Shown: positions 1 through 63,712, counted from the whole stretch's first letter. The stretch: 63,712 nt of DNA, filler included, from Craspedostauros australis (GCA_030167865.1; 8 parts of 8 records of this genome joined end to end with filler, not necessarily neighbours in it); one strand, 5' to 3'. Notes: generated by a model from the letters alone, not told the origin. Numbers and translations are program-made.

Positions 1-1820
1 GAGCTCCATGCCGTGAAACCTTGGATGTCTGCGAACATCACTGTCGTGTGCGGAAATAAATCTGCGACAGGTGATCCGCCGGTACCAGCGCCATTTGTCA
101 CGTTGCTTCCTGTGAGCGTACCTTTCTGTGGCATGGCACCAAGTTTATTGGTGCTGCTGGCTCTAATTCGATTGTGGAACAATCGATCGCGGAACTCGGA
201 GGGGAAGAGTTCCGAGACAATGGCATCTGTCTTCGCGGCGGAATTCATCACTTTCTCCTGCCGTCGTTGAACGAGCTTGTCGTAACCAACGAACACCAAC
301 GAGGTCAACGCGAAGACGAGAGTCACGATGGTTGTGAACACGAACGGTGTTGATGTCATGTACGAATCATGGAAGTCCTGTGTTGGGTAGATCTCGATTG
401 AGTATGTGCATAATCCATAGTCACCGTCAGGAGGTATGAATGCTTCGATGATGGTTGACTGCTTTTGGTGCCGGAACTTTCGCTCTCGCATACTACCCAT
501 GCCAAGGAAAGTGACTGTTGGCCCTTGGACAAGGTAGGTGAAGCTGGATCCACAGCTTGTGGAGATGACAACGTTGATGTTACCGATGCCTTCTGGCAAG
601 AGGTTTGTGAGAAACACGGTCCACGAGATAGGTGTCATGATCACACCAGCCACGATTGCATCGTCAGTGTAGTTGGACATGACCGGGATCACGTAGCTGC
701 AAGTTGGCTCCGTGCTTGTGATGAGGACGCCCCGAACGATCTCGCTCGCAGCGTAGACGTCGGTCAGAATGGGTTGGTGGCTGTCTTCCATCGGTTCAAG
801 CACATTGTCGAAATTTGGTAGAGTCTTCAGATCAAGGTTGACAGCAAGCAACATGTACTCGAAAGCAGGAGAACCTGTGGAGATTGGAAGCCACGGGGGG
901 TTGTCATCGGATGGAGGCCATCCGCCTTCTGGTGGGAATGCACCAAAATCTGTGTAGTCCTTGACGGGATAGACATACGGCGTTAGGTGGGTATCGTTGG
1001 GGGGGGATGACATTGAACTCTGCCATGTACTCCGCGAAGGATTGCTCATCGTTTGCAGCGCTGTGTGCTTCGTATTTTTCACGAGATTCTTTGGTTCGCA
1101 GGACAGGGCTGTAACTGACCCCGACGGAGCCGGTCGTGATCTGGGCGTGGTTCGCCAACCTCATGAAGTCTGGGAGGGTGGTAGAATCCCATTCATGGCC
1201 ACTCGTGCGAACTTGGGAGGTCACAGTGGCCGCGAGGGTAGTGTACGTGTCGGTTACGACCTTTGCGTTCTTGCTAATAACCGTAGTGATTTCTGATGCG
1301 TAGGATTTGAACTGTGCATGATGTGATGATTATTGTGTATAGCAGTTGACAGATCGATGGCCCAGTCAAGTGGTGAGGTTTGTCTTCGTTCGCACGAGCT
1401 ATGTACGAGTTAGCGTGATGACAGTATAGCACCTGATCGCGCCAAGAGATACCATTGCGTTGTCTACTTCAATTGGTTGCACACGTCAAAGTAAGAAGGC
1501 CTGAGAGTCGACAGCAAGACACGTGGAATTGCGATACTCACCTCACTTTCGAATACCCTTTCTTCGGATTGAGAGGTGAAGAAATACGTGAGGAACGCAG
1601 CCCCAGAGGCAGCAAGCAAGAGGGCTGCAAAGAAGAATACTCGCCCGAAGACAACCGCCTGATTTTCCTTGTCTGCGATGTGAAACTGTTCGGTGGTGTC
1701 GGCACATTGGTCGCCACTTGCACTACCCGCGGTGTCTGATGTACCGGCTGCGTCCCCGTGCTCGAGGACATCATCATCATCATCATCAGACTTGAACGTG
1801 AAGGCAGCTGCCTTGTTCAT
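1..1820 (-). CDS. Diatom receptor-type guanylate/adenylate cyclase (TM - extracellular sensor - TM - class III cyclase), 5' part; runs off window start
   Basis: Exon 1 is 1820-1542 (TM VVFGRVFFFAALLLAASGAAFLTYFF). Intron 1541-1312 is GTGAGT..CAG. Exon 2 starts FKSYASEITT, has a second TM (PFVFTTIVTLVFALTSLVFVGYD), then QRRQEKVMNSAAKTDAIVSELFPSEFRDRL and ends SPVADLFPHTTVMFADIQGFTAWSS, the start of a class III cyclase domain. One frameshift is required at the G8 run 999-1006. Confidence 0.88.
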
Positions 1821-2690
1821 GGTCGAGGCGTCTGCGTTCGTGACGTATCTCTCCGGTGTTGGCCGTTGCTGTCTCTGGTGGCTTCGTTTCGGCTATCACT
1901 CTGTTTTGTGAGATGAGGTGTTGCACTCGTTCGCGTATCGATGATGAACGTTGGCGTGGATGTGGACGTGGACATAAGCGCTATGTATTCTGGTAATGAG
2001 TGGCCTTTGGACCTATCTGTCGCAAAACGATGACCGAATTTGCATGTCTCTGTTGGGAAATGATACGTTGGTGTTGCTTGTGTTGATCCCCTTGGGCTCA
2101 CTTTCTTTCTGGAGAGTCCTCCCATCGGGAGTGCCCTTGTGTCGACTTGCATAAGTAACGATGCACCAGATTTGTGAGGCTTTGGATGCCTACGTCTTTG
2201 ATCGTCGTAAAAGGATGTCGCTCCAACCATTCTCGAAGATCACCGGTGGCAACCGCGTCACCGCGCCTGCGGGCTTTTACTTTTCCGGAGGACGTCGATG
2301 ACTCCCGGCACTCGTTATCTGCAATGTACGCGTGCTCGTCGCTCGTAGGTACTACTACTACTATGGTGCCGCAAAAAGTCTCGATTGTCAACCATCATCA
2401 CCTCCAAGGAAGTGCTTGGACCGTATTTGCGCGCACGTTACGTGTATGGTATCCGCGTAGTGATGCGAGAAATCCCTCTCCGTCAAGGAACCGCGTGGTG
2501 GGGATGAAAGAATACAGAAAGTGTCATTTGCGTTGGTGGGCGACCAACGAAGGCCTCGGATTTTTTGGCGCGAGCTAAAATCCTTCTTCGAAACGCAGAC
2601 GGAAGCAAGATCAAGACCTGTTGGATCAATTGTCGTTAATTGCAAGTGATGCTCCGAGCCGCTTCATGGATACAAAAGTCATTGAGATGT

Positions 2691-2795
2691 GGATGCGGAG
2701 GCGGATGCGGAGGCGAATGCGGAGGCGGTTGCCGGATGCGGAGGCGGTTGCCGGATGCGGAGGCGGTTGCCGGATGCGGAGGCGGTTGCCGGATG
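2691..2795. repeat. GC-rich minisatellite: 3 x 12-mer GRATGCGGAGGC followed by 3.6 x 19-mer GGTTGCCGGATGCGGAGGC
   Basis: Units read directly: 2691, 2703, 2715 (12-mers); 2727, 2746, 2765 and partial 2784 (19-mers). Confidence 0.95.
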
Positions 2796-2959
2796 GGCAG
2801 GCACGAGTTCCTCCGAGTGGCTCAACTTCTTCTCTCCTCTCGAGTTACCCCTCTCGCCCGCACGAGCTACGTTGCCTCTCCCAAGGCGACTGTTCGGAGA
2901 AAGACTCACGCTGCCCCGAAGTGCCCCGCTTCATGTCGGACATGTCGAACGTGGCACGA

Positions 2960-5312
2960 TCAGCCGCCTCCACCAGATAGTATGCTGCTCAAGCTTGCTG
3001 CGAACTCACGAACAATATCCTTGGTTGCCTGAGTTGGGCAGTACACCAGCTCTTTGGGCTTTGCGTTCTTCGCGGCGGTTGCGTCGTTTGCTTCGTCCTG
3101 TTCGTTTTCCATGGTGTCAACGTCCGTGCCTGCGCCTGCGACTGCCAATTTGCGCCGCTTGTTCGAGGTTTTGACTGGCTCGTACAGTTTCGAATGCTTG
3201 ATGATACGTTCATGAGCTGCGACGAATTTACGATTCACGCATTCATCACAGTCCCAGGAGCCTTCGGGGACGGACTGCAGCCTTGGCACTAAGCAGCTGA
3301 TGTGATACTCCCCTTCGCATGCATCGCAGATGATGAGGCTGCCCCCGTCGCCACAAACTGCGCATTCATCGACCCCATGAACGGACTTCGCCATCTTGGC
3401 CTCTCTCTCCTCGACGCACACAGTTTTGAGCACCCGATAGTGGGCTGATTTCTTGAAGGTGCCGAGGTAGTACGTCAGGCAGCTGACCATGCTTTTTCCA
3501 ATTGATTTGGATACAGCCTTGAGGTCCTTCCGAAGGCGGAATATTTCTGCATGGAATCTCTCTTTTTCGTCGTCTGTCCAATCTGAACCGTCCACAGGTT
3601 TGATGTCTTCCACTTCTTTTCCGGCATCGCTTACCCGGTAGTCTCTCTTGTGCAACACTGCGAGCGCATTCTCCCATCGATTGCGCGGGACGCCCTCTTG
3701 TAAGAATAATAACACATCTTTTGCATTTCCTTTGGAGTGGTCCCATATTTGATCGCAGCTGCGTGGTTGCAACAGAGTAAGTTATGGGTCGGTTGGGTGG
3801 GTGGGCGGGTAATTGTGTAAATGTGTGAATGAAATGGCGGAGTAATGGGTCCATGGATGGGTTAGGCGGAATCGTAATGTGCACAAAGTGGCCAGCAGTT
3901 ACAGATGCGATCAATGGCGTCCGTGCAACAAAAGATCCTGTGTGATTTTGTCTCAACATGTCACCGGAATGCCACGGCAATGTCCGGCACAGGGTGACAA
4001 GCATCGTATGGCATGATGGGATGGGATGCGATGCGATTCTGCGCCGCAGGGCGTGATGCGTATGTATGTACCGACGCAAGCTTTCGAGACATGCACTTCG
4101 GCTGTCTGAGAATCTCCACCTCGTTGCCAGCACTTACTACGTTCCGCTTTCGCTTCGGGTTGAAGGAGTGGATCCGTACTGTACATGAGCCTTCGGGAGA
4201 TTCGTTGCTTGGAAGTCGTCTCCGACTCTGCTCGATTTCTTCGGGTAGATTGTGCCACCATCCTTCCAGCTCAAATCTATCCGCGTTTCTGATTTCGATG
4301 TGCCACGCGCAGATCGACGGTTGGTTGGCGAAGGAGAAGCGGGCTGATGTTTCAGACTGGATGATGGGATATCCTTCACTTCGGCAACGCCAGATCGGGC
4401 CTTGATCAATCGGTCGGCAATGGCTGCCTCGTCGTCATTCTTTCTTTCGAGAATCCTTGTGATAACCAACCGGATCCGATCGAAATAATCGACGCCTCTT
4501 TTCCCATTTTCTCGTGTTATGTGCGGTGGGAAGAAGAGGCCAGTCACCAACTTGCATCCTATTGATTTTGTCTACTCGCACGAGTAGAATGCATTGTTGG
4601 TGGCGTTTCCAAGCCGCAAAGAGAATGATAGTGGTGCGCAACATTCGGCAAGCGTTTCAAGTAAATTGACGGTCGATGTATGGGTGAGTGTGTGTGTACC
4701 GGTACGATCATTGAGTATGCAAGCGCGCAGGGTGCTCGCAGGTGCTCTGTTCCAGAGTATGAAACAACTCTCTGCGAGTGCTCCGGGAGAGCATAATAGC
4801 AGCAAGTTCTCGTAAGTGTGTGCCGAGCGTGGTGAGAGTGCACTGGAGCACGGGTATTCCTCAACTCTTTTCAAGCACGATGCTGCGGCTAGCGCCGAAA
4901 GCACAAATGTCTAACACCATCGCACAGACACCTTGGCATGGCAACGTGCACTTCCATTCGATACGCTCGTGTGGTATTCCACGTAGTGCGAGCTAGCACA
5001 CTGTGTGTGTTTGCGACATACCCTCGTCCAGCCAATTTCCTCCAGCAGTGGCCACACCAATGTCCAAAAGACTTTGATCAGCTCTCGTTTCTTTCCTCCA
5101 TATCCCAGGCCCGATGTCAAGTGTGCTTCTGACTTGTACATTGGTTGTTCCCCGGCATTCGATGATGCTGAAGGATTATCATCATCGTGAGCCTTGGCAG
5201 TCATGGTGGCAATAGCGGTGGCAGTCGAGGAGCCTTCGGTTTCTGCTGAGGTCGGTTTTGTCTGTTGTTGGATGGGTTCCTCCTCTACCGCGTCGTCAAA
5301 CTGAGATGACAT
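2960..5312 (-). CDS. Chromatin regulator with ELM2, SANT and PHD-finger domains (multi-exon)
   Basis: Exons are about 5312-5022, about 4558-4138 (ELM2-like SRVGDDFQATNLP) and 3758-2960. The last exon has a SANT-like segment (WTDDEKERFHAEIFRLRKDLKAVSKSIGKSMVSCLTYY) and a PHD C4HC3 (CAVCGDGGSLIICDACEGEYHISC..VPEGSWDCDEC). The exon1-exon2 junction is not fully resolved. Confidence 0.85.
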
Positions 5313-5428
5313 AGAACAGTTGGTTAGACTGGATCGTCGTGACGGTATTGATGCCACGACGAATGTTCACTGCCGGAATAGTATGGTACGCCTTTGGTAC
5401 GTATGAAAGGCCTCCGAATGTTTGTCGG

Positions 5429-5459
<31 letters not shown>

Positions 5460-5956
5460 GTTGCTGTCTGTCCACGCTCGTACGGGTACGAGTATGTCGT
5501 TTCGCGTGGATACGACCTGAGTAATACCTGCAACAGAGCGCGGAGGGAGCCGATTTCCGTGATTTTTGTTCTGTCTGTGTTGTGTCTCGTGTCTTCCGCT
5601 GATCAACATTAGCGGTTAGCAATATTCCGTATGCGAATACAAGTTTGAAACAAGCACAAAAAGCACGAATGCACGCAACGATGATTTGACAAGAATTGAT
5701 GTGACACTCGTGAACAGTAATTTGGCATGTGCTAGGTGTGGTTTCCTACTTGTGTGTTGTTGGCATCGTACACGAAGCTAGAGGCAAGCAAACCAAACAT
5801 AGACCGTAGGAAAGCAAACGAATGTGCAGCACACACTCGCAGTCTGATGGAAGTGGAGTGCAATACTCGCGAGATAGAGTAGAATACGATTATGTTTGAA
5901 CTCACGACCATCACCATCACCATCACCACACGTCTGCAAGGCCCACCGTGCCCGTT

Positions 5957-7747
5957 TCAATCTACTTTGCGATACAGGACATTGGACGTTTCACGAACAT
6001 CGAGCGACCTAGCGGAGTACTGATCCATCGAGTCCAAGGATACCTCGATTCCGCTTGCAATGTTGGCGGCGTTACATTTGATCAGCACGGGGAATTTGGA
6101 AGGTTGCAGTCGCTCTCGTTCAGCTGCTTCAAACTGAGCACGGATTTCCACGGTCTTGCTTGGCGCGAGGCTGTCAAGCGTCCATGATATTGTGCGTTTC
6201 AACCCATCCCAGACCCCATCCTTCTTCGACATGCTGACGGTTTCGCCGATCATATCGGGCGGGACGACCATGATGATGGCAATCTGCGTCAGGGCAAATT
6301 TGTTGCCTGGATTGGCACGGATCCGAACTCCCACACGGCAGATACCTTCCAGATGCTGCACTTTGGTTTTCAACAGCTGCGGTACCAGTGATATGTGGTG
6401 ATAGCAAAGCGATGGTGAATCGTTAGAGCGCGTTTGTTGAATGCAACCACAATCCGTGGATACAACCACTGGTGCTTGGTTGGTGCGTTGGTTGCAAAGT
6501 CGAATGCTGTCGCTGTCGCTGTTGTTGCTGCGTCTTGGGTCATTGCAAGATCACTCAGTTAAACACAACAGGAAGAGAACCATCACGCCGAACTCTGTTT
6601 ATGTTCGTAGTGACAACATACGTACCAATGGAATGGGCCGCACACGAGGTGAGCACCTGTAACAAAATATGGGACCTTCCAGATGCTCCTTGTGTTCCAA
6701 CCGTACCCGCACAACTTCTGTGAATGGCTCCGACGCATACTTGTCGTGCTTGGATTTGACGTCGTTGGCTGCCTTGCCGAAACATTCCGATTGTTCGAGA
6801 TGGGCTTTTGGATCGCGAATGATGACGTAGACGTGCTCTTTGGGATGCGTGGAGGATTGCAGCTGTGAAATAGAGGGAGGCAAAGGTTTGGCGAAGACGG
6901 GAGGAAAGAAGGACAGTGGACGAAGGTACAGGAGAGCAACCCGTACGGAATCTGATGAGTATGGTGCGACGTCTTTCGCACCTTCTTCGTACAAGTTGCC
7001 GGGAAATGAAAGAACGGCCACAAGCTCCTCGAGATGCAATGCGCTGTGATGCAATCAGTCAATCTGTGTATCCAACCCACGCAACAGACAGCGCACATGA
7101 CGTACAAATATGGCGCCGGATACCCGACACGCAGGTGGACTTGCGACGTCATCAAAGAGAATGGATATTTGTTCATGCACAAGCGCTTTGAGCTTCCCTC
7201 GTCGGACAGGCGAGGATCGCGGTGGCGGGAACTTGGACAATGGTATTACGGCAGTCTGCGCCTTGGGTGACGCCGCTGGTGATGACCGTGATCTTTCCTT
7301 CTTCGGTGTGCGCGGCTTTGGAAAGAAGTCACGTTCGGCTGCTGCAAAGTCGAAACTATCTTCGAGGGGATCCATGAACGCTTTGGTTGGTGGTGTTGCT
7401 GCCAACGTCGCTGCCGCTGCCGCTGCTGTTGCCGCTGCGGCTGCCGCTACTTTCGATGGACCGTCTGCATCAGTTGCCGCGCTCGTGGTGCGGGTGGCCC
7501 GATGCCGTGAATCAATGCGTGAGCTTTGCTGCGTCTTGTGCCTTGATGAATCCGTGGCGATGTCGCCGTTGCTTGATGACTTTTGAGATTGGAAAGTTGT
7601 CGCTGCGATATTGCGCTGATCGTTGGATGCTGATCTGGTTTGCTTGGAGTTGGAAAACCGCGGACTTGATTCATTCATGGAAGGGATGGGCATCCCGTCA
7701 TCCAATTCCTGGTGCTGCAATCTGGCAAGCCGTTTCCTTGCCGCCAT
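5957..7747 (-). CDS. Mu-homology domain (muniscin/adaptin-mu C-terminal-like) protein, paralog A, 3 exons
   Basis: Exons 7747-7106, 6862-6626 and 6376-5957, all phase 0 with GT-AG introns. Disordered N-terminus. C-terminal beta-rich region RVGVRIRANPGN..IAIIMVVPP..GVWDGLKRTISWTLDSL..FPVLIKC resembles muniscin-type MHD. Confidence 0.7.
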
Positions 7748-8615
7748 CGTCGCACAATATTTGATTCGATTCGATTTTACTTGGCTTGGCGTTGCTTTGA
7801 TTTGCTTTGATTCGGGGAACGCCCGTGTCCTTTGAGATCACGAGTGCGGGATGAGTGTGACCAGAGCAGTGTGCGTACAGCCGCAATGAGCAAAGCCCTC
7901 CAATGAACCGTTTTGATGAGCCAAAGGAAAACAGAATGGCTATCGAACTTTGGTTGGCTGGCTGGCTGGATGGATCGTTGCCTTGCGTTGCCTTGCCTTG
8001 CCTTGCTTTGCATTCTCTCTCTAGAACCCCCCGCAGCCATGCATCCAACACAATCGTCCTTGGCTTGTGTGGTATTATGTTATGTACGACCTATGAGCAT
8101 GGTATAATGCCATGCACTCCACTCCTCCTTCTCCAGACCATGCTCTCCTGTTCTCTGTTTCCGCCTGTTTCTGCCAAAGTTGGACTTTCTCATTCTTCCT
8201 CTCTCTGCCTCTCTTGGCGCACCTGTTGGGCTTGCGTGCGTGTCTGGCAGATACTTTTGGTCGGTTGATTCGTCAGACTCGAAATTGTTGACAACTCATC
8301 CGGATGCGGAACGTGGGCGAGGTTTTGTTGTCCCTCGTTTTCTGCCACCAACAATGCCAACAACAACCAAGATACAAGACACGAGTGCAGAGAGCAGGAA
8401 CCACGATGGCGACAACAGAAGCGACCATGGCGCATCTCATCGCTCTGCGCTGCGCCAAGCACTCCATCCCATCGAATTCGTCCAAGCACCATCGACGACT
8501 GCAGATACACAACGCCAGCAAGTTGTATTCGGAACGGTACAGACACGACAGCCAAGACTCGTGCGCACACGAAGTTGAGCCAAGCACCATACGACCTACT
8601 CGTACGAGCAGTACA

Positions 8616-10055
8616 ATGACGGCAAACAATGACACGGCCGATTCAGTGTTCGAGGCCTTTGATTCGAAAAAGAACCCACCCAACCCAACCGCAAGCGAAG
8701 ACTATGATCCGTTCGGTGTTGGCAAGCCCACCTCGCCATCCGAAGCATCACCCCTGAAGCGACAGACGACGGCCCCGCTGCCTCCCAAAGTCGCCATTAA
8801 GTTCATCGTCCATGAGGATGTTTCATCGACAGCCATCACGGGCACAGCCGACGAGGGAGCGTCAGAGGTCTTTGCCAACGGGACTATCCAAGTGAGTCGC
8901 TTCGGAGCGTACTAGCTTGTAGAGTAGATTATTCATCAACTCTATTGAACACTGGCTACTTGATCAGGTCATCTCCTTTCGCTCATTCATGCATCCCAAT
9001 TTAGTGAAAACGACTCTTCCATTCCGCCTGTTCGGCCCATTGCAACCAATTTTATGTACGAGTATGCTCACCCCCATCTCCAATCGCCATGCTCGACAAC
9101 GACTCACAAATTCCTCATTTTGGACAATGGCAACAACAGTGTCAAATCAATTCGTCGGACGCGCTCAAGAATGCACCATTTCAAATCATCTTGAGGTCGA
9201 AAGCGCCACAATCGCAGCAACCACAGCAACCACAGCAAGAACCCTCCGCAATCACATTCGTGCCTTCCCCGGCGTACTCAAAAATAGAAAAGGCAGGGCA
9301 GCAACAGCGAGGAAGCAAAAGTCAGAATGTTGTCAAGATTTCCAAAAGTATGATCAGTTTCGTCCCGGTTGGGGCGTATCAGATAAAGGAGAAGATTGTA
9401 CACATGCCATTGGTACGTATTTCACTTGCTCTCGTTGTGGTGGGTGACTGGATGGATGAATGCGTGCATGTGGTAGTCTCTTTGGTGTTTTGCTTCCTCT
9501 TCCACAAGTCTTCTTCAAAACGATTTCACGTTTGAGTTGAATCGAGATGAGGAATATTCTCATGCGACTTCGCTCATTCCACTATTTGCGATTCTCATGC
9601 CCTACTCTATCTGCGGTCGTCATTGTCTTCAGCTTTTGGAACGCAAGATCGACCGCAAGGGATCGGCCATACAGATCGCTGTGCAAGTCCGATCCAAGAT
9701 GGATAACTCGTCCGACCTCACGCATATCCGCATCACAGCCTCCATCGCACCAAGCGTCCTCGGCAGCTCCATTACCATGGTGTCCGGCAATGGAGAGTTC
9801 GATAAAATGAAACGTACCATATCCTGGAAGCTCGATCGTCTGCCAAAGGGAGAGAGCTTCATGGTGAGCGCCAAAGCCCGCGTGCAGGAGGATGTTCCGA
9901 CTACACCGAAAGAGTTCCCCGTCATGCTGCGGTGTTCGGCGCAGGATCAAATCAGCACAGTGTCATTGCAGGCGGCCAAGCTCCCCAATCATCCCGCCTC
10001 CATTGCGTCGCAGTTGCAGTCCCGATCGTTCCTGTTGGTGCATCATCTCAAATAG
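8616..10055 (+). CDS. Mu-homology domain (muniscin/adaptin-mu C-terminal-like) protein, paralog B, 3 exons
   Basis: Exons 8616-8891, 9140-9412 and 9633-10055, all phase 0. Short acidic N-terminus with a DPF motif (YDPFGVG). C-terminus QIAVQVRSK..IRITASIAP..GEFDKMKRTISWKLDRL..FPVMLRC. Confidence 0.7.
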
Positions 10056-11026
10056 GGCGTGAAATTGGGCATTTAGGAGCAAATCACACAGCGCAAAAAG
10101 GGTCTGGCTCTTTTGTTTGTACTGGAATCTACAGCACGATGCCCTACTCGAATCGAAAGCGATGCTTCTCCGTAATTCTTTGCGTAATTACAAACACAGA
10201 CATGTGAGACGATCGCAGATCGGAGTGGAGTGCAGCAGGTTGTCATCCGGATCTGATCGTTCCTTTCCGCGCTACACATGAAGTTTAGGCTTCGTTTCCA
10301 TTGATTCCTGTTTGGGAGTGTTGATCCGAATCGCTCGAACTAATCCAATTTCGTCACCAAACCCATCGGCGTTAAAGTACGGTTACGAGCTACTTTCGTG
10401 AGGGAAGCTGACCGATTTGAATTTTGCGGCCAATGATGCGGAACAAAATCGAGAGGGAGGTTGTGGAACACGATGGTGGTGGCGATGAGTGTTGTGGACA
10501 GACAAGAGTACGATCGAACCACGTTGCTGCTGGTGTTGGTGATGTTGCCAACAACAACGATAAAGACGACAGGAGCGACCGCGTTCCCACCATCGAGACC
10601 ATCACTCCTGACCGCATTGCTGCCTCCGCCCTCGCGTCACGTTCGGAGCAAAGCACACTGCTCCACAATCACCATCGCTGGTATCGACATTGCCTTTATT
10701 CGATTCCGACACCACCACAGAGCCTCGATCAAGACAACCCCACCCTCACTTGTTGGCATTGCCTATTTCTCTCCAATCCCCGTGTCACACGATCAACAGT
10801 GCCATTAATACATACACCCACAGCATCTCCTCGCAGCAGTAACAACATCAACCACAACTGCGGCAACCACAAGAACGAACGAGACGACCTGCTTCACTCG
10901 TCATCCAACATCTCTACCACCATACTCGCATAACAGAAGTGGCACGCGCCTGGACTATTCGTGCATTCAATACATTCACATCAGAAATACTCCCCTCTCC
11001 ACAATTCGAAATACCACACTGCCACA

Positions 11027-11592
11027 ATGACGTACCGATCGAAAGGACGGCACATTGTCGAGTTGATCATTGTGAGTCAAGCGATGGATTGTCGCGTGGT
11101 TGGGAGACGGACTGCTACGATGTAATCTGGTCTACTCCATCGTACTCTGCTCCACTGCATTGAAGCGTGAAGTATCTCGCCATTGCAAAAAGACTTGCTC
11201 TTGATAATGTTGCACATCGCCTTCCATTGCGCCGCGTCGCATGGCGCTGCATGACACGGTATCAACAAATACATGCGCTCATCACTCCTTTTGCATTGCC
11301 TTCATTTGACCCACGCCAAACAACGAACAATCAAACAATATTAACATGAAACACAACGCAGGCTATCTGTTTCTGTGCCTTCCTGGTCGGCTTCATCACG
11401 ATTCTTTGCATCGGGAATTACTTTCGTGCCAAACGAGCGCAAGAACGACAGCGGCAGCGGCGACTGGCAAAACTGGCTGCGGCGAACAATAATCCGAACG
11501 GCCCGCCCGGCATGTACGCTACGGATGCCAACTATTCCGCATCATACGAGGCGCCTCAGCATGCGGTACCGACGGGCGGGGTGCAGGCGTAG
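11027..11592 (+). CDS. Small (91 aa) single-pass membrane protein, 2 exons
   Basis: Exon 11027-11071 (MTYRSKGRHIVELII), intron GTGAGT..TATTAAC..CGCAG (11072-11361), exon 11362-11592 (AICFCAFLVGFITILCIGNYFRAKRAQERQRQRRLAK...GGVQA*). The splice joins two halves of one hydrophobic helix, followed by a basic stop-transfer stretch. Confidence 0.65.
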
Positions 11593-12657
11593 ATCAGCAG
11601 AGCGTTGCGAAGAACTGCGTCATGGTGGAAGATCCTGGATGACGACACGCGCACATCACACAAGTTTCAAAAGCGTGGTGTGGAAATGGAATGCTCTGTG
11701 GCGCTCGGACAGCATTTGGCATGAAGGCACACGCACATTGGTTTATGCGACAGCGTACCTGATACTCGTACGTTGGCTGCGTATACGTGGTTGTGCACAA
11801 ATGCAACCGACATGAACATACGTGTGGCAGAGCACAAAGCACTCTCTTGAACGAATCGCCGATGAGATGAAACGCAACTAGAATGATGAGCGAAAAAATC
11901 TGCATGATATGATGAGATGAGGTGCACAGTCCCCGTCGGCGCGATGCCAACGCGATGATCAGAACATCGCAGAGTCGATCAAGACTCCTCCTTCAAAATC
12001 ATCTGGGTTGGCAATCTGCGATTCTCCAGGCGCCAATGGTCTCGCTGAGACAATAGATAGTCAAGGGAACGGCTCGTGGGTTAGAACAGGATAGGACAGG
12101 GCAGGACAAGACCAGGCAAAGGTTGGACGAAGAGGAGGGGAGGATTCAAGGTCCCGAGTAAGCAGCCATTGAAAATGTACCAATAACAAGAACACATCAT
12201 GAAACCACGAACTCGATTGCTGGGTTTGTGCTGGAAAGGGTGCGGGACCATCACGGTGCGAGTACGAGTACGAGTAGAGAGGTATTGGACATCGAGCAGA
12301 GTAGATTGGAGTAGTACCACAAGCAGATCGCGCAGTGAATTGTTGATTTTTCACGATACTATCTTTGAGGTACTGTGACATACCTGTTCGGAAACAACAG
12401 AGTTGGTGTGATGATGACGTAGGATCGACACCCACAGACAAGATCGGAGATCGGCAGCGATGTCTGCTCCCTCCGTCCCACATTTCCAACTCACCCAATC
12501 CTCCCATCTGCATTCATCGCACAAAACCTGACGGTCGCGTTCATAACCATACCCTGATCTACCATACTCTGCTCTGCCCGATTCTCCAAGTACATACGAC
12601 GAGGCACCTGGTTGTGACGACTTGATCCATGCGACAATCACACATTTAAAGTTGAAG

Positions 12658-13362
12658 ATGAATCCGCTCCCCTTCCTCATCAGCGTCTTGGTCCTCCTGG
12701 CTCTCGCGGATGCCGCTGCGGCCTTCACGCCACCACGCATGATCCGCACGACAACCGTTCAGCTCTTCGCGGGACCTTCAATTCAGGATGCTTCCGCAGT
12801 CCTTCGAGAATGGGATCAGCTGTATAATCCGGAAACGCTCGCAACGTCCACCACCTCCACCAGTCTGGACCAGCTACGTCCCAAATTGGTGTCATCCGTG
12901 CTGGCATTATCGCAAGCCGCGACGGACGAGCGCAATGCCGATTCGACGACGGGACGGTGTATGCTGGGGATCTGCGCTCCATCGGCAGGTGACGCTGTGG
13001 AGGTGTTGAAATCGTGGGTCACTGCGCTGGGATTACCGCGCGGGTTGCTGCATGGGATGGACAAGGACGGCGTGCCGCTGGAGCTGGATGGCGGCGTGTA
13101 CATCAAGTACAACTCTGGTGGCGTGTACACCTTTGCCGATATTCGCAAGTCGGGGATGGGATTTGATGCGCTGTGGAAGCCGGGTGATGCTCTGCTGGAG
13201 CCGTATGACGGAACGTATCGCGGTGTGTACTTTCAGGTGGAGCTGGCGGATGGCGAGTTCCGACAGTACATGGTGCCGTTGGATCTCTTCTTCGAAGCAC
13301 CTTCGCGAGCTGCAGAACAGGCGGCAACCGCACCCGCAACCTCCTCTGCCAAAGAGTCATGA
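12658..13362 (+). CDS. Plastid-targeted DUF1824-like protein (cyanobacterial-type family of unknown function)
   Basis: Signal peptide plus ASAFAP-type motif (ADAAAA|FTPPR). Motifs LGICAPSAGDAVEVLKSW, GGVYIKYN, PYDGTYRGV and terminal PLDLF match my recollection of DUF1824. Confidence 0.7.
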   Translation: MNPLPFLISVLVLLALADAAAAFTPPRMIRTTTVQLFAGPSIQDASAVLREWDQLYNPETLATSTTSTSLDQLRPKLVSSVLALSQAATDERNADSTTGRCMLGICAPSAGDAVEVLKSWVTALGLPRGLLHGMDKDGVPLELDGGVYIKYNSGGVYTFADIRKSGMGFDALWKPGDALLEPYDGTYRGVYFQVELADGEFRQYMVPLDLFFEAPSRAAEQAATAPATSSAKES

Positions 13363-13568
13363 GGGGCAGCCGCAACATCGTGGCATGCTTCATCCCAGTG
13401 GCAATGTGAAAGAATCGGCAAGCGGAACTCTGGCGTCAACATATTGGACACTATGGAGGAATAAATCAGGCACTCGCAACATATGGTACACACACTGAAG
13501 TCAATACTCGTAAAGTGCTCTCCCAGTACTACTATCATGCTCTACTCTCTCTCTCTTTCTGTCTCTCT

Positions 13569-16304
13569 CTAGACCATGTCGTCACCTTTCACAACGACCC
13601 AGTCGTCATCCGTCTCCATGCCAACCATCTTGGAGTATTCGCGAATGCTGTCCCCGGCCGCTGCCAGGCGTTGTTCCACACCCGTCAGCCCAACCTTCGT
13701 GGCCTTCATCACCATCGCGGTGCTCTTGGTGTCTTCCTTTTGGAATCGTATCGGTGGGAATGGCAATCCGCTACCGACCTTGCTCCGAGTTTCGATCGTC
13801 GCGATGTCCTCTTTCCACTGCTGGCACTTTTCGTTCAACAGACGCAATTCTTGGAAGTAGTCGTACTCTGCCTGCGTGATGGTGGGTTGTGAATGAACCG
13901 CGGACTCCGCGACGGAAGTGCCACGGAGGCTCAACGAGGCTGCATTCTGCTGCAACTTCTCGGTGCGTCCTCGGATCGCGGCTGCCTGGTCGTTCAAGCG
14001 TTGGATGGAGACCTTCAGGGTATGCAGTTGCTTCATCTGGCTGCGATGCAACACTGTCAATTCACTGCGGCGATTGCGGATCAATTGGTTCATCTCCACC
14101 AACGGCAGGACGATGTCTTCGTCGCAACGTTTCTTCATGTCCGCAGACACGGCCAGCAGCTGAGGTGTGATGTCTTCTTGTGGCGTGGACGTCCCGACGA
14201 TGCGTGTCATTCCTTTCAGCCCAGTGATCACTTTCTCCGACAATGGCTTGATGAGAACATGGAGGGGGTTTGTATCCCCCAGAACTGCCAAAGGATCCTT
14301 GTCATCCGTGAGGAGATTGGTGGCTTGTGTCGATGCTCCCATCGATTCGATCTCATTGAAGTGGCGGCTCTCAGTGATGTTTGCGGGCACCTGCGCCGTC
14401 CAAACATGGAGCAGGGCAGAAATGAGTTGACAGAATATGGCATGCATTGGTACGTCGTCAGAAAATGAATGTATTTCAGTCGCAGCAACAGCAGCAGCAA
14501 ACTTGCACAAACACAAACACACTACACATGCACGCACGCATGTACAACAACAGCGCATCTGGTACGAGTATGAACTTACACACATGCCGTTGGAAAGTTG
14601 GCAAATCATGGAATGGCCAAAGTTGGCATCGCTGCTGACGGCAGCACCAGACAGTGCCACATCTGCGGATGTAACATTGAGGATGGACCAGGCAGTTGCC
14701 TTCGTGCTTTGAGATGTCCCGAGCCGCTGGAATACATGGGTGGAGACCGCGCGGATGGAGGATTTGGTGATATAGTGGATGTCAGTTTCGTTGACGGGAT
14801 CTGGCAGCAACATGATGTCGTCATGTCTCGTGGCGTACTCCTGTTGTTCAGAACTGCTCCAATCGATGCGTTGCAGCATGATGCCCTGTTGCATGGTACT
14901 GTTCAGTTCCATGGCATCCTCCATGGTCTCCAACGAGAAGCGTGGAATGCAGAAGCTCGGTGACAGCACGGCGATATCGATGATGTCCGAATCGTACCCA
15001 ATAGCAACACCGACGAAGTCAGGCGCCGTGGAGGCAACGCGCAAGCATTCGATGGAAGTTGCTTTGATCATGTGATTCTCAGGCTCGTCCATCGTCATGA
15101 CGGGCCCTTGAGCCTGGACAGGCCACTTGGATGCCTCCGTGCGAGCCCGCGCGGTGACGAATGCGCTGCGACCATCTCCCGCAAAGGTGTCCGACATGAA
15201 TATCCGGGCCGCGCGCAGCTGTCTCCATCTGGGCGTTTCAGGCGGACATGCCTCAAGCTGGTCCGTAAGAAACTGCTGCGCGGTGTCGATGGATTGCTTC
15301 GGGACGACCGTCTCTGGGAAGAGGATGGGCGAGGCAAGGAAGACCTCGCGTGCGCCCTCGATGAGGAGCACGGAAAGACTCGACAGCAGGGACAAGCCGA
15401 AGGACCGAACGAAGCAAAAGTCCGTGATGCGGTTCGCGTCACCCTCCATACCCTCGGTTCCAAACATCAGCGGTGTTTCCACAGCCTGCGTGCGGCCATC
15501 GTAGAGATGCAGGCCGTACTCCGCGGTTTGCTTGTCAAGCATGAGCATGGCCATGGATCCACGGGGGCACATGACGTCAAACCCATCATGCCGCTGTGGC
15601 GCCGGACGTATACGGATGATGTTGGCTGACGTGCTGCTGGGCAGCATGATGCAATCGAATGGTTCCGTGACATTGCGCAAAGTTCCCTCTGTGATGGAGC
15701 TGTTGCTGCCTCCTCTGCCCGTGGCAAATCGCTGATTCTGCGATCGCTGCTCCTTGGGTGAGGAAGTGTCGAAGCATACCTCAAAGAGGAATACCTCTCG
15801 CTTGGTGTAAAGACAGAGCAACGACGCGTGCTGCTTGCGAGAGCTGCTGCTGTGGATGTCGCCCGTGCGTGACGGCAAACTCAAGGCTGGACTTTTGCTG
15901 GCCTGATGGCCATTGACATCGACGCACAGCAGCTCGGTCGGCGGGTACCGCTGCAGCGCGTTGCGGATCCTTTGGCTGAGCTGCGTGCGTGCATGCGTGA
16001 AGGCGTCCTCGTTGGGATTGGCAGAGCTCTCCGGAAGCGGCAAGCTCCGCGTTTCGATGGTGGGAGCACCATTGATCGTGACCAAAGAATGGATGAAGTT
16101 CCCTCCCGTGCTCAAGCAGGAGAGCTTGACGGAGGCGCCCTCCTCTCTGCCCAACTGCGGCGCCGCATCCCATCCCACCCCCAATGCAGCAACCGGAGTC
16201 ACATCCGGTGCATCCTGACGTCTCGTCTGCGAGCTCGATCGCTGCTGAAATGGAGACTCGTTCGGTGAGAACGAAAGTTCCTGCGAAAATCCAAACCTCG
16301 GCAT
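13569..16304 (-). CDS. NUP88: Nucleoporin Nup88/Nup82-like protein
   Basis: N-terminal beta-propeller-like region (ITDFCF, VFLASPILFP, PVQAQGP, LLPDPVNETDIHY) and a C-terminal coiled coil with QPTITQAEYDYFQELR. Probable in-frame intron at 14391-14579. Confidence 0.75.
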   Translation of the reverse strand: MPRFGFSQELSFSPNESPFQQRSSSQTRRQDAPDVTPVAALGVGWDAAPQLGREEGASVKLSCLSTGGNFIHSLVTINGAPTIETRSLPLPESSANPNEDAFTHARTQLSQRIRNALQRYPPTELLCVDVNGHQASKSPALSLPSRTGDIHSSSSRKQHASLLCLYTKREVFLFEVCFDTSSPKEQRSQNQRFATGRGGSNSSITEGTLRNVTEPFDCIMLPSSTSANIIRIRPAPQRHDGFDVMCPRGSMAMLMLDKQTAEYGLHLYDGRTQAVETPLMFGTEGMEGDANRITDFCFVRSFGLSLLSSLSVLLIEGAREVFLASPILFPETVVPKQSIDTAQQFLTDQLEACPPETPRWRQLRAARIFMSDTFAGDGRSAFVTARARTEASKWPVQAQGPVMTMDEPENHMIKATSIECLRVASTAPDFVGVAIGYDSDIIDIAVLSPSFCIPRFSLETMEDAMELNSTMQQGIMLQRIDWSSSEQQEYATRHDDIMLLPDPVNETDIHYITKSSIRAVSTHVFQRLGTSQSTKATAWSILNVTSADVALSGAAVSSDANFGHSMICQLSNGMCVSSYSYQMRCCCTCVRACVVCLCLCKFAAAVAATEIHSFSDDVPMHAIFCQLISALLHVWTAQVPANITESRHFNEIESMGASTQATNLLTDDKDPLAVLGDTNPLHVLIKPLSEKVITGLKGMTRIVGTSTPQEDITPQLLAVSADMKKRCDEDIVLPLVEMNQLIRNRRSELTVLHRSQMKQLHTLKVSIQRLNDQAAAIRGRTEKLQQNAASLSLRGTSVAESAVHSQPTITQAEYDYFQELRLLNEKCQQWKEDIATIETRSKVGSGLPFPPIRFQKEDTKSTAMVMKATKVGLTGVEQRLAAAGDSIREYSKMVGMETDDDWVVVKGDDMV

Positions 16305-16859
16305 CTCTCGGCCGTCCTTGTTGGCCGTCCTTGTTGGCTGTGCTTGTTGGTCAGGCTTGTTGGCTGTGGCTATCAGGAAGACGTAAGCAGCGATGGCACT
16401 TTGAGGACTCGAAAGCCGGGAGACGAAGAGTGGGAGGTGCAGGGTGATGGATCCCTGAACTCCGAATGTGAAATGATACCGGTACTATGGTCAGGATGGT
16501 CAGGAATACCGAAGTCGACGGCTTGTGCAACTGTCACAGCAACAGTGATGGAAGCCGTGTCTGGCGTCGACGACGGAAATGATCCTCTCTCTTCGTGTTC
16601 TGCCACGACCTCTTGTTACCGTTGCTTTCGCGGTCGAACCAAGTTTCTTGACTCAGTCGACTGCACCCGCAATTCAAATTTCGAAATCGTTTCTTGTGCG
16701 GCTTTGCCCCATAATTCACCCACCCATCAAATCCATCACCGACTTCCACCCGACCTCCATCTGATCGATCTGCCCATGATCTTGATCGCTTCTGCGGCAC
16801 AACCACTGGATACGAGATACACGTAGTCGTAGCGCACGTGCACCACACAACCGCACATC

Positions 16860-17609
16860 ATGGAGGCCAGCAGCGATCAACAGGGCGAAGCGCAGCGCAG
16901 CTCCCGACAAGACGAGCCGAGCAAGGATGACGCTATGGAATCTCTCAGACTCGCGATGAAAGCCCGATCGGATCCCTTCCTTCAGAACTATGAACTGCAT
17001 GGATGGGTACCAGATGCCAACCTCTCGGATGACGTCAACTTCATGGACATGATACTGTTGCTCACCAGGAACTCAACACTGAAACAAGGCGGGATGGCAT
17101 GTGCGCTCGTGCGCCCAATTGCGTCGCCCTCAAATCCAGTACCAACACCGTCAGATCTTTTGGACTCCATCATCAGCCTCTCGACCAACCTCCCATTTTA
17201 CAACGACAACGAGAGCGACATTCACAGCGAGATCGCTGCCATCGGAGAGGTCGCGATGTACGGTGGCAGAGCGCTTATCGGTGCCACCGCCTACATCACC
17301 ATGCCACCTTGCAAGCGCTGCCTCATGGCATTGCACTGCGCCGGCATATCGCGCATCGTGACACGATTGCCCTGCAACAATCCCATCATCACCGATGCCG
17401 CCGCCAGGCATCGCATCAAGTTCGATGTCGTGCCCACGACCCCGGAGCAACAGCAACGGATCCAAAGGCTTGTCGGCGCACCAAACCCCGATCGTGTTCA
17501 GGAGGATCGCAAACGTCGCAAGGAAGAGCGCAAGCAACGCAAGGAGCAGGGCAAACGAATAAGGCAGGAACAGAATATGCCTGCTGCATCAAACGATAAA
17601 CATGAATGA
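16860..17609 (+). CDS. Zinc-dependent cytidine/dCMP deaminase family protein
   Basis: HSEIAAI (HxE) and GATAYITMPPCKRC (PCxxC), followed by AGISRIV, as in dCMP-deaminase-like CDAs. Basic coiled-coil C-terminus. Confidence 0.85.
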   Translation: MEASSDQQGEAQRSSRQDEPSKDDAMESLRLAMKARSDPFLQNYELHGWVPDANLSDDVNFMDMILLLTRNSTLKQGGMACALVRPIASPSNPVPTPSDLLDSIISLSTNLPFYNDNESDIHSEIAAIGEVAMYGGRALIGATAYITMPPCKRCLMALHCAGISRIVTRLPCNNPIITDAAARHRIKFDVVPTTPEQQQRIQRLVGAPNPDRVQEDRKRRKEERKQRKEQGKRIRQEQNMPAASNDKHE

Positions 17610-17770
17610 GTCAGTACAAATGTGTTATGCCTGCAGGGAAAATGCTCTGTGCGAGAAGTCATTACGATCCGAAAAATAGTTCCTTCACAGATTCGATGGA
17701 TGGCTCCTCTACTCCAGTGCATGCCGCTGTCTTCTAATCGACATGTGTTGAAGGCGACAGAGAATTATCG

Positions 17771-20554
17771 TCATCGACAGTTCCGGATCCAATTCCATGG
17801 TAACTGCGTTTGGTTCCGTTGTTCCAAATACGCCGTGACGCACTGGGCGTACACATCGGGCGCTCTTCGCGACACGATCGTCAAGATGTCGTTCGTCACG
17901 TACCCGCACTGACAGCAGTACTCGAGTTCCGTCCGGATTTCATCGTCCGTCCATGTCGTGGTGGAATCGATGATCATGAACAAGGACTTGAACGTGATCG
18001 CATCAGGTTCCGCAACAGATTGGTGCGAACGGATCATCTGCAGAACATCCTTGGTGAGAGTGGAGATCTCCTCGTCCACTTCCGAAGACATGTTGTGCTG
18101 GCAGACCGACAGTGCCGTATTGTACGGCGAGATGCGATTCCTGGGTGAAGTGCGCTGATCCACGTAGTGCCTGTGAAATAATCGCAAGGCGCGTCGGACC
18201 TGTTTCAATTTGTGATCCACGTCACTCTTGCTGCGACCCCAAGTGAGAATGATGGAAATGAAACTGAAGAAATCCGGACGCACCGGGGTTTCATCGTTGG
18301 TTGGGTACATCATCCGATCCAGCAACGCGTTGGCACGATCTCCGGCATCAGGTAGATGGCTTCGTGACAGTGCTTTCATTGCGATGTTGTACGTGGTTGC
18401 ATCAGGAGCGATGTTGGGATCGTTGGTGCTGTACGTGCCCATGCGGGACAGCAACGCGAAGGATTGATCGACAACATCGGGCCTATTCAATGCCGCGATT
18501 GCGCTCAGCGCCGAATTGAACGTCATTGTATCAAGATGCACTGTGGGTGCCTGACCATTTGTGATACCCCTGCTGTACTCCTGCTCGACTTCGAAGAATA
18601 CAACCAATGCGTGCACTGGGTCGAGGGCGAGGAGCGCCATCATCAGCGCATTCAGTGCCGGCGCCGTGCGTTGGATGCCTTTGGCTTTCATTTCGAACAT
18701 GACATCAAGGACGTCATTGGCATGCCTGAGCTTTTGGGAAGCTGACTTGCATCTGTGTGCCTGTCGTTCATACGATGTCAACAGAATGGTGTACGGGATC
18801 GCACCCACCTCGAACTGTGTCTCTTCTCGAGTTCGTGTCACTGATGGTCTTGAAGGCGTGGCATCAACGGTGTCATTGTCGCCGCCATCGTCATCATCAT
18901 TCGTATTCGTTGATGTGGTAGTGGCCGCCAATATCTCCATGGTTTGAATTAACGCCTTGATTTGTGCAGGCGCATTGGCATCACCGCTTCGCGCCCATGC
19001 ATTCATCACGGTGGCAAATGTATACGCTGACGGGCGCACATCGCCGCCACCCGCTTGCAACTGTAGCATTCGTTGCAAAATGGCCTCCGCCTTCTGAGGT
19101 GAATCACGATCCTGCGTGGTGGCGGCCCAAGCATTGGCGCAGATATTGTACGACAGCTCGTCTGGCTTGGTGTCCAACTTGTCCGGTCCATTATGCAGAT
19201 CTTCCATCCACTGCAAAACTTGCTGTGCCTTGTACCCTGCCTGCGTCGTCGATCCGCCCTGCGCATGCGCATTGAGTAATGCATTGAAGCACACTTGGTT
19301 AGGCGGCGGAAAGTTGTCATTGCTCTCGGTTCCTTCTTGCTTCCCGCGATTGTACCGATCCAGCATCCATTGAATGATGTCCGTGGCCTTGTCATGCCAT
19401 CCGTACCTGGCATACGTCGACAGGATGCTGGAAAAGCTTGCGAGGACCAAGTCATGCTGGATATTTTCAAAGCGCGTTGGAGCGTGCGCATTATGACTTT
19501 TGCTGTTGCCTTCATCGTCGTGGGGGTTCTGTTGTTGCGGCTGGATTGAATCCTTCATCAATTTCAGTGCTTCATCTGGCTTGCCTTTGCGACATAAATA
19601 CTGAACGATGGCATACCTTGCGCGATCATTGCGACGTAAAGGTACATGGCGATCGCTCCATAAACGATCCATCTTTTGCAGCAATTCATCCAGATATCGT
19701 ATCGTCTTGCGATCCATGCGAATGTTGCGTTTCCATCGCTGATTGTCATTTTTCTCAATGTTGTAGGTATCACTGTTGCCGTTCAAAGCACCCAGTAGGA
19801 TGGCTTGAAAGGCGCTGTTTACATGCAGCGTGTTGTATGAAACGTTCTTGACGAAGCGCGATCTGTGGTTCGTCAACAATTCATGCAGCAACCGTCGGCT
19901 TTGGTTGTGTGCCTGAGGATGCGACGTCGATTGGATTGTTTGTATCGTCATGGAGAACAGGTACGGGAGGTTGCGACAACCACGTTGGGCGTTGGGAAAA
20001 CGTTTCAAGATTTGTTCCAACACCCGGTTGGCCATGATTCCATCCTGATCCTTCAGCTCATCGATGGACACGAGCTGTTGCAGCAGCTGTTCTGCCATCT
20101 GCGGAATCATCGTGGCGTTTTGTATCCTCCCATTGTCGATGTCGGCGATGAATGTTCGCATTTGGTGGCGGATCTCATCTGGATGTTGCCTCTTCTGCAA
20201 TGCCCGGTTTTGCTTCTTGACTGGGGCCGTTCCAGTCGCTTTGGCAAGCGTACTCATGGTGCTATGCGTACGCATGGTATCGCGTGCGGTGGCGTGCATT
20301 GCGCGACCATCGCTGCCCTGTCCGATCAAAACAGATTGCGAATGGTTCGAGTATTGCCGACATGAACCTTCGAATGGATTCAAAGCATTTGGTGCCACCG
20401 TGAAAGACCTTCCTGCATCCCCACGGCATCTCCAGTAGCCGTCTTCATTGCTGCGTTGACGCGGATTCTCGCAGTCGAATCGCAATGCGGCAATCCACCG
20501 GTGGCGATGGCAACGCTTCGCTGCGTCCCGAGCGAGTGTGACCGACAACGACAT
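17771..20554 (-). CDS. Pentatricopeptide repeat protein, probably organelle (mitochondrion) targeted
   Basis: Repeated PPR helices: PNQVCFNALLNAHA, PDELSYNICANAWA, PSAYTFATVMNAWARSG, PDATTYNIAMKALSRS, PDFFSFISIILTWGRS. Arg/Ser-rich N-terminus. Confidence 0.9.
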   Translation of the reverse strand: MSLSVTLARDAAKRCHRHRWIAALRFDCENPRQRSNEDGYWRCRGDAGRSFTVAPNALNPFEGSCRQYSNHSQSVLIGQGSDGRAMHATARDTMRTHSTMSTLAKATGTAPVKKQNRALQKRQHPDEIRHQMRTFIADIDNGRIQNATMIPQMAEQLLQQLVSIDELKDQDGIMANRVLEQILKRFPNAQRGCRNLPYLFSMTIQTIQSTSHPQAHNQSRRLLHELLTNHRSRFVKNVSYNTLHVNSAFQAILLGALNGNSDTYNIEKNDNQRWKRNIRMDRKTIRYLDELLQKMDRLWSDRHVPLRRNDRARYAIVQYLCRKGKPDEALKLMKDSIQPQQQNPHDDEGNSKSHNAHAPTRFENIQHDLVLASFSSILSTYARYGWHDKATDIIQWMLDRYNRGKQEGTESNDNFPPPNQVCFNALLNAHAQGGSTTQAGYKAQQVLQWMEDLHNGPDKLDTKPDELSYNICANAWAATTQDRDSPQKAEAILQRMLQLQAGGGDVRPSAYTFATVMNAWARSGDANAPAQIKALIQTMEILAATTTSTNTNDDDDGGDNDTVDATPSRPSVTRTREETQFEVGAIPYTILLTSYERQAHRCKSASQKLRHANDVLDVMFEMKAKGIQRTAPALNALMMALLALDPVHALVVFFEVEQEYSRGITNGQAPTVHLDTMTFNSALSAIAALNRPDVVDQSFALLSRMGTYSTNDPNIAPDATTYNIAMKALSRSHLPDAGDRANALLDRMMYPTNDETPVRPDFFSFISIILTWGRSKSDVDHKLKQVRRALRLFHRHYVDQRTSPRNRISPYNTALSVCQHNMSSEVDEEISTLTKDVLQMIRSHQSVAEPDAITFKSLFMIIDSTTTWTDDEIRTELEYCCQCGYVTNDILTIVSRRAPDVYAQCVTAYLEQRNQTQLPWNWIRNCR

Positions 20555-21165
20555 CAAGCGTCCTTGGTGGCTTGGTCGCTGTTGAACGGTGCGGTCGGGT
20601 GGACAACTGAATCAACGCATCAACTGGGTATTTGGTGGTTGTGTGATTGCATCAATGTATTCTCTCTCCAGAGAGAGTCGTACACAATGATCTCTCTCCA
20701 AACACTTGCACTTCCACGTTGCCGAGTCTCTTGGTCATCATCACAGTCGGCATCACGAGAGAGCGACAGGTTTCGGCAACGTTTTTGTCCCTCTTGTCGT
20801 TGGCGGGAGATGCTCATTTTTTGCCGATCCAGTGATCTAATCGAACGGGTCGAATTCCTGTTTTGATGCGTACTGAAACAGCGTCTTACTGCTTACCTCT
20901 TACACACACAGCAACACAACAGGCAGAAACGCCAGTTGTTGCGTGAGCGCCATGATCAACGTGGTGGGGCACAACCAACGACCGAAGGACGGCACCGAGC
21001 GGCAACACCCAAGGCGCAGCCCAAGACCAACAGCCAGGCAGCCGCTCCCCCGTGACAGCCACCGCCTCGACATCACCAGCATCCCGAGCTGACCTCGTTG
21101 GCCAAACAACCACACCGAAGCCCTGCCTTGCAAAGAAGTCGGAGTGAAGAAGAAAAGAAGCAACC

Positions 21166-22246
21166 ATGGTCCTCACCAAGCCTATGATCATCGACGGCCG
21201 CGACCACCTTCTCGGTCGTCTCGCCAGTATCGTCGCCAAGGAGCTCTTGGCCGGCCAGAAGGTCATCATCGTCCGATGTGACGAGATGGTTGTCTCTGGA
21301 TCCCGTGAGTTTGATCATGTTCATTTGCGGGGATGGTGCAACGATGACGCGATGGCGCGATACACCCGTATGGAGTGGCTTGGCATTGCACGGCATGACG
21401 TGGAAGGACTTTCATCGTGCAGACATTGCCTCGGCAGATGCATCAGTCTGGGCACCAAATGGAAGCAATTCTCGATGCCCTCGCCGACCCAGCACAGCCG
21501 ATTGTTCCATGCGCGTCATGAGATGTCAGTCACATGCCCTGTGGCTCTCCAATCATGGCTTCGATGGCTGCAACAGAGTTGGTCTCAGGGCAAGATGTGT
21601 GGATGAAGCCATGACAGGCATGAAAGAACATAACAACCCTTGCAAATGGAGCACATGAGCTAATCCATCTGTCTGTCTTGCTGTACTCCTCGTTACTCGC
21701 GACCAATTTGGTGCTCCAACCATCAACCATGCATTCCGCACACTCTTGTTCTGCCGAACTCATCCTGGATGAAACGCAGTCGTCAGAAACCGAGTGAAGT
21801 ACGCCCAATTCCGCAAAAAGCGCATGAACACAAACCCGTCCCGTGGTCCATTCCATTTCAAGAGCCCCGCCATGATGGTCTGGCGCACAATCCGCGGAAT
21901 GATGCACCAGAAGAGTGCCCGAGGAAACGAGGCATTCTCCCGCCTCTCCACCTTCGATGGAGTCCCAGCACCATACGACAAGCAAAAGCGCGTCGTCGTC
22001 CCAGCCGCTCTCAGAACCATCCGCATCAAGCCAGGCAGAGACTACACCGTCATCGGAGACTTGGCCAACTCTGTTGGCTGGAAGCACAAGGAGCTCCTCT
22101 CCCGACTGGAGTCCAAGCGCAAGGCCGACGGTAAGGAGTTCTACGAGCAGAAGAAGGCCAAGGCCGCCATCCGAAGAAAGGCGGAGGCAGCCTGCGCGTC
22201 TGAGCTCGCTAAGGTCAACGCTGTTCTCGAAGCTTCAGGATACTAA
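21166..22246 (+). CDS. RPL13A: 60S ribosomal protein L13a (uL13), 2 exons
   Basis: Exons 21166-21304 and 21780-22246 (phase-1 intron GTGAGT..CGCAG). Translation MVLTKPMIIDGRDHLLGRLASIVAKELLAGQKV..NTNPSRGPFHFKSP..FDGVPAPYDKQKRVVVP. Confidence 0.97.
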
Positions 22247-22855
22247 ATCAAATAAAGACAAACAAAATTGAACGGAACAGAACAGAAGCCATGTATTGAT
22301 GCATATTGCGACCCGCGAAGACAGCATCAGCGGCCAGCATTTGAAGTGTCCAGATTGATCTTTCTCTCGAACTGACAAACAAACAACATCGACACGTCCG
22401 TACATCATGATCAACGCATAGTTACTGGAGTACTTGCTGGTTATTGTTCCATCCTCTTGTTCGCAGGAGAGGCCCAGCGCAAGGTGACCTTCCACTTGTG
22501 CTAATACTTCTCCTACTCACATTGCTCGGGTCAGAGTACTACTACGAGCTGCGGCACCCGCACTTGGAAGTCTTCAGGACAGCCGCTACACTTGTGCTCC
22601 TAGTCGTACATGCCGCAGATGATGACCGTATGCACGACTTGATGCGCCTGCGAAAAAGCAGCACCGAAATGGATCTTGTTCTCCCCTTCGTTGTCGTTGA
22701 CAGAACATGTTCCCATTTCCCATTGTTCGCAGCCGCAGCCGTTGGTGACAACTCATACTCACCTTCTTCTCGCGCCTCGTGCCTTGCCACAACAACACAA
22801 CATCACATCGTCTACTCGTATAGCACCATACACTTCAGAGCATACAGCAAACATC

Positions 22856-23876
22856 ATGAAGGACGACCTCAGCATCGGATTCGTCGGCTGCGGCATGATG
22901 GCCAGCGCCCTCATGGATGGCCTCATCGACAAGAAGGTCGTGAAGGAGCCATCGCGTATCATCACATCTGACGTCTACCAACCAGCGTTGGATCGTGCGG
23001 CCGGCAAGGGCATCGCAACGACAACCGACAATGCCAAGCTCTGCGCTGACGCAAAGGATGCGATCATCCTGGCCGTCAAACCGAACATCATCCCGGAGGT
23101 TTGCCCCATCATCGGAGGAGCTGTAGACTCGCAGGGGGCGCTCATCATCAGCATCGCCGCAGGTGTCACACTTCAGACGTTGGAATCGTTGCTGGCAGGT
23201 AGCCGCGTGGTGCGCGTGATGCCCAACACGCCTTGCTTGGTGGGAGAGGCTGCATCAGCATACGCCATGTCGTCTGCTTGCACGGAAGACGACAAGACGA
23301 TCGTCGAGGCCATCTTCGGCGCCGTGGGACTTTGTGTGCAAGTGAAAGAAGAACTGCTGAACCCGGTGACAGGATTGAGCGGGAGCGGACCTGCCTACGT
23401 CTACCAATTCATCGAGGCGTTGGCCGATGGTGGTGTGCGATCCGGCTTGCCACGCAGCATCGCGCTCAAGCTCGCTGCACAGACGGTGAAAGGAGCCGCC
23501 GAAATGGTGCTGACCACAGGCACGCATCCCGGACAGCTCAAGGACAATGTGTGCTCGCCAGGCGGCACGACGATCGCTGGTGTTGAGGCATTGGAGAATG
23601 GGTGAGTTGGGCAGGCAGTCGGGGAGTGCTGTTGTTGCACATGATAATACTCCAGAGCATGTTCGTGCCTTGTCCTGTCATCTACGAGTACAACTTCACA
23701 CTAACAACATCCTTCCCCCACATGCATCATTCTTTATCTCCCCTCTTTTCCTCTCTCCGAATCTGAACAGAGGCCTCCGGAGTGCCACCATCTCAGCAGT
23801 CAAGGCAGCAACGAAGCGATCGATGCAACTCGGTGGATACTCGGAAGATCAGATTGCCAACAAACACGATCTGTAA
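22856..23876 (+). CDS. proC: Pyrroline-5-carboxylate reductase, 2 exons
   Basis: Exons 22856-23601 and 23771-23876. Motifs GFVGCGMMA (Rossmann), ILAVKP, ISIAAG, VRVMPNTP, TGLSGSGPAY and CSPGGTTIAG. Confidence 0.96.
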
Positions 23877-24676
23877 ATACCCCTCGCCATGTTATGCAGT
23901 AGAGTGTGTCGGAATGCATGGCTCTACTATCGTCACTACCAACAATGATGAAATTCACTTCCCATCCTCTCTTCGTTTCTCTTTGTTGGCCCAAAGCAGA
24001 TTCTAATCTGATCGAGATGTCTACCGTAGTCTAGGTTTCCAGTCGTATTTGAAAATCCATTCACGAAGTCCGTTCTTTTCCGATCATTCCTGTCCACAAA
24101 TTGCCACGCTCCAGGTGGAAGCAAACCGAAAAACAAATGACAACGAACACAGTGCAAACGCACGAAACATCAACATCAACAACCACACCAACAACCTCAA
24201 CATCATCATCGGCTCGGGTCTGCACACGTACAGTAAATGCACCGCCAAACAGAAAAAAACCATCTCCCTCCAAACCAAAACATTGCACCCGAAGGTAAGA
24301 TCAGAGCTCCATGTGCCTTCATGATCATGATGATTACGATGATCATCATCAGCAGCAGTCGTAGGCGTCGCACCGCCGAAGGATAGCAGCACCAAGATTC
24401 AACCAATTCGAATCTACAAGAGTCTCGAATTCGTGCGATACCAGCTCGCCGAGAACTTTGACACATCTCATCTCACCCGCAACTGCATCATCTTTCCTTC
24501 ACATACCGATACGTACCAATACGGGTATTCTGCTCACGTTTCGAACCCCCATAACCGACAACGCTATCGCAATTACAACTCTCCATCCACAGGAATCCCA
24601 CAGCGTTCCAACCAGCCAACCAACCAACCAACCAACCACCAGGCAGACAAGCAAATACAGCACATTCGTCTGAAAG

Positions 24677-25909
24677 ATGTCTTCAAACAAGGAAATGCCA
24701 CGACAGAACTCCAGCCCACCGGGCAACTGCAAATTCGCCATCCCAAAGAAGGGCCGTCTCTATGAGAAGGTCGTGGGCATGCTGACGGGCGCTGGCATCG
24801 AATTCCGCAGGAAGGATCGTTTGGATGTCGCACTTTGCGTCGGTCTGCCGATCACCTTGGTCTTCCTCCCTGCCGCCGACATTGCGAAATTCGTCGGTGA
24901 GGGTAACGTCGACATGGGCATCACCGGCTTTGATGTGGTCACGGAGAGCGGCGTGACGGTTGATCACATCATGGACCTGGGCTTCGGCAAGTGCAAGCTG
25001 TGCGTGCAGGCACCCGTGGTCGACGACATCCACGACGTCAACACCCTTGCCGGAGGACGCATCGTCACCAGCTTTCCAGAGATCACGAAGGAGTTTTTCA
25101 AGAAGATCGACGCCGAGAAGGGCACCACGACCAGCGTCAAATTCGTCGGCGGATCCGTCGAGGCTGCCTGCGGACTTGGGCTTGCCGATGCCGTCGTCGA
25201 TCTCGTTGAGACCGGCACGACAATGAGAGTGAGTACTCGTACAATGGTTGCAACAACGTGAAGAAAAAGCACAATCCCAAACACAAGATGACATCTGTCG
25301 CGGCAGAAGTGAATGCAAACCGAACCGAACACAACAAACAGATGGGAATGTGAAGTCATGCTTGTCGCAAAGGCATGGGACTTGGGACTTGGGACGTGCC
25401 TGTTGAGCCTGTCGAGCTCACTCATTCCTCATGCTGCCCATCCTAACAATTGCCGCTCATCTCACATCATTCCGTGCTGTTGCCTCGCTGCCACCGATTT
25501 CACCTCCATTGAACGAACGAACGAACGAACTTGCACCATTACTCGCATGAACCAGGCCGCCGGATTGGAAGTCGTCCACGAAATCCTGAGCACCCAGGCC
25601 ATCCTGATTTCGAACCCCAACTCAACCCACAAGGGCATGGTGGAGAAGCTGAAGCGCCGCATCGAGGGTTACATCACCGCTACAAAGTACAGCATGATCA
25701 TGTACAATGTCGCAGTCGATCTGCTGTCCGAAGCCGTCAAGGTAACACCCGGCAAACGTTCGCCGACCATCACCAATCTGGAAGACGAGAACTTCAAGGC
25801 CGTGTCATCGTTGGTGCTCAAGAAGGAAGTGTCCGCAAAGATGGACGCCCTTCAGGAGGTTGGCGCCATCGATATCCTTGTCATTGATTTGGCCAACACT
25901 CGATTGTAA
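24677..25909 (+). CDS. hisG: ATP phosphoribosyltransferase (long form), 2 exons
   Basis: Exons 24677-25228 and 25556-25909. Motifs FAIPKKGRL, DIAKFVGEGNVDMGITG, GSVEAACGLGLADAVVDLVETGTTM and PGKRSPTI. Confidence 0.96.
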
Positions 25910-26980
25910 TGACGGAGGGGCAAGGATGTGTACGATTCATCGTGCACACATGAAGCTTCTATCCGCGTACGAGTACAAGTGATCTCTGACGTTCTTGTGA
26001 AGATGCCAAGACGTTTCTGTCGAGAGCACTCTTCTCCACTCGACACGACCGCACAAATAGACAATCCCTGGGTTGATCAACTGGATGAATCTGCATGGCA
26101 TTGAATGACTATTGCGCTTGCGAGTACGCATGTATTCTATGATAGGAGTATATTATCTGTTGGTGTGTGCTTGTGTACCGTACTCGGTGTGATGGAGCAG
26201 AGTATGTTCCAGCAAAGACAAGTAATACAGGCTCTGGCTGTCCCAACGTAGACATATTTCTCAGTCACGTAGGATGCAACCCATATCAGAAGGTTGATCG
26301 CCATTGGTTGGTATCCACGATTCAGAATGGAATCTGGGGTGATGAAGCCCAACAGTACATAATTCTACGTGTGAGCTACGTACAAGATCTTGATGTTCTC
26401 TCTTGCCTGTTCCGCGGATTTATCGGGCAGTGCCTTCCCGCCAAAAAATGCAGAGTCGTGGCGCGAAACACACACATCGCGCGGACGCCTGAGAGAGCGA
26501 GAAAGAACAGTGTCTGTCTCTGCACTCTACTCGGATGTGGTGTGGTGTGGTGGGTGTGTTGTGCCGCGTGGTGTCGCATGGTCTTTCCGTTCGTTCCTTG
26601 CTTCTCTTGGAATCGAAAGCACTCACAACCATGCGTTGAATTGTCAGTTGCATGCATCGTCGTGAAATCCAACCAACGCATGCCGTTTCTGATCATAGAA
26701 GCACAGAAGAAGAGAGGCTTCCTCCAACATCTGCAGATTTACGCAGACGACCAAGATCAAGATCAAGGACAACGACGGCAACATTTGCGCGCGCAAAAAG
26801 CAGCAGCCACAAGAAGAACTAGACTATCTCGCGGATACTGACATTTATATTGGACTTTCTTGGCGTTCTTCAGTTTCACAGTTACTGCACACATTCAAGC
26901 AAGATCAATCGTCGCCATCACCACATAGCAGCAGCAGCAGCAACAATAACAGCAACAGCAACACTAACACAGCCATCACG

Positions 26981-28534
26981 ATGATGATCGAACCGTTCTG
27001 CATCTGGATCAGCTTCATCCTGTCGGGCGCCGTGTGGCTGACGTCCGCAGGCGTTCTGATGCATCTCATGCGACAATGGATCCGTGCCTGCCGTTGCTGC
27101 TGCCACCTCAGCAATCTCTGCCGACGTCGAAGGCCAGTGGACCTGATCTCACACGAGAACTTCCGCTTTCATCCGCATCCGAACATCGAGAAATGCTTCT
27201 TCACCGTCCTCAGCTTCTTCGCCCTCCTTTGGCTGGCGGCGACCTGCCAGGCCTTGGTCTACGCTGACATGATCCCGCTGGTGTACATCCGCAGCATCAG
27301 CCCGGTGTCGATGGAGGAGATCAACTACCTCGTGCTGGAGATTGGCGCGGATTCCGTCCTGCAGATGGTCGCCTTTTCGATCGTGTCAGTTCGTTGGCTG
27401 CGTGCTGTCAAGATTCCGCGGGACTCAGCCAACGAGGCGGCCAACATCATCGTCAATGCGGAGGAGGGCATCGTCCTTCGCAACGACACCCGCAACCGCG
27501 ATGGCAACGACAACAACGACGCCGAGGCAAGCGTCAACCTTCTGCAGCTGGGTGAAGGCCGTCCGCGACGCAGGAAGGTGTCCATCAAGAGGATCCTCCA
27601 TGCGACATTTGGCATCGTCATGCTCTCCCTCATCGTCGAGACCATCCTGTCCGTCGTCGCCCTTCTGACTTTGGATCATTCCTTCCTCTGCAAGCACCAC
27701 GCAAGCAACACCACCGACGTGATCACGGCTGAAGCCACCATCGGCGAAGTCGTCGCAGTTGGAGGTGCGTGGTCATCGAACAGCAACGATGCCACCGCAC
27801 CCGATGCATTCCACCCTCACATCCACATGGACCTCGCGCAGAAGACCACCTTCCTCATCGCGGCGCACACGATCCTCAATGGCGCAGCGTGGATCACCAA
27901 CGCTGTTATCCTCCTGTACTGCATCGTCGTCACCATCGGCGACATTCAAGTGCGACGATCTTCCTTGCGACACGACCACACGCGACACTTGAGCTACTTG
28001 GTCATCGTCATGATCCCATTGGCCATCTGCGCTGGCTTCAATGGCGCACGTTGCATCGAGCAGTACCTACTGCACAGCATGTACCACCCAGGATTCGCAC
28101 GGTACGATCTCATGCGATGGATCGTGCTGTGTTGGGTCCCGACAGGATTGATCCTCCTCGCCATCCTCCTCTCAAGTTTGGGATGGCTCTGTTTGACGGA
28201 CATCGAACCCGACGTGCCATTCTCCAATTTGTACATCCATCAGGCGTCGAACATTCACGCTGCGAATGACGACGACGACGACGGTCGCAGGATGCAACCG
28301 CATCGCATCTCTCCGCTGTCCGAATCTCCGCAAGGATACGTGCCACCTAAGGAGATGGTGAGCAGCTTCATTCCGTTGGATGAAACCAGAGATAGCCGGC
28401 CAGTCTCCGTCGTCGTTGCAGACACCGATCAGCAGGAGGTGGCGGAGGAAGAGACGCTGAGCATGTTCGATCTCGAAGGTATGTTCTTCGGTCTGCTGCT
28501 GCCTCAGGAGTTCTTTTCTGCCACGGCTGTCTGA
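26981..28534 (+). CDS. Intronless polytopic membrane protein with about 7 TM helices (THH1/TOM1/GPR137-like topology)
   Basis: 517-aa ORF with coding-like codon usage, about 7 hydrophobic segments and an acidic cytosolic tail. The family is inferred from topology only. Confidence 0.6.
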   Translation: MMIEPFCIWISFILSGAVWLTSAGVLMHLMRQWIRACRCCCHLSNLCRRRRPVDLISHENFRFHPHPNIEKCFFTVLSFFALLWLAATCQALVYADMIPLVYIRSISPVSMEEINYLVLEIGADSVLQMVAFSIVSVRWLRAVKIPRDSANEAANIIVNAEEGIVLRNDTRNRDGNDNNDAEASVNLLQLGEGRPRRRKVSIKRILHATFGIVMLSLIVETILSVVALLTLDHSFLCKHHASNTTDVITAEATIGEVVAVGGAWSSNSNDATAPDAFHPHIHMDLAQKTTFLIAAHTILNGAAWITNAVILLYCIVVTIGDIQVRRSSLRHDHTRHLSYLVIVMIPLAICAGFNGARCIEQYLLHSMYHPGFARYDLMRWIVLCWVPTGLILLAILLSSLGWLCLTDIEPDVPFSNLYIHQASNIHAANDDDDDGRRMQPHRISPLSESPQGYVPPKEMVSSFIPLDETRDSRPVSVVVADTDQQEVAEEETLSMFDLEGMFFGLLLPQEFFSATAV

Positions 28535-28915
28535 ACATCATCTGTACATGGGTACTCATGTGTGCATAGGTACTCATGTGTGAATATTCATGTACACTCA
28601 TGTGACAAGAGGGATAGGATGGGAGGAGCAGGGCGCTTCACACCATTTGAAGGGAACCGAAAACCAGGGATGTACATGTACCATACGGTACTTGGCGCTG
28701 TGAAAGCACAGCATAGGGAAAAGAAAGAGCACCATCGCAATCTTCTTCCAAACACCATCGCACATAAAAACTATTAGGAAACATATACTATACTATAATA
28801 TAGTATAATGCCATTTCATGAGAAGAAACCGTCTACCTGCGCATTGCAATCGACCAATTGTGCTTGCGTGCGCCTACTCTAGTTGTACGTACTCGTTTGG
28901 CACTGGGGTGGTGAA

Positions 28916-28964
28916 ATCATTGGAGTTCGATCATTGGAGTTCGATCATTGAAGTTCGATCATTG
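28916..28964. repeat. 3.5 x 14-mer ATCATTGRAGTTCG in the bL25 3' UTR
   Basis: Units at 28916, 28930, 28944 and partial 28958. Confidence 0.9.
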
Positions 28965-28970
28965 CGATGA

Positions 28971-30092
28971 TTACGATGCCTCCTCCTTCTCTTCCTCTCC
29001 ATCTTCCGCCATCGCCGATGCGCGTCCACCATGCACCGGACCCACAATGAATTTTTTGGTGTCCACGCGGTCGCTGTGCCGCACCCCGTCCGGGAAGATG
29101 ACGCGATCCAACCTCACCACCGTCTTCAACTCCAACCCCGTGCATTCCACGCTGAGCTCTTCCGGGATGGGCACGCCGTCCTCCACCAAACATTCGACGT
29201 ACTTGTTGATCGGGATGATGAAGCCATCGCGCTTCAAGGCCGGCGACTCCTCCGTGTTGATGTACTTGAGAGGAATCTTGATGGGACGCAAGGCGTGGTA
29301 CCGCAGGAAGTTGGTGCAGTACAGCTTTTCCCACACGGGATGCCATTGCACATCGCGCGGCATAACACGATGCACCGTGCCCTGCGTATCCTCCTCATCT
29401 TCGTACACGGTGAGATCGTAGACGCGAGATCCCAAATGCCGACGGTATCGTCCCACTTCGCGATGCAATTCGCTCCACGGCGTCTGGACGAGGAGCTCGT
29501 CGCGCGTGCCGCCCCTGCGCGTGGTGCTGCCCCAGACGATGCCGGGAATGAGGCTGTGCTCTTCGCGCAGTCGATCGCAGGCGCGGGTGCCATCGACGGT
29601 GCGGCGGTACGTGACGAGCTTGCGGATGTTGAGGGCCTGCTGCGCCTCGTTGCCCAGTCCCTTGTCGATGCGCGGCTCGCCGTACGCTCGGGTCGATTTG
29701 TTGGCCTTTTGGGGTTGCGTCGAGGCGATGAGCTCCGCCTCCGTCATACCGAGCAGTTCCAAATCTGCCGGATCGATCGTGATGGAGTTGCCGACGTTGA
29801 CGAAGTTGCTCGTGAGGTACTCCTGGAGCTTGGGATCGGCCTGAACCTGCTCTGCTGTGAGGCCGGACACGAACTTGCCGGGGTTGGCGAAGATCTCCTC
29901 AGCTGTCACGCTGGAGGTTGACGACCATCTCAAAGACTGCGATGGCTTCCGTTGCCTGTTCCTCTGCTCAACGAGCTGGCTTGGGAATGCGACGCTGGCA
30001 GCGCCTCCGAGTCTGGACCATCCCGCAGACGCTGACGCTGACGCAGCCGCTGACTGGATCTTTCGCATTGAGATCGCCAACCTTGATGTCAT
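28971..30092 (-). CDS. Organellar (probably mitochondrial) ribosomal protein bL25/CTC
   Basis: Motifs RLREEHSLIPGIVWG, RVMPRDVQWHPV, NFLRY, IKIPLKYIN..SPALKRDG and IPEELSVECTGLELKTVVRLDRVIFPDGV. Arg/Ser/Ala-rich presequence. Confidence 0.85.
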   Translation of the reverse strand: MTSRLAISMRKIQSAAASASASAGWSRLGGAASVAFPSQLVEQRNRQRKPSQSLRWSSTSSVTAEEIFANPGKFVSGLTAEQVQADPKLQEYLTSNFVNVGNSITIDPADLELLGMTEAELIASTQPQKANKSTRAYGEPRIDKGLGNEAQQALNIRKLVTYRRTVDGTRACDRLREEHSLIPGIVWGSTTRRGGTRDELLVQTPWSELHREVGRYRRHLGSRVYDLTVYEDEEDTQGTVHRVMPRDVQWHPVWEKLYCTNFLRYHALRPIKIPLKYINTEESPALKRDGFIIPINKYVECLVEDGVPIPEELSVECTGLELKTVVRLDRVIFPDGVRHSDRVDTKKFIVGPVHGGRASAMAEDGEEEKEEAS

Positions 30093-30695
30093 GTTGGCAA
30101 TGATGTTGTTGGTATCGAATGAGTTTCAGCAGCAGATACGCTCAGCTCGTACAGCAGGTATTCTATGATATTATATGTTGTATAATATGTAATTCTCTCG
30201 CTGTGGAATGTCTAATTGGAAGCACTCCTGATGTGGAAGTAACAGCGCGGAGTGCTGCTGGCGTATCTGTCCACGCCGCTGCGACTCGCAGTTGTTGCCG
30301 CCATTGTCATCACCACCATCATGATCATGACCATCGTCATCGACAAAATCAAAGCCATCACAGAATGGGCTATGAGCCAATTATCCACAGCTCGAAGTCT
30401 ACCACATCTACATCTAATTCTAAATCTACTCGAATGAGAACGAGTACGCGACAATCACTCACTTGCTCGCTCACCCCTACACTCCACCTTTCACTCTCTA
30501 CTATTAGAGCGGTATCTTACACACTTTACAGTTCATAGAGAGTAACCTGTCCTAGGTACAACGCTGGGACACGCGGCAAAATGTCTGGCACGATCAAAAA
30601 ATCTCTTGCCTTAAACCAATTAAATAGCTTCGGCGTCTGTTGATATTATACAGGTCATCATAACGAAATTGATAAACTCATGCTGTCATGTGTCA

Positions 30696-30836
30696 TTGTC
30701 GGGAATGTCGGGAATGTCGGGCGCTTTGTCGGGAATGTCGGGAGTTTTGTCGGGAATGTCGGGNGTNTTGTCGGGAATGTCGGGTGCGTTGTCGGGAATG
30801 TCGGGCGTGTTGTGGCGATTGTCGAGAATGTCGGGA
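30696..30836. repeat. 21-bp tandem array TTGTCGGGAATGTCGGG-N4 (about 6-7 units) near contig end
   Basis: 17-nt core repeated with variable 4-nt linkers (CGCT, AGTT, NGTN, TGCG, CGTG); internal 9-mer TGTCGGGAA. Confidence 0.9.
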
Positions 30837-30989
30837 GTCTCGGCACCAGACATTCGCACCTGGATGGGCAGAGTTCACGGGAAACGGACAGACGAAACAA
30901 TCGAAGAACGAAAAACGCGTGGTGGCACACTGGACGAAACCGACAAACTCGCGATCATGTTGTGAATGTGCACTTGACTCGGTCGGAGA

Positions 30990-31089
30990 NNNNNNNNNNN
31001 NNNNNNNNNNNNNNNNNNNNNNNNNNNNNNNNNTTAATTAATTAANNNNNNNNNNNNNNNNNNNNNNNNNNNNNNNNNNNNNNNNNNNN
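30990..31089. other. Artificial contig spacer N44-TTAATTAATTAA-N44 (also at 39282-39381, 42218-42317, 46429-46528, 48286-48385, 56319-56418, 62575-62674)
   Basis: Identical 100-nt structure with a six-frame stop linker, present seven times. Confidence 0.99.
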
Positions 31090-31482
31090 GCCGAGGTGAA
31101 GACGATGTCGTGGTGATTGGCGAAGCACTGTCGTCTGCGTCGTACAGATCGCCAATGCGCTTCGTCGTATTCCAAGACGATTGGATGTTGCTGGTTTCCA
31201 TTGTGAGATTGGTTGACGCGGACTCATGTTGGCTGTCCTGGCATGGCACATTCTGTTGTTGCTGCACACGGTCATCACGTTGTCTTGCAGAGGAAGAGTC
31301 ACACGATGTCTCTTCCTCTGTTGTGACTCGTTTTTCATGACGTGGAATCCGTTCCCTGTGACGTAGACGACGGATCAGCGAGAGTAAACACGAAATAGCT
31401 CTAAATATACAATCGCCGTTTCTCCCAAAAGCAAGCAAACCAGTGGCAACAAGGGGCCAAAACTCTACAACTAGTGCTATCG
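31090..31482 (-). mobile_element. Putative DNA transposon end (terminus CGATAGCACTAGTTGTAGAGTTTTGG), truncated by spacer
   Basis: 31457-31482 is the exact reverse complement of 53510-53535. Extra shared patches inward are TTTTGGGAGAA and ACGTCATGAAA. Similarity stops abruptly at the terminus. Confidence 0.5.
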
Positions 31483-33526
31483 CGACACCGTTTTACATTG
31501 AGTGCAGCTAGTAGATTCCACTCCCTGATCTCGAAAGAAACCTGGCTCTCGATTGCAGCCTCGATTCGAATCGAGCGCAGTATGGGCCCTCTCCAGAGAG
31601 ACAGAGAGGGAGAGAGAAATCCACTCCTTCAGAGAGAGAGAGAGAGAGAGATGGGAGGAATGTTCTGCGAATGACAAAGTTCCAAACTCCGCCATTGTGG
31701 ATACTCCTTGCCATGTTGTGGAGGTGACTGTCAACCTTCGGAGAATGTGAGATACGCATGCAGTCACATATCTACACAATGTACGATCTGGAGAGAAGTT
31801 GGACATGTCTCATGTTGTATGTTGGGTGTCACATACATAGCCCGTATCTATTTCGCACCACACAAGAACTCCTGTTCGGCAGTGTGCTTTTTTGGGGCAT
31901 CCATAGTCGTAGCGTATCGGCGCACCAAGAACAATTAATCGTCGATCTTCATCGTCACGAAGGAGAAGCCCTCAATTGCGGAGAAACATCGATGGGCACG
32001 AGAAGAATATAGTTCCGAAATTACGAGTAGATAGATTCACAATGTCATAGTATAGCGGCTCCTACATAGTACATAAGTGTAGCAGAGTCGAGGGTTCTCC
32101 TTCACTATCCGCGACCTATGTATCCGTCGAGGTGTGGTTCGAAAAGTGAGGCTTGCTCATCGCACGCGTAATGCACGTTTGCACGTTTCTTGTCGCTTGC
32201 TGCTATGGCATTTTCGACACAAGGCGGTGTTGTGTTGCGACATCTCCGGCTCCCAGTGTGTTTTATGGCCTGAGGTGACGACTTGATTGACCTGAACCCT
32301 CTCGGCAGAAGGTTTCTTGCCCAGAAAGGCGCAATGGTTGGCCGACATCAACTTGTCTTCCCATTGATTGTTGCAATAGATATCCCATGGCGCGATTTTA
32401 TATGTAGGCCTCGACTGTACTACTAGCATGTGTCGAATAGTACAAGCACTTGCAACACCTGTGGCACTTGGATGCGTTCGCCCTCAGGGTGCGTGTCGAA
32501 GTGTGTGTGTGAGAGAGATGTGGAAGAGTCCTCTACTCTATATATTACATGCATGCCTCCGACAGTCCTCTACGGATACGATGCGATTACAAGTTCCATC
32601 GGGTAGAACATGTATTCCCCTTCCGAGTGCATTTCATGCCGTAAATTCACAAGGCTTTGCTCTGCTCTCTCTATCCATGCATTCGTACTCATGCTTGCGG
32701 GGGGGGGGGATGAGCGTGAGGGCACGTCTCCAGTGTCAGATCCCCGATGGCGCGGAAAAAGATACAAATCGACGCCTCCGCCACTCAGACCATCACCAAG
32801 GAATGTCCACAGCGAGCCAAAAGATGGTTGGCCGCAAACACAGGAGAAGAGTGTCCTCTGGAGAATGGGTTGTACTTCACCCCAGCTCGTATGCAGGCAC
32901 TATCGAGTCGTCCTCCGTGATATTATTACTTGACAGCAGAGACCAACAGAGGACAGCAAAAGCCAGCACATGAGCTGACACCAAGCGCCGTGACTCCCTC
33001 GCTGTGATCGTCCATCTGTATTGTACAAATATACACGTTTCGTGGTCGCCCCAAACGAAGATCACAAGCACTCATACGAGCAGAGTCTGAGAGACCGGAA
33101 GGAATCGATTTTTCGATTACCTCGTACACCACCACAAGTACAACAGAGCGGGCATCGAGTGTAAATCGATGACCTAAACCTCCATGCTATCCAAAGAAGC
33201 ACACTGCCCTCGAATAGAGTAGGAAAAGTGTAGACGTGAGTTCATCATTGTCCGTGTTGTATGACACTCTCTGGAGACTTGGCTTGTAATATACAATAGT
33301 ATAATACGTAGTACACGCCCAACCAGTCAAAGCAAAGTGCAACTGGACTGCCATGGCCGTATTCCATGTGAGCCAACTCTTATGTAACGCAGATGACAAC
33401 AGCTGAGTTCCCTCACACTGTGCCCCACGAGGATTGCAATACTCACGTTGCTTGCAGTTCGAGCAGCAACTTTGGGGTGCTCCGAACCTCAGCGTGCTTT
33501 CTGATCGATTTCACTCCCCCCGCCCT

Positions 33527-35329
33527 TCAGTCCTCGCTGTCGTTGGCGATCTGAATCGCAGCTGCCCAACCACTTGTGGGCTCTGGTGCGGGTGCTGTTT
33601 GGATCGGACCGCTGTAGCAAAAGGTCCCAGGAGTTGATGTGAGCCGTTCGATGATTCGTTTGCGATCATTCTTTGATCGGTATCGTTGCTCTGCAAGGTA
33701 CACGCCGGGGCCTGGGCATGGATTGCATTCCTCGCTGTACCCATCCTGCTGCTGCTGCCGATGCTGTTCCAGAGCATCCAGTGCAAACTCGGCGCAAGAT
33801 TGGCCGACGCATCGACGGAACGAGTCATGGCATTGCACGATGGAAACGCCGTTGCGGTTGCGCTCACCAGTGACATCAATCCTCATACCATGCGTTTCGC
33901 CCACCCCTGTCATATGCAGGTAGTAGTCGTCACATGCTCTTACCAACGGCTCAGAAAAATCGGCCATGAATTTGGAGAATCGCTCCGATCTCCACCACGG
34001 CCTCGGGATGACGTTGACCAGGATCGCGAGCATGGTGTTCCAAAGATCCGGCGCCGTGCCCATGGAGGCGTAGGAATTGCCACGTGCCTTGACCTCGATT
34101 GGGACTGTCGCGGCTTCTGGGAAGGGCCATGCAAACACGCGCTGCTTCCCGATGCGCTTCTTTGCGCGTTCCAGCTCTTGTTTGACGTGGTGATGATCGA
34201 GTTCAGTCCGGACCGTGGGGCTTGTACTGTTGTCCCCACCATCGTCCACCGGCAAGAAAAAGTCAACCGCTCCCATCAGTAGGCCCGATAGTGCCATGAA
34301 GAATCGAGTCTGACCATTGTCGTGCTGCACCATGGGCTCGCCGAAGCCAAGGTTGGTGATATACAAGTTGACTGTTCCCGAACCACCTAGGCCAGCCGTG
34401 AAGTAGTGAAATCGAACGTCCTGCACATACGGGGAGAAGAATGGATCGTCGGTTTCCTCGTCAGCGCTGTTCGGATCATCTGGGTGGCGTGATCTGTTGG
34501 TCAGCACCTGTGCGGCTTCCATTGCCAGCACATTAGACATCCCCGGGAATGCACCAGCCGCCACCAGCGCAGTCGTCCCAGCCTTGGCGGCGTCATCGCT
34601 GAGAAGCAGAGATTTTTCGAGGAATGGGAGAGGGTCGCCAACATCCACATACACCTGGCACCGGTCTGATGCAATGGCACATTCCAACGGCACAGGTAAT
34701 TTGTCAAGATAGGGGCCAGCCGTGTGTATCAAGCAATCGGCTTCTGCAGCGATGGCTTGAAGTTCAGCAGTCTTCGTCCAGATGTCATCCACCTGTCGGT
34801 AGACAATCTCGTGCAGGGTGTTCCTGTACTTCTCCGTGAGCTCGGAGATGCTGCGTTGAACCTTAGAGTCTTCAATGTCTCTTCTGCCAGCCAGCACAAT
34901 CCTTGCGTTCTGCCCAACAGCAGAATACTTGTGGAGGAGGTGATCAGCGACTGCGGTGCCAATCTGCCCGTTCCCACCGAGGATCGCGAAGGTGGTGGTT
35001 GCTGTTGTTGCTCCTTCTGATCCAACACCCTGATCACCGGAGGAAGAAAAAGATGATGAGGATATCATTGCTTGTGCCGATGTCACTGTGGATGTGCTGA
35101 CGCTTGGTGTGGATGGCCGCATCGGGAACTGCGTGGAACATGCCGAAAACTGCGGCCACGATGGAATTCGCAATAGCGGCGCCTCCTTACCTCCGCGTTG
35201 CCACCGGATGGTTTGCAGCGGAAGATCCATGCCTCGGAAGCAAAGCGCAGGGCTGATGCCCAACCCAAGCAGTGCCACCAGCGCCAAGAAGCCGCGCATT
35301 GGCATTCCTTTCTCGTTTTTCTTTTGCAT
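33527..35329 (-). CDS. Saccharopine dehydrogenase-like NAD(P)-binding oxidoreductase, probably plastid-targeted
   Basis: Motifs ILGGNGQIG, VLAGRR, LIHTAGPY, YVDVGD, AGAFPGMSNVLA and TAGLGGSG. Signal-peptide-like MRGFLALVALLGLGISPALCF (alternative ATG 35299) followed by a Ser/Thr-rich transit-like region. Confidence 0.85.
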   Translation of the reverse strand: MQKKNEKGMPMRGFLALVALLGLGISPALCFRGMDLPLQTIRWQRGGKEAPLLRIPSWPQFSACSTQFPMRPSTPSVSTSTVTSAQAMISSSSFSSSGDQGVGSEGATTATTTFAILGGNGQIGTAVADHLLHKYSAVGQNARIVLAGRRDIEDSKVQRSISELTEKYRNTLHEIVYRQVDDIWTKTAELQAIAAEADCLIHTAGPYLDKLPVPLECAIASDRCQVYVDVGDPLPFLEKSLLLSDDAAKAGTTALVAAGAFPGMSNVLAMEAAQVLTNRSRHPDDPNSADEETDDPFFSPYVQDVRFHYFTAGLGGSGTVNLYITNLGFGEPMVQHDNGQTRFFMALSGLLMGAVDFFLPVDDGGDNSTSPTVRTELDHHHVKQELERAKKRIGKQRVFAWPFPEAATVPIEVKARGNSYASMGTAPDLWNTMLAILVNVIPRPWWRSERFSKFMADFSEPLVRACDDYYLHMTGVGETHGMRIDVTGERNRNGVSIVQCHDSFRRCVGQSCAEFALDALEQHRQQQQDGYSEECNPCPGPGVYLAEQRYRSKNDRKRIIERLTSTPGTFCYSGPIQTAPAPEPTSGWAAAIQIANDSED

Positions 35330-36521
35330 GAGTGCATGCGTCGCGCGGTATCGTTTTATGCCACCCAACCTACTGATTCAAACCTGGACGCTCCTTGATC
35401 TGAATTCCTTACGCTTTGCAATGATCTTGCACGACCACCCTTGCGTTCGTGTGTGAGATGGTTTGGCGATCGATACCCCTGTGCGCTGTTCTGGAGAATG
35501 TCAGCATCGCGTTGGATCTTGACGATGCGTCTGAGATCTTTCGGAGTTTCGTGTGTGTGTGGTGGTGGTTTCGGAGAATGTGGTTTATTCGCATTTACCA
35601 ACTATTTTGTCATTGTTCTCTCGCATGGATGGACAGACGTGGTTCTAATTCAATGATACTATACAAGAGATGTTATGTAGAAACCGGATTGATGGTGATA
35701 CACTGCGACAATAGGACTGCATCTCAACAACGTTCGAGAACACCGCTTTGTGTTCGTGAATATTGAGTCCATATATGTCCGTTATACAACATATGGAACG
35801 TCAGATTTGAAACCGCTTTGTGTTTCGTGCGAAATGAGAGCTCGTCGCATAGCGTCTTTGGCGGCCCAATGGCCAACCCCCGCAACGACGATTCCGATCA
35901 TCCTTTGCGCTCGGCCTCTGACAACAGACTAGTATACTTGCTAGAGATAAATATTTCATGGGGATTAATCTCTCTGTTTCGTATGGTGAGACGCACTGTT
36001 CGTTACATCATCTCTCTCATGTGACTGCGAGGTTTCCTCCGTTGCGCTTATGGCACTGCCATTTCAACGCCGTGGAAGCGAAGAGAGTCAGAACAGAGGG
36101 GATTTGCTTGTGGACATACCTGGGCGACAAAGAGCAAACTCGGGTCGGGATCTTGCTCAAGGTCCCATTGATTGGAAGGAATGGCATGTACAGCGAAACA
36201 TTGGAGGCTGCTCTTTTCGTTTGCATTGTGATGTGATGTGATGTCCAGCCCCCTATTGTGGAGACGCGAGAGCAGATGAAGGTGTCTGGGGATGCTTGCG
36301 CAGTCGGACTATCGACGGTGCCGCACCATCATGGCTCTCTTCTTCTTCAGTTCTGCTCTGTCCTACACTGAGGTCGTGCCTATTTGACGAATAGTAGAGT
36401 AATGTAATGTCGAATCATGAAGATCATTCTATACGGTTGTTAGCGTCGCGGTAGGGCTCTTATGTACATGCGAGGTTGCCGACAGAGGTATGGTACACGC
36501 GGCTTTTCGCTCACGCTCACC

Positions 36522-39189
36522 TCATCTCTCCATCAACAAGCGCTGCAGCGTTGCCTGTTCCAACAGCGCTTGCTGCAAGTTCGATCCTGGCTGTGGCACT
36601 CCAGCTTTCTGCTGTTGTTGTTGTTGCTGCTGCTGGAGTCGAAGGAGGGTGGTCATGTCCAGCGACGAGAGTGAGGAGAGGGCGGATGCGAGATCCAGAC
36701 CAGCACCAGCTGCACTGGCAGGAGCCGCGGCGGGGTGATTCTGACTCTCCAGCGATCCCAACAAAGCGCGGAGCTGTGCAGATGGCTGTTGTTGTTGCTG
36801 CTGCTGCTGTTGCTGCAACTGTTGGAGTCGCTGCATCTGGGCCAGCTGTTGCAACTGCTGCAGTTCTTGGATGGTAGGCATCTGCTGGCTGTTCTGCTGT
36901 GCCTGTTCGAGTTGCTGCAGCTGCTGGATCTGCTTCAGACGCTGGAGTTCTTGGAGCGCGTTGAATTGTTGACCATCCTGACTTTTCTCTTGTTGCGCCT
37001 GTTGTTGTTGTTGTTGTTGTTGCTGCACCTGCTGAAGCTGTTGGAGATGCTCAAGTTCCTGGTTGTGCTGCAACTGCTGAAGCTGCTGGAGGCGTTGCAG
37101 CTGCAGTGGTTGGGGTTTGGCCTGCAGCGCCCCCGCAGCCAGGAGCGCGGCGATGTTTGGCTGTGCGGACCCAAGCAATGACTGCCCCAACGCACCGTGC
37201 TGTCCAAGGAGCAGGGCATCGGCAGCGCTAACAGAACTGCCACCGTTCAGAGCAGCCAAGATGGCCGCTGTTCCACCGCCTGCGGCGGCATTCGGAATGG
37301 CACTCCCGAGGAGGGCGTTGGCCGATTGCTGTGTGGCAGCTGACACAGAATTGGACACGGATGCCGTCTCTGCCGACGACGCATGCTGGTCCGCCCGAGG
37401 TTGCTGTGATTGTTGTTGCTTGTTGGCGGACGCAACGGATGCCGATGAGCCGACTGCGTGCGGTGATGACTTGCGGGCGGAGGGCGCAGCAGTCTCGGCC
37501 ATTGCAGCAGAGGCGGCTGTGGCATCGCTGGCCCTCGGCGCTTGTCCTCTCAGCGAGGTGAGAGCAGCCAGCACTGATTGCACGTTGTCCGTCGACAGGG
37601 CTGCGGCTGGAGGAGCCTTGACTTGCGCCGCTGGAGCGGCAGTTGCAGCGGTCGTGGTACCCCCATTACCACCGCCGCCGCTAGCGAGGAGCGCCAACAG
37701 CGCCGAGGCAGTCGACGGAGCTGCTGCTTGCAACTGAGCTTGAGCCTGGGCTTGCGCTTGTCTCGCTGCTTCCGTCGGGGTTCCGTTCACAGATGCGGAG
37801 GCCACACTTGGTGATACTGGGGCAACCCGTGACGCATGCGTTGATGGGTTGGCACCGCTTGACGACGTAGCAGGAGCGGGTGCAGGCGATGGAGCTGGCG
37901 GCGATGCCGCGGCTGACAGGATGGCCTGCAGGGACGACAAAGACTGCAGCGCTTGTCCAGACAGGCCGTTGGAGGCGGCTGGCACATCGACGCCCATTGG
38001 CTTGGCGCTGGAAGAGCTCAACGCAGCAGCAGTTGTTGTTGGGGGTGCTGGCGCAGTCGCGGCTGGTGCCGATGCCGAGAGAGCAGCAGCCATGGAGATG
38101 GCGGCCATGCCGTCCATCGCCCGCATGTTGCGAATGGCGTTGATGTCGACACCTCCCATGTTGTTCATGATGCTCATGAGGGTGGATGCAGAGTGAGAAG
38201 TCCCCTGGTTGTTGGCGAGGTTGGTACCGTCTCCGTTGCCGCTGCTGCTGATGTTGCCAGTCGAGCACACGCTGGTCCTCGACCTCTTGCTGCTGCCGCT
38301 GCTGCGCCTGCCGATGGCGGATCGCTTGCCAGTGGCGGCCATGCTGGCAGCCGCAGCAGCAACAGCAGCCGACATGGCCTGTTCGCCGGTTATGCCTGCC
38401 AAGCGCAGGTGATGGCGGCCGTCAGCAGCGATGCTGGGGTGGGATGAATCCATGGAGAAGGCAGCCATGGCAGGGGTGGACGAAAGCGTGGGGCTGCCTG
38501 ACGCTGGCGAGGCGGGGCCCTTGATCTTGATGCGCTTCATCTGGTTGCAGAGATCCACGCGTCCCCTGATGAAGTAGGGATGGAAGATGGAGCCCTTGCC
38601 CCTTCCCTTGCGGATGGTGGAGAAGCCCCAGAGGTTGAGCTGTCTCTGGAAGCTCTTGATCTTGGTTTGGTTGAAGAACTTGGGCACTGTGCCATTGTGC
38701 CATTGTGGCGTTGTGACATTGTGCCAAGCGATGTTATGAGGAGTAGAGTGAGTAATGGAAGGTGACAGGAAGAGAAGGGGTTAGAGCTAGCATGAAGACG
38801 AGAGCGAAGGAGACGCGATTCTCCAAATCATTCTTTTGGCTCTGTTGGTGATGGCTTTGTGCATGAATCTTCATAACGGAAAGGTAAGGTGATGAAGGCG
38901 GGCAGATGACGGCATGGACAGACGAACAAACGAACGAACTCATATCCCCATGCTTCCATGCTTCCATACTTCCATACATGGACTCTATCTATCTAGCTAT
39001 CTATCTGTCTGTGTGTGTGTGTGCGCGTGTGAACTCACTGACTTGCTCCACAAAGCTGGTCTTGTCGAAGACCTGAAAGGCGTTGCCCTCTGGCAACCAC
39101 GAGACCACCGATGTGTAGTTCTCTTCCTCTGCGTTCATCAGCATCTTGTGGAGCTTCCACGGGAACTGGACTGTGCTGTCTGTCTTCAT
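36522..39189 (-). CDS. Heat-shock-factor family transcription factor with Ala/Gln-rich C-terminus, 2 exons
   Basis: Exon 39189-39039 (FPWKLHKML..VVSWLPEGNAFQV), phase-1 intron 39038-38687, exon 38686-36522 (MPKFFNQTKIKSFQRQLNLWGF..FHPYFIRG). Poly-Q tracts. Confidence 0.93.
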
Positions 39190-39381
39190 CGTTGTTGTCT
39201 CTTTATCTATTGCTCTTCTCCTTTCCTTGGTTTGATGTGAGTGATGCTGTTGGTGATGCTGTTGTTGTATTGTGTGGTTGTNNNNNNNNNNNNNNNNNNN
39301 NNNNNNNNNNNNNNNNNNNNNNNNNTTAATTAATTAANNNNNNNNNNNNNNNNNNNNNNNNNNNNNNNNNNNNNNNNNNNN

Positions 39382-40714
39382 TTGGGTCTTTCTTCATCTC
39401 TCCTGGTCTTGCCTAATCTTGATCTCTGTTTGATCACATATGAGTTGATCCGTCTACGTCGACGTGGTGCATGCATCACCTCTGACGATGTTGTTCTGGA
39501 TCCTAAATGTTGTTGCTACGTGCTCAATGATGCACTCGGCATGGCTAGACAGGTCAGCGTACCATGACTAAAACATAATCTCGATTCCGAGGATCACAAT
39601 GACCGATCCTCTGATGTCATCGATGATGTCAGTGCCTACGTCAGATTCGATGACAGTAGTGACTGAATCTCAATCGTGTATCAGGACTCATCCGACTATA
39701 CTCTCAAATCGAGTCGAATCAGAAAATATTGAATCACGTTCTAGTCATGGGAGATGGGTACCTTAATTTCGATCTAGATGTTGATACACAGGGAGGGCAG
39801 CAGAGGAGGGGACAAACGGTTCCTCCTTCACAATCACGTCAACCATGTCCTTGAGATACAAGTCTCCATAGCCCTTGCGGTTGGCGCGGGCCAGGAACTT
39901 CGCACTCCAAGCTTTCCAGCTGGACCGTTTGCCATCGAACATGATCATGTAACGATCAGTCTTACCTAGGAAGGATGTCATGGTGATGATGGTGATAGGA
40001 TGTTGTTGCTGTGCTGATGATGGTAGAAACGTAGGATTTCAATCGTAACGTTTCGAAACGTGTTGGAAATCCGGGGTTATTGTTAGTACTGTGATCTAAT
40101 CCGCTGTTAGAAACTGTACCGTTTTAGAACTGTGAGCACAATCTCACTTTCTCTTTCGATTTTCGTCTTCATGGCAGGCATCTGTCGCGGTGGCGACACG
40201 GGGCGTCCTGTTGTCTCTTAGGTGCTTCCCTCCTCATTCATCATGCTCTGTTCTTGCTTCCTTGTCTCTGCCTCGTCGTAGCTGTCTACATTTGCATGGT
40301 AGGGATCTGCAGTCCTGAGCACTTGCCTATCTCATGTTTCCGTCGTTGATCCCATGACACCATCGTCTCATGGTCGATGTCACCTTTGGTGATGTTCCAA
40401 ACCTGTGGATGTTCTGATCCTTTCTGATGTTCCAAACCTGCAGATGTTCTTGTCCGCAGGAGGGGCGCGTGCTGTCCTCTGAAGAAGGTGCGTCACTTGC
40501 CCATGGACTTGCCGTTCTGATCGACGTCGTCATCTGCATGGGTGCCGTGGTTGGTTTGGTATTGGGACCTCCTGATCCGCCATGGGTGTCGTCCTTGCGT
40601 TACCAGAGGACAGGCTACCCTCCTCGCGGTTATACAGGTATCAATCGCGTCCGTATCCTTAGTCATAGTCATAATGACATGGCATATAAAGATGTGACAA
40701 ATAGTCTCCGAACA
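39382..40714 (-). mobile_element. Degenerate Ty1/copia (CoDi-like) element: truncated gag start and candidate 5' LTR
   Basis: 39981-39763 encodes FDGKRSSWKAWSAKFLARANRKGY, a gag N-terminus typical of stramenopile copia, and stops after 72 aa. Candidate LTR 40061-40714 is bounded by TGTT..AACA. Confidence 0.6.
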
Positions 40715-41520
40715 TGTGACGAATAGTATTCAAAGCTGTGACGAACAATGTTGGGAGGTGCGGCAATCACGGTTATTCCGACAAAGCCGTGCCCTCGATT
40801 CCTAACAGATACTCTCGATGTCTCCGTTCTCTTGCCCAATGCTCTTGGTGCGTTTGTCTGTCTCGTAGATTGGGTCGTTCGAGTATGAGTCGGCACGCAA
40901 GATGCTCTTTCGCTACTCTTCATATTCTCTCTCTCTCTCAATATCATGTACTTGTGTTACACGATACTTTGCGTTTGATGTGTACTCCACATTTGACACT
41001 CCATTCATTCATTACTGGTTCCTACTCCATGAGTACTTACCATTTGAACTTTGCCTCTTGTATCCATGATCTTGATGCCCTTCGGTCATTGGATCTTCGC
41101 CTCCTGCTCTGACATGGAGACAGATGTTGATGTGGTGACATGATGACATCCTGTTGATGTCAGTAGGTGTCCTTCTGCTCTCCAGATGTCATGTTCCATC
41201 AAAGATGCAATGGTCTGTCAGATGATATTGTCATCTGGGGTTTAGTTGGGAGGTACCTCGAGCTTTGCTCGATACCATACGTTCCCATTGATGGACGGAC
41301 GGACGATATTTCTATTTCTCTCAGAAATCGTCGATTGTGAATTTCCTCCAGAAATTCTGCTCGTTTTCGTGTGTTCCATTTTCACTGTAATTCTGACGAA
41401 TCACAGCATACTATCTAAACAAATACAGTTTACCATCCGTACATGTATAAGAGAATAGCGGGTGAACGATGCACATATACACGTACATCTCGACATATAC
41501 TCACATGTACATCTCGACAG

Positions 41521-41805
41521 ACGGTCAGAACGCTCGATGTCGAGAGGATCACCGAATATCACAAAGACGTTAGTGATGCAAACGGCGACATAGTGTCTGC
41601 TACTCAACGGCTCGCCATTTACCTCAGCCCGAATCCAAATTCGAGAGAAGGCGTCCTCTGGCAGCAGGCCGGTGGGAAGGCTGTGGCTTTCTATGATTAC
41701 GAGATGAAGACGAAACGTATCAAGGAGGCATTCACCTTGACGGACGGATCGACTGCATACAGAGCATGCGTCAGGACGCCGAATGATATCATCCAATGCG
41801 AATAG
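41521..41805 (+). CDS. Orphan terminal exon of a conserved algal protein (DUF6816-like C-terminus)
   Basis: CAG acceptor at 41518-41520, then TVRTLDVERITEY..QRLAIYLSPNPNSREGVLWQQAGGKAVAFYDY..*. Upstream exons were not found in this contig. Confidence 0.5.
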   Translation, partial: TVRTLDVERITEYHKDVSDANGDIVSATQRLAIYLSPNPNSREGVLWQQAGGKAVAFYDYEMKTKRIKEAFTLTDGSTAYRACVRTPNDIIQCE

Positions 41806-41983
41806 AGCAATAGTGGTTAAAATTAACAAATGTGTTTTGAATGTATGTTACTTGGGGCAATTAGAGATAGAAGAGAGCACTCCATGGGTGAATGCTGCTG
41901 CTGCTGCAAGTACCTCTTGTCTTTGTCTCAAAATCGTACTGATGCTTCATGTGTTGTTGGTCTGCCTCCTCTTTATTGTCTAC

Positions 41984-42217
41984 TCACAAGATGTTGCAGG
42001 AATGCGCAAGGTTCAGCTTGCGTTTGCTGATCCAGGGAGACGGTCTGTTCTTCGATGGATTGAATGTCTTCTTCTCCTGCTTGACCAGCCGATCGATGTC
42101 CGCAACGAATCCCTTCCAATCCGTGGATGGATCTGGCACACCATCGAAGGACTCTTCGCCGAAAAGGAGCGCGGCAAAGTCTCTTAGTTCTGTCTTTGTC
42201 AACGGTCTTTCATCGAG
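41984..42217 (-). CDS. C-terminus of a stramenopile vWA-domain family protein with CaaX motif (5' part lost at contig end)
   Basis: LTKTELRDFAALLFG..FDGVPDPSTDWKGF..FNPSKNRPSPWI..HSCNIL*. Terminal CNIL is a prenylation motif. Confidence 0.6.
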   Translation of the reverse strand, partial: LDERPLTKTELRDFAALLFGEESFDGVPDPSTDWKGFVADIDRLVKQEKKTFNPSKNRPSPWISKRKLNLAHSCNIL

Positions 42218-42317
42218 NNNNNNNNNNNNNNNNNNNNNNNNNNNNNNNNNNNNNNNNNNNNTTAATTAATTAANNNNNNNNNNNNNNNNNNNNNNNNNNN
42301 NNNNNNNNNNNNNNNNN

Positions 42318-42836
42318 GACTATGGCGACAACGATACCATCCCATCGCTACGTAACGCGTCGGAATGGAGAAAGATTTCAACGATCCAGGAAGCCAGGAA
42401 GGAAGCTGCAAGAGAAGCGGAGATGAATGACGAAAGGACGAAAGCGTCTACAACAACCAACAAGACATCGCGTACAGAAGGAACTAGCAAGAGGCTGGTG
42501 TCCATCGAAGCGAAACTCGCGGAAATGCTCGAGACACGCACACAAAGGTCGGCAATGTCGACTCTGTCGGGCAGCACGCGAAGGTCAAAAGAGACGGCGA
42601 AGAGGGAGATGAGAGAACTGCGCGAACAGATGGCTCAAATGCAAGAAATGATGGCTGCAACAATGGAGGAAAACAGGGAGCTCAAGAAGAGAGCTGATGG
42701 CGCTCAGAACGAGCGGGAAGCACGGTCGCCACAGACCCAGCGTACACAGAAGGACCAACCGACGGCCGACGACCCGAGGAATCCACGCGAAAATTCGGAA
42801 GCAGGTGCTGCGGAAACGGCGCCTGCGAACGGTTGA
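42318..42836 (+). CDS. LINE ORF1 C-terminal coiled-coil region (partial)
   Basis: Frame is open from the contig start to TGA 42836. Coiled coil EMRELREQMAQMQEMMAATMEENRELKKR. Confidence 0.7.
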   Translation, partial: DYGDNDTIPSLRNASEWRKISTIQEARKEAAREAEMNDERTKASTTTNKTSRTEGTSKRLVSIEAKLAEMLETRTQRSAMSTLSGSTRRSKETAKREMRELREQMAQMQEMMAATMEENRELKKRADGAQNEREARSPQTQRTQKDQPTADDPRNPRENSEAGAAETAPANG

Positions 42837-45800
42837 ACAGAGAGGGCAGGGTCGACAGCTGGGGGCAGCACAGCAACACGACCTGAGCCTGAACGCGCCG
42901 GCAATCACAAACGATATACCGCATCAACGTGATTGCAGCAAGAAGGGGAGAGAGGAGGAGGGCAGGCAGGAGGAAACAGGAGACATGATGATGAGGAAAA
43001 GGGAGGGGAGGATGAGAATAGGAATGCAAAACTTCGGAGGGCTGCGACGAGCGAGAGGCAATGTCGACGAAGGGCTGAAGCAGTGGATGAACGAAGGAGA
43101 GTTTGATGTTTTCGGGGTTACCAAAGTCAATGTGGATTGGCGAGGGGTCCCAGAGGAAGCGCAGTTCAAACACAGAACGAAGGAATGGTGGCCAACAGGG
43201 ACCATACAAGTGACAACAGCAAACAACGAAACAGATGAAGTGACAAGGAGCAAACAATGGGGAGGGACGGCCATAATCAGCCGATCGCAAGCGGCTATCA
43301 GGATGATTAAAGCAGGCAAAGACGCGACAAAGATGGGAAGATGGGTGTGGCAACTGTACCGAGGTGCAAAGCAACAGCGATTGAGAATTGTGGTAGCGTA
43401 TCGACCGTGCCGACCAAGGACAAAGGGCATACTCAATACATATGCGCAACAACGCAAATACTACAACGAGAAAGGACAGAATGTCGAGCCGAGAAGCCGG
43501 ATGCTGGAGGATTTGGAGGCCCAAGTCAAGCTCTGGAAAGCTAACGGGGAGCATGTGGTGGTACTGATGGATTGCAACGAAGATACGAGATCGAAACGAA
43601 TGAAAGAATTCATGGCGACTACAGATATGGCCAATGCGATGACGGCGAACGACGGGACAGCTGGCGCGACAGCAACGCACCGACTAGGCCAGACGCCCAT
43701 CGATGGGATCTTCGTGAGCAAGTCAATAAAGGTGGAACGAGCCGGGATGACAAGGTGGGATGAAGGGATACAGGAGCGATGCGCAGATCACCGGTGCCTG
43801 TGGCTGGAGGTGAGCATGGAAGGAGTGTTAGGACAAGAAATGCCGCCATTGAGGAAGGCTGTGTCACGAAGAGTGAAGACGAATGATCCAAGAATTGTGG
43901 ATAAGTTCAATACGGCATACCAAGCGCATCTGAAACAACACAACGCACACGACAGAGCAATTCTGCTGGAGAAAAAGGCGGAGCAACAGTGGGACGAAGA
44001 GACGGAGCAAGAAGCCGAAGCGCTGGACCGAGTAAGAGTGGAAGGCATTTGGAAAGCAGACAAGGCATGCAGAAAGCTCCGAATGGGAGGTATCCCATAC
44101 TCAGCGGAGTACAAGAGCATTGAAGCGAGGATAGGTCTGTGGAACCACGTGGCTCGGAAGCAACAAGGCAGAAAGGTCTCAACGTCACTACTCAAACGAT
44201 TGGCCAAACGAGCCAAGGAAGATCGGCAAATAGCGGAAATGGTGCGAATGAGCGAGACGGACGTGAGTAAGGAGCGGGATGCAGCATACGCGAAACTGAA
44301 AAATTTCCGAGGGAGGGCAGCGGAGTCAAGAAGCAACTGGCTGGAGACAATAGCAGAAGCGCGGGCGAAAAAAGAAGCCGAACGACAACCCAACAAAGGA
44401 CGCGGAGCGAAGCGGCGGGGCCAAGAGCAGCGAACGGCGACACAACTACGACAGCTACGAAGCCGAGAAGCGGTGCGAGCGATGTACCGACGGATACGGC
44501 AAGCAGCAGGCAATGAAGGGGTCGGCGGGATATCGATGGTGATTGCACCGAACGCCCAAGGGATATGGGAGGAACGCACGGAGCAGGAAGGCATAGAACG
44601 GGGATGCATGGAGGAGAATAAAAGAAGGTTCCGGCAGACCGAAAATACCCCATTCATGTACGGAGAGCTCGCGCGGGACTTTGGATTCCTGGGAACGTCG
44701 GCGGCGGCAAGAGCAACGCTGAACGGAGATTACAAGGCGTCGAGATGGACTGACCCAGGAGCGACAAAGCTGATCAAAGGACTAAGAACGGTGGCCGAAG
44801 TCAGCATACCTGCAGGCATGACGACGGACGAATTTCAAAACGGGTGGAACAAGTGCAAAGAAGACACTTCAGCAGGACCCTCTGGATTACATTTTGGCCA
44901 CTTCAAGGCCATTGCAAAGCACCGCCACAACTCCGAATTCGAAGCCAGCATGTCGTCAATCGCGATGAAATCAGGCTACTCGTTCAAAAGGTGGAAGCAG
45001 GGTGTGGATGTAGAGCTTATGAAGAAGGCCAACAGCTACAGGGTGGACAAGCTGCGAACGATAGTCCTTTTCGAGGCCGACTTCAACTTTTCCAACAAAG
45101 CTATTGGCAGGAAGGCGGCGATACAAGCAGAAAAACAAGGAGGGTTCGCGGAGGAGCAGTACGGCAGCAGGAAAGGGCACAAAGCCATCGAGCATGCTCT
45201 TAACAAGCAGCTAACGCTCGACTGGTTACGGCAAACACGGACACCAGGCCTTCTCTGCTCCAACGACCTAAAAAGCTGCTACGACCGGATCGTGCATTCC
45301 ATGGCGTCTATCGGACTCCAACGACAAGGGATCTCCATGACGGAGGTGCACAGCATGTTCACCACGTTGCAGCAGTTGGAGCACTATATCAGAACGGTGT
45401 TCGGGGATTCCAAGTCGGCGTACAGTGGAAGGCATGCCAGAACTCCCATGCAAGGCATATATCAAGGCAATGGAGCCGGACCGGTAATATGGGCAGTGAT
45501 CTCGTCCCCCATGCTGGATGTCATGCGCCAGGAGGGCCATACTGCGAGATTCACCACGGCGACTGGTAATGAGACGGTGAACATCGTCGGGTACGCTTTC
45601 GTGGATGATACCGATCTGGTGGTCAATGCAAGGGAAGGCGAAGGCATTGACGCAGCAGTGCAGCGAATGCAGGGTAGTGTCGACGAGTGGGAGAGACTAG
45701 TGAGGGCTACAGGAGGAGCGCTGGTAGTGGAAAAAAGTATGTGGTGGGCAATCGACTTTGTGTGGCGCCAAGACGGAACGTGGAGATACGCAACCAACTC

Positions 45801-46428
45801 GGAAGTGCCCGCTGAAATATCCATGAGAGGCAACAGCGCGCAAAGACAGCAGATGCCCCGCAGCGAGGCAGGAGAGGCGTTTGAAACACTGGGCGTGAGG
45901 CTGGCACCAGACGGCAATGGGCGTGCGGTGTACAAAGCGATCGAGGACAAGGCGAAAGTATGGTCTGAGAAAGTGCGCACGAAGCGCATACGGAAACAGG
46001 ACGCATTGGCGGCGATGAACTCGGTGCTGCTGAAGAAGCTGGAGTACGTGCTACCAGTTGCTCAACTCACGGAACAAGAGTGCCGACAGGTGATGAAGCC
46101 GGTCTGGCAAGTGATGATGTCCAAAATGGGTTACAATCGTGGTTTCCCAAGGGCAATGATACACGCGGCAAAAGGACAGCTCGGAGCCGACGTGCACGAG
46201 CTCCACACAACCCAAATAGTGGAACATGTAGCAATGGTATTGGAGCATGGCGAGCGGGGAACAATGACGGGACGGCTCATCAGAGGGTCCATCGAAGCAC
46301 TCAAGATTGAGATTGGCACCGGCAAGCCACTTTTCGACATGGATTTCCGACGATGGGGCTACTTGGCGACAGATTGTTGGATAAAGACGGTATGGCTAGA
46401 AGCGCAAGAGTACGGGGTACACATACGG
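42697..46428 (+). CDS. LINE ORF2: APE endonuclease + reverse transcriptase (partial)
   Basis: APE motifs: RIGMQNFGG, VVAYRP, VLMDCNED, PIDGIF, ADHRCLW. RT motifs: TSAGPSG, KLRTIVL, EQYGSRKG, NDLKSCYDRI, QGNGAGP, YAFVDDTD, TLGV. Confidence 0.93.
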
Positions 46429-47249
46429 NNNNNNNNNNNNNNNNNNNNNNNNNNNNNNNNNNNNNNNNNNNNTTAATTAATTAANNNNNNNNNNNNNNNN
46501 NNNNNNNNNNNNNNNNNNNNNNNNNNNNTTTCATGACATTCGACTCCTGACTCTTGGGTTATTGGGAGGTGCGGTAGTGTAGCATTCCACGATGCTCAAC
46601 TCCGCACTCTTGAGAGGTGCGGCAATTCGGTGTTTCACAACACCCGATTCCTGACAAGCGTGCTTGCATATGACATTGGTCACCCATACGTTGTATTTGT
46701 CCACAAGTCTCTCATGTCTCCAATGAACAATGACAGCAAAGATCGAACAGCACATCTGCCACCAATGCCCACCTACTGTGATTTCTTGGAGAGTGGTCCA
46801 CCCAACAGCCCCACCAATCCATGGGGTAGTGTCAACAGGGATGTGTGGTCTTCCTACAACAGCTCATCAAATCCACCCCAACAGACTTCTCCATCTGACC
46901 ACACCGATTCCATGAGCCAACAATGCACGGCGCTTTCCTCCAGGTTGAGCAATAGCAGCATCGAACGCAACTGCTCAACATGGGTCAAGCCAACTATTCG
47001 CCACATGGATCAATCAGCAATGGCAAGGCACTTTGCCTCAGCCAGGAGAGATCCTTTATTCAGTGCCAGTCCAGCTCTGTTCGGATCAAGCATCAGCAAG
47101 CAGCCCAACCAAGTTTGCCAGCCCATCTCTGTTGCAATCAACCATGATAGAAGTGCAGATGACATTGCATCTGCTGCATCTGCTCCCCAAGGGGCTGCAT
47201 CTGCTTCTCAACATCATCCAGGGAACCATATACAACATCAACATGAGAC

Positions 47250-48285
47250 AAAGCCAGCACTTCAGTATGTGCCACTACCTGTGAGTGCACACAACTGCGC
47301 ATCCAGCCCATCCGCAATGTGGAAATGAACATTGACACTATCCTAGAAATCTTCTTTCCTGTTTCACTACTGGAGAAGATCCAATTCCACACCAACAGCC
47401 ATCTTTGCAACACCAAATTGATGGCAACTGCCATCACTGTCCCTGAGCTGTACATCTTCTTTGCCATGTAGTACTAAAATGGGATTCTTCTGAGCTCCAG
47501 CAAAATTGACTACTGGAGAACTGCCTTGATCTCTGTTCCAACTCATCTACTCATGACATACATGTCCAGAGCAAGATATGAAATGGTATGGAAGCATATG
47601 CACTTCATTGCATTGCCAACCTTGGACAAAGTGTCTGAATTGTCAGTGGAGACTGCAGCTGAACCACCAGAAGCTGAGGATGCCATGAACCCCATGGACT
47701 TTGTTCCAGCTTGGGAATGGAATGCATCAGAAGTGTCAGAAGGGTTGCCACCAGAATCTGAGGAGCATGCTGCTGGTAGCCCACAGAGCCCAAGCAGGGA
47801 GGCAAGAGCATCCACACTATCACAACGGAAACCATCCGCCAAGTATCATCCAGTGCTCCAGACCAATCGGTCGTGGTATGGCAAGGTTCAACCCCTTCTC
47901 AACCACACCAACAGTGTGTTGAAGCAGCTGTGTCTGAAACCTGGCTATGCTTGTGCCATAGATGAGATGATGGTTCAATTCAAGGGAAGATCTGCACAGA
48001 TGCATTGCATGCAGCAGAAGCCAATCAAGGAAGGCTACAAATCCTATTCCCTTTGCTGCTTAGCCTCGGGGTTCATGTTCCATGTGCTGCCATTGGGGCG
48101 CCTGGACAATACCACCAGGATCAACAACACCGTGGCAGAGCTGCTTGCCAAAACTCAATCCTGCTGACAGGCATGTTGTCGCCATGGAAAATCTATTCCC
48201 CACAAAGACTGTCATTGAGAAGTTGAGGGAGATGGGAGTGGGCATTGTGGGAACTGCAAGGAATTGTTGTGGATTCCCTCCCAAG
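47250..48285 (+). pseudogene. Decayed piggyBac (PGBD4-like) transposase
   Basis: PELYIFFAM*..IDYW..MSRARYEMVWKHMHF, WYGKVQPLL, AIDEMMVQFKGRS..KPIKEGYK, then a frameshift to HVVAMENLF..LREMGVGIVGTAR. Contains stops and frameshifts; the second catalytic Asp appears as Glu. Confidence 0.88.
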
Positions 48286-49011
48286 NNNNNNNNNNNNNNN
48301 NNNNNNNNNNNNNNNNNNNNNNNNNNNNNTTAATTAATTAANNNNNNNNNNNNNNNNNNNNNNNNNNNNNNNNNNNNNNNNNNNNTAGACGTTATCGGCA
48401 CGAGTCTTGCGACACTCCATCGGAGAAATGGATGGGAACAACCCGTGCCATTGGTCCCCCACGCGCAAACAGAAGAGAGGCAATGTGAAGAACACACACA
48501 CAAACGAAACACAAACGACTCACTGACACACACACAAACGAATCACAAAAGCAATCGGATCAAAAGTGGAGAAATCAAGTTCCGAACCAAAACACACACG
48601 GCAGCCATCGCCTGTCATTGTGGGATGCACCCACAATGAAGTTTTCTGTGCACCATCCACAACCATCAGGAACTTTCGCAACGGTAGGCGAAGGATCAAT
48701 AACAACGACACAACAAGAGCAACAACAGTAACATCAGCATCGCGATACCCAAAGTATAGTCTTGAGGCAAGCATTCGACACGTGCACAAGTGCAAGCGCT
48801 TCCCCTCTTCATTGATCGGAATGCCAGTGACCAGAATGCCCTTGCTGACTTGAGGTGGTGCAGAGAGTTGGTCGCAGGCAGAGGACAGAGGACAGAGGAC
48901 AGAGGGTTGGGGTTGACTTTGGTGCTGGAAACCAGAGCGCACACGCACGAGTAGACGCAAACAGACACCACCACCAACAACAGCCACACCATTCATCCAA
49001 TAGTGGGCACC

Positions 49012-51049
49012 ATGGTCGGCATTACTCCCTCAGGCGGATCTCTGGACAACCAGTACCATCACAGAGTGCTCCAGGACCTCATCCGGGCGCTGCAGGATGA
49101 TGAGCTCACCGACCTCACCCTGCAAGGATCCGACGATTCCTTGGTCCTGGCCAACCGATTCCTGCTGGGAGCACGGTCGCCGGTGTTCAAGCGAATGCTC
49201 TACGGATCCTTCCAGGAATCGAAGCAAACCATCATCTCCTTGCCGTACGAGCACGCAGTGCTGGAGGCCGTCGTGGAATGGTGCGGCTCGCACGAGATCT
49301 CCACCTTCCGAGTGGGCTTGGGACGCAACGCCGCTTCGGCCAGACGTCTTGTGCAGCTGGTGCAGGCGGCGGACTTCTTGGAATTGACAGAGCTCGCTCG
49401 GCTGGTGACGCGGCTGACGCATGACCTCGCATCGAGGTACCCGCCGTTGGCCTGCGTCGTGTACGATCAAGTGGAGGATGTGGATCACTCGGCCGTCGGA
49501 CAAGAGGCGATGCTCCTGTTGTACTGCCGTCCCTACGCCGCGCTGCCACCGTGCGGGGAGACGGATGGAGGTGTTGCGCAGCTGTCGGCCGAACGTCTCC
49601 ACGGCCTCTTCTCCTCGAAGCACGTCCAGGCTGGCGAGTGGTTCCTGTTCCAGATGCTGCAGCAGTGGGTCGAGGCACAGCCCGACCCATCGCATGAGGA
49701 TGTCGTCGAGGTCGCGAGGGCCTGTGCTGCTGAGATCACTCTGGAATGGATCGAACCGCAGGACCTGCTGGGTGCGGTCCTCAAGAGCCAATGGATCGCT
49801 CCCGACCTCATCACGGCCGCCATCACCCAGCAGGCGCTCAAGGCGTCGCAAGACAGGGTCTGGACGCTTTCATGTCGAGGACCGACCGTGGAACGCATCC
49901 TCGTGGAAGGGGCGGGACATGCCAATGCCAACGGCATCTACTACAGAATACCCGGGCTGGCGAACGGGCAGCTGTACTCCAAACGAGAGGTCGCCTGCGG
50001 TCAGCAATTCGTCTACACGCTCAGTTGCAAGCAGCTCAATCGCAAGAAGGTGGAATGCCGAATCTTCTCCAGCAAGCTCCTGACCCAAGACGGTGTGAGG
50101 AAGATCATGGACCTAGATGATGAAGACGATGAGAACCCCCGGCAGTACCCCTTCCGTCCGCTGCTGCAGGTCATCCGTTGCGAGACGGTCATCACGGACG
50201 CCACGCCAACCTACATGTCCACGGGTCCATCAGCATCGCTGGAGCGTCGCAAGAAGAGGAAGCTGCAAGTGAGTCGGCGTTGCTGCTCATGTCGCTGTTG
50301 CATGCGTGGATTGTGTCATCGTCGTTGTTGTTGCTGCTGCTGCTGCTACTACTGCCGCCGTCGTGATTGCTTTGAGTTGCACTCTACCTGCGGGCACTCC
50401 ACTCCATACAACACCCAATGCATGATACATGATACATGATGGACTCCAACTCTCATTCTCACACACTCCGATTACCAAAACGTCAACAAATACACAGATC
50501 CTGTTGGTTTCCGACGGCGAACACTTCATCACGGCGACCATGGCGCCGAAGCTGAGGAACAGCAACAGATCCAGCGACATCGGTCTCAACAGTCTCATCA
50601 AGCTGCTGTCATACGAAAAGTACATCCTGCAGGGCAAGGTGGCGATCCGAATCCACAAAGTATCGCTCGTCAGCCAGGATCCGGGGCACCAGTTCGGCCA
50701 TCCCATCGATTACTACGACGATGATCATCCCGCCATGCATGGGTCCGAGCACGCGGATGGCACGGACTCACCGGTCATCACAGAGACATCGGTGGAATCG
50801 CACATCGGTGCACAGCTCCAGCTGCAGCAGAGCCTGTCGCAAGATCCGCCCAGCGACTTGAGCGAGTCGGAGGAGAGCCTTTACTTCTCCGAAGAATCCT
50901 TGATCAGCCTCTACTCGTGCCAATACGCTGTCAGCCACGCGCCTGTGGATTCGAAGATCCCGCGGCAAGGCTGGAAGGTTGACAGTGATGGGAATGCGCC
51001 GACACCATTCTGCCGTTGGATACCAGCTGCCAAGGATGCCGAGGCATGA
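49012..51049 (+). CDS. BTB/POZ(-BACK) protein with C-terminal RPA70 N-terminal-like OB fold, 2 exons
   Basis: Exons 49012-50268 and 50498-51049. BTB: LTDLTLQG..ANRFLLGARSPVFKRMLYGSFQES. BACK-like helices follow. OB-like part: PLLQVI..ILLVSDGEHFITATMA..NSLIKL..FGHP. Confidence 0.85.
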
Positions 51050-51724
51050 GCTGCCGAGTATGGGTTGCAGCAGAGATAATCTCGAAAGCCAGGCGTGCCG
51101 CGCCAACTGAAAACCTGCTCAAAGACTGATTTCAAACCGACACACAAGTAGGCCACGCTAGTTCCGGAACAATCGATTTCAGTCATGTCAGTTGGTATTC
51201 CGTGTCTTTTGCACGTTGTCAGGAAGATGGTCTGTCCTTCAACCGGTTTTGGCGCCGTTTGATGTCGAGGACAAAGCTAATCGCAGATGATGTAACTGTA
51301 GCAGAATGGAAGAGCACAGCTGAAGATGTTTCTGATTGCTTGTTTCATGTGTTAAGCTTGCTATTGATAGGACGATCGAGTAAAAAGGTAGGGGGTCATG
51401 CTGTCGTGCTTCAGCCATTCTTGTTGAGCAGCAACATGTCGTGGTGGTATGCACACACAGTCATCCTTGGATGCCACCTGCAGAGCAGCATTTGATCCAT
51501 GACATGGATATGCTACGAGACAAGCACAGGCTCTGAAAAATGGTGGGTTGGGCAGGTGGCAGGAGTGCATGAGCTGGAGGGTGAGCCGAGTGTGGATTGT
51601 AGGTTCAACTACACACTATGCACGCTGTAGCCTTTCGTCACAGTACTGGGTTGGGATGCCGGGTACCATGCATGTGACATGGACAATTGAGTCCTGTAAC
51701 AGTCCTGGGTAAAGTCTGTCCCAA

Positions 51725-52677
51725 CTAGTGCCTCAAAGAGCCGGACCCCAAAAATTGGTTACAATTGGTTACAGATTTTGGATCCATTTTTCCCGATCTC
51801 AGACTTGAATCTGTAGACACTCAATCGAATATCTCTTTGCATCTACGTAAACTTAAGAGCCAGGGCTATCCAGGTAAGTAATAACCTTATCTTGTTGTTA
51901 CTACTATCTTGTCGATCTTGATGTGTTTATTGACCCCCTTGGTGTGGTTTTTCCTTCGGACGACGGACAGACCAGGAATTTTTGGATCTCATTGGTTACA
52001 GTTGGTTACACGTTGAATTCTACAGGAGTCCGGTAGGACCTTGCCTTTTTTCTTCGAGAAATTCGACTCTCCATCTTTGAAGTCTCCGGACTTAGCGGTC
52101 TTTGGCTCAATCTGTACAATAGATATCATTTCAGAATTCTCTCTCTGAGTTGGTCACGACCATATGGTCTATATGTTGTTTGAGTGCGATGGTATGGAGG
52201 TATGCTTGCGTTTAGTGCTCCCATGGAGGTCGGAGTGATATTTGACCACTCGGATCCTCAATTTCGGCAGCAAGTTTTGAGATTTCTGGGTGCAATGCTT
52301 GCGTCACCGTGACGTCATCGTTGGTTGAAACACTTGTTTGGACCAATCAGAACAAGAAATCATGCCAACCAGAAGCCAAAAACGTCCGTGAATGATGGGG
52401 GTGCTTGACGGATCACATCAGTGCTCACCGAGAAAGAGAGCAACATACACTAAACTTCAGGATTGTATATATAAACGCTATATGATGCTACAATAGCAAG
52501 AAGAGTACAGGAACACTCACATGAGCTAAGTCCGGAGAGTTTAACTTTGGTTGATGCTGTCTTTGGCCTGTTTTTGTTCGGGACTTACGTAGAAATCGTA
52601 CCACGATCTACACGACATTTTTCTTGTAACCAACTGTAACCAAAAAATTGGTTACAGCCGGCTCTTCGAGGCACTAG
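51725..52677. mobile_element. Non-autonomous DNA transposon (MITE), about 950 bp
   Basis: Terminal inverted repeat CTAGTGCCTC(A/G)AAGAGCCGG (51725-51744 vs 52658-52677, 1 mismatch), with a TA or CTAG target duplication. Seven TTGGTTACA motifs. No ORF. Confidence 0.85.
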
Positions 52678-53509
52678 AACAATCAATCTCACTTGTGAAG
52701 GACACCACGAATGATTGATTCTAGTTGGATTTTCGTGTGCTGGTGGGACACGATCCGGAAGGGAAGGCCTTGCTAACTGTCAGACTTGGTGAATCTGATG
52801 ATGCAGTTAGTGAGGTTAAACCGTATGGGTGATAGTGATGAGTGACAATGAGTAGATTGGTATAGTTGTGCTGATCTTGAGTTGTGATTTTTGCTATTTT
52901 GAATAGTCTGCATGGTGAGTTGATCAGTTTAAGATGTAGGATGAAGAAACAATGTTCAGTTGGATAGTGCAGCTCTGCACTGACCATCAGAGGTTCAGTG
53001 CTGAGAATGGACAAGCCCTCTCTTTCTCTCTTTTTCCACTATCTGTCGTAGTTGTTCTATGTTGGAGTACAAAGTCTTGACATCTTGATTGAGGTTGTAG
53101 TTGAGAACACAGGTTGTCAAGCGATGGGAATTGTAGTTGGATTCCCTGCTTGTGTTGAAGCAGGGAAGATCTCCTTGTTTATGACCCCCTCGAGTGAGTC
53201 GACCTGCAGTCCGTAATCAGGCATGTCAACTTTTTCTGGATATATGGATAACCACCCACAAATTAAGAATACTAGCCATCACAGTATGATGAAAAAATAA
53301 AGTCCATGTTGCTATAGTTTATATTTTAAGTTTTATGGACCCATCAACGTGGTCTTTTTTTGACCTCTTCTACGTTTCAGCCATAGATAATTGACTAGAT
53401 CGATCCAATGTAACCCTTCGCTGTTCTTTGTTTCAGCGAGGTTGTTCCCATTTTGAATTGATTAGTCTCTTTTTGAGGTGTTCCGATCAGACCATCCAAC
53501 ACCCGCCCA

Positions 53510-56318
53510 CGATAGCACTAGTTGTAGAGTTTTGGGAGAAGCGGCCATAGCGCGTTTACATTCATTCTACCCAATGTTTGTCTAATCTGTTTTCGACGTC
53601 ACAACACTTGACACTACGTCATGAAACACCAATCACAGGACGATGTGAATCATCATCAGCTGCGTTTCGTCCTGACAGAGCGCTCGAGTTGCGTTGGTGC
53701 TCTCGAAGTGTTTTGTGTCATGCATTTTTCGTACGTTTGTTGCAATGTTTGACATTTACCTCAGCCCCCAGGATGCCCGACTGGCTGAGAGCGCCAAACT
53801 CGACACAACAAGATGACAATGGTGGAACACAAAAAAAAACGTCACAATGGCCGCCCAACGGCATCCGCAGCGCCGCACCAACCAGCCGTCCAATGCAACA
53901 TCCACGCACATCGCCGTCACCGCGATGAAACCCTTGGTGGGTGGGCGAGAGGGGGCTGCGATAGAGGCTGATTTGGGGCGGCGGCAGCCTCTCGAACGAA
54001 GGACACATTTTGGTGGCAGATCGGCTCATTGGATGAGACCTGTGTATGCAATACACAAGCCACACCAGCGCCTGTGGATTCACAAGACACACACAGGAGG
54101 GAATGTACAAGGTTCCCGTGAAGTTTGAGGCTCGGAGACTCCCGCGAAGGTGTCCACGCGGACGAAAAGGTGGAGAGCAGAAGGTTTTTGGGGGGTGGCG
54201 GCGCGCCCATCGCGTGCATTTGGCTGTGATCGGCGCTATCAACAGGTCGTCCAATCGCCAAGCCACCCATTGAGAATACGTACGACATCGGCTCAAGATG
54301 CTCGTCACGAAGTATGCGCCGTGGATATTGTCTGGGAGAGGCTGCGGCCAAGATTATCCAAGGAATTGTCGCTCTTGGTGGGGCCGCAAAAAAAACAATT
54401 GGCATTGCCAAATGGAGGTGTACCATCGATACCATCCATGCCCAAACCATTCTGAATGCATCAGCGTGTCGTCAGAGAGTGTGGAAATGCACGAGGGTCA
54501 TGTGGAGGGGCTGAAAGGGTCATATGGATGAGGCATGGATCCATATCCGTACCGCGTCCGCATTGAAAACGGCTTTTCGAAATTGCTCTTTTTCAGTGTG
54601 TGGACACTTTGGCCCATTTGATGTGGGTATCTGTGGCCAAGCTTCATGGATTGGATAGATGGGGGGTATACCGAGTCATTGTGGTGCGCAATTTACTGAA
54701 ATATCAGGATGAGGATGATGATCATGGGGGCTGATGCGAGAGCAGCATGTTGCCATCCAGAATTTGTCGATTCCACCGCACAACTGTGTGGTGGCCAACA
54801 TGACAAAAAATAACTTCTATTTCAATTTAACTTCGATATTCTGATTCAATGATAGTCAGGTGTTTGAATGCAATTTTTAGATATAACTGTAAGCGATGTG
54901 TTGTTGAGATATAGCATGATAAGCAAATGTTGGATGTGTTTTTTGGATGTTCTCTAGCTTAGCCTACGTATCACGACCCATCACCCACAAAACTCCACAA
55001 CTCGTGTTATCGCGGCGAAGCACCTCCATCACAAATTTTTCGTCTTGTCGTCCAACACAGCCTCACTTTCTGCATTCACCTTCACTGTGTGAGCATCACA
55101 CCACCTCTGATTCTCCCATTCCTCTTCCTCTCTCTGCAACTCCTCTTCGATTCGTTCCTTCTCTGTTCCAGCTGATTCATTGTTGGTCACCACGATTGTG
55201 GATGTTGCTGTTGCTTTGCTTGTTGTGTTGGCTTCCGCCTTGATGAGAGCGGCCTCCTTCTTTTCTTTGCGTTGTTTGGCGTTGTACGCTGTGAACAGCG
55301 ACGCTTTGACGCGCATGGGATTTGCGTGCAGTTGTACGTACCAGTCAGTTTTTGTTTTTTCGTCGCTCATCAGTTTCTCGTGTGCTTCGTGTTCGGATGG
55401 TCTGTTTTTTGGATCCTTCGCGGACGCTTCACAGATGTCCTTCAATTTGTCCGCGATGTAGTCTGGTAGTTTCGCTGGTTTGCGCGTTGTTTTGCTTGCC
55501 CAGCCTTGTGCTGCGAGTGGTGGGTGTTCTGTTTCCGCGGTCTGGTCTTGTAGCGCTGTGGTGTGATCGAATGGCAGGTGTCGTTGTCCGTCTGCGATGG
55601 CTTTGCCGAACGCCAGCGCCTTGCTCTCCGCCGCTGTGCGACCGAATTTTCGCGTCTTGTCCGTCTTCCTGGATGATTCGGACGTGATCGGCAGCTTCTC
55701 GGACGTGTACGATTCTTTCTCGGTGACGCCCAGCTCGTTGATGGTCCACCCTTCCCATTCAGCGCTTTTCACCACAACGTCTTCCGTGATGCCAGACGCG
55801 GCCACCAGTCGTGCCTGGTCATCATCATACTTCACCTCGTGAGTCTGACGTACCTGTTGTCCACTTGCGCGGAATCGTCTTTTCGGTGCACCTGGAAACG
55901 TCGTGATGTTGCCTTGGAGGAGCGACGCGTCAGCAAGTACTGTTGTTGTAGCTGCGATGTCACCGGCTTGCAGTGCCTCGAAGACTTGGAACGGGGTCTT
56001 GATGTCGTGTCCACTTTGCACGTATTTTCGCAGTACACGGGTGATGTACGCGAAGTGGGTGTCCAGCATGCTCTTACCNNNNNNNNNNNNNNNNNNNNNN
56101 NNNNNNNNNNNNNNNNNNNNNNNNNNNNNNNNNNNNNNNNNNNNNNNNNNNNNNNNNNNNNNNNNNNNNNNNNNNNNNNNNNNNNNNCAACACGCGTTAT
56201 CGCTCTGTAGGATGATTTCAGTCACGGATGGGTAAATGTCTTTGACCTTTTTTTGCACGATCTCCAGCAGTCCACCAACTTGAAGAGTGTCTTGTGTCGG
56301 TCTTCCATCGACCACAAT
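53510..56318 (-). mobile_element. DNA transposon carrying a Sola-like transposase; candidate terminus at 53510
   Basis: Transposase ORF 56318-55029 followed by a non-coding tail. The 26-bp terminus at 53510 is shared with 31457-31482. The boundary is uncertain. Confidence 0.5.
55029..56318 (-). CDS. Sola-type (Sola3-like) DDD transposase, C-terminal part, with internal N gap 56079-56187
   Basis: TQD..P.VTEIILQSDNA and GKSMLDTHFAYITRVLRKYVQSGHDIKTP resemble the SDNA / GKxxxD / GHDI motifs I associate with Sola3 transposases. Confidence 0.65.
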   Translation of the reverse strand: MVVDGRPTQDTLQVGGLLEIVQKKVKDIYPSVTEIILQSDNACXXXXXXXXXXXXXXXXXXXXXXXXXXXXXXXXXXXXXGKSMLDTHFAYITRVLRKYVQSGHDIKTPFQVFEALQAGDIAATTTVLADASLLQGNITTFPGAPKRRFRASGQQVRQTHEVKYDDDQARLVAASGITEDVVVKSAEWEGWTINELGVTEKESYTSEKLPITSESSRKTDKTRKFGRTAAESKALAFGKAIADGQRHLPFDHTTALQDQTAETEHPPLAAQGWASKTTRKPAKLPDYIADKLKDICEASAKDPKNRPSEHEAHEKLMSDEKTKTDWYVQLHANPMRVKASLFTAYNAKQRKEKKEAALIKAEANTTSKATATSTIVVTNNESAGTEKERIEEELQREEEEWENQRWCDAHTVKVNAESEAVLDDKTKNL

Positions 56319-56645
56319 NNNNNNNNNNNNNNNNNNNNNNNNNNNNNNNNNNNNNNNNNNNNTTAATTAATTAANNNNNNNNNNNNNNNNNNNNNNNNNN
56401 NNNNNNNNNNNNNNNNNNATCCACCACGCTCCTGACAACAACACCAAAATCCTGGCAAGGGTGTAACACAACAAGGAGGGTGGAGCACGAATCATGATTA
56501 TTTTTTGTTCAATTACCGCAACTGCAGCGATTATTATCGATGTAAGACATGAGTCATGTCGTGAGTCGAGATGGCCAGCGAAAAAGGGTTTGAAAAAAAA
56601 CGGCTTCTCATAAAGCGTATTTGGGCTAGTCCTTTGAGTCGCCGA

Positions 56646-56718
56646 TTGCGTCCGGACGCAAATTGGCCCAATTTGCGTGGGGACGCAAACTGCACCTCCA
56701 ATTTGCGTCCGGACGCAA
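56646..56718. repeat. Three copies of the 16-bp palindrome TTGCGTCCGGACGCAA; probable transposon end
   Basis: Copies at 56646, 56673 (2 mismatches) and 56703, followed by GGTACGTA. Confidence 0.8.
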
Positions 56719-57255
56719 GGTACGTAGGCCAGTACCAGGCCAAAATCATTAGGGATATTTGTCAGTTCCGCCAAGACATTCTGTTCGCCACACAACGCGT
56801 ACGATCGACCAGCTATTGTACCCACCAATAAAGAAGTCCCAACAGGTTTCTATAGATATTTGGGGCAGTTCGTTGTACCTGGCAGGTCAAGGCTGTTTAT
56901 TGGTTCGCGTCCATGTGCGGAGACTTTTCATGATCAAACCCTCTTGTGGTGGTGACAAACCGCTGCTGGTACTTGAGGAGTATGGACAGAGAGCGCACAG
57001 CGGAACGTTTCTGACACAGATACCCACAAACGTGCAAACACAACGCACACATGCGCTCTCCTGCCCCCTGGCCGTCTCTCCCAACTCCACTATCGGAGAC
57101 GCTGGACCGAGAAAGGAACAAACACATCTGACGCGGACATGTACGAGCCACGAGCAAAAGCGAAAGCAAGAGTTGCCGCTAGCTTCGTCCATCATTCACA
57201 GTTTGGAACAGCTCTCTATTCACTCGCAGTTCATCGAAGAGTCCACACTACGCTT

Positions 57256-57290
57256 CTTGTAACCTTGTAACCTTGTAACCTTGTAACCTT
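57256..57290. repeat. (CTTGTAAC)4 tandem repeat
   Basis: Read directly. Confidence 0.9.
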
Positions 57291-57949
57291 TCAACATCAA
57301 CACCAACACCAACATCCTCAGAATTTTAGCATCGATGGAAGAGATCTCCTCGAATACCCCGGATACAACACGAACTGCTTGGCACGCGCATCACCCTCCC
57401 TCCAAAGTCGACGATCGCCAGCGCACCATTGTTCCTCAGTGGAGGAAATGAAGGAACCTCGTCGCATAGCAACTATCATGGCTGCCGGTTCTGCACTTGC
57501 GGGCAAGAGGAGTGTGCATAATCTGAGGCATCAAGGTGTGCTATTCTACGAGTATTGCGGGCACGGCTATCCAAGTCACTCTTGCATTTGGCGTCAGATG
57601 GCCATCATCATGAGGCTCGAAGAGACGGGCCGTGGTGCCAAACCTGCTCGGTACAGGAAGAATGCGCGAACACAGAGGTACATGATGGAAGTTGAAATCA
57701 ACTACAGCACCGAATGTTGCCATGCTTCGATTCTTTCCGCGGAGGCAATGCGTCGCAACGACACAAGTATAATACCAGCGGGGAGGATATTGTTCCCAAG
57801 GATTGCTGTGGTACCAAAGTCTGGTACGAGTAAAGAGTATAGAGTCGAGGAAACTTGAGTGGAACAAGGACATCAGTAAGACAACTCGTGCGATGTCCAC
57901 GCATACATCCTCGTTCACTGGCGGCTCTATTATCGCCACATTGAGATTC

Positions 57950-59626
57950 TCATTTCAATTCGAACGGAAAATCTACCATTCGCAGCAGCTCAAATCTCTC
58001 TGCATCTTTCGAGTGCATTTGCCGGACACCATTCTGGATTTCGCGATACATCAAGCGCTGATGGCACATCCAGTCAAATAACTCCGTCTGCGTTTCCGCG
58101 ACGAAGCAGTGTCCATACTTGTTGAAGAATGCTTGAAGTTCCGTAAACATGCCATCCCAGCAGTGGTTGGATGACTTGTGCAAACGTTTGCGACTGCCTG
58201 CATCATCGTCGACTGTCGTCGCGCTTTTTTTCAGCATGCGATTCACGGCCATCCGTGAATCCATCATCAGCACAGATTTGGCGGCAGCGAGTCTGCTGGA
58301 ACCTTTGCTTTTCTCCATCATGAATCTCAGCTCATCGAAGTCGTGTCCCGCAGAGTCCTTTTCGTACCCTGCTGCATGCTGCATCATATGACCAATTGCA
58401 AGTTGCGCAGCCGACAATCCGGAAGGAGATGACGATGACAACGACGATGCCGACAAAAATCCGTTCTGCAACTTCACCTTCGGCTTCGATTTCGCTTTCG
58501 ATGCCGCTCCTGATGGTGGAGTCTTGGCAAATGCACCTACGTGCCCCTGGGGGATGCTTTGTGCTGTGCTCAGATGTCGCCGTTGGGCAAGAGCGTGATT
58601 TTTGGCAAGCAAGGAGAGATCTGCATGGTTGGCTCCCGCTATTTCTGTCTTCGTTGGTGTCGACTTGGCGGGATTCACATAGGAAAGACCGGGCAGTTGA
58701 TGGTTCACTGCCTGTGCTCTGTTTGGGGGTTCCTGAATTGCGGGGTGCGCAAATGATGCATCCTGGAGCTCGCTCTTCGGATAGTTCTGTTTTTTCTGCA
58801 GGAGTTGATCATTCTGCTCGCGCTGACGAGACAGCTGCAGCTTCTGAAGACGCGAGTGATGTGCTTGAAGCGCACCAAGTTGATGAACGTTGAGCTGTGT
58901 GCGCCGACTTTCGGCATCAACCTCCCCTGGCCGTTGCTGCGAAAGCAAAATGTGTTGCTGAAGCTGGCAGTGCCGCAAGTAAAGCTCACGTTCGTAGCGG
59001 CTCTGCATGACATGGTGCTGTTGTGGTTGATGTTGCTGTTGTTGTTGGAATTCCTGCTGTAGAGGCTGCTGCAGTCTTTGATGACTTGTGTGTTTATTGT
59101 TGGGTTGTGCTGCGGTGGTGTCATCGTCAACCTTGGCACGATCCTTGCTTGTCGCAAGCTCGGAATTTGGTTTTCCTATGATGACCGCACCGCTTGATGG
59201 TAGCATGCTATGCTGCTGACCCGATAGCTCTTGCACGTTCAGTCTAGCCATGTAGCTATCGTGGATTGCGCGAATTTGAGCGTGTTTGACGTTGTCGGCA
59301 AACGACGATTGGGCGTGCACTGCCTGATGCAGTTTGGGAACTTGATATGCCGGTGGTGGCAACTGAGCTGCATTGTTGCGAAGTGATGGGTCATCCGACT
59401 TGTTTTGCATCTTCATCATGTCGGACTGCATTTTGGTTTGCAACAGTTTCGCAAAGGTCTTGTCTTCTTCAGCAGGAGAGGAACCCAGCCTTGCTTTTTG
59501 TTGATCGAGGAACATCTTGACGTGATGCTCGTGCTGTTTCTGGACGGATGATAGAACCGGAGGATAGCCTCCTGCGTGCCCAATGTGGCCATGCATGAGT
59601 AATTGATGACGGTGGTGCTCTTGGCG

Positions 59627-59658
<32 letters not shown>

Positions 59659-61200
59659 GGTGCTGCTGCTGCTGGTAGTAACTTTGATGCAGCTGATGAG
59701 ATTTCGCTTCGATGTGGTGCGTCGGATTGTTGGATCCCAGGTCGCGAGGATTCGGTTCGGAGGAAGCAGGATCAATCTGACCAACGCTGTTGGCAGTACG
59801 ACTCTGCAGTGTCTCGGCTGCTCTGCGCTCTCGCTCTCGCGCGCTTTCCTCTGCGGATTTTGGTGTCGTTCCTTCCGCTGTTATCGTATTGATTGTCTTG
59901 GAACTCGTTCGACGTTCTTTTGGGTATCAGGAGGAACGAGAGAGAGAAAGAGAGAGGATGTGTGCGCGTGCGCGTGTGCATGTGCGAGTCGCGAATGATA
60001 TGTGTTGGTATGTGTGGTAGAATGGTGTGAGATTACAAAGTGATGAATAGGGTTCGGTACAGCAGAGTTGGCGCGGAGGACCGTCATCGAGATGCGTATG
60101 GTGAGGCTCGGTTGATTCTTCGATGCATACTAAGGATACGCATCCATGTGGACTCCAACCGAACGCGTGAACTTACTTCGTTTCATCCCTTGCTTTTTAG
60201 ACGTCATTTTTGTTGCAAGGCTTGCGACCTCAACTTCATTATCGCAGTCTGCCTTTACCGTTGCCGACAATCTCTCGGTCGGTTTCGTGGGCGGTTTCCA
60301 AGTGAGATTCTGAGACTTCATCATGTGACTGGCGAGTTTCATGATGTTTCCGTGACTCTTCTCCAGTGTAGATGACTTCTTATCCGTAGGTTCCACAATG
60401 GGCTTGTGGCTACAACCCTGCTTCTTGGAGTACTTCTTGAAGTAATCGAAGGGCTGCGGCTTTGGGCCGGCGGTGGTCGACTTCTTTCTTTTGCGCTTGG
60501 TCTCAGATGATTTTCCAGCTGTGTTGGTGTACGCTGCCTTTCGCGACGCTTGCACCAACTGCGCTGCTGCTACCGCTGCCTTCGCTGTCGGTCGCCGGGT
60601 CCGAGACGCTGATGAGCGTGACTTTGACCGCGCGGCTGCTGCTGCTGCTGCTGCCAACGCCGCTGAAGCTTGCCTCGCCTGCTCTTTCATATGCTCGCGT
60701 AAAGCCTGCGATGTTTTTTCGACCGGTCTCATTCCCGTGACTGGGACCCACTTCTCTTCGTCGGCGTCCCAGTCCATGAACCGGCCACCAGCCCTGTACA
60801 CGAGCTGCACGCACTGCTTTGCGATCCTCAATTTCATGTGCTTCTTTGCTTCGGTGTAGGTTTGTCGGTGGTTGTTGATGATGGCACGGTACCTCACGTT
60901 GCCAACAGTTTGGACGATCCCGCCACCGCGGCCAAGCAGGACATCGACAGGGGTGATGCCCTCGAGTGCCATCTTCTTTGACAATTTTGCTAAGTTTTTC
61001 TTGTCATCGGCGCTTCCGCTTCCGCTTCCAGTTCCGTCCGTACCCGTATCCGTACCCTTGCCCTCGTTCATACCTGTGTCCGTGCCAGTGTCCGTGCCCA
61101 CGCTCGTGACTTGGACCGCATCTTCATGTTCGTCTCCGTCTCCATCCAGCTTCGCAACCTCAAACGTGGCGGCACCACCCTTCCGCTGCGCTACATCCAT
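57950..61200 (-). CDS. About 1000-aa putative transcriptional regulator: DUF6824 domain + Gln/His-rich region + helicase-associated (HA) domain, 2 exons
   Basis: Exon 61200-60177 (DVLLGRGGG..GNVRYR..GGRF..EKTSQALRE). Phase-1 intron 60176-59917 (GTAAGT..CT tract..AAG). Exon 59916-57950 is open through to WDGMFTELQAFFNKYGHCFV..LFDWMCHQR..RFELLRMVDF. Confidence 0.8.
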
Positions 61201-62674
61201 TTTTGTTTGCTTCGTCTGTGTCGGATGTTGTTGCTCGTCGGTTGCGATTACAACCATGTGATTTAAAAAACTAAACTCGTCCGTGCCCACGTTTTTCTGG
61301 GCTTGTACCCGTATATGTTTGCGTCCGTCGATGGGTTGGTAGTGGAGAGATGCGACAACTCGTGTCCGTTTCCGTGCCCGTGCTCGTACTCTTGCTGGTG
61401 ATGGTTCTGCAAGTATTGCTGATGTGATGCGTGTTGCGAATGTTGATTTCGAACGACCGAAGGACCAGCGAGGTTGCGGCTTGGTCGCTTGATCGCTTGA
61501 TCGCTTGATCTGTGTTCAAGATTAGCAGATCGTGTGACTTGGCGAGGGTCGATGTGTTGTATCTCGTTCTCGTTTGTGAGTAAACAATCCCTGGTGTGCT
61601 TGTCTTCTTTGATTTCGAGCGTTGTTGTTGTTGCTGCTGCAATGACTGAGGTTGTGGTTGAGATTGCGTTTGTGCTCGCTGTTGTGGTTACTTCAGTAGT
61701 TGCGTCTGTGATTCCTTCTTTGGATCGGTTTCCCGTGGTGGTCGTGGTTTCGCCCGTGTTTGGTCTCGTGTCTGTGTTCGGTTGTTTTGTTGGTCCTTGT
61801 GCGGGTGATGTTTGTCGTCATGTGTCTGGTTCCTGTGGGTCTGGCTCCTCTTTGCTCTCGCGTACATGTGTACATGTACACGTACACTCACTTCTCTGTC
61901 AGATCGCCGCGGAGCGCCAGGACCCCTGCGAGGATTGCACCGTTGTTCGTGTTGCTCTGTGTGTCATGCGGCTGCTCGTGGGCTGATACGCACGCAACAC
62001 AAGGTACAGAAACGTGCAAAGAGAAGAAAGGCACACAACGAGCTTCTGGTTTGGTCTCTTGCGGCGTGGCCGGCGCGCAGTACAATACTAGTGTGGAACT
62101 CACGTGTAGAGCGTGGTAGGTATTGTACGCAGGTGAAATGGAGGCATTCCCGCCCCTGGTGACGGTTGTTTCGCTCCAACAGGAGCATCACACTGCACAG
62201 AAAGCCACACAATAGAGGCCTATCGCATTTCACATTCACACCCCTGTGTTCATGTCACATGTGGCACTCACGTTCGGATTTCACATTGGTACTCGTGACT
62301 NGTTCGTGACCTACTCAGAGAGACGACCAACATGACTGAATCGGCTTCTCTTCTGTAGAATAGAGCTCTAGTTTAGACTGTTCTGATATGAATGCTCCTT
62401 GCATGTTATCGCATCACTTGTTGATACCAAAGGTTGATAGGATCATTAATGGGTGTGCTCTGAGTTGCACGCAACGCACATCCCTCTTTCTTCTCTTATG
62501 AGCTTCGTGTTCTGAGAGTTTCGCTGCCATCTCTTCTGTCTCAACTTTGCTACTAACAGAGGTCCGGTAACATANNNNNNNNNNNNNNNNNNNNNNNNNN
62601 NNNNNNNNNNNNNNNNNNTTAATTAATTAANNNNNNNNNNNNNNNNNNNNNNNNNNNNNNNNNNNNNNNNNNNN

Positions 62675-63712
62675 CGTCATGGATGACGGGTGAGTAGTGC
62701 TCTTGGAAGTCCACTCCTGCGACTTGTGAATAGCCACATGCAACGAGCCGCGCTCGATATGTGCTGTCACGCTTCAACTTGAAGACCCATTTGCGCTTGC
62801 AGCATCTGCGGCCGTGTGGGATGGCGTCTGGTTTGATCTTGCTGTACACCTTGCGTGTATCCATGGAGTCGAACTCCTTTTTGATGGCTGCTCGATATCC
62901 CTTTCGATGGATGGGATCTGGGTGGTTGAAGGCTCCATCACATGTCGTTGGCTCGATGTGCTTCTCTGGTTCCTTGTTCTCGTCCTGCATCGACAGTCCG
63001 ATGTCGATCGCCGGTGACTCGGTGATGATTGCATTCATCCCGTATAGTCCAGTTGTGCTATGATGAGTGATCTCGATCTCTTCTCCTTCGTCTTCAATCT
63101 CTTTGTCATCTGTAGTCTCATTGTTGGATTCGTCAGTTATCTCATCGCTGAGTTCGTCACTCGCCTCATCGGATGATGGATCGCTCTCATAGCCTTCTTC
63201 CTTTTGACCTCGTTCATTGAAGTCTGCGAGCTCACGTAGAGCTCTGGGAATACTCTTCCCTGCAGTCGGTTTGGGATTAGTTTCTCCCTTCCTGCCTCGT
63301 GCTTCATGACGTCGGATTCTCTCCTTTCTAGCTACGTCACGCTTGCTTGGTTTGCTTGGTGGAGGTCTGGATGGTGTGTCATGTTTAGACCTCGCTGGTG
63401 TGTTCGGAGGAGTAACGCCTGTGTCATCGTCGGCTTCGTCGCCGGATGGTATGATCTCGTCATCCTCCTGATTGGATTCGCTCCGATCTTCCTCGTCATT
63501 GTGGACTAGTTGGGTTACTGCTCCATCGTCTTCGTCATCCTCATCGTCGCTATCTGATAGGATGTGATATCTGTTGTTGTCAGCAAAAGATACTCTCTTC
63601 GCTTCTGATGCTTGACGCATTGCCGTCTTTGGCATTGCTCCCTTCCGTCCAATGGTTGTGAAGCCGTCTGCGTCTGTCGTTCCTACTTCGCTGGATATGT
63701 TCGGTGCTGGTG
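62675..63712 (-). mobile_element. Ty1/copia (CoDi-like) pol fragment: integrase-RT linker and RT N-terminus
   Basis: EPTT..AFNHPD..YRAAIKKEFDSM..KWVFKLKRDSTYRARLVACGYSQVAGVDFQEHYSPVIHD. Confidence 0.93.

Follow-up and report, generated by a model that had tools for sequence, protein, structure and literature searches.

The window, a stretch of 63,712 nucleotides from Craspedostauros australis (GCA_030167865.1) in which 8 parts of the genome are joined end to end with filler, carries two truncated TCUP paralogs arranged head to head, here termed gene A and gene B; the pair is real and, judging from the contigs of a probable RNA run, transcribed. On balance, their products are probably stand-alone, TCUP-derived adaptors built on a mu homology domain (MHD), which are predicted to dock on AP-2 via DPF motifs. 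Their layout resembles that of SGIP1, yet they are neither muniscins nor AP mu chains and are probably not core subunits of TSET, since two truncated TCUP paralogs are unlikely to serve in that core. Endocytosis in diatoms matters for the uptake of iron and phosphorus, and the adaptors that operate there are barely known. The present results revise the diatom TSET inventory to three TCUP paralogs, of which two are truncated and one is unnamed, and they point to two specific, testable genes of Phaeodactylum, J43760 and J43761.

Gene models and membership in the TCUP family

The initial annotation had proposed two 3-exon genes diverging across about 870 bp, and these models were borne out: the gap between the two ATGs occupies positions 7748-8615, a divergent intergenic region of 868 bp. 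Gene A lies on the minus strand and encodes a protein of 432 aa. Its exon 1 (7106-7747) specifies a low-complexity tail of ~185 aa and the first strands of the MHD (VHEQIS...GAIF), exon 2 (6626-6862) the middle of the domain, and exon 3 (5957-6376) its C-terminal half and the stop. These exons are separated by phase-0 introns of 243 nt (6863-7105, GTACGT...AG) and 249 nt (6377-6625, GTACGTAT...AG), both bridged by contigs of a probable RNA run. Gene B, on the plus strand, encodes 323 aa: exon 1 (8616-8891) contains a short tail with the motif YDPFG (aa 30-34) and the first MHD strands, exon 2 (9140-9412) the middle of the domain, and exon 3 (9633-10055) its C-terminal half and the stop. Its phase-0 introns measure 248 nt (8892-9139, GTGAGT...AG, contig-bridged) and 220 nt (9413-9632, GTACGTAT...AG), the latter being positioned as in the orthologs.

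The contigs come from one public run that is RNA by guess, with no listed holder on record as RNA. They skip exactly 6376/6626, 6862/7106 and 8891/9140, corresponding to three of the four introns of the two genes, and the expected junctions were hence recovered exactly for both introns of A and for intron 1 of B. Intron 2 of gene B is unbridged by the contigs of this run, which end at 9408 and resume at 9632, and its call therefore rests on homology. Exon 1 of gene A is covered at 7106-7395 and 7558-7714, its ATG at 7747 being a putative start, and the cover of gene B starts at 8502. A ranking of expression by contig depth was rejected as invalid, because the identity of the run as RNA is a guess.

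The proteins encoded by A and B are 28% identical across an alignment of 138 residues (E 7e-21), with a local score of 194 against a maximum of 65 among 2000 shuffles, and the pairwise similarity on which their proposed relationship depended is thus significant. The motifs previously noted in them, VHE(Q/D)(I/V)S, KRTISWxLDxL and FPV(L/M), as well as YDPF in B, are all present. A third paralog, C, is encoded on a separate contig of the genome; it is 814 aa long, has the same two phase-0 introns as A and B, and a UniRef protein of Craspedostauros australis matches its final 255 residues without a difference. C is the ortholog of TCUP1, the medium subunit of TSET, and A and B are diatom TCUP1 paralogs with an MHD homologous to that of TCUP1. 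TCUP1 (P0048) is itself a C-type protein.

Homolog searches recovered three groups of proteins, namely long C-type, short A-type and short B-type forms. In a 75-row tree, B (support 99/99) and C (92/99) were well delimited and A formed one group barring one long branch; in a 35-row tree group A obtained an SH-aLRT of 91. The outgroup of the trees consisted of the genome's own long-branch mu genes alone, and A, B and C clustered apart from those mu genes. The genome has five separate canonical mu/delta-COP genes. A-type branches are long, and a divergent subgroup is present within the B-type proteins. The initial annotation had viewed the pair as an ancient inverted duplication: the two genes are indeed old, adjoining paralogs, but a sister relationship of A and B received a support of just 9.7, with neither A+C (p-AU 0.49) nor B+C (p-AU 0.17) rejected, and in BLAST gene A is nearer to C (103 bits) than to B (79 bits). 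An A-type protein is present in Chaetoceros tenuissimus, a centric diatom, which argues that the split of A from TCUP1 is old.

In Phaeodactylum, Phatr3_J43047 and Phatr3_J43761 are named TCUP1 and TCUP2, respectively, in the available text of PMC12167817. The translation of the Phaeodactylum A gene (locus L031), which groups with the window's A in the 35-row tree, equals the TCUP2 sequence when compared by eye. Gene A is thus identified by sequence as the ortholog of TCUP2, and gene B as the ortholog of J43760, the unnamed neighbor of TCUP2; data accompanying PMC5859163, as far as available, place J43760 at chr_2:1403862-1404929 and J43761 at 1405486-1406651. J43760 is not among the six TSET genes that the available part of PMC12167817 gives for Phaeodactylum, and it is absent, among the matches listed, from the literature on J43760, J43761 and TCUP2. 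Furthermore, a literature search combining mu homology domain with diatom found no paper, and muniscin with diatom was barely represented. Hence, the suggestion that such a module is undescribed in diatoms holds in part: the A ortholog already has a catalog entry, but no printed mention of the B gene, of the truncation or of the head-to-head arrangement was found in the text available from these sources.

Domain architecture and tail motifs

The folds considered here are AF2 models of the orthologs from Nitzschia inconspicua, and not of the window's own spliced proteins. Both the A and the B model consist of an unstructured tail followed by a confident, complete, all-beta MHD, with no structure ahead of it. 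The MHD has the two-subdomain organization of ~260 aa that is typical of the superfamily and, in the Foldseek comparison that had been proposed, it matches known MHDs at E 1e-13 to 1e-15, with VIA Z-scores up to 18.8 over 235 residues. The B model ranked AP-2 mu first (E 2e-13), alongside delta-COP, FCHo1 and SGIP1 (E ~1e-13), with Z of 18.8 against AP-2 mu and 17.7 against FCHo1; the A model ranked the MHDs of FCHo1 and SGIP1 first (E 1e-15), though the margins in these rankings were small for both models. At the level of sequence, exon 3 alone of the window's genes matches PF00928/PF10291, below the cut-offs, and a search of the genome with the PF10291 profile gave no match.

The absence of F-BAR and longin domains claimed for both proteins is supported by the ortholog models, by Pfam and by a profile of the N-terminal domain of TCUP1. 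No helical domain was detected in exon 1 with Pfam or in the ortholog models that could represent an F-BAR. The TCUP1 profile, which matches the C protein of this genome at E 6e-81, left all 123 A/B proteins without a match above its inclusion threshold, and the longin-related N-terminal domain of the TSET medium subunit is hence not seen in A or B. The N-terminal domain of TCUP1 gave a longin-like match in a structure atlas (via P0004, score 0.80), which is weak and serves as a lead only; there was no Pfam or PDB sequence match for this region as a longin, and no atlas match for P0048. Against PDB sequences, the sole matches of the A profile were to AP-1 mu (E 0.002), and in the alignment the Asp of 'FLD', the tyrosine-motif site of mu, is replaced. 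The A/B proteins thus possess neither the longin domain nor, in the A profile, the conserved pocket Asp expected of an AP mu chain. A complex prediction for N. inconspicua A (246-503) and B (60-380), with alignments not used, scored 0.00 in 2 of 2 runs and is uninformative either way.

These features position A and B relative to several known systems. They belong to one family with TCUP/TML of the TSET/TPLATE complex, having the same MHD and, in this genome, the same two introns (PMC12167817 and PMC4031984, in the parts available), but TCUP1, unlike A and B, has a conserved N-terminal domain. Medium subunits have a longin-type N-terminal domain according to the available text of PMC4031984. 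Like A and B, the muniscins FCHo1/2, Syp1 and SGIP1 end in an MHD that derives from TCUP and is preceded by a disordered stretch; FCHo and Syp1 contain an F-BAR domain that A and B lack, whereas SGIP1 is without one, as are A and B. As the muniscins are described as opisthokont-specific in the accessible portion of PMC4031984, they would have an origin separate from that of A and B. The mu chains of AP-1 to AP-4 and delta-COP share the all-beta MHD fold (Z 16-19), but A and B are only 10-18% identical to them and have no longin domain.

The tails are rich in DP[FW] motifs: 84 of the 89 B-type tails have them, as do 25 of the 32 A-type and 18 of the 27 C-type tails. Their totals (131 in B, 37 in A and 18 in C) exceed those in shuffled tails (3.9, 1.7 and 1.5) by 12- to 33-fold. 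The tail of the window's gene B contains YDPF, the commonest context of DPF in B tails being FDPFG, and the window's gene A has DPL only, without DPF or DPW. Linkers between motifs are longer than 5 residues in 41 of 47 cases in B tails, but at most 5 residues in 7 of 12 cases in A tails (the DPWxxDPW type). Clathrin boxes were found in 0 of 89 B and 0 of 32 A tails. The available text of PMC4731787 states that muniscin MHDs require two DPFs in succession, and it describes DPF motifs as ligands of the AP-2 alpha appendage. A and B carry the motifs in their own tails, unlike in animals, where they are supplied by the partner Eps15. The genome encodes an alpha-adaptin appendage and EH-domain genes. 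However, because TCUP1 tails also hold DPF, the motif may work with TSET instead of AP-2.

Linkage and expression in other diatoms

Of 7 judgeable genomes or contigs, 5 have A and B next to each other, and the head-to-head orientation was seen in 3; 12 of 15 metagenome loci were left out of this count, having less than 3 kb upstream of B or being transcript-like. The distance between the ATGs is 594 bp in Phaeodactylum and 297 bp on contig L029. In N. inconspicua the A and B accessions are consecutive (KAG7359800/801 and KAG7353622/623), as are the models 324367/324368 of JGI Psemu1, presumably Pseudo-nitzschia multiseries, both cases counting as adjacency and not as orientation. The anticipated divergent synteny was thus recovered as adjacency kept in several raphid pennate diatoms, with the head-to-head form in Phaeodactylum, and, as in bidirectional pairs, divergent starts less than 1 kb apart are conserved across species. 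The linkage is not obligatory, being missing in 2 of the 7 cases: on contig L019 a PHD gene lies ~630 bp before B, with no A within 15.8 kb, and in Nitzschia sp. Nitz4 A and B are on separate scaffolds (391 and 56), although that genome may have a second A copy. These two cases may represent one lineage.

The same contigs also keep the neighboring PHD/Myb, DUF1824 and Nup88-like genes together, and since these flanking genes are syntenic too, the conservation of the pair is partly a matter of general microsynteny. The A-B unit is intact on L029 and in Phaeodactylum though it faces the flanking genes in another orientation than in the window, and the pair could thus be under some selection. The placement of two of the three family members side by side points to a local inverted duplication. 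COL4A1 and COL4A2 are a head-to-head pair of paralogs encoding a heteromer; like A and B, they are inverted within 1 kb and have kept their linkage across species, but for A and B co-expression is unsupported in Phaeodactylum, and their linkage has been lost in some Nitzschia-like genomes.

The co-regulation that had been proposed for the pair is unsupported in Phaeodactylum, the sole species with data, given the distinct modules and the roughly 10-fold gap in expression level. In the available PhaeoNet data (PMC7596299), J43760 (B) falls in module tan (~256 of 12,177 rows) together with AP-2 mu J18142, a match that was spotted after the fact and concerns a single gene. The same source assigns J43761 (A) to darkgrey, where genes of trafficking and the cell cycle are enriched, TCUP1 to skyblue and the clathrin heavy chain to green. 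RNA-seq values for B and A, in data accompanying PMC5859163, are 179.5 versus 19.7 and 834 versus 77, i.e. ~9-11-fold apart. Correlations of TCUP2 (A) published in PMC12167817, in the part available and with the columns of the table assigned via its diagonal, are 0.10 with TCUP1, ~-0.01 with the TSET core and ~-0.08 with AP-2 mu; TCUP2 is thus not co-regulated with the TSET core in these values. A conserved promoter motif was considered and rejected: no 8-mer is common to the three orthologous intergenic regions, and 6- and 7-mers are not in excess over shuffles.

In the scheme we favor, a truncated TCUP copy would have been duplicated locally and inverted early in diatom history, a step for which the adjacency and shared truncation of A and B are the grounds. 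Without a longin-like domain, which they would have lost, the encoded proteins could not sit in the TSET core, and would instead act as free accessory adaptors, their scattered DPF motifs docking on the AP-2 alpha appendage and their MHD binding cargo or other coat proteins. B would be the more highly expressed, AP-2-associated copy and A a weakly and separately expressed one. The head-to-head layout would then be mainly a relic of duplication kept by slow local rearrangement, rather than evidence for a dimer. If such free, DPF-tailed MHD adaptors do exist, the step from TCUP to muniscins seen in animals and fungi would have been repeated in diatoms in another form. A more far-reaching version is unlikely: diatoms would have independently evolved muniscin-like endocytic initiators from TCUP, two MHD-only proteins with Eps15-like DPFs in their own tails that bind AP-2 and each other's or the TCUP1 MHD, thereby bridging TSET and AP-2/clathrin, with the head-to-head linkage being selected across raphid pennates.

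Other readings distribute the same evidence differently. The initial annotation had envisaged a co-regulated, heterodimeric endocytic adaptor under a shared bidirectional promoter, in keeping with the 868, 594 and 297 bp between the divergent ATGs of three genomes, the consecutive gene models in two further ones, the cover of both genes by contigs of one run (RNA by guess) and the persistence of the unit through local rearrangement. Yet the Phaeodactylum orthologs belong to separate modules at levels 9-11-fold apart, the three intergenic regions have no 8-mer in common and no excess of 6- or 7-mers, A is gone from the block on L019 and on another scaffold in Nitz4, and the neighboring genes are also syntenic, all of which render this reading highly improbable. 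It is doubtful, though rather less so, that A and B are satellites of TSET, with DPF/DPW binding the TCUP1 MHD, each other's MHD or a TSET appendage in a network like that of Eps15 and FCHo. Their descent from TCUP, the short linkers of A tails and the first rank of the FCHo1/SGIP1 MHDs for the A model, given that those MHDs bind paired DPFs (PMC4731787, in the text available), fit such a network, but the motifs of B are mostly scattered and the expression of TCUP2 does not follow that of the TSET core. Also doubtful is that one or both proteins act outside plasma-membrane endocytosis, at the Golgi or endosome with AP-1 or in a diatom-specific route, A being perhaps condition-specific or drifting. 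The weak expression of A in Phaeodactylum within a trafficking- and cell-cycle-rich module, its long branches, the loss of DPF from the window's copy and the AP-1 mu match of its profile are compatible with this; against it, most members keep DPF, and A, whose MHD residues are conserved, occurs in diatoms ranging from Chaetoceros to the raphid pennates.

Introns and the 14-nt donor identity

All four introns of A and B are of the GT-AG type and in phase 0, with the junctions GAIF|LQS and PIPL|LLKTKV in A and GTIQ|CQI and HMPL|LLERKI in B. The identity of intron positions that the initial annotation had stressed is correct, and the orthologs share it too, but it is not special to the pair: the third, unlinked paralog C has the same introns, which makes the match a family-wide trait, and the use of common introns as a hallmark of the A-B pair was therefore rejected. 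Intron 2 has kept its position in the A orthologs of L029 and L031, as well as in the B orthologs of L018, L019 and L024; it is missing from B on L027, L028, L029 and L031, where the intronless orthologs read through the same place.

A 14-nt identity reported at the second donors is likewise present, CCATTGGTACGTAT being found exactly twice in the whole window. It is composed of Pro-Leu codons and the common donor GTACGT, which is used in 3 of 7 introns seen in the Craspedostauros australis genome. Its rough chance is 0.001-0.002 per junction, or 0.004-0.007 across four junctions. The identity as a relic of duplication was rejected, since the donors at intron 2 vary in orthologs (GTATGT, GTAAGT, GTACGT) and blastn of A against B found no further gene-level DNA similarity beyond the 14 nt. 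As the orthologs keep the position and not the letters, and as a near-identical junction is present in an unrelated ortholog on contig L019, the identity, though unusual, is treated as a coincidence.

A third paralog in the same genome

Beyond gene A, the TCUP2 ortholog, and its head-to-head neighbor gene B, the genome encodes a third paralog of 814 aa, gene C, the ortholog of TCUP1 (G000:C4215, L014:4156-7107, minus strand). The two introns of A and B are also present in C, as are a conserved N-terminal domain, for which the longin lead is weak, and one FDPF motif.

Conserved gene neighborhood and intron loss

A and B form a microsyntenic block with genes for PHD/Myb (window 2960-5366, minus), DUF1824 (12547-13362, plus) and Nup88-like (13569-16484, minus) proteins, which recurs with local inversions at L019, L028, L029 and the Phaeodactylum locus L031. 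At L019 the block order is that of the window, except that the interval from the PHD gene to B (8621-9259) contains no gene A, which may have been lost or relocated in this Nitzschia-like diatom. All four A/B introns are retained in the window's genome; Phaeodactylum and the L029 organism have lost the first intron of A and, among the B genes of L027-L031, both introns of B.

Downstream of B lies a transcribed, spliced gene (10574-11592, plus; joint 11071/11362), whose product ends in a small membrane-spanning segment, 69-79% identical to a gene 3' of B in L018, L019 and L024. Window positions 30990-63712 comprise pieces separated by N-runs, outside contig C2097.

Distribution of DPF motifs

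Whereas animal Eps15 carries DPF, no such motif occurs in the long open reading frames at either of the EH-domain loci analyzed, two in number (L034-L036, partial genes only); DPF is instead located in the TCUP paralogs.
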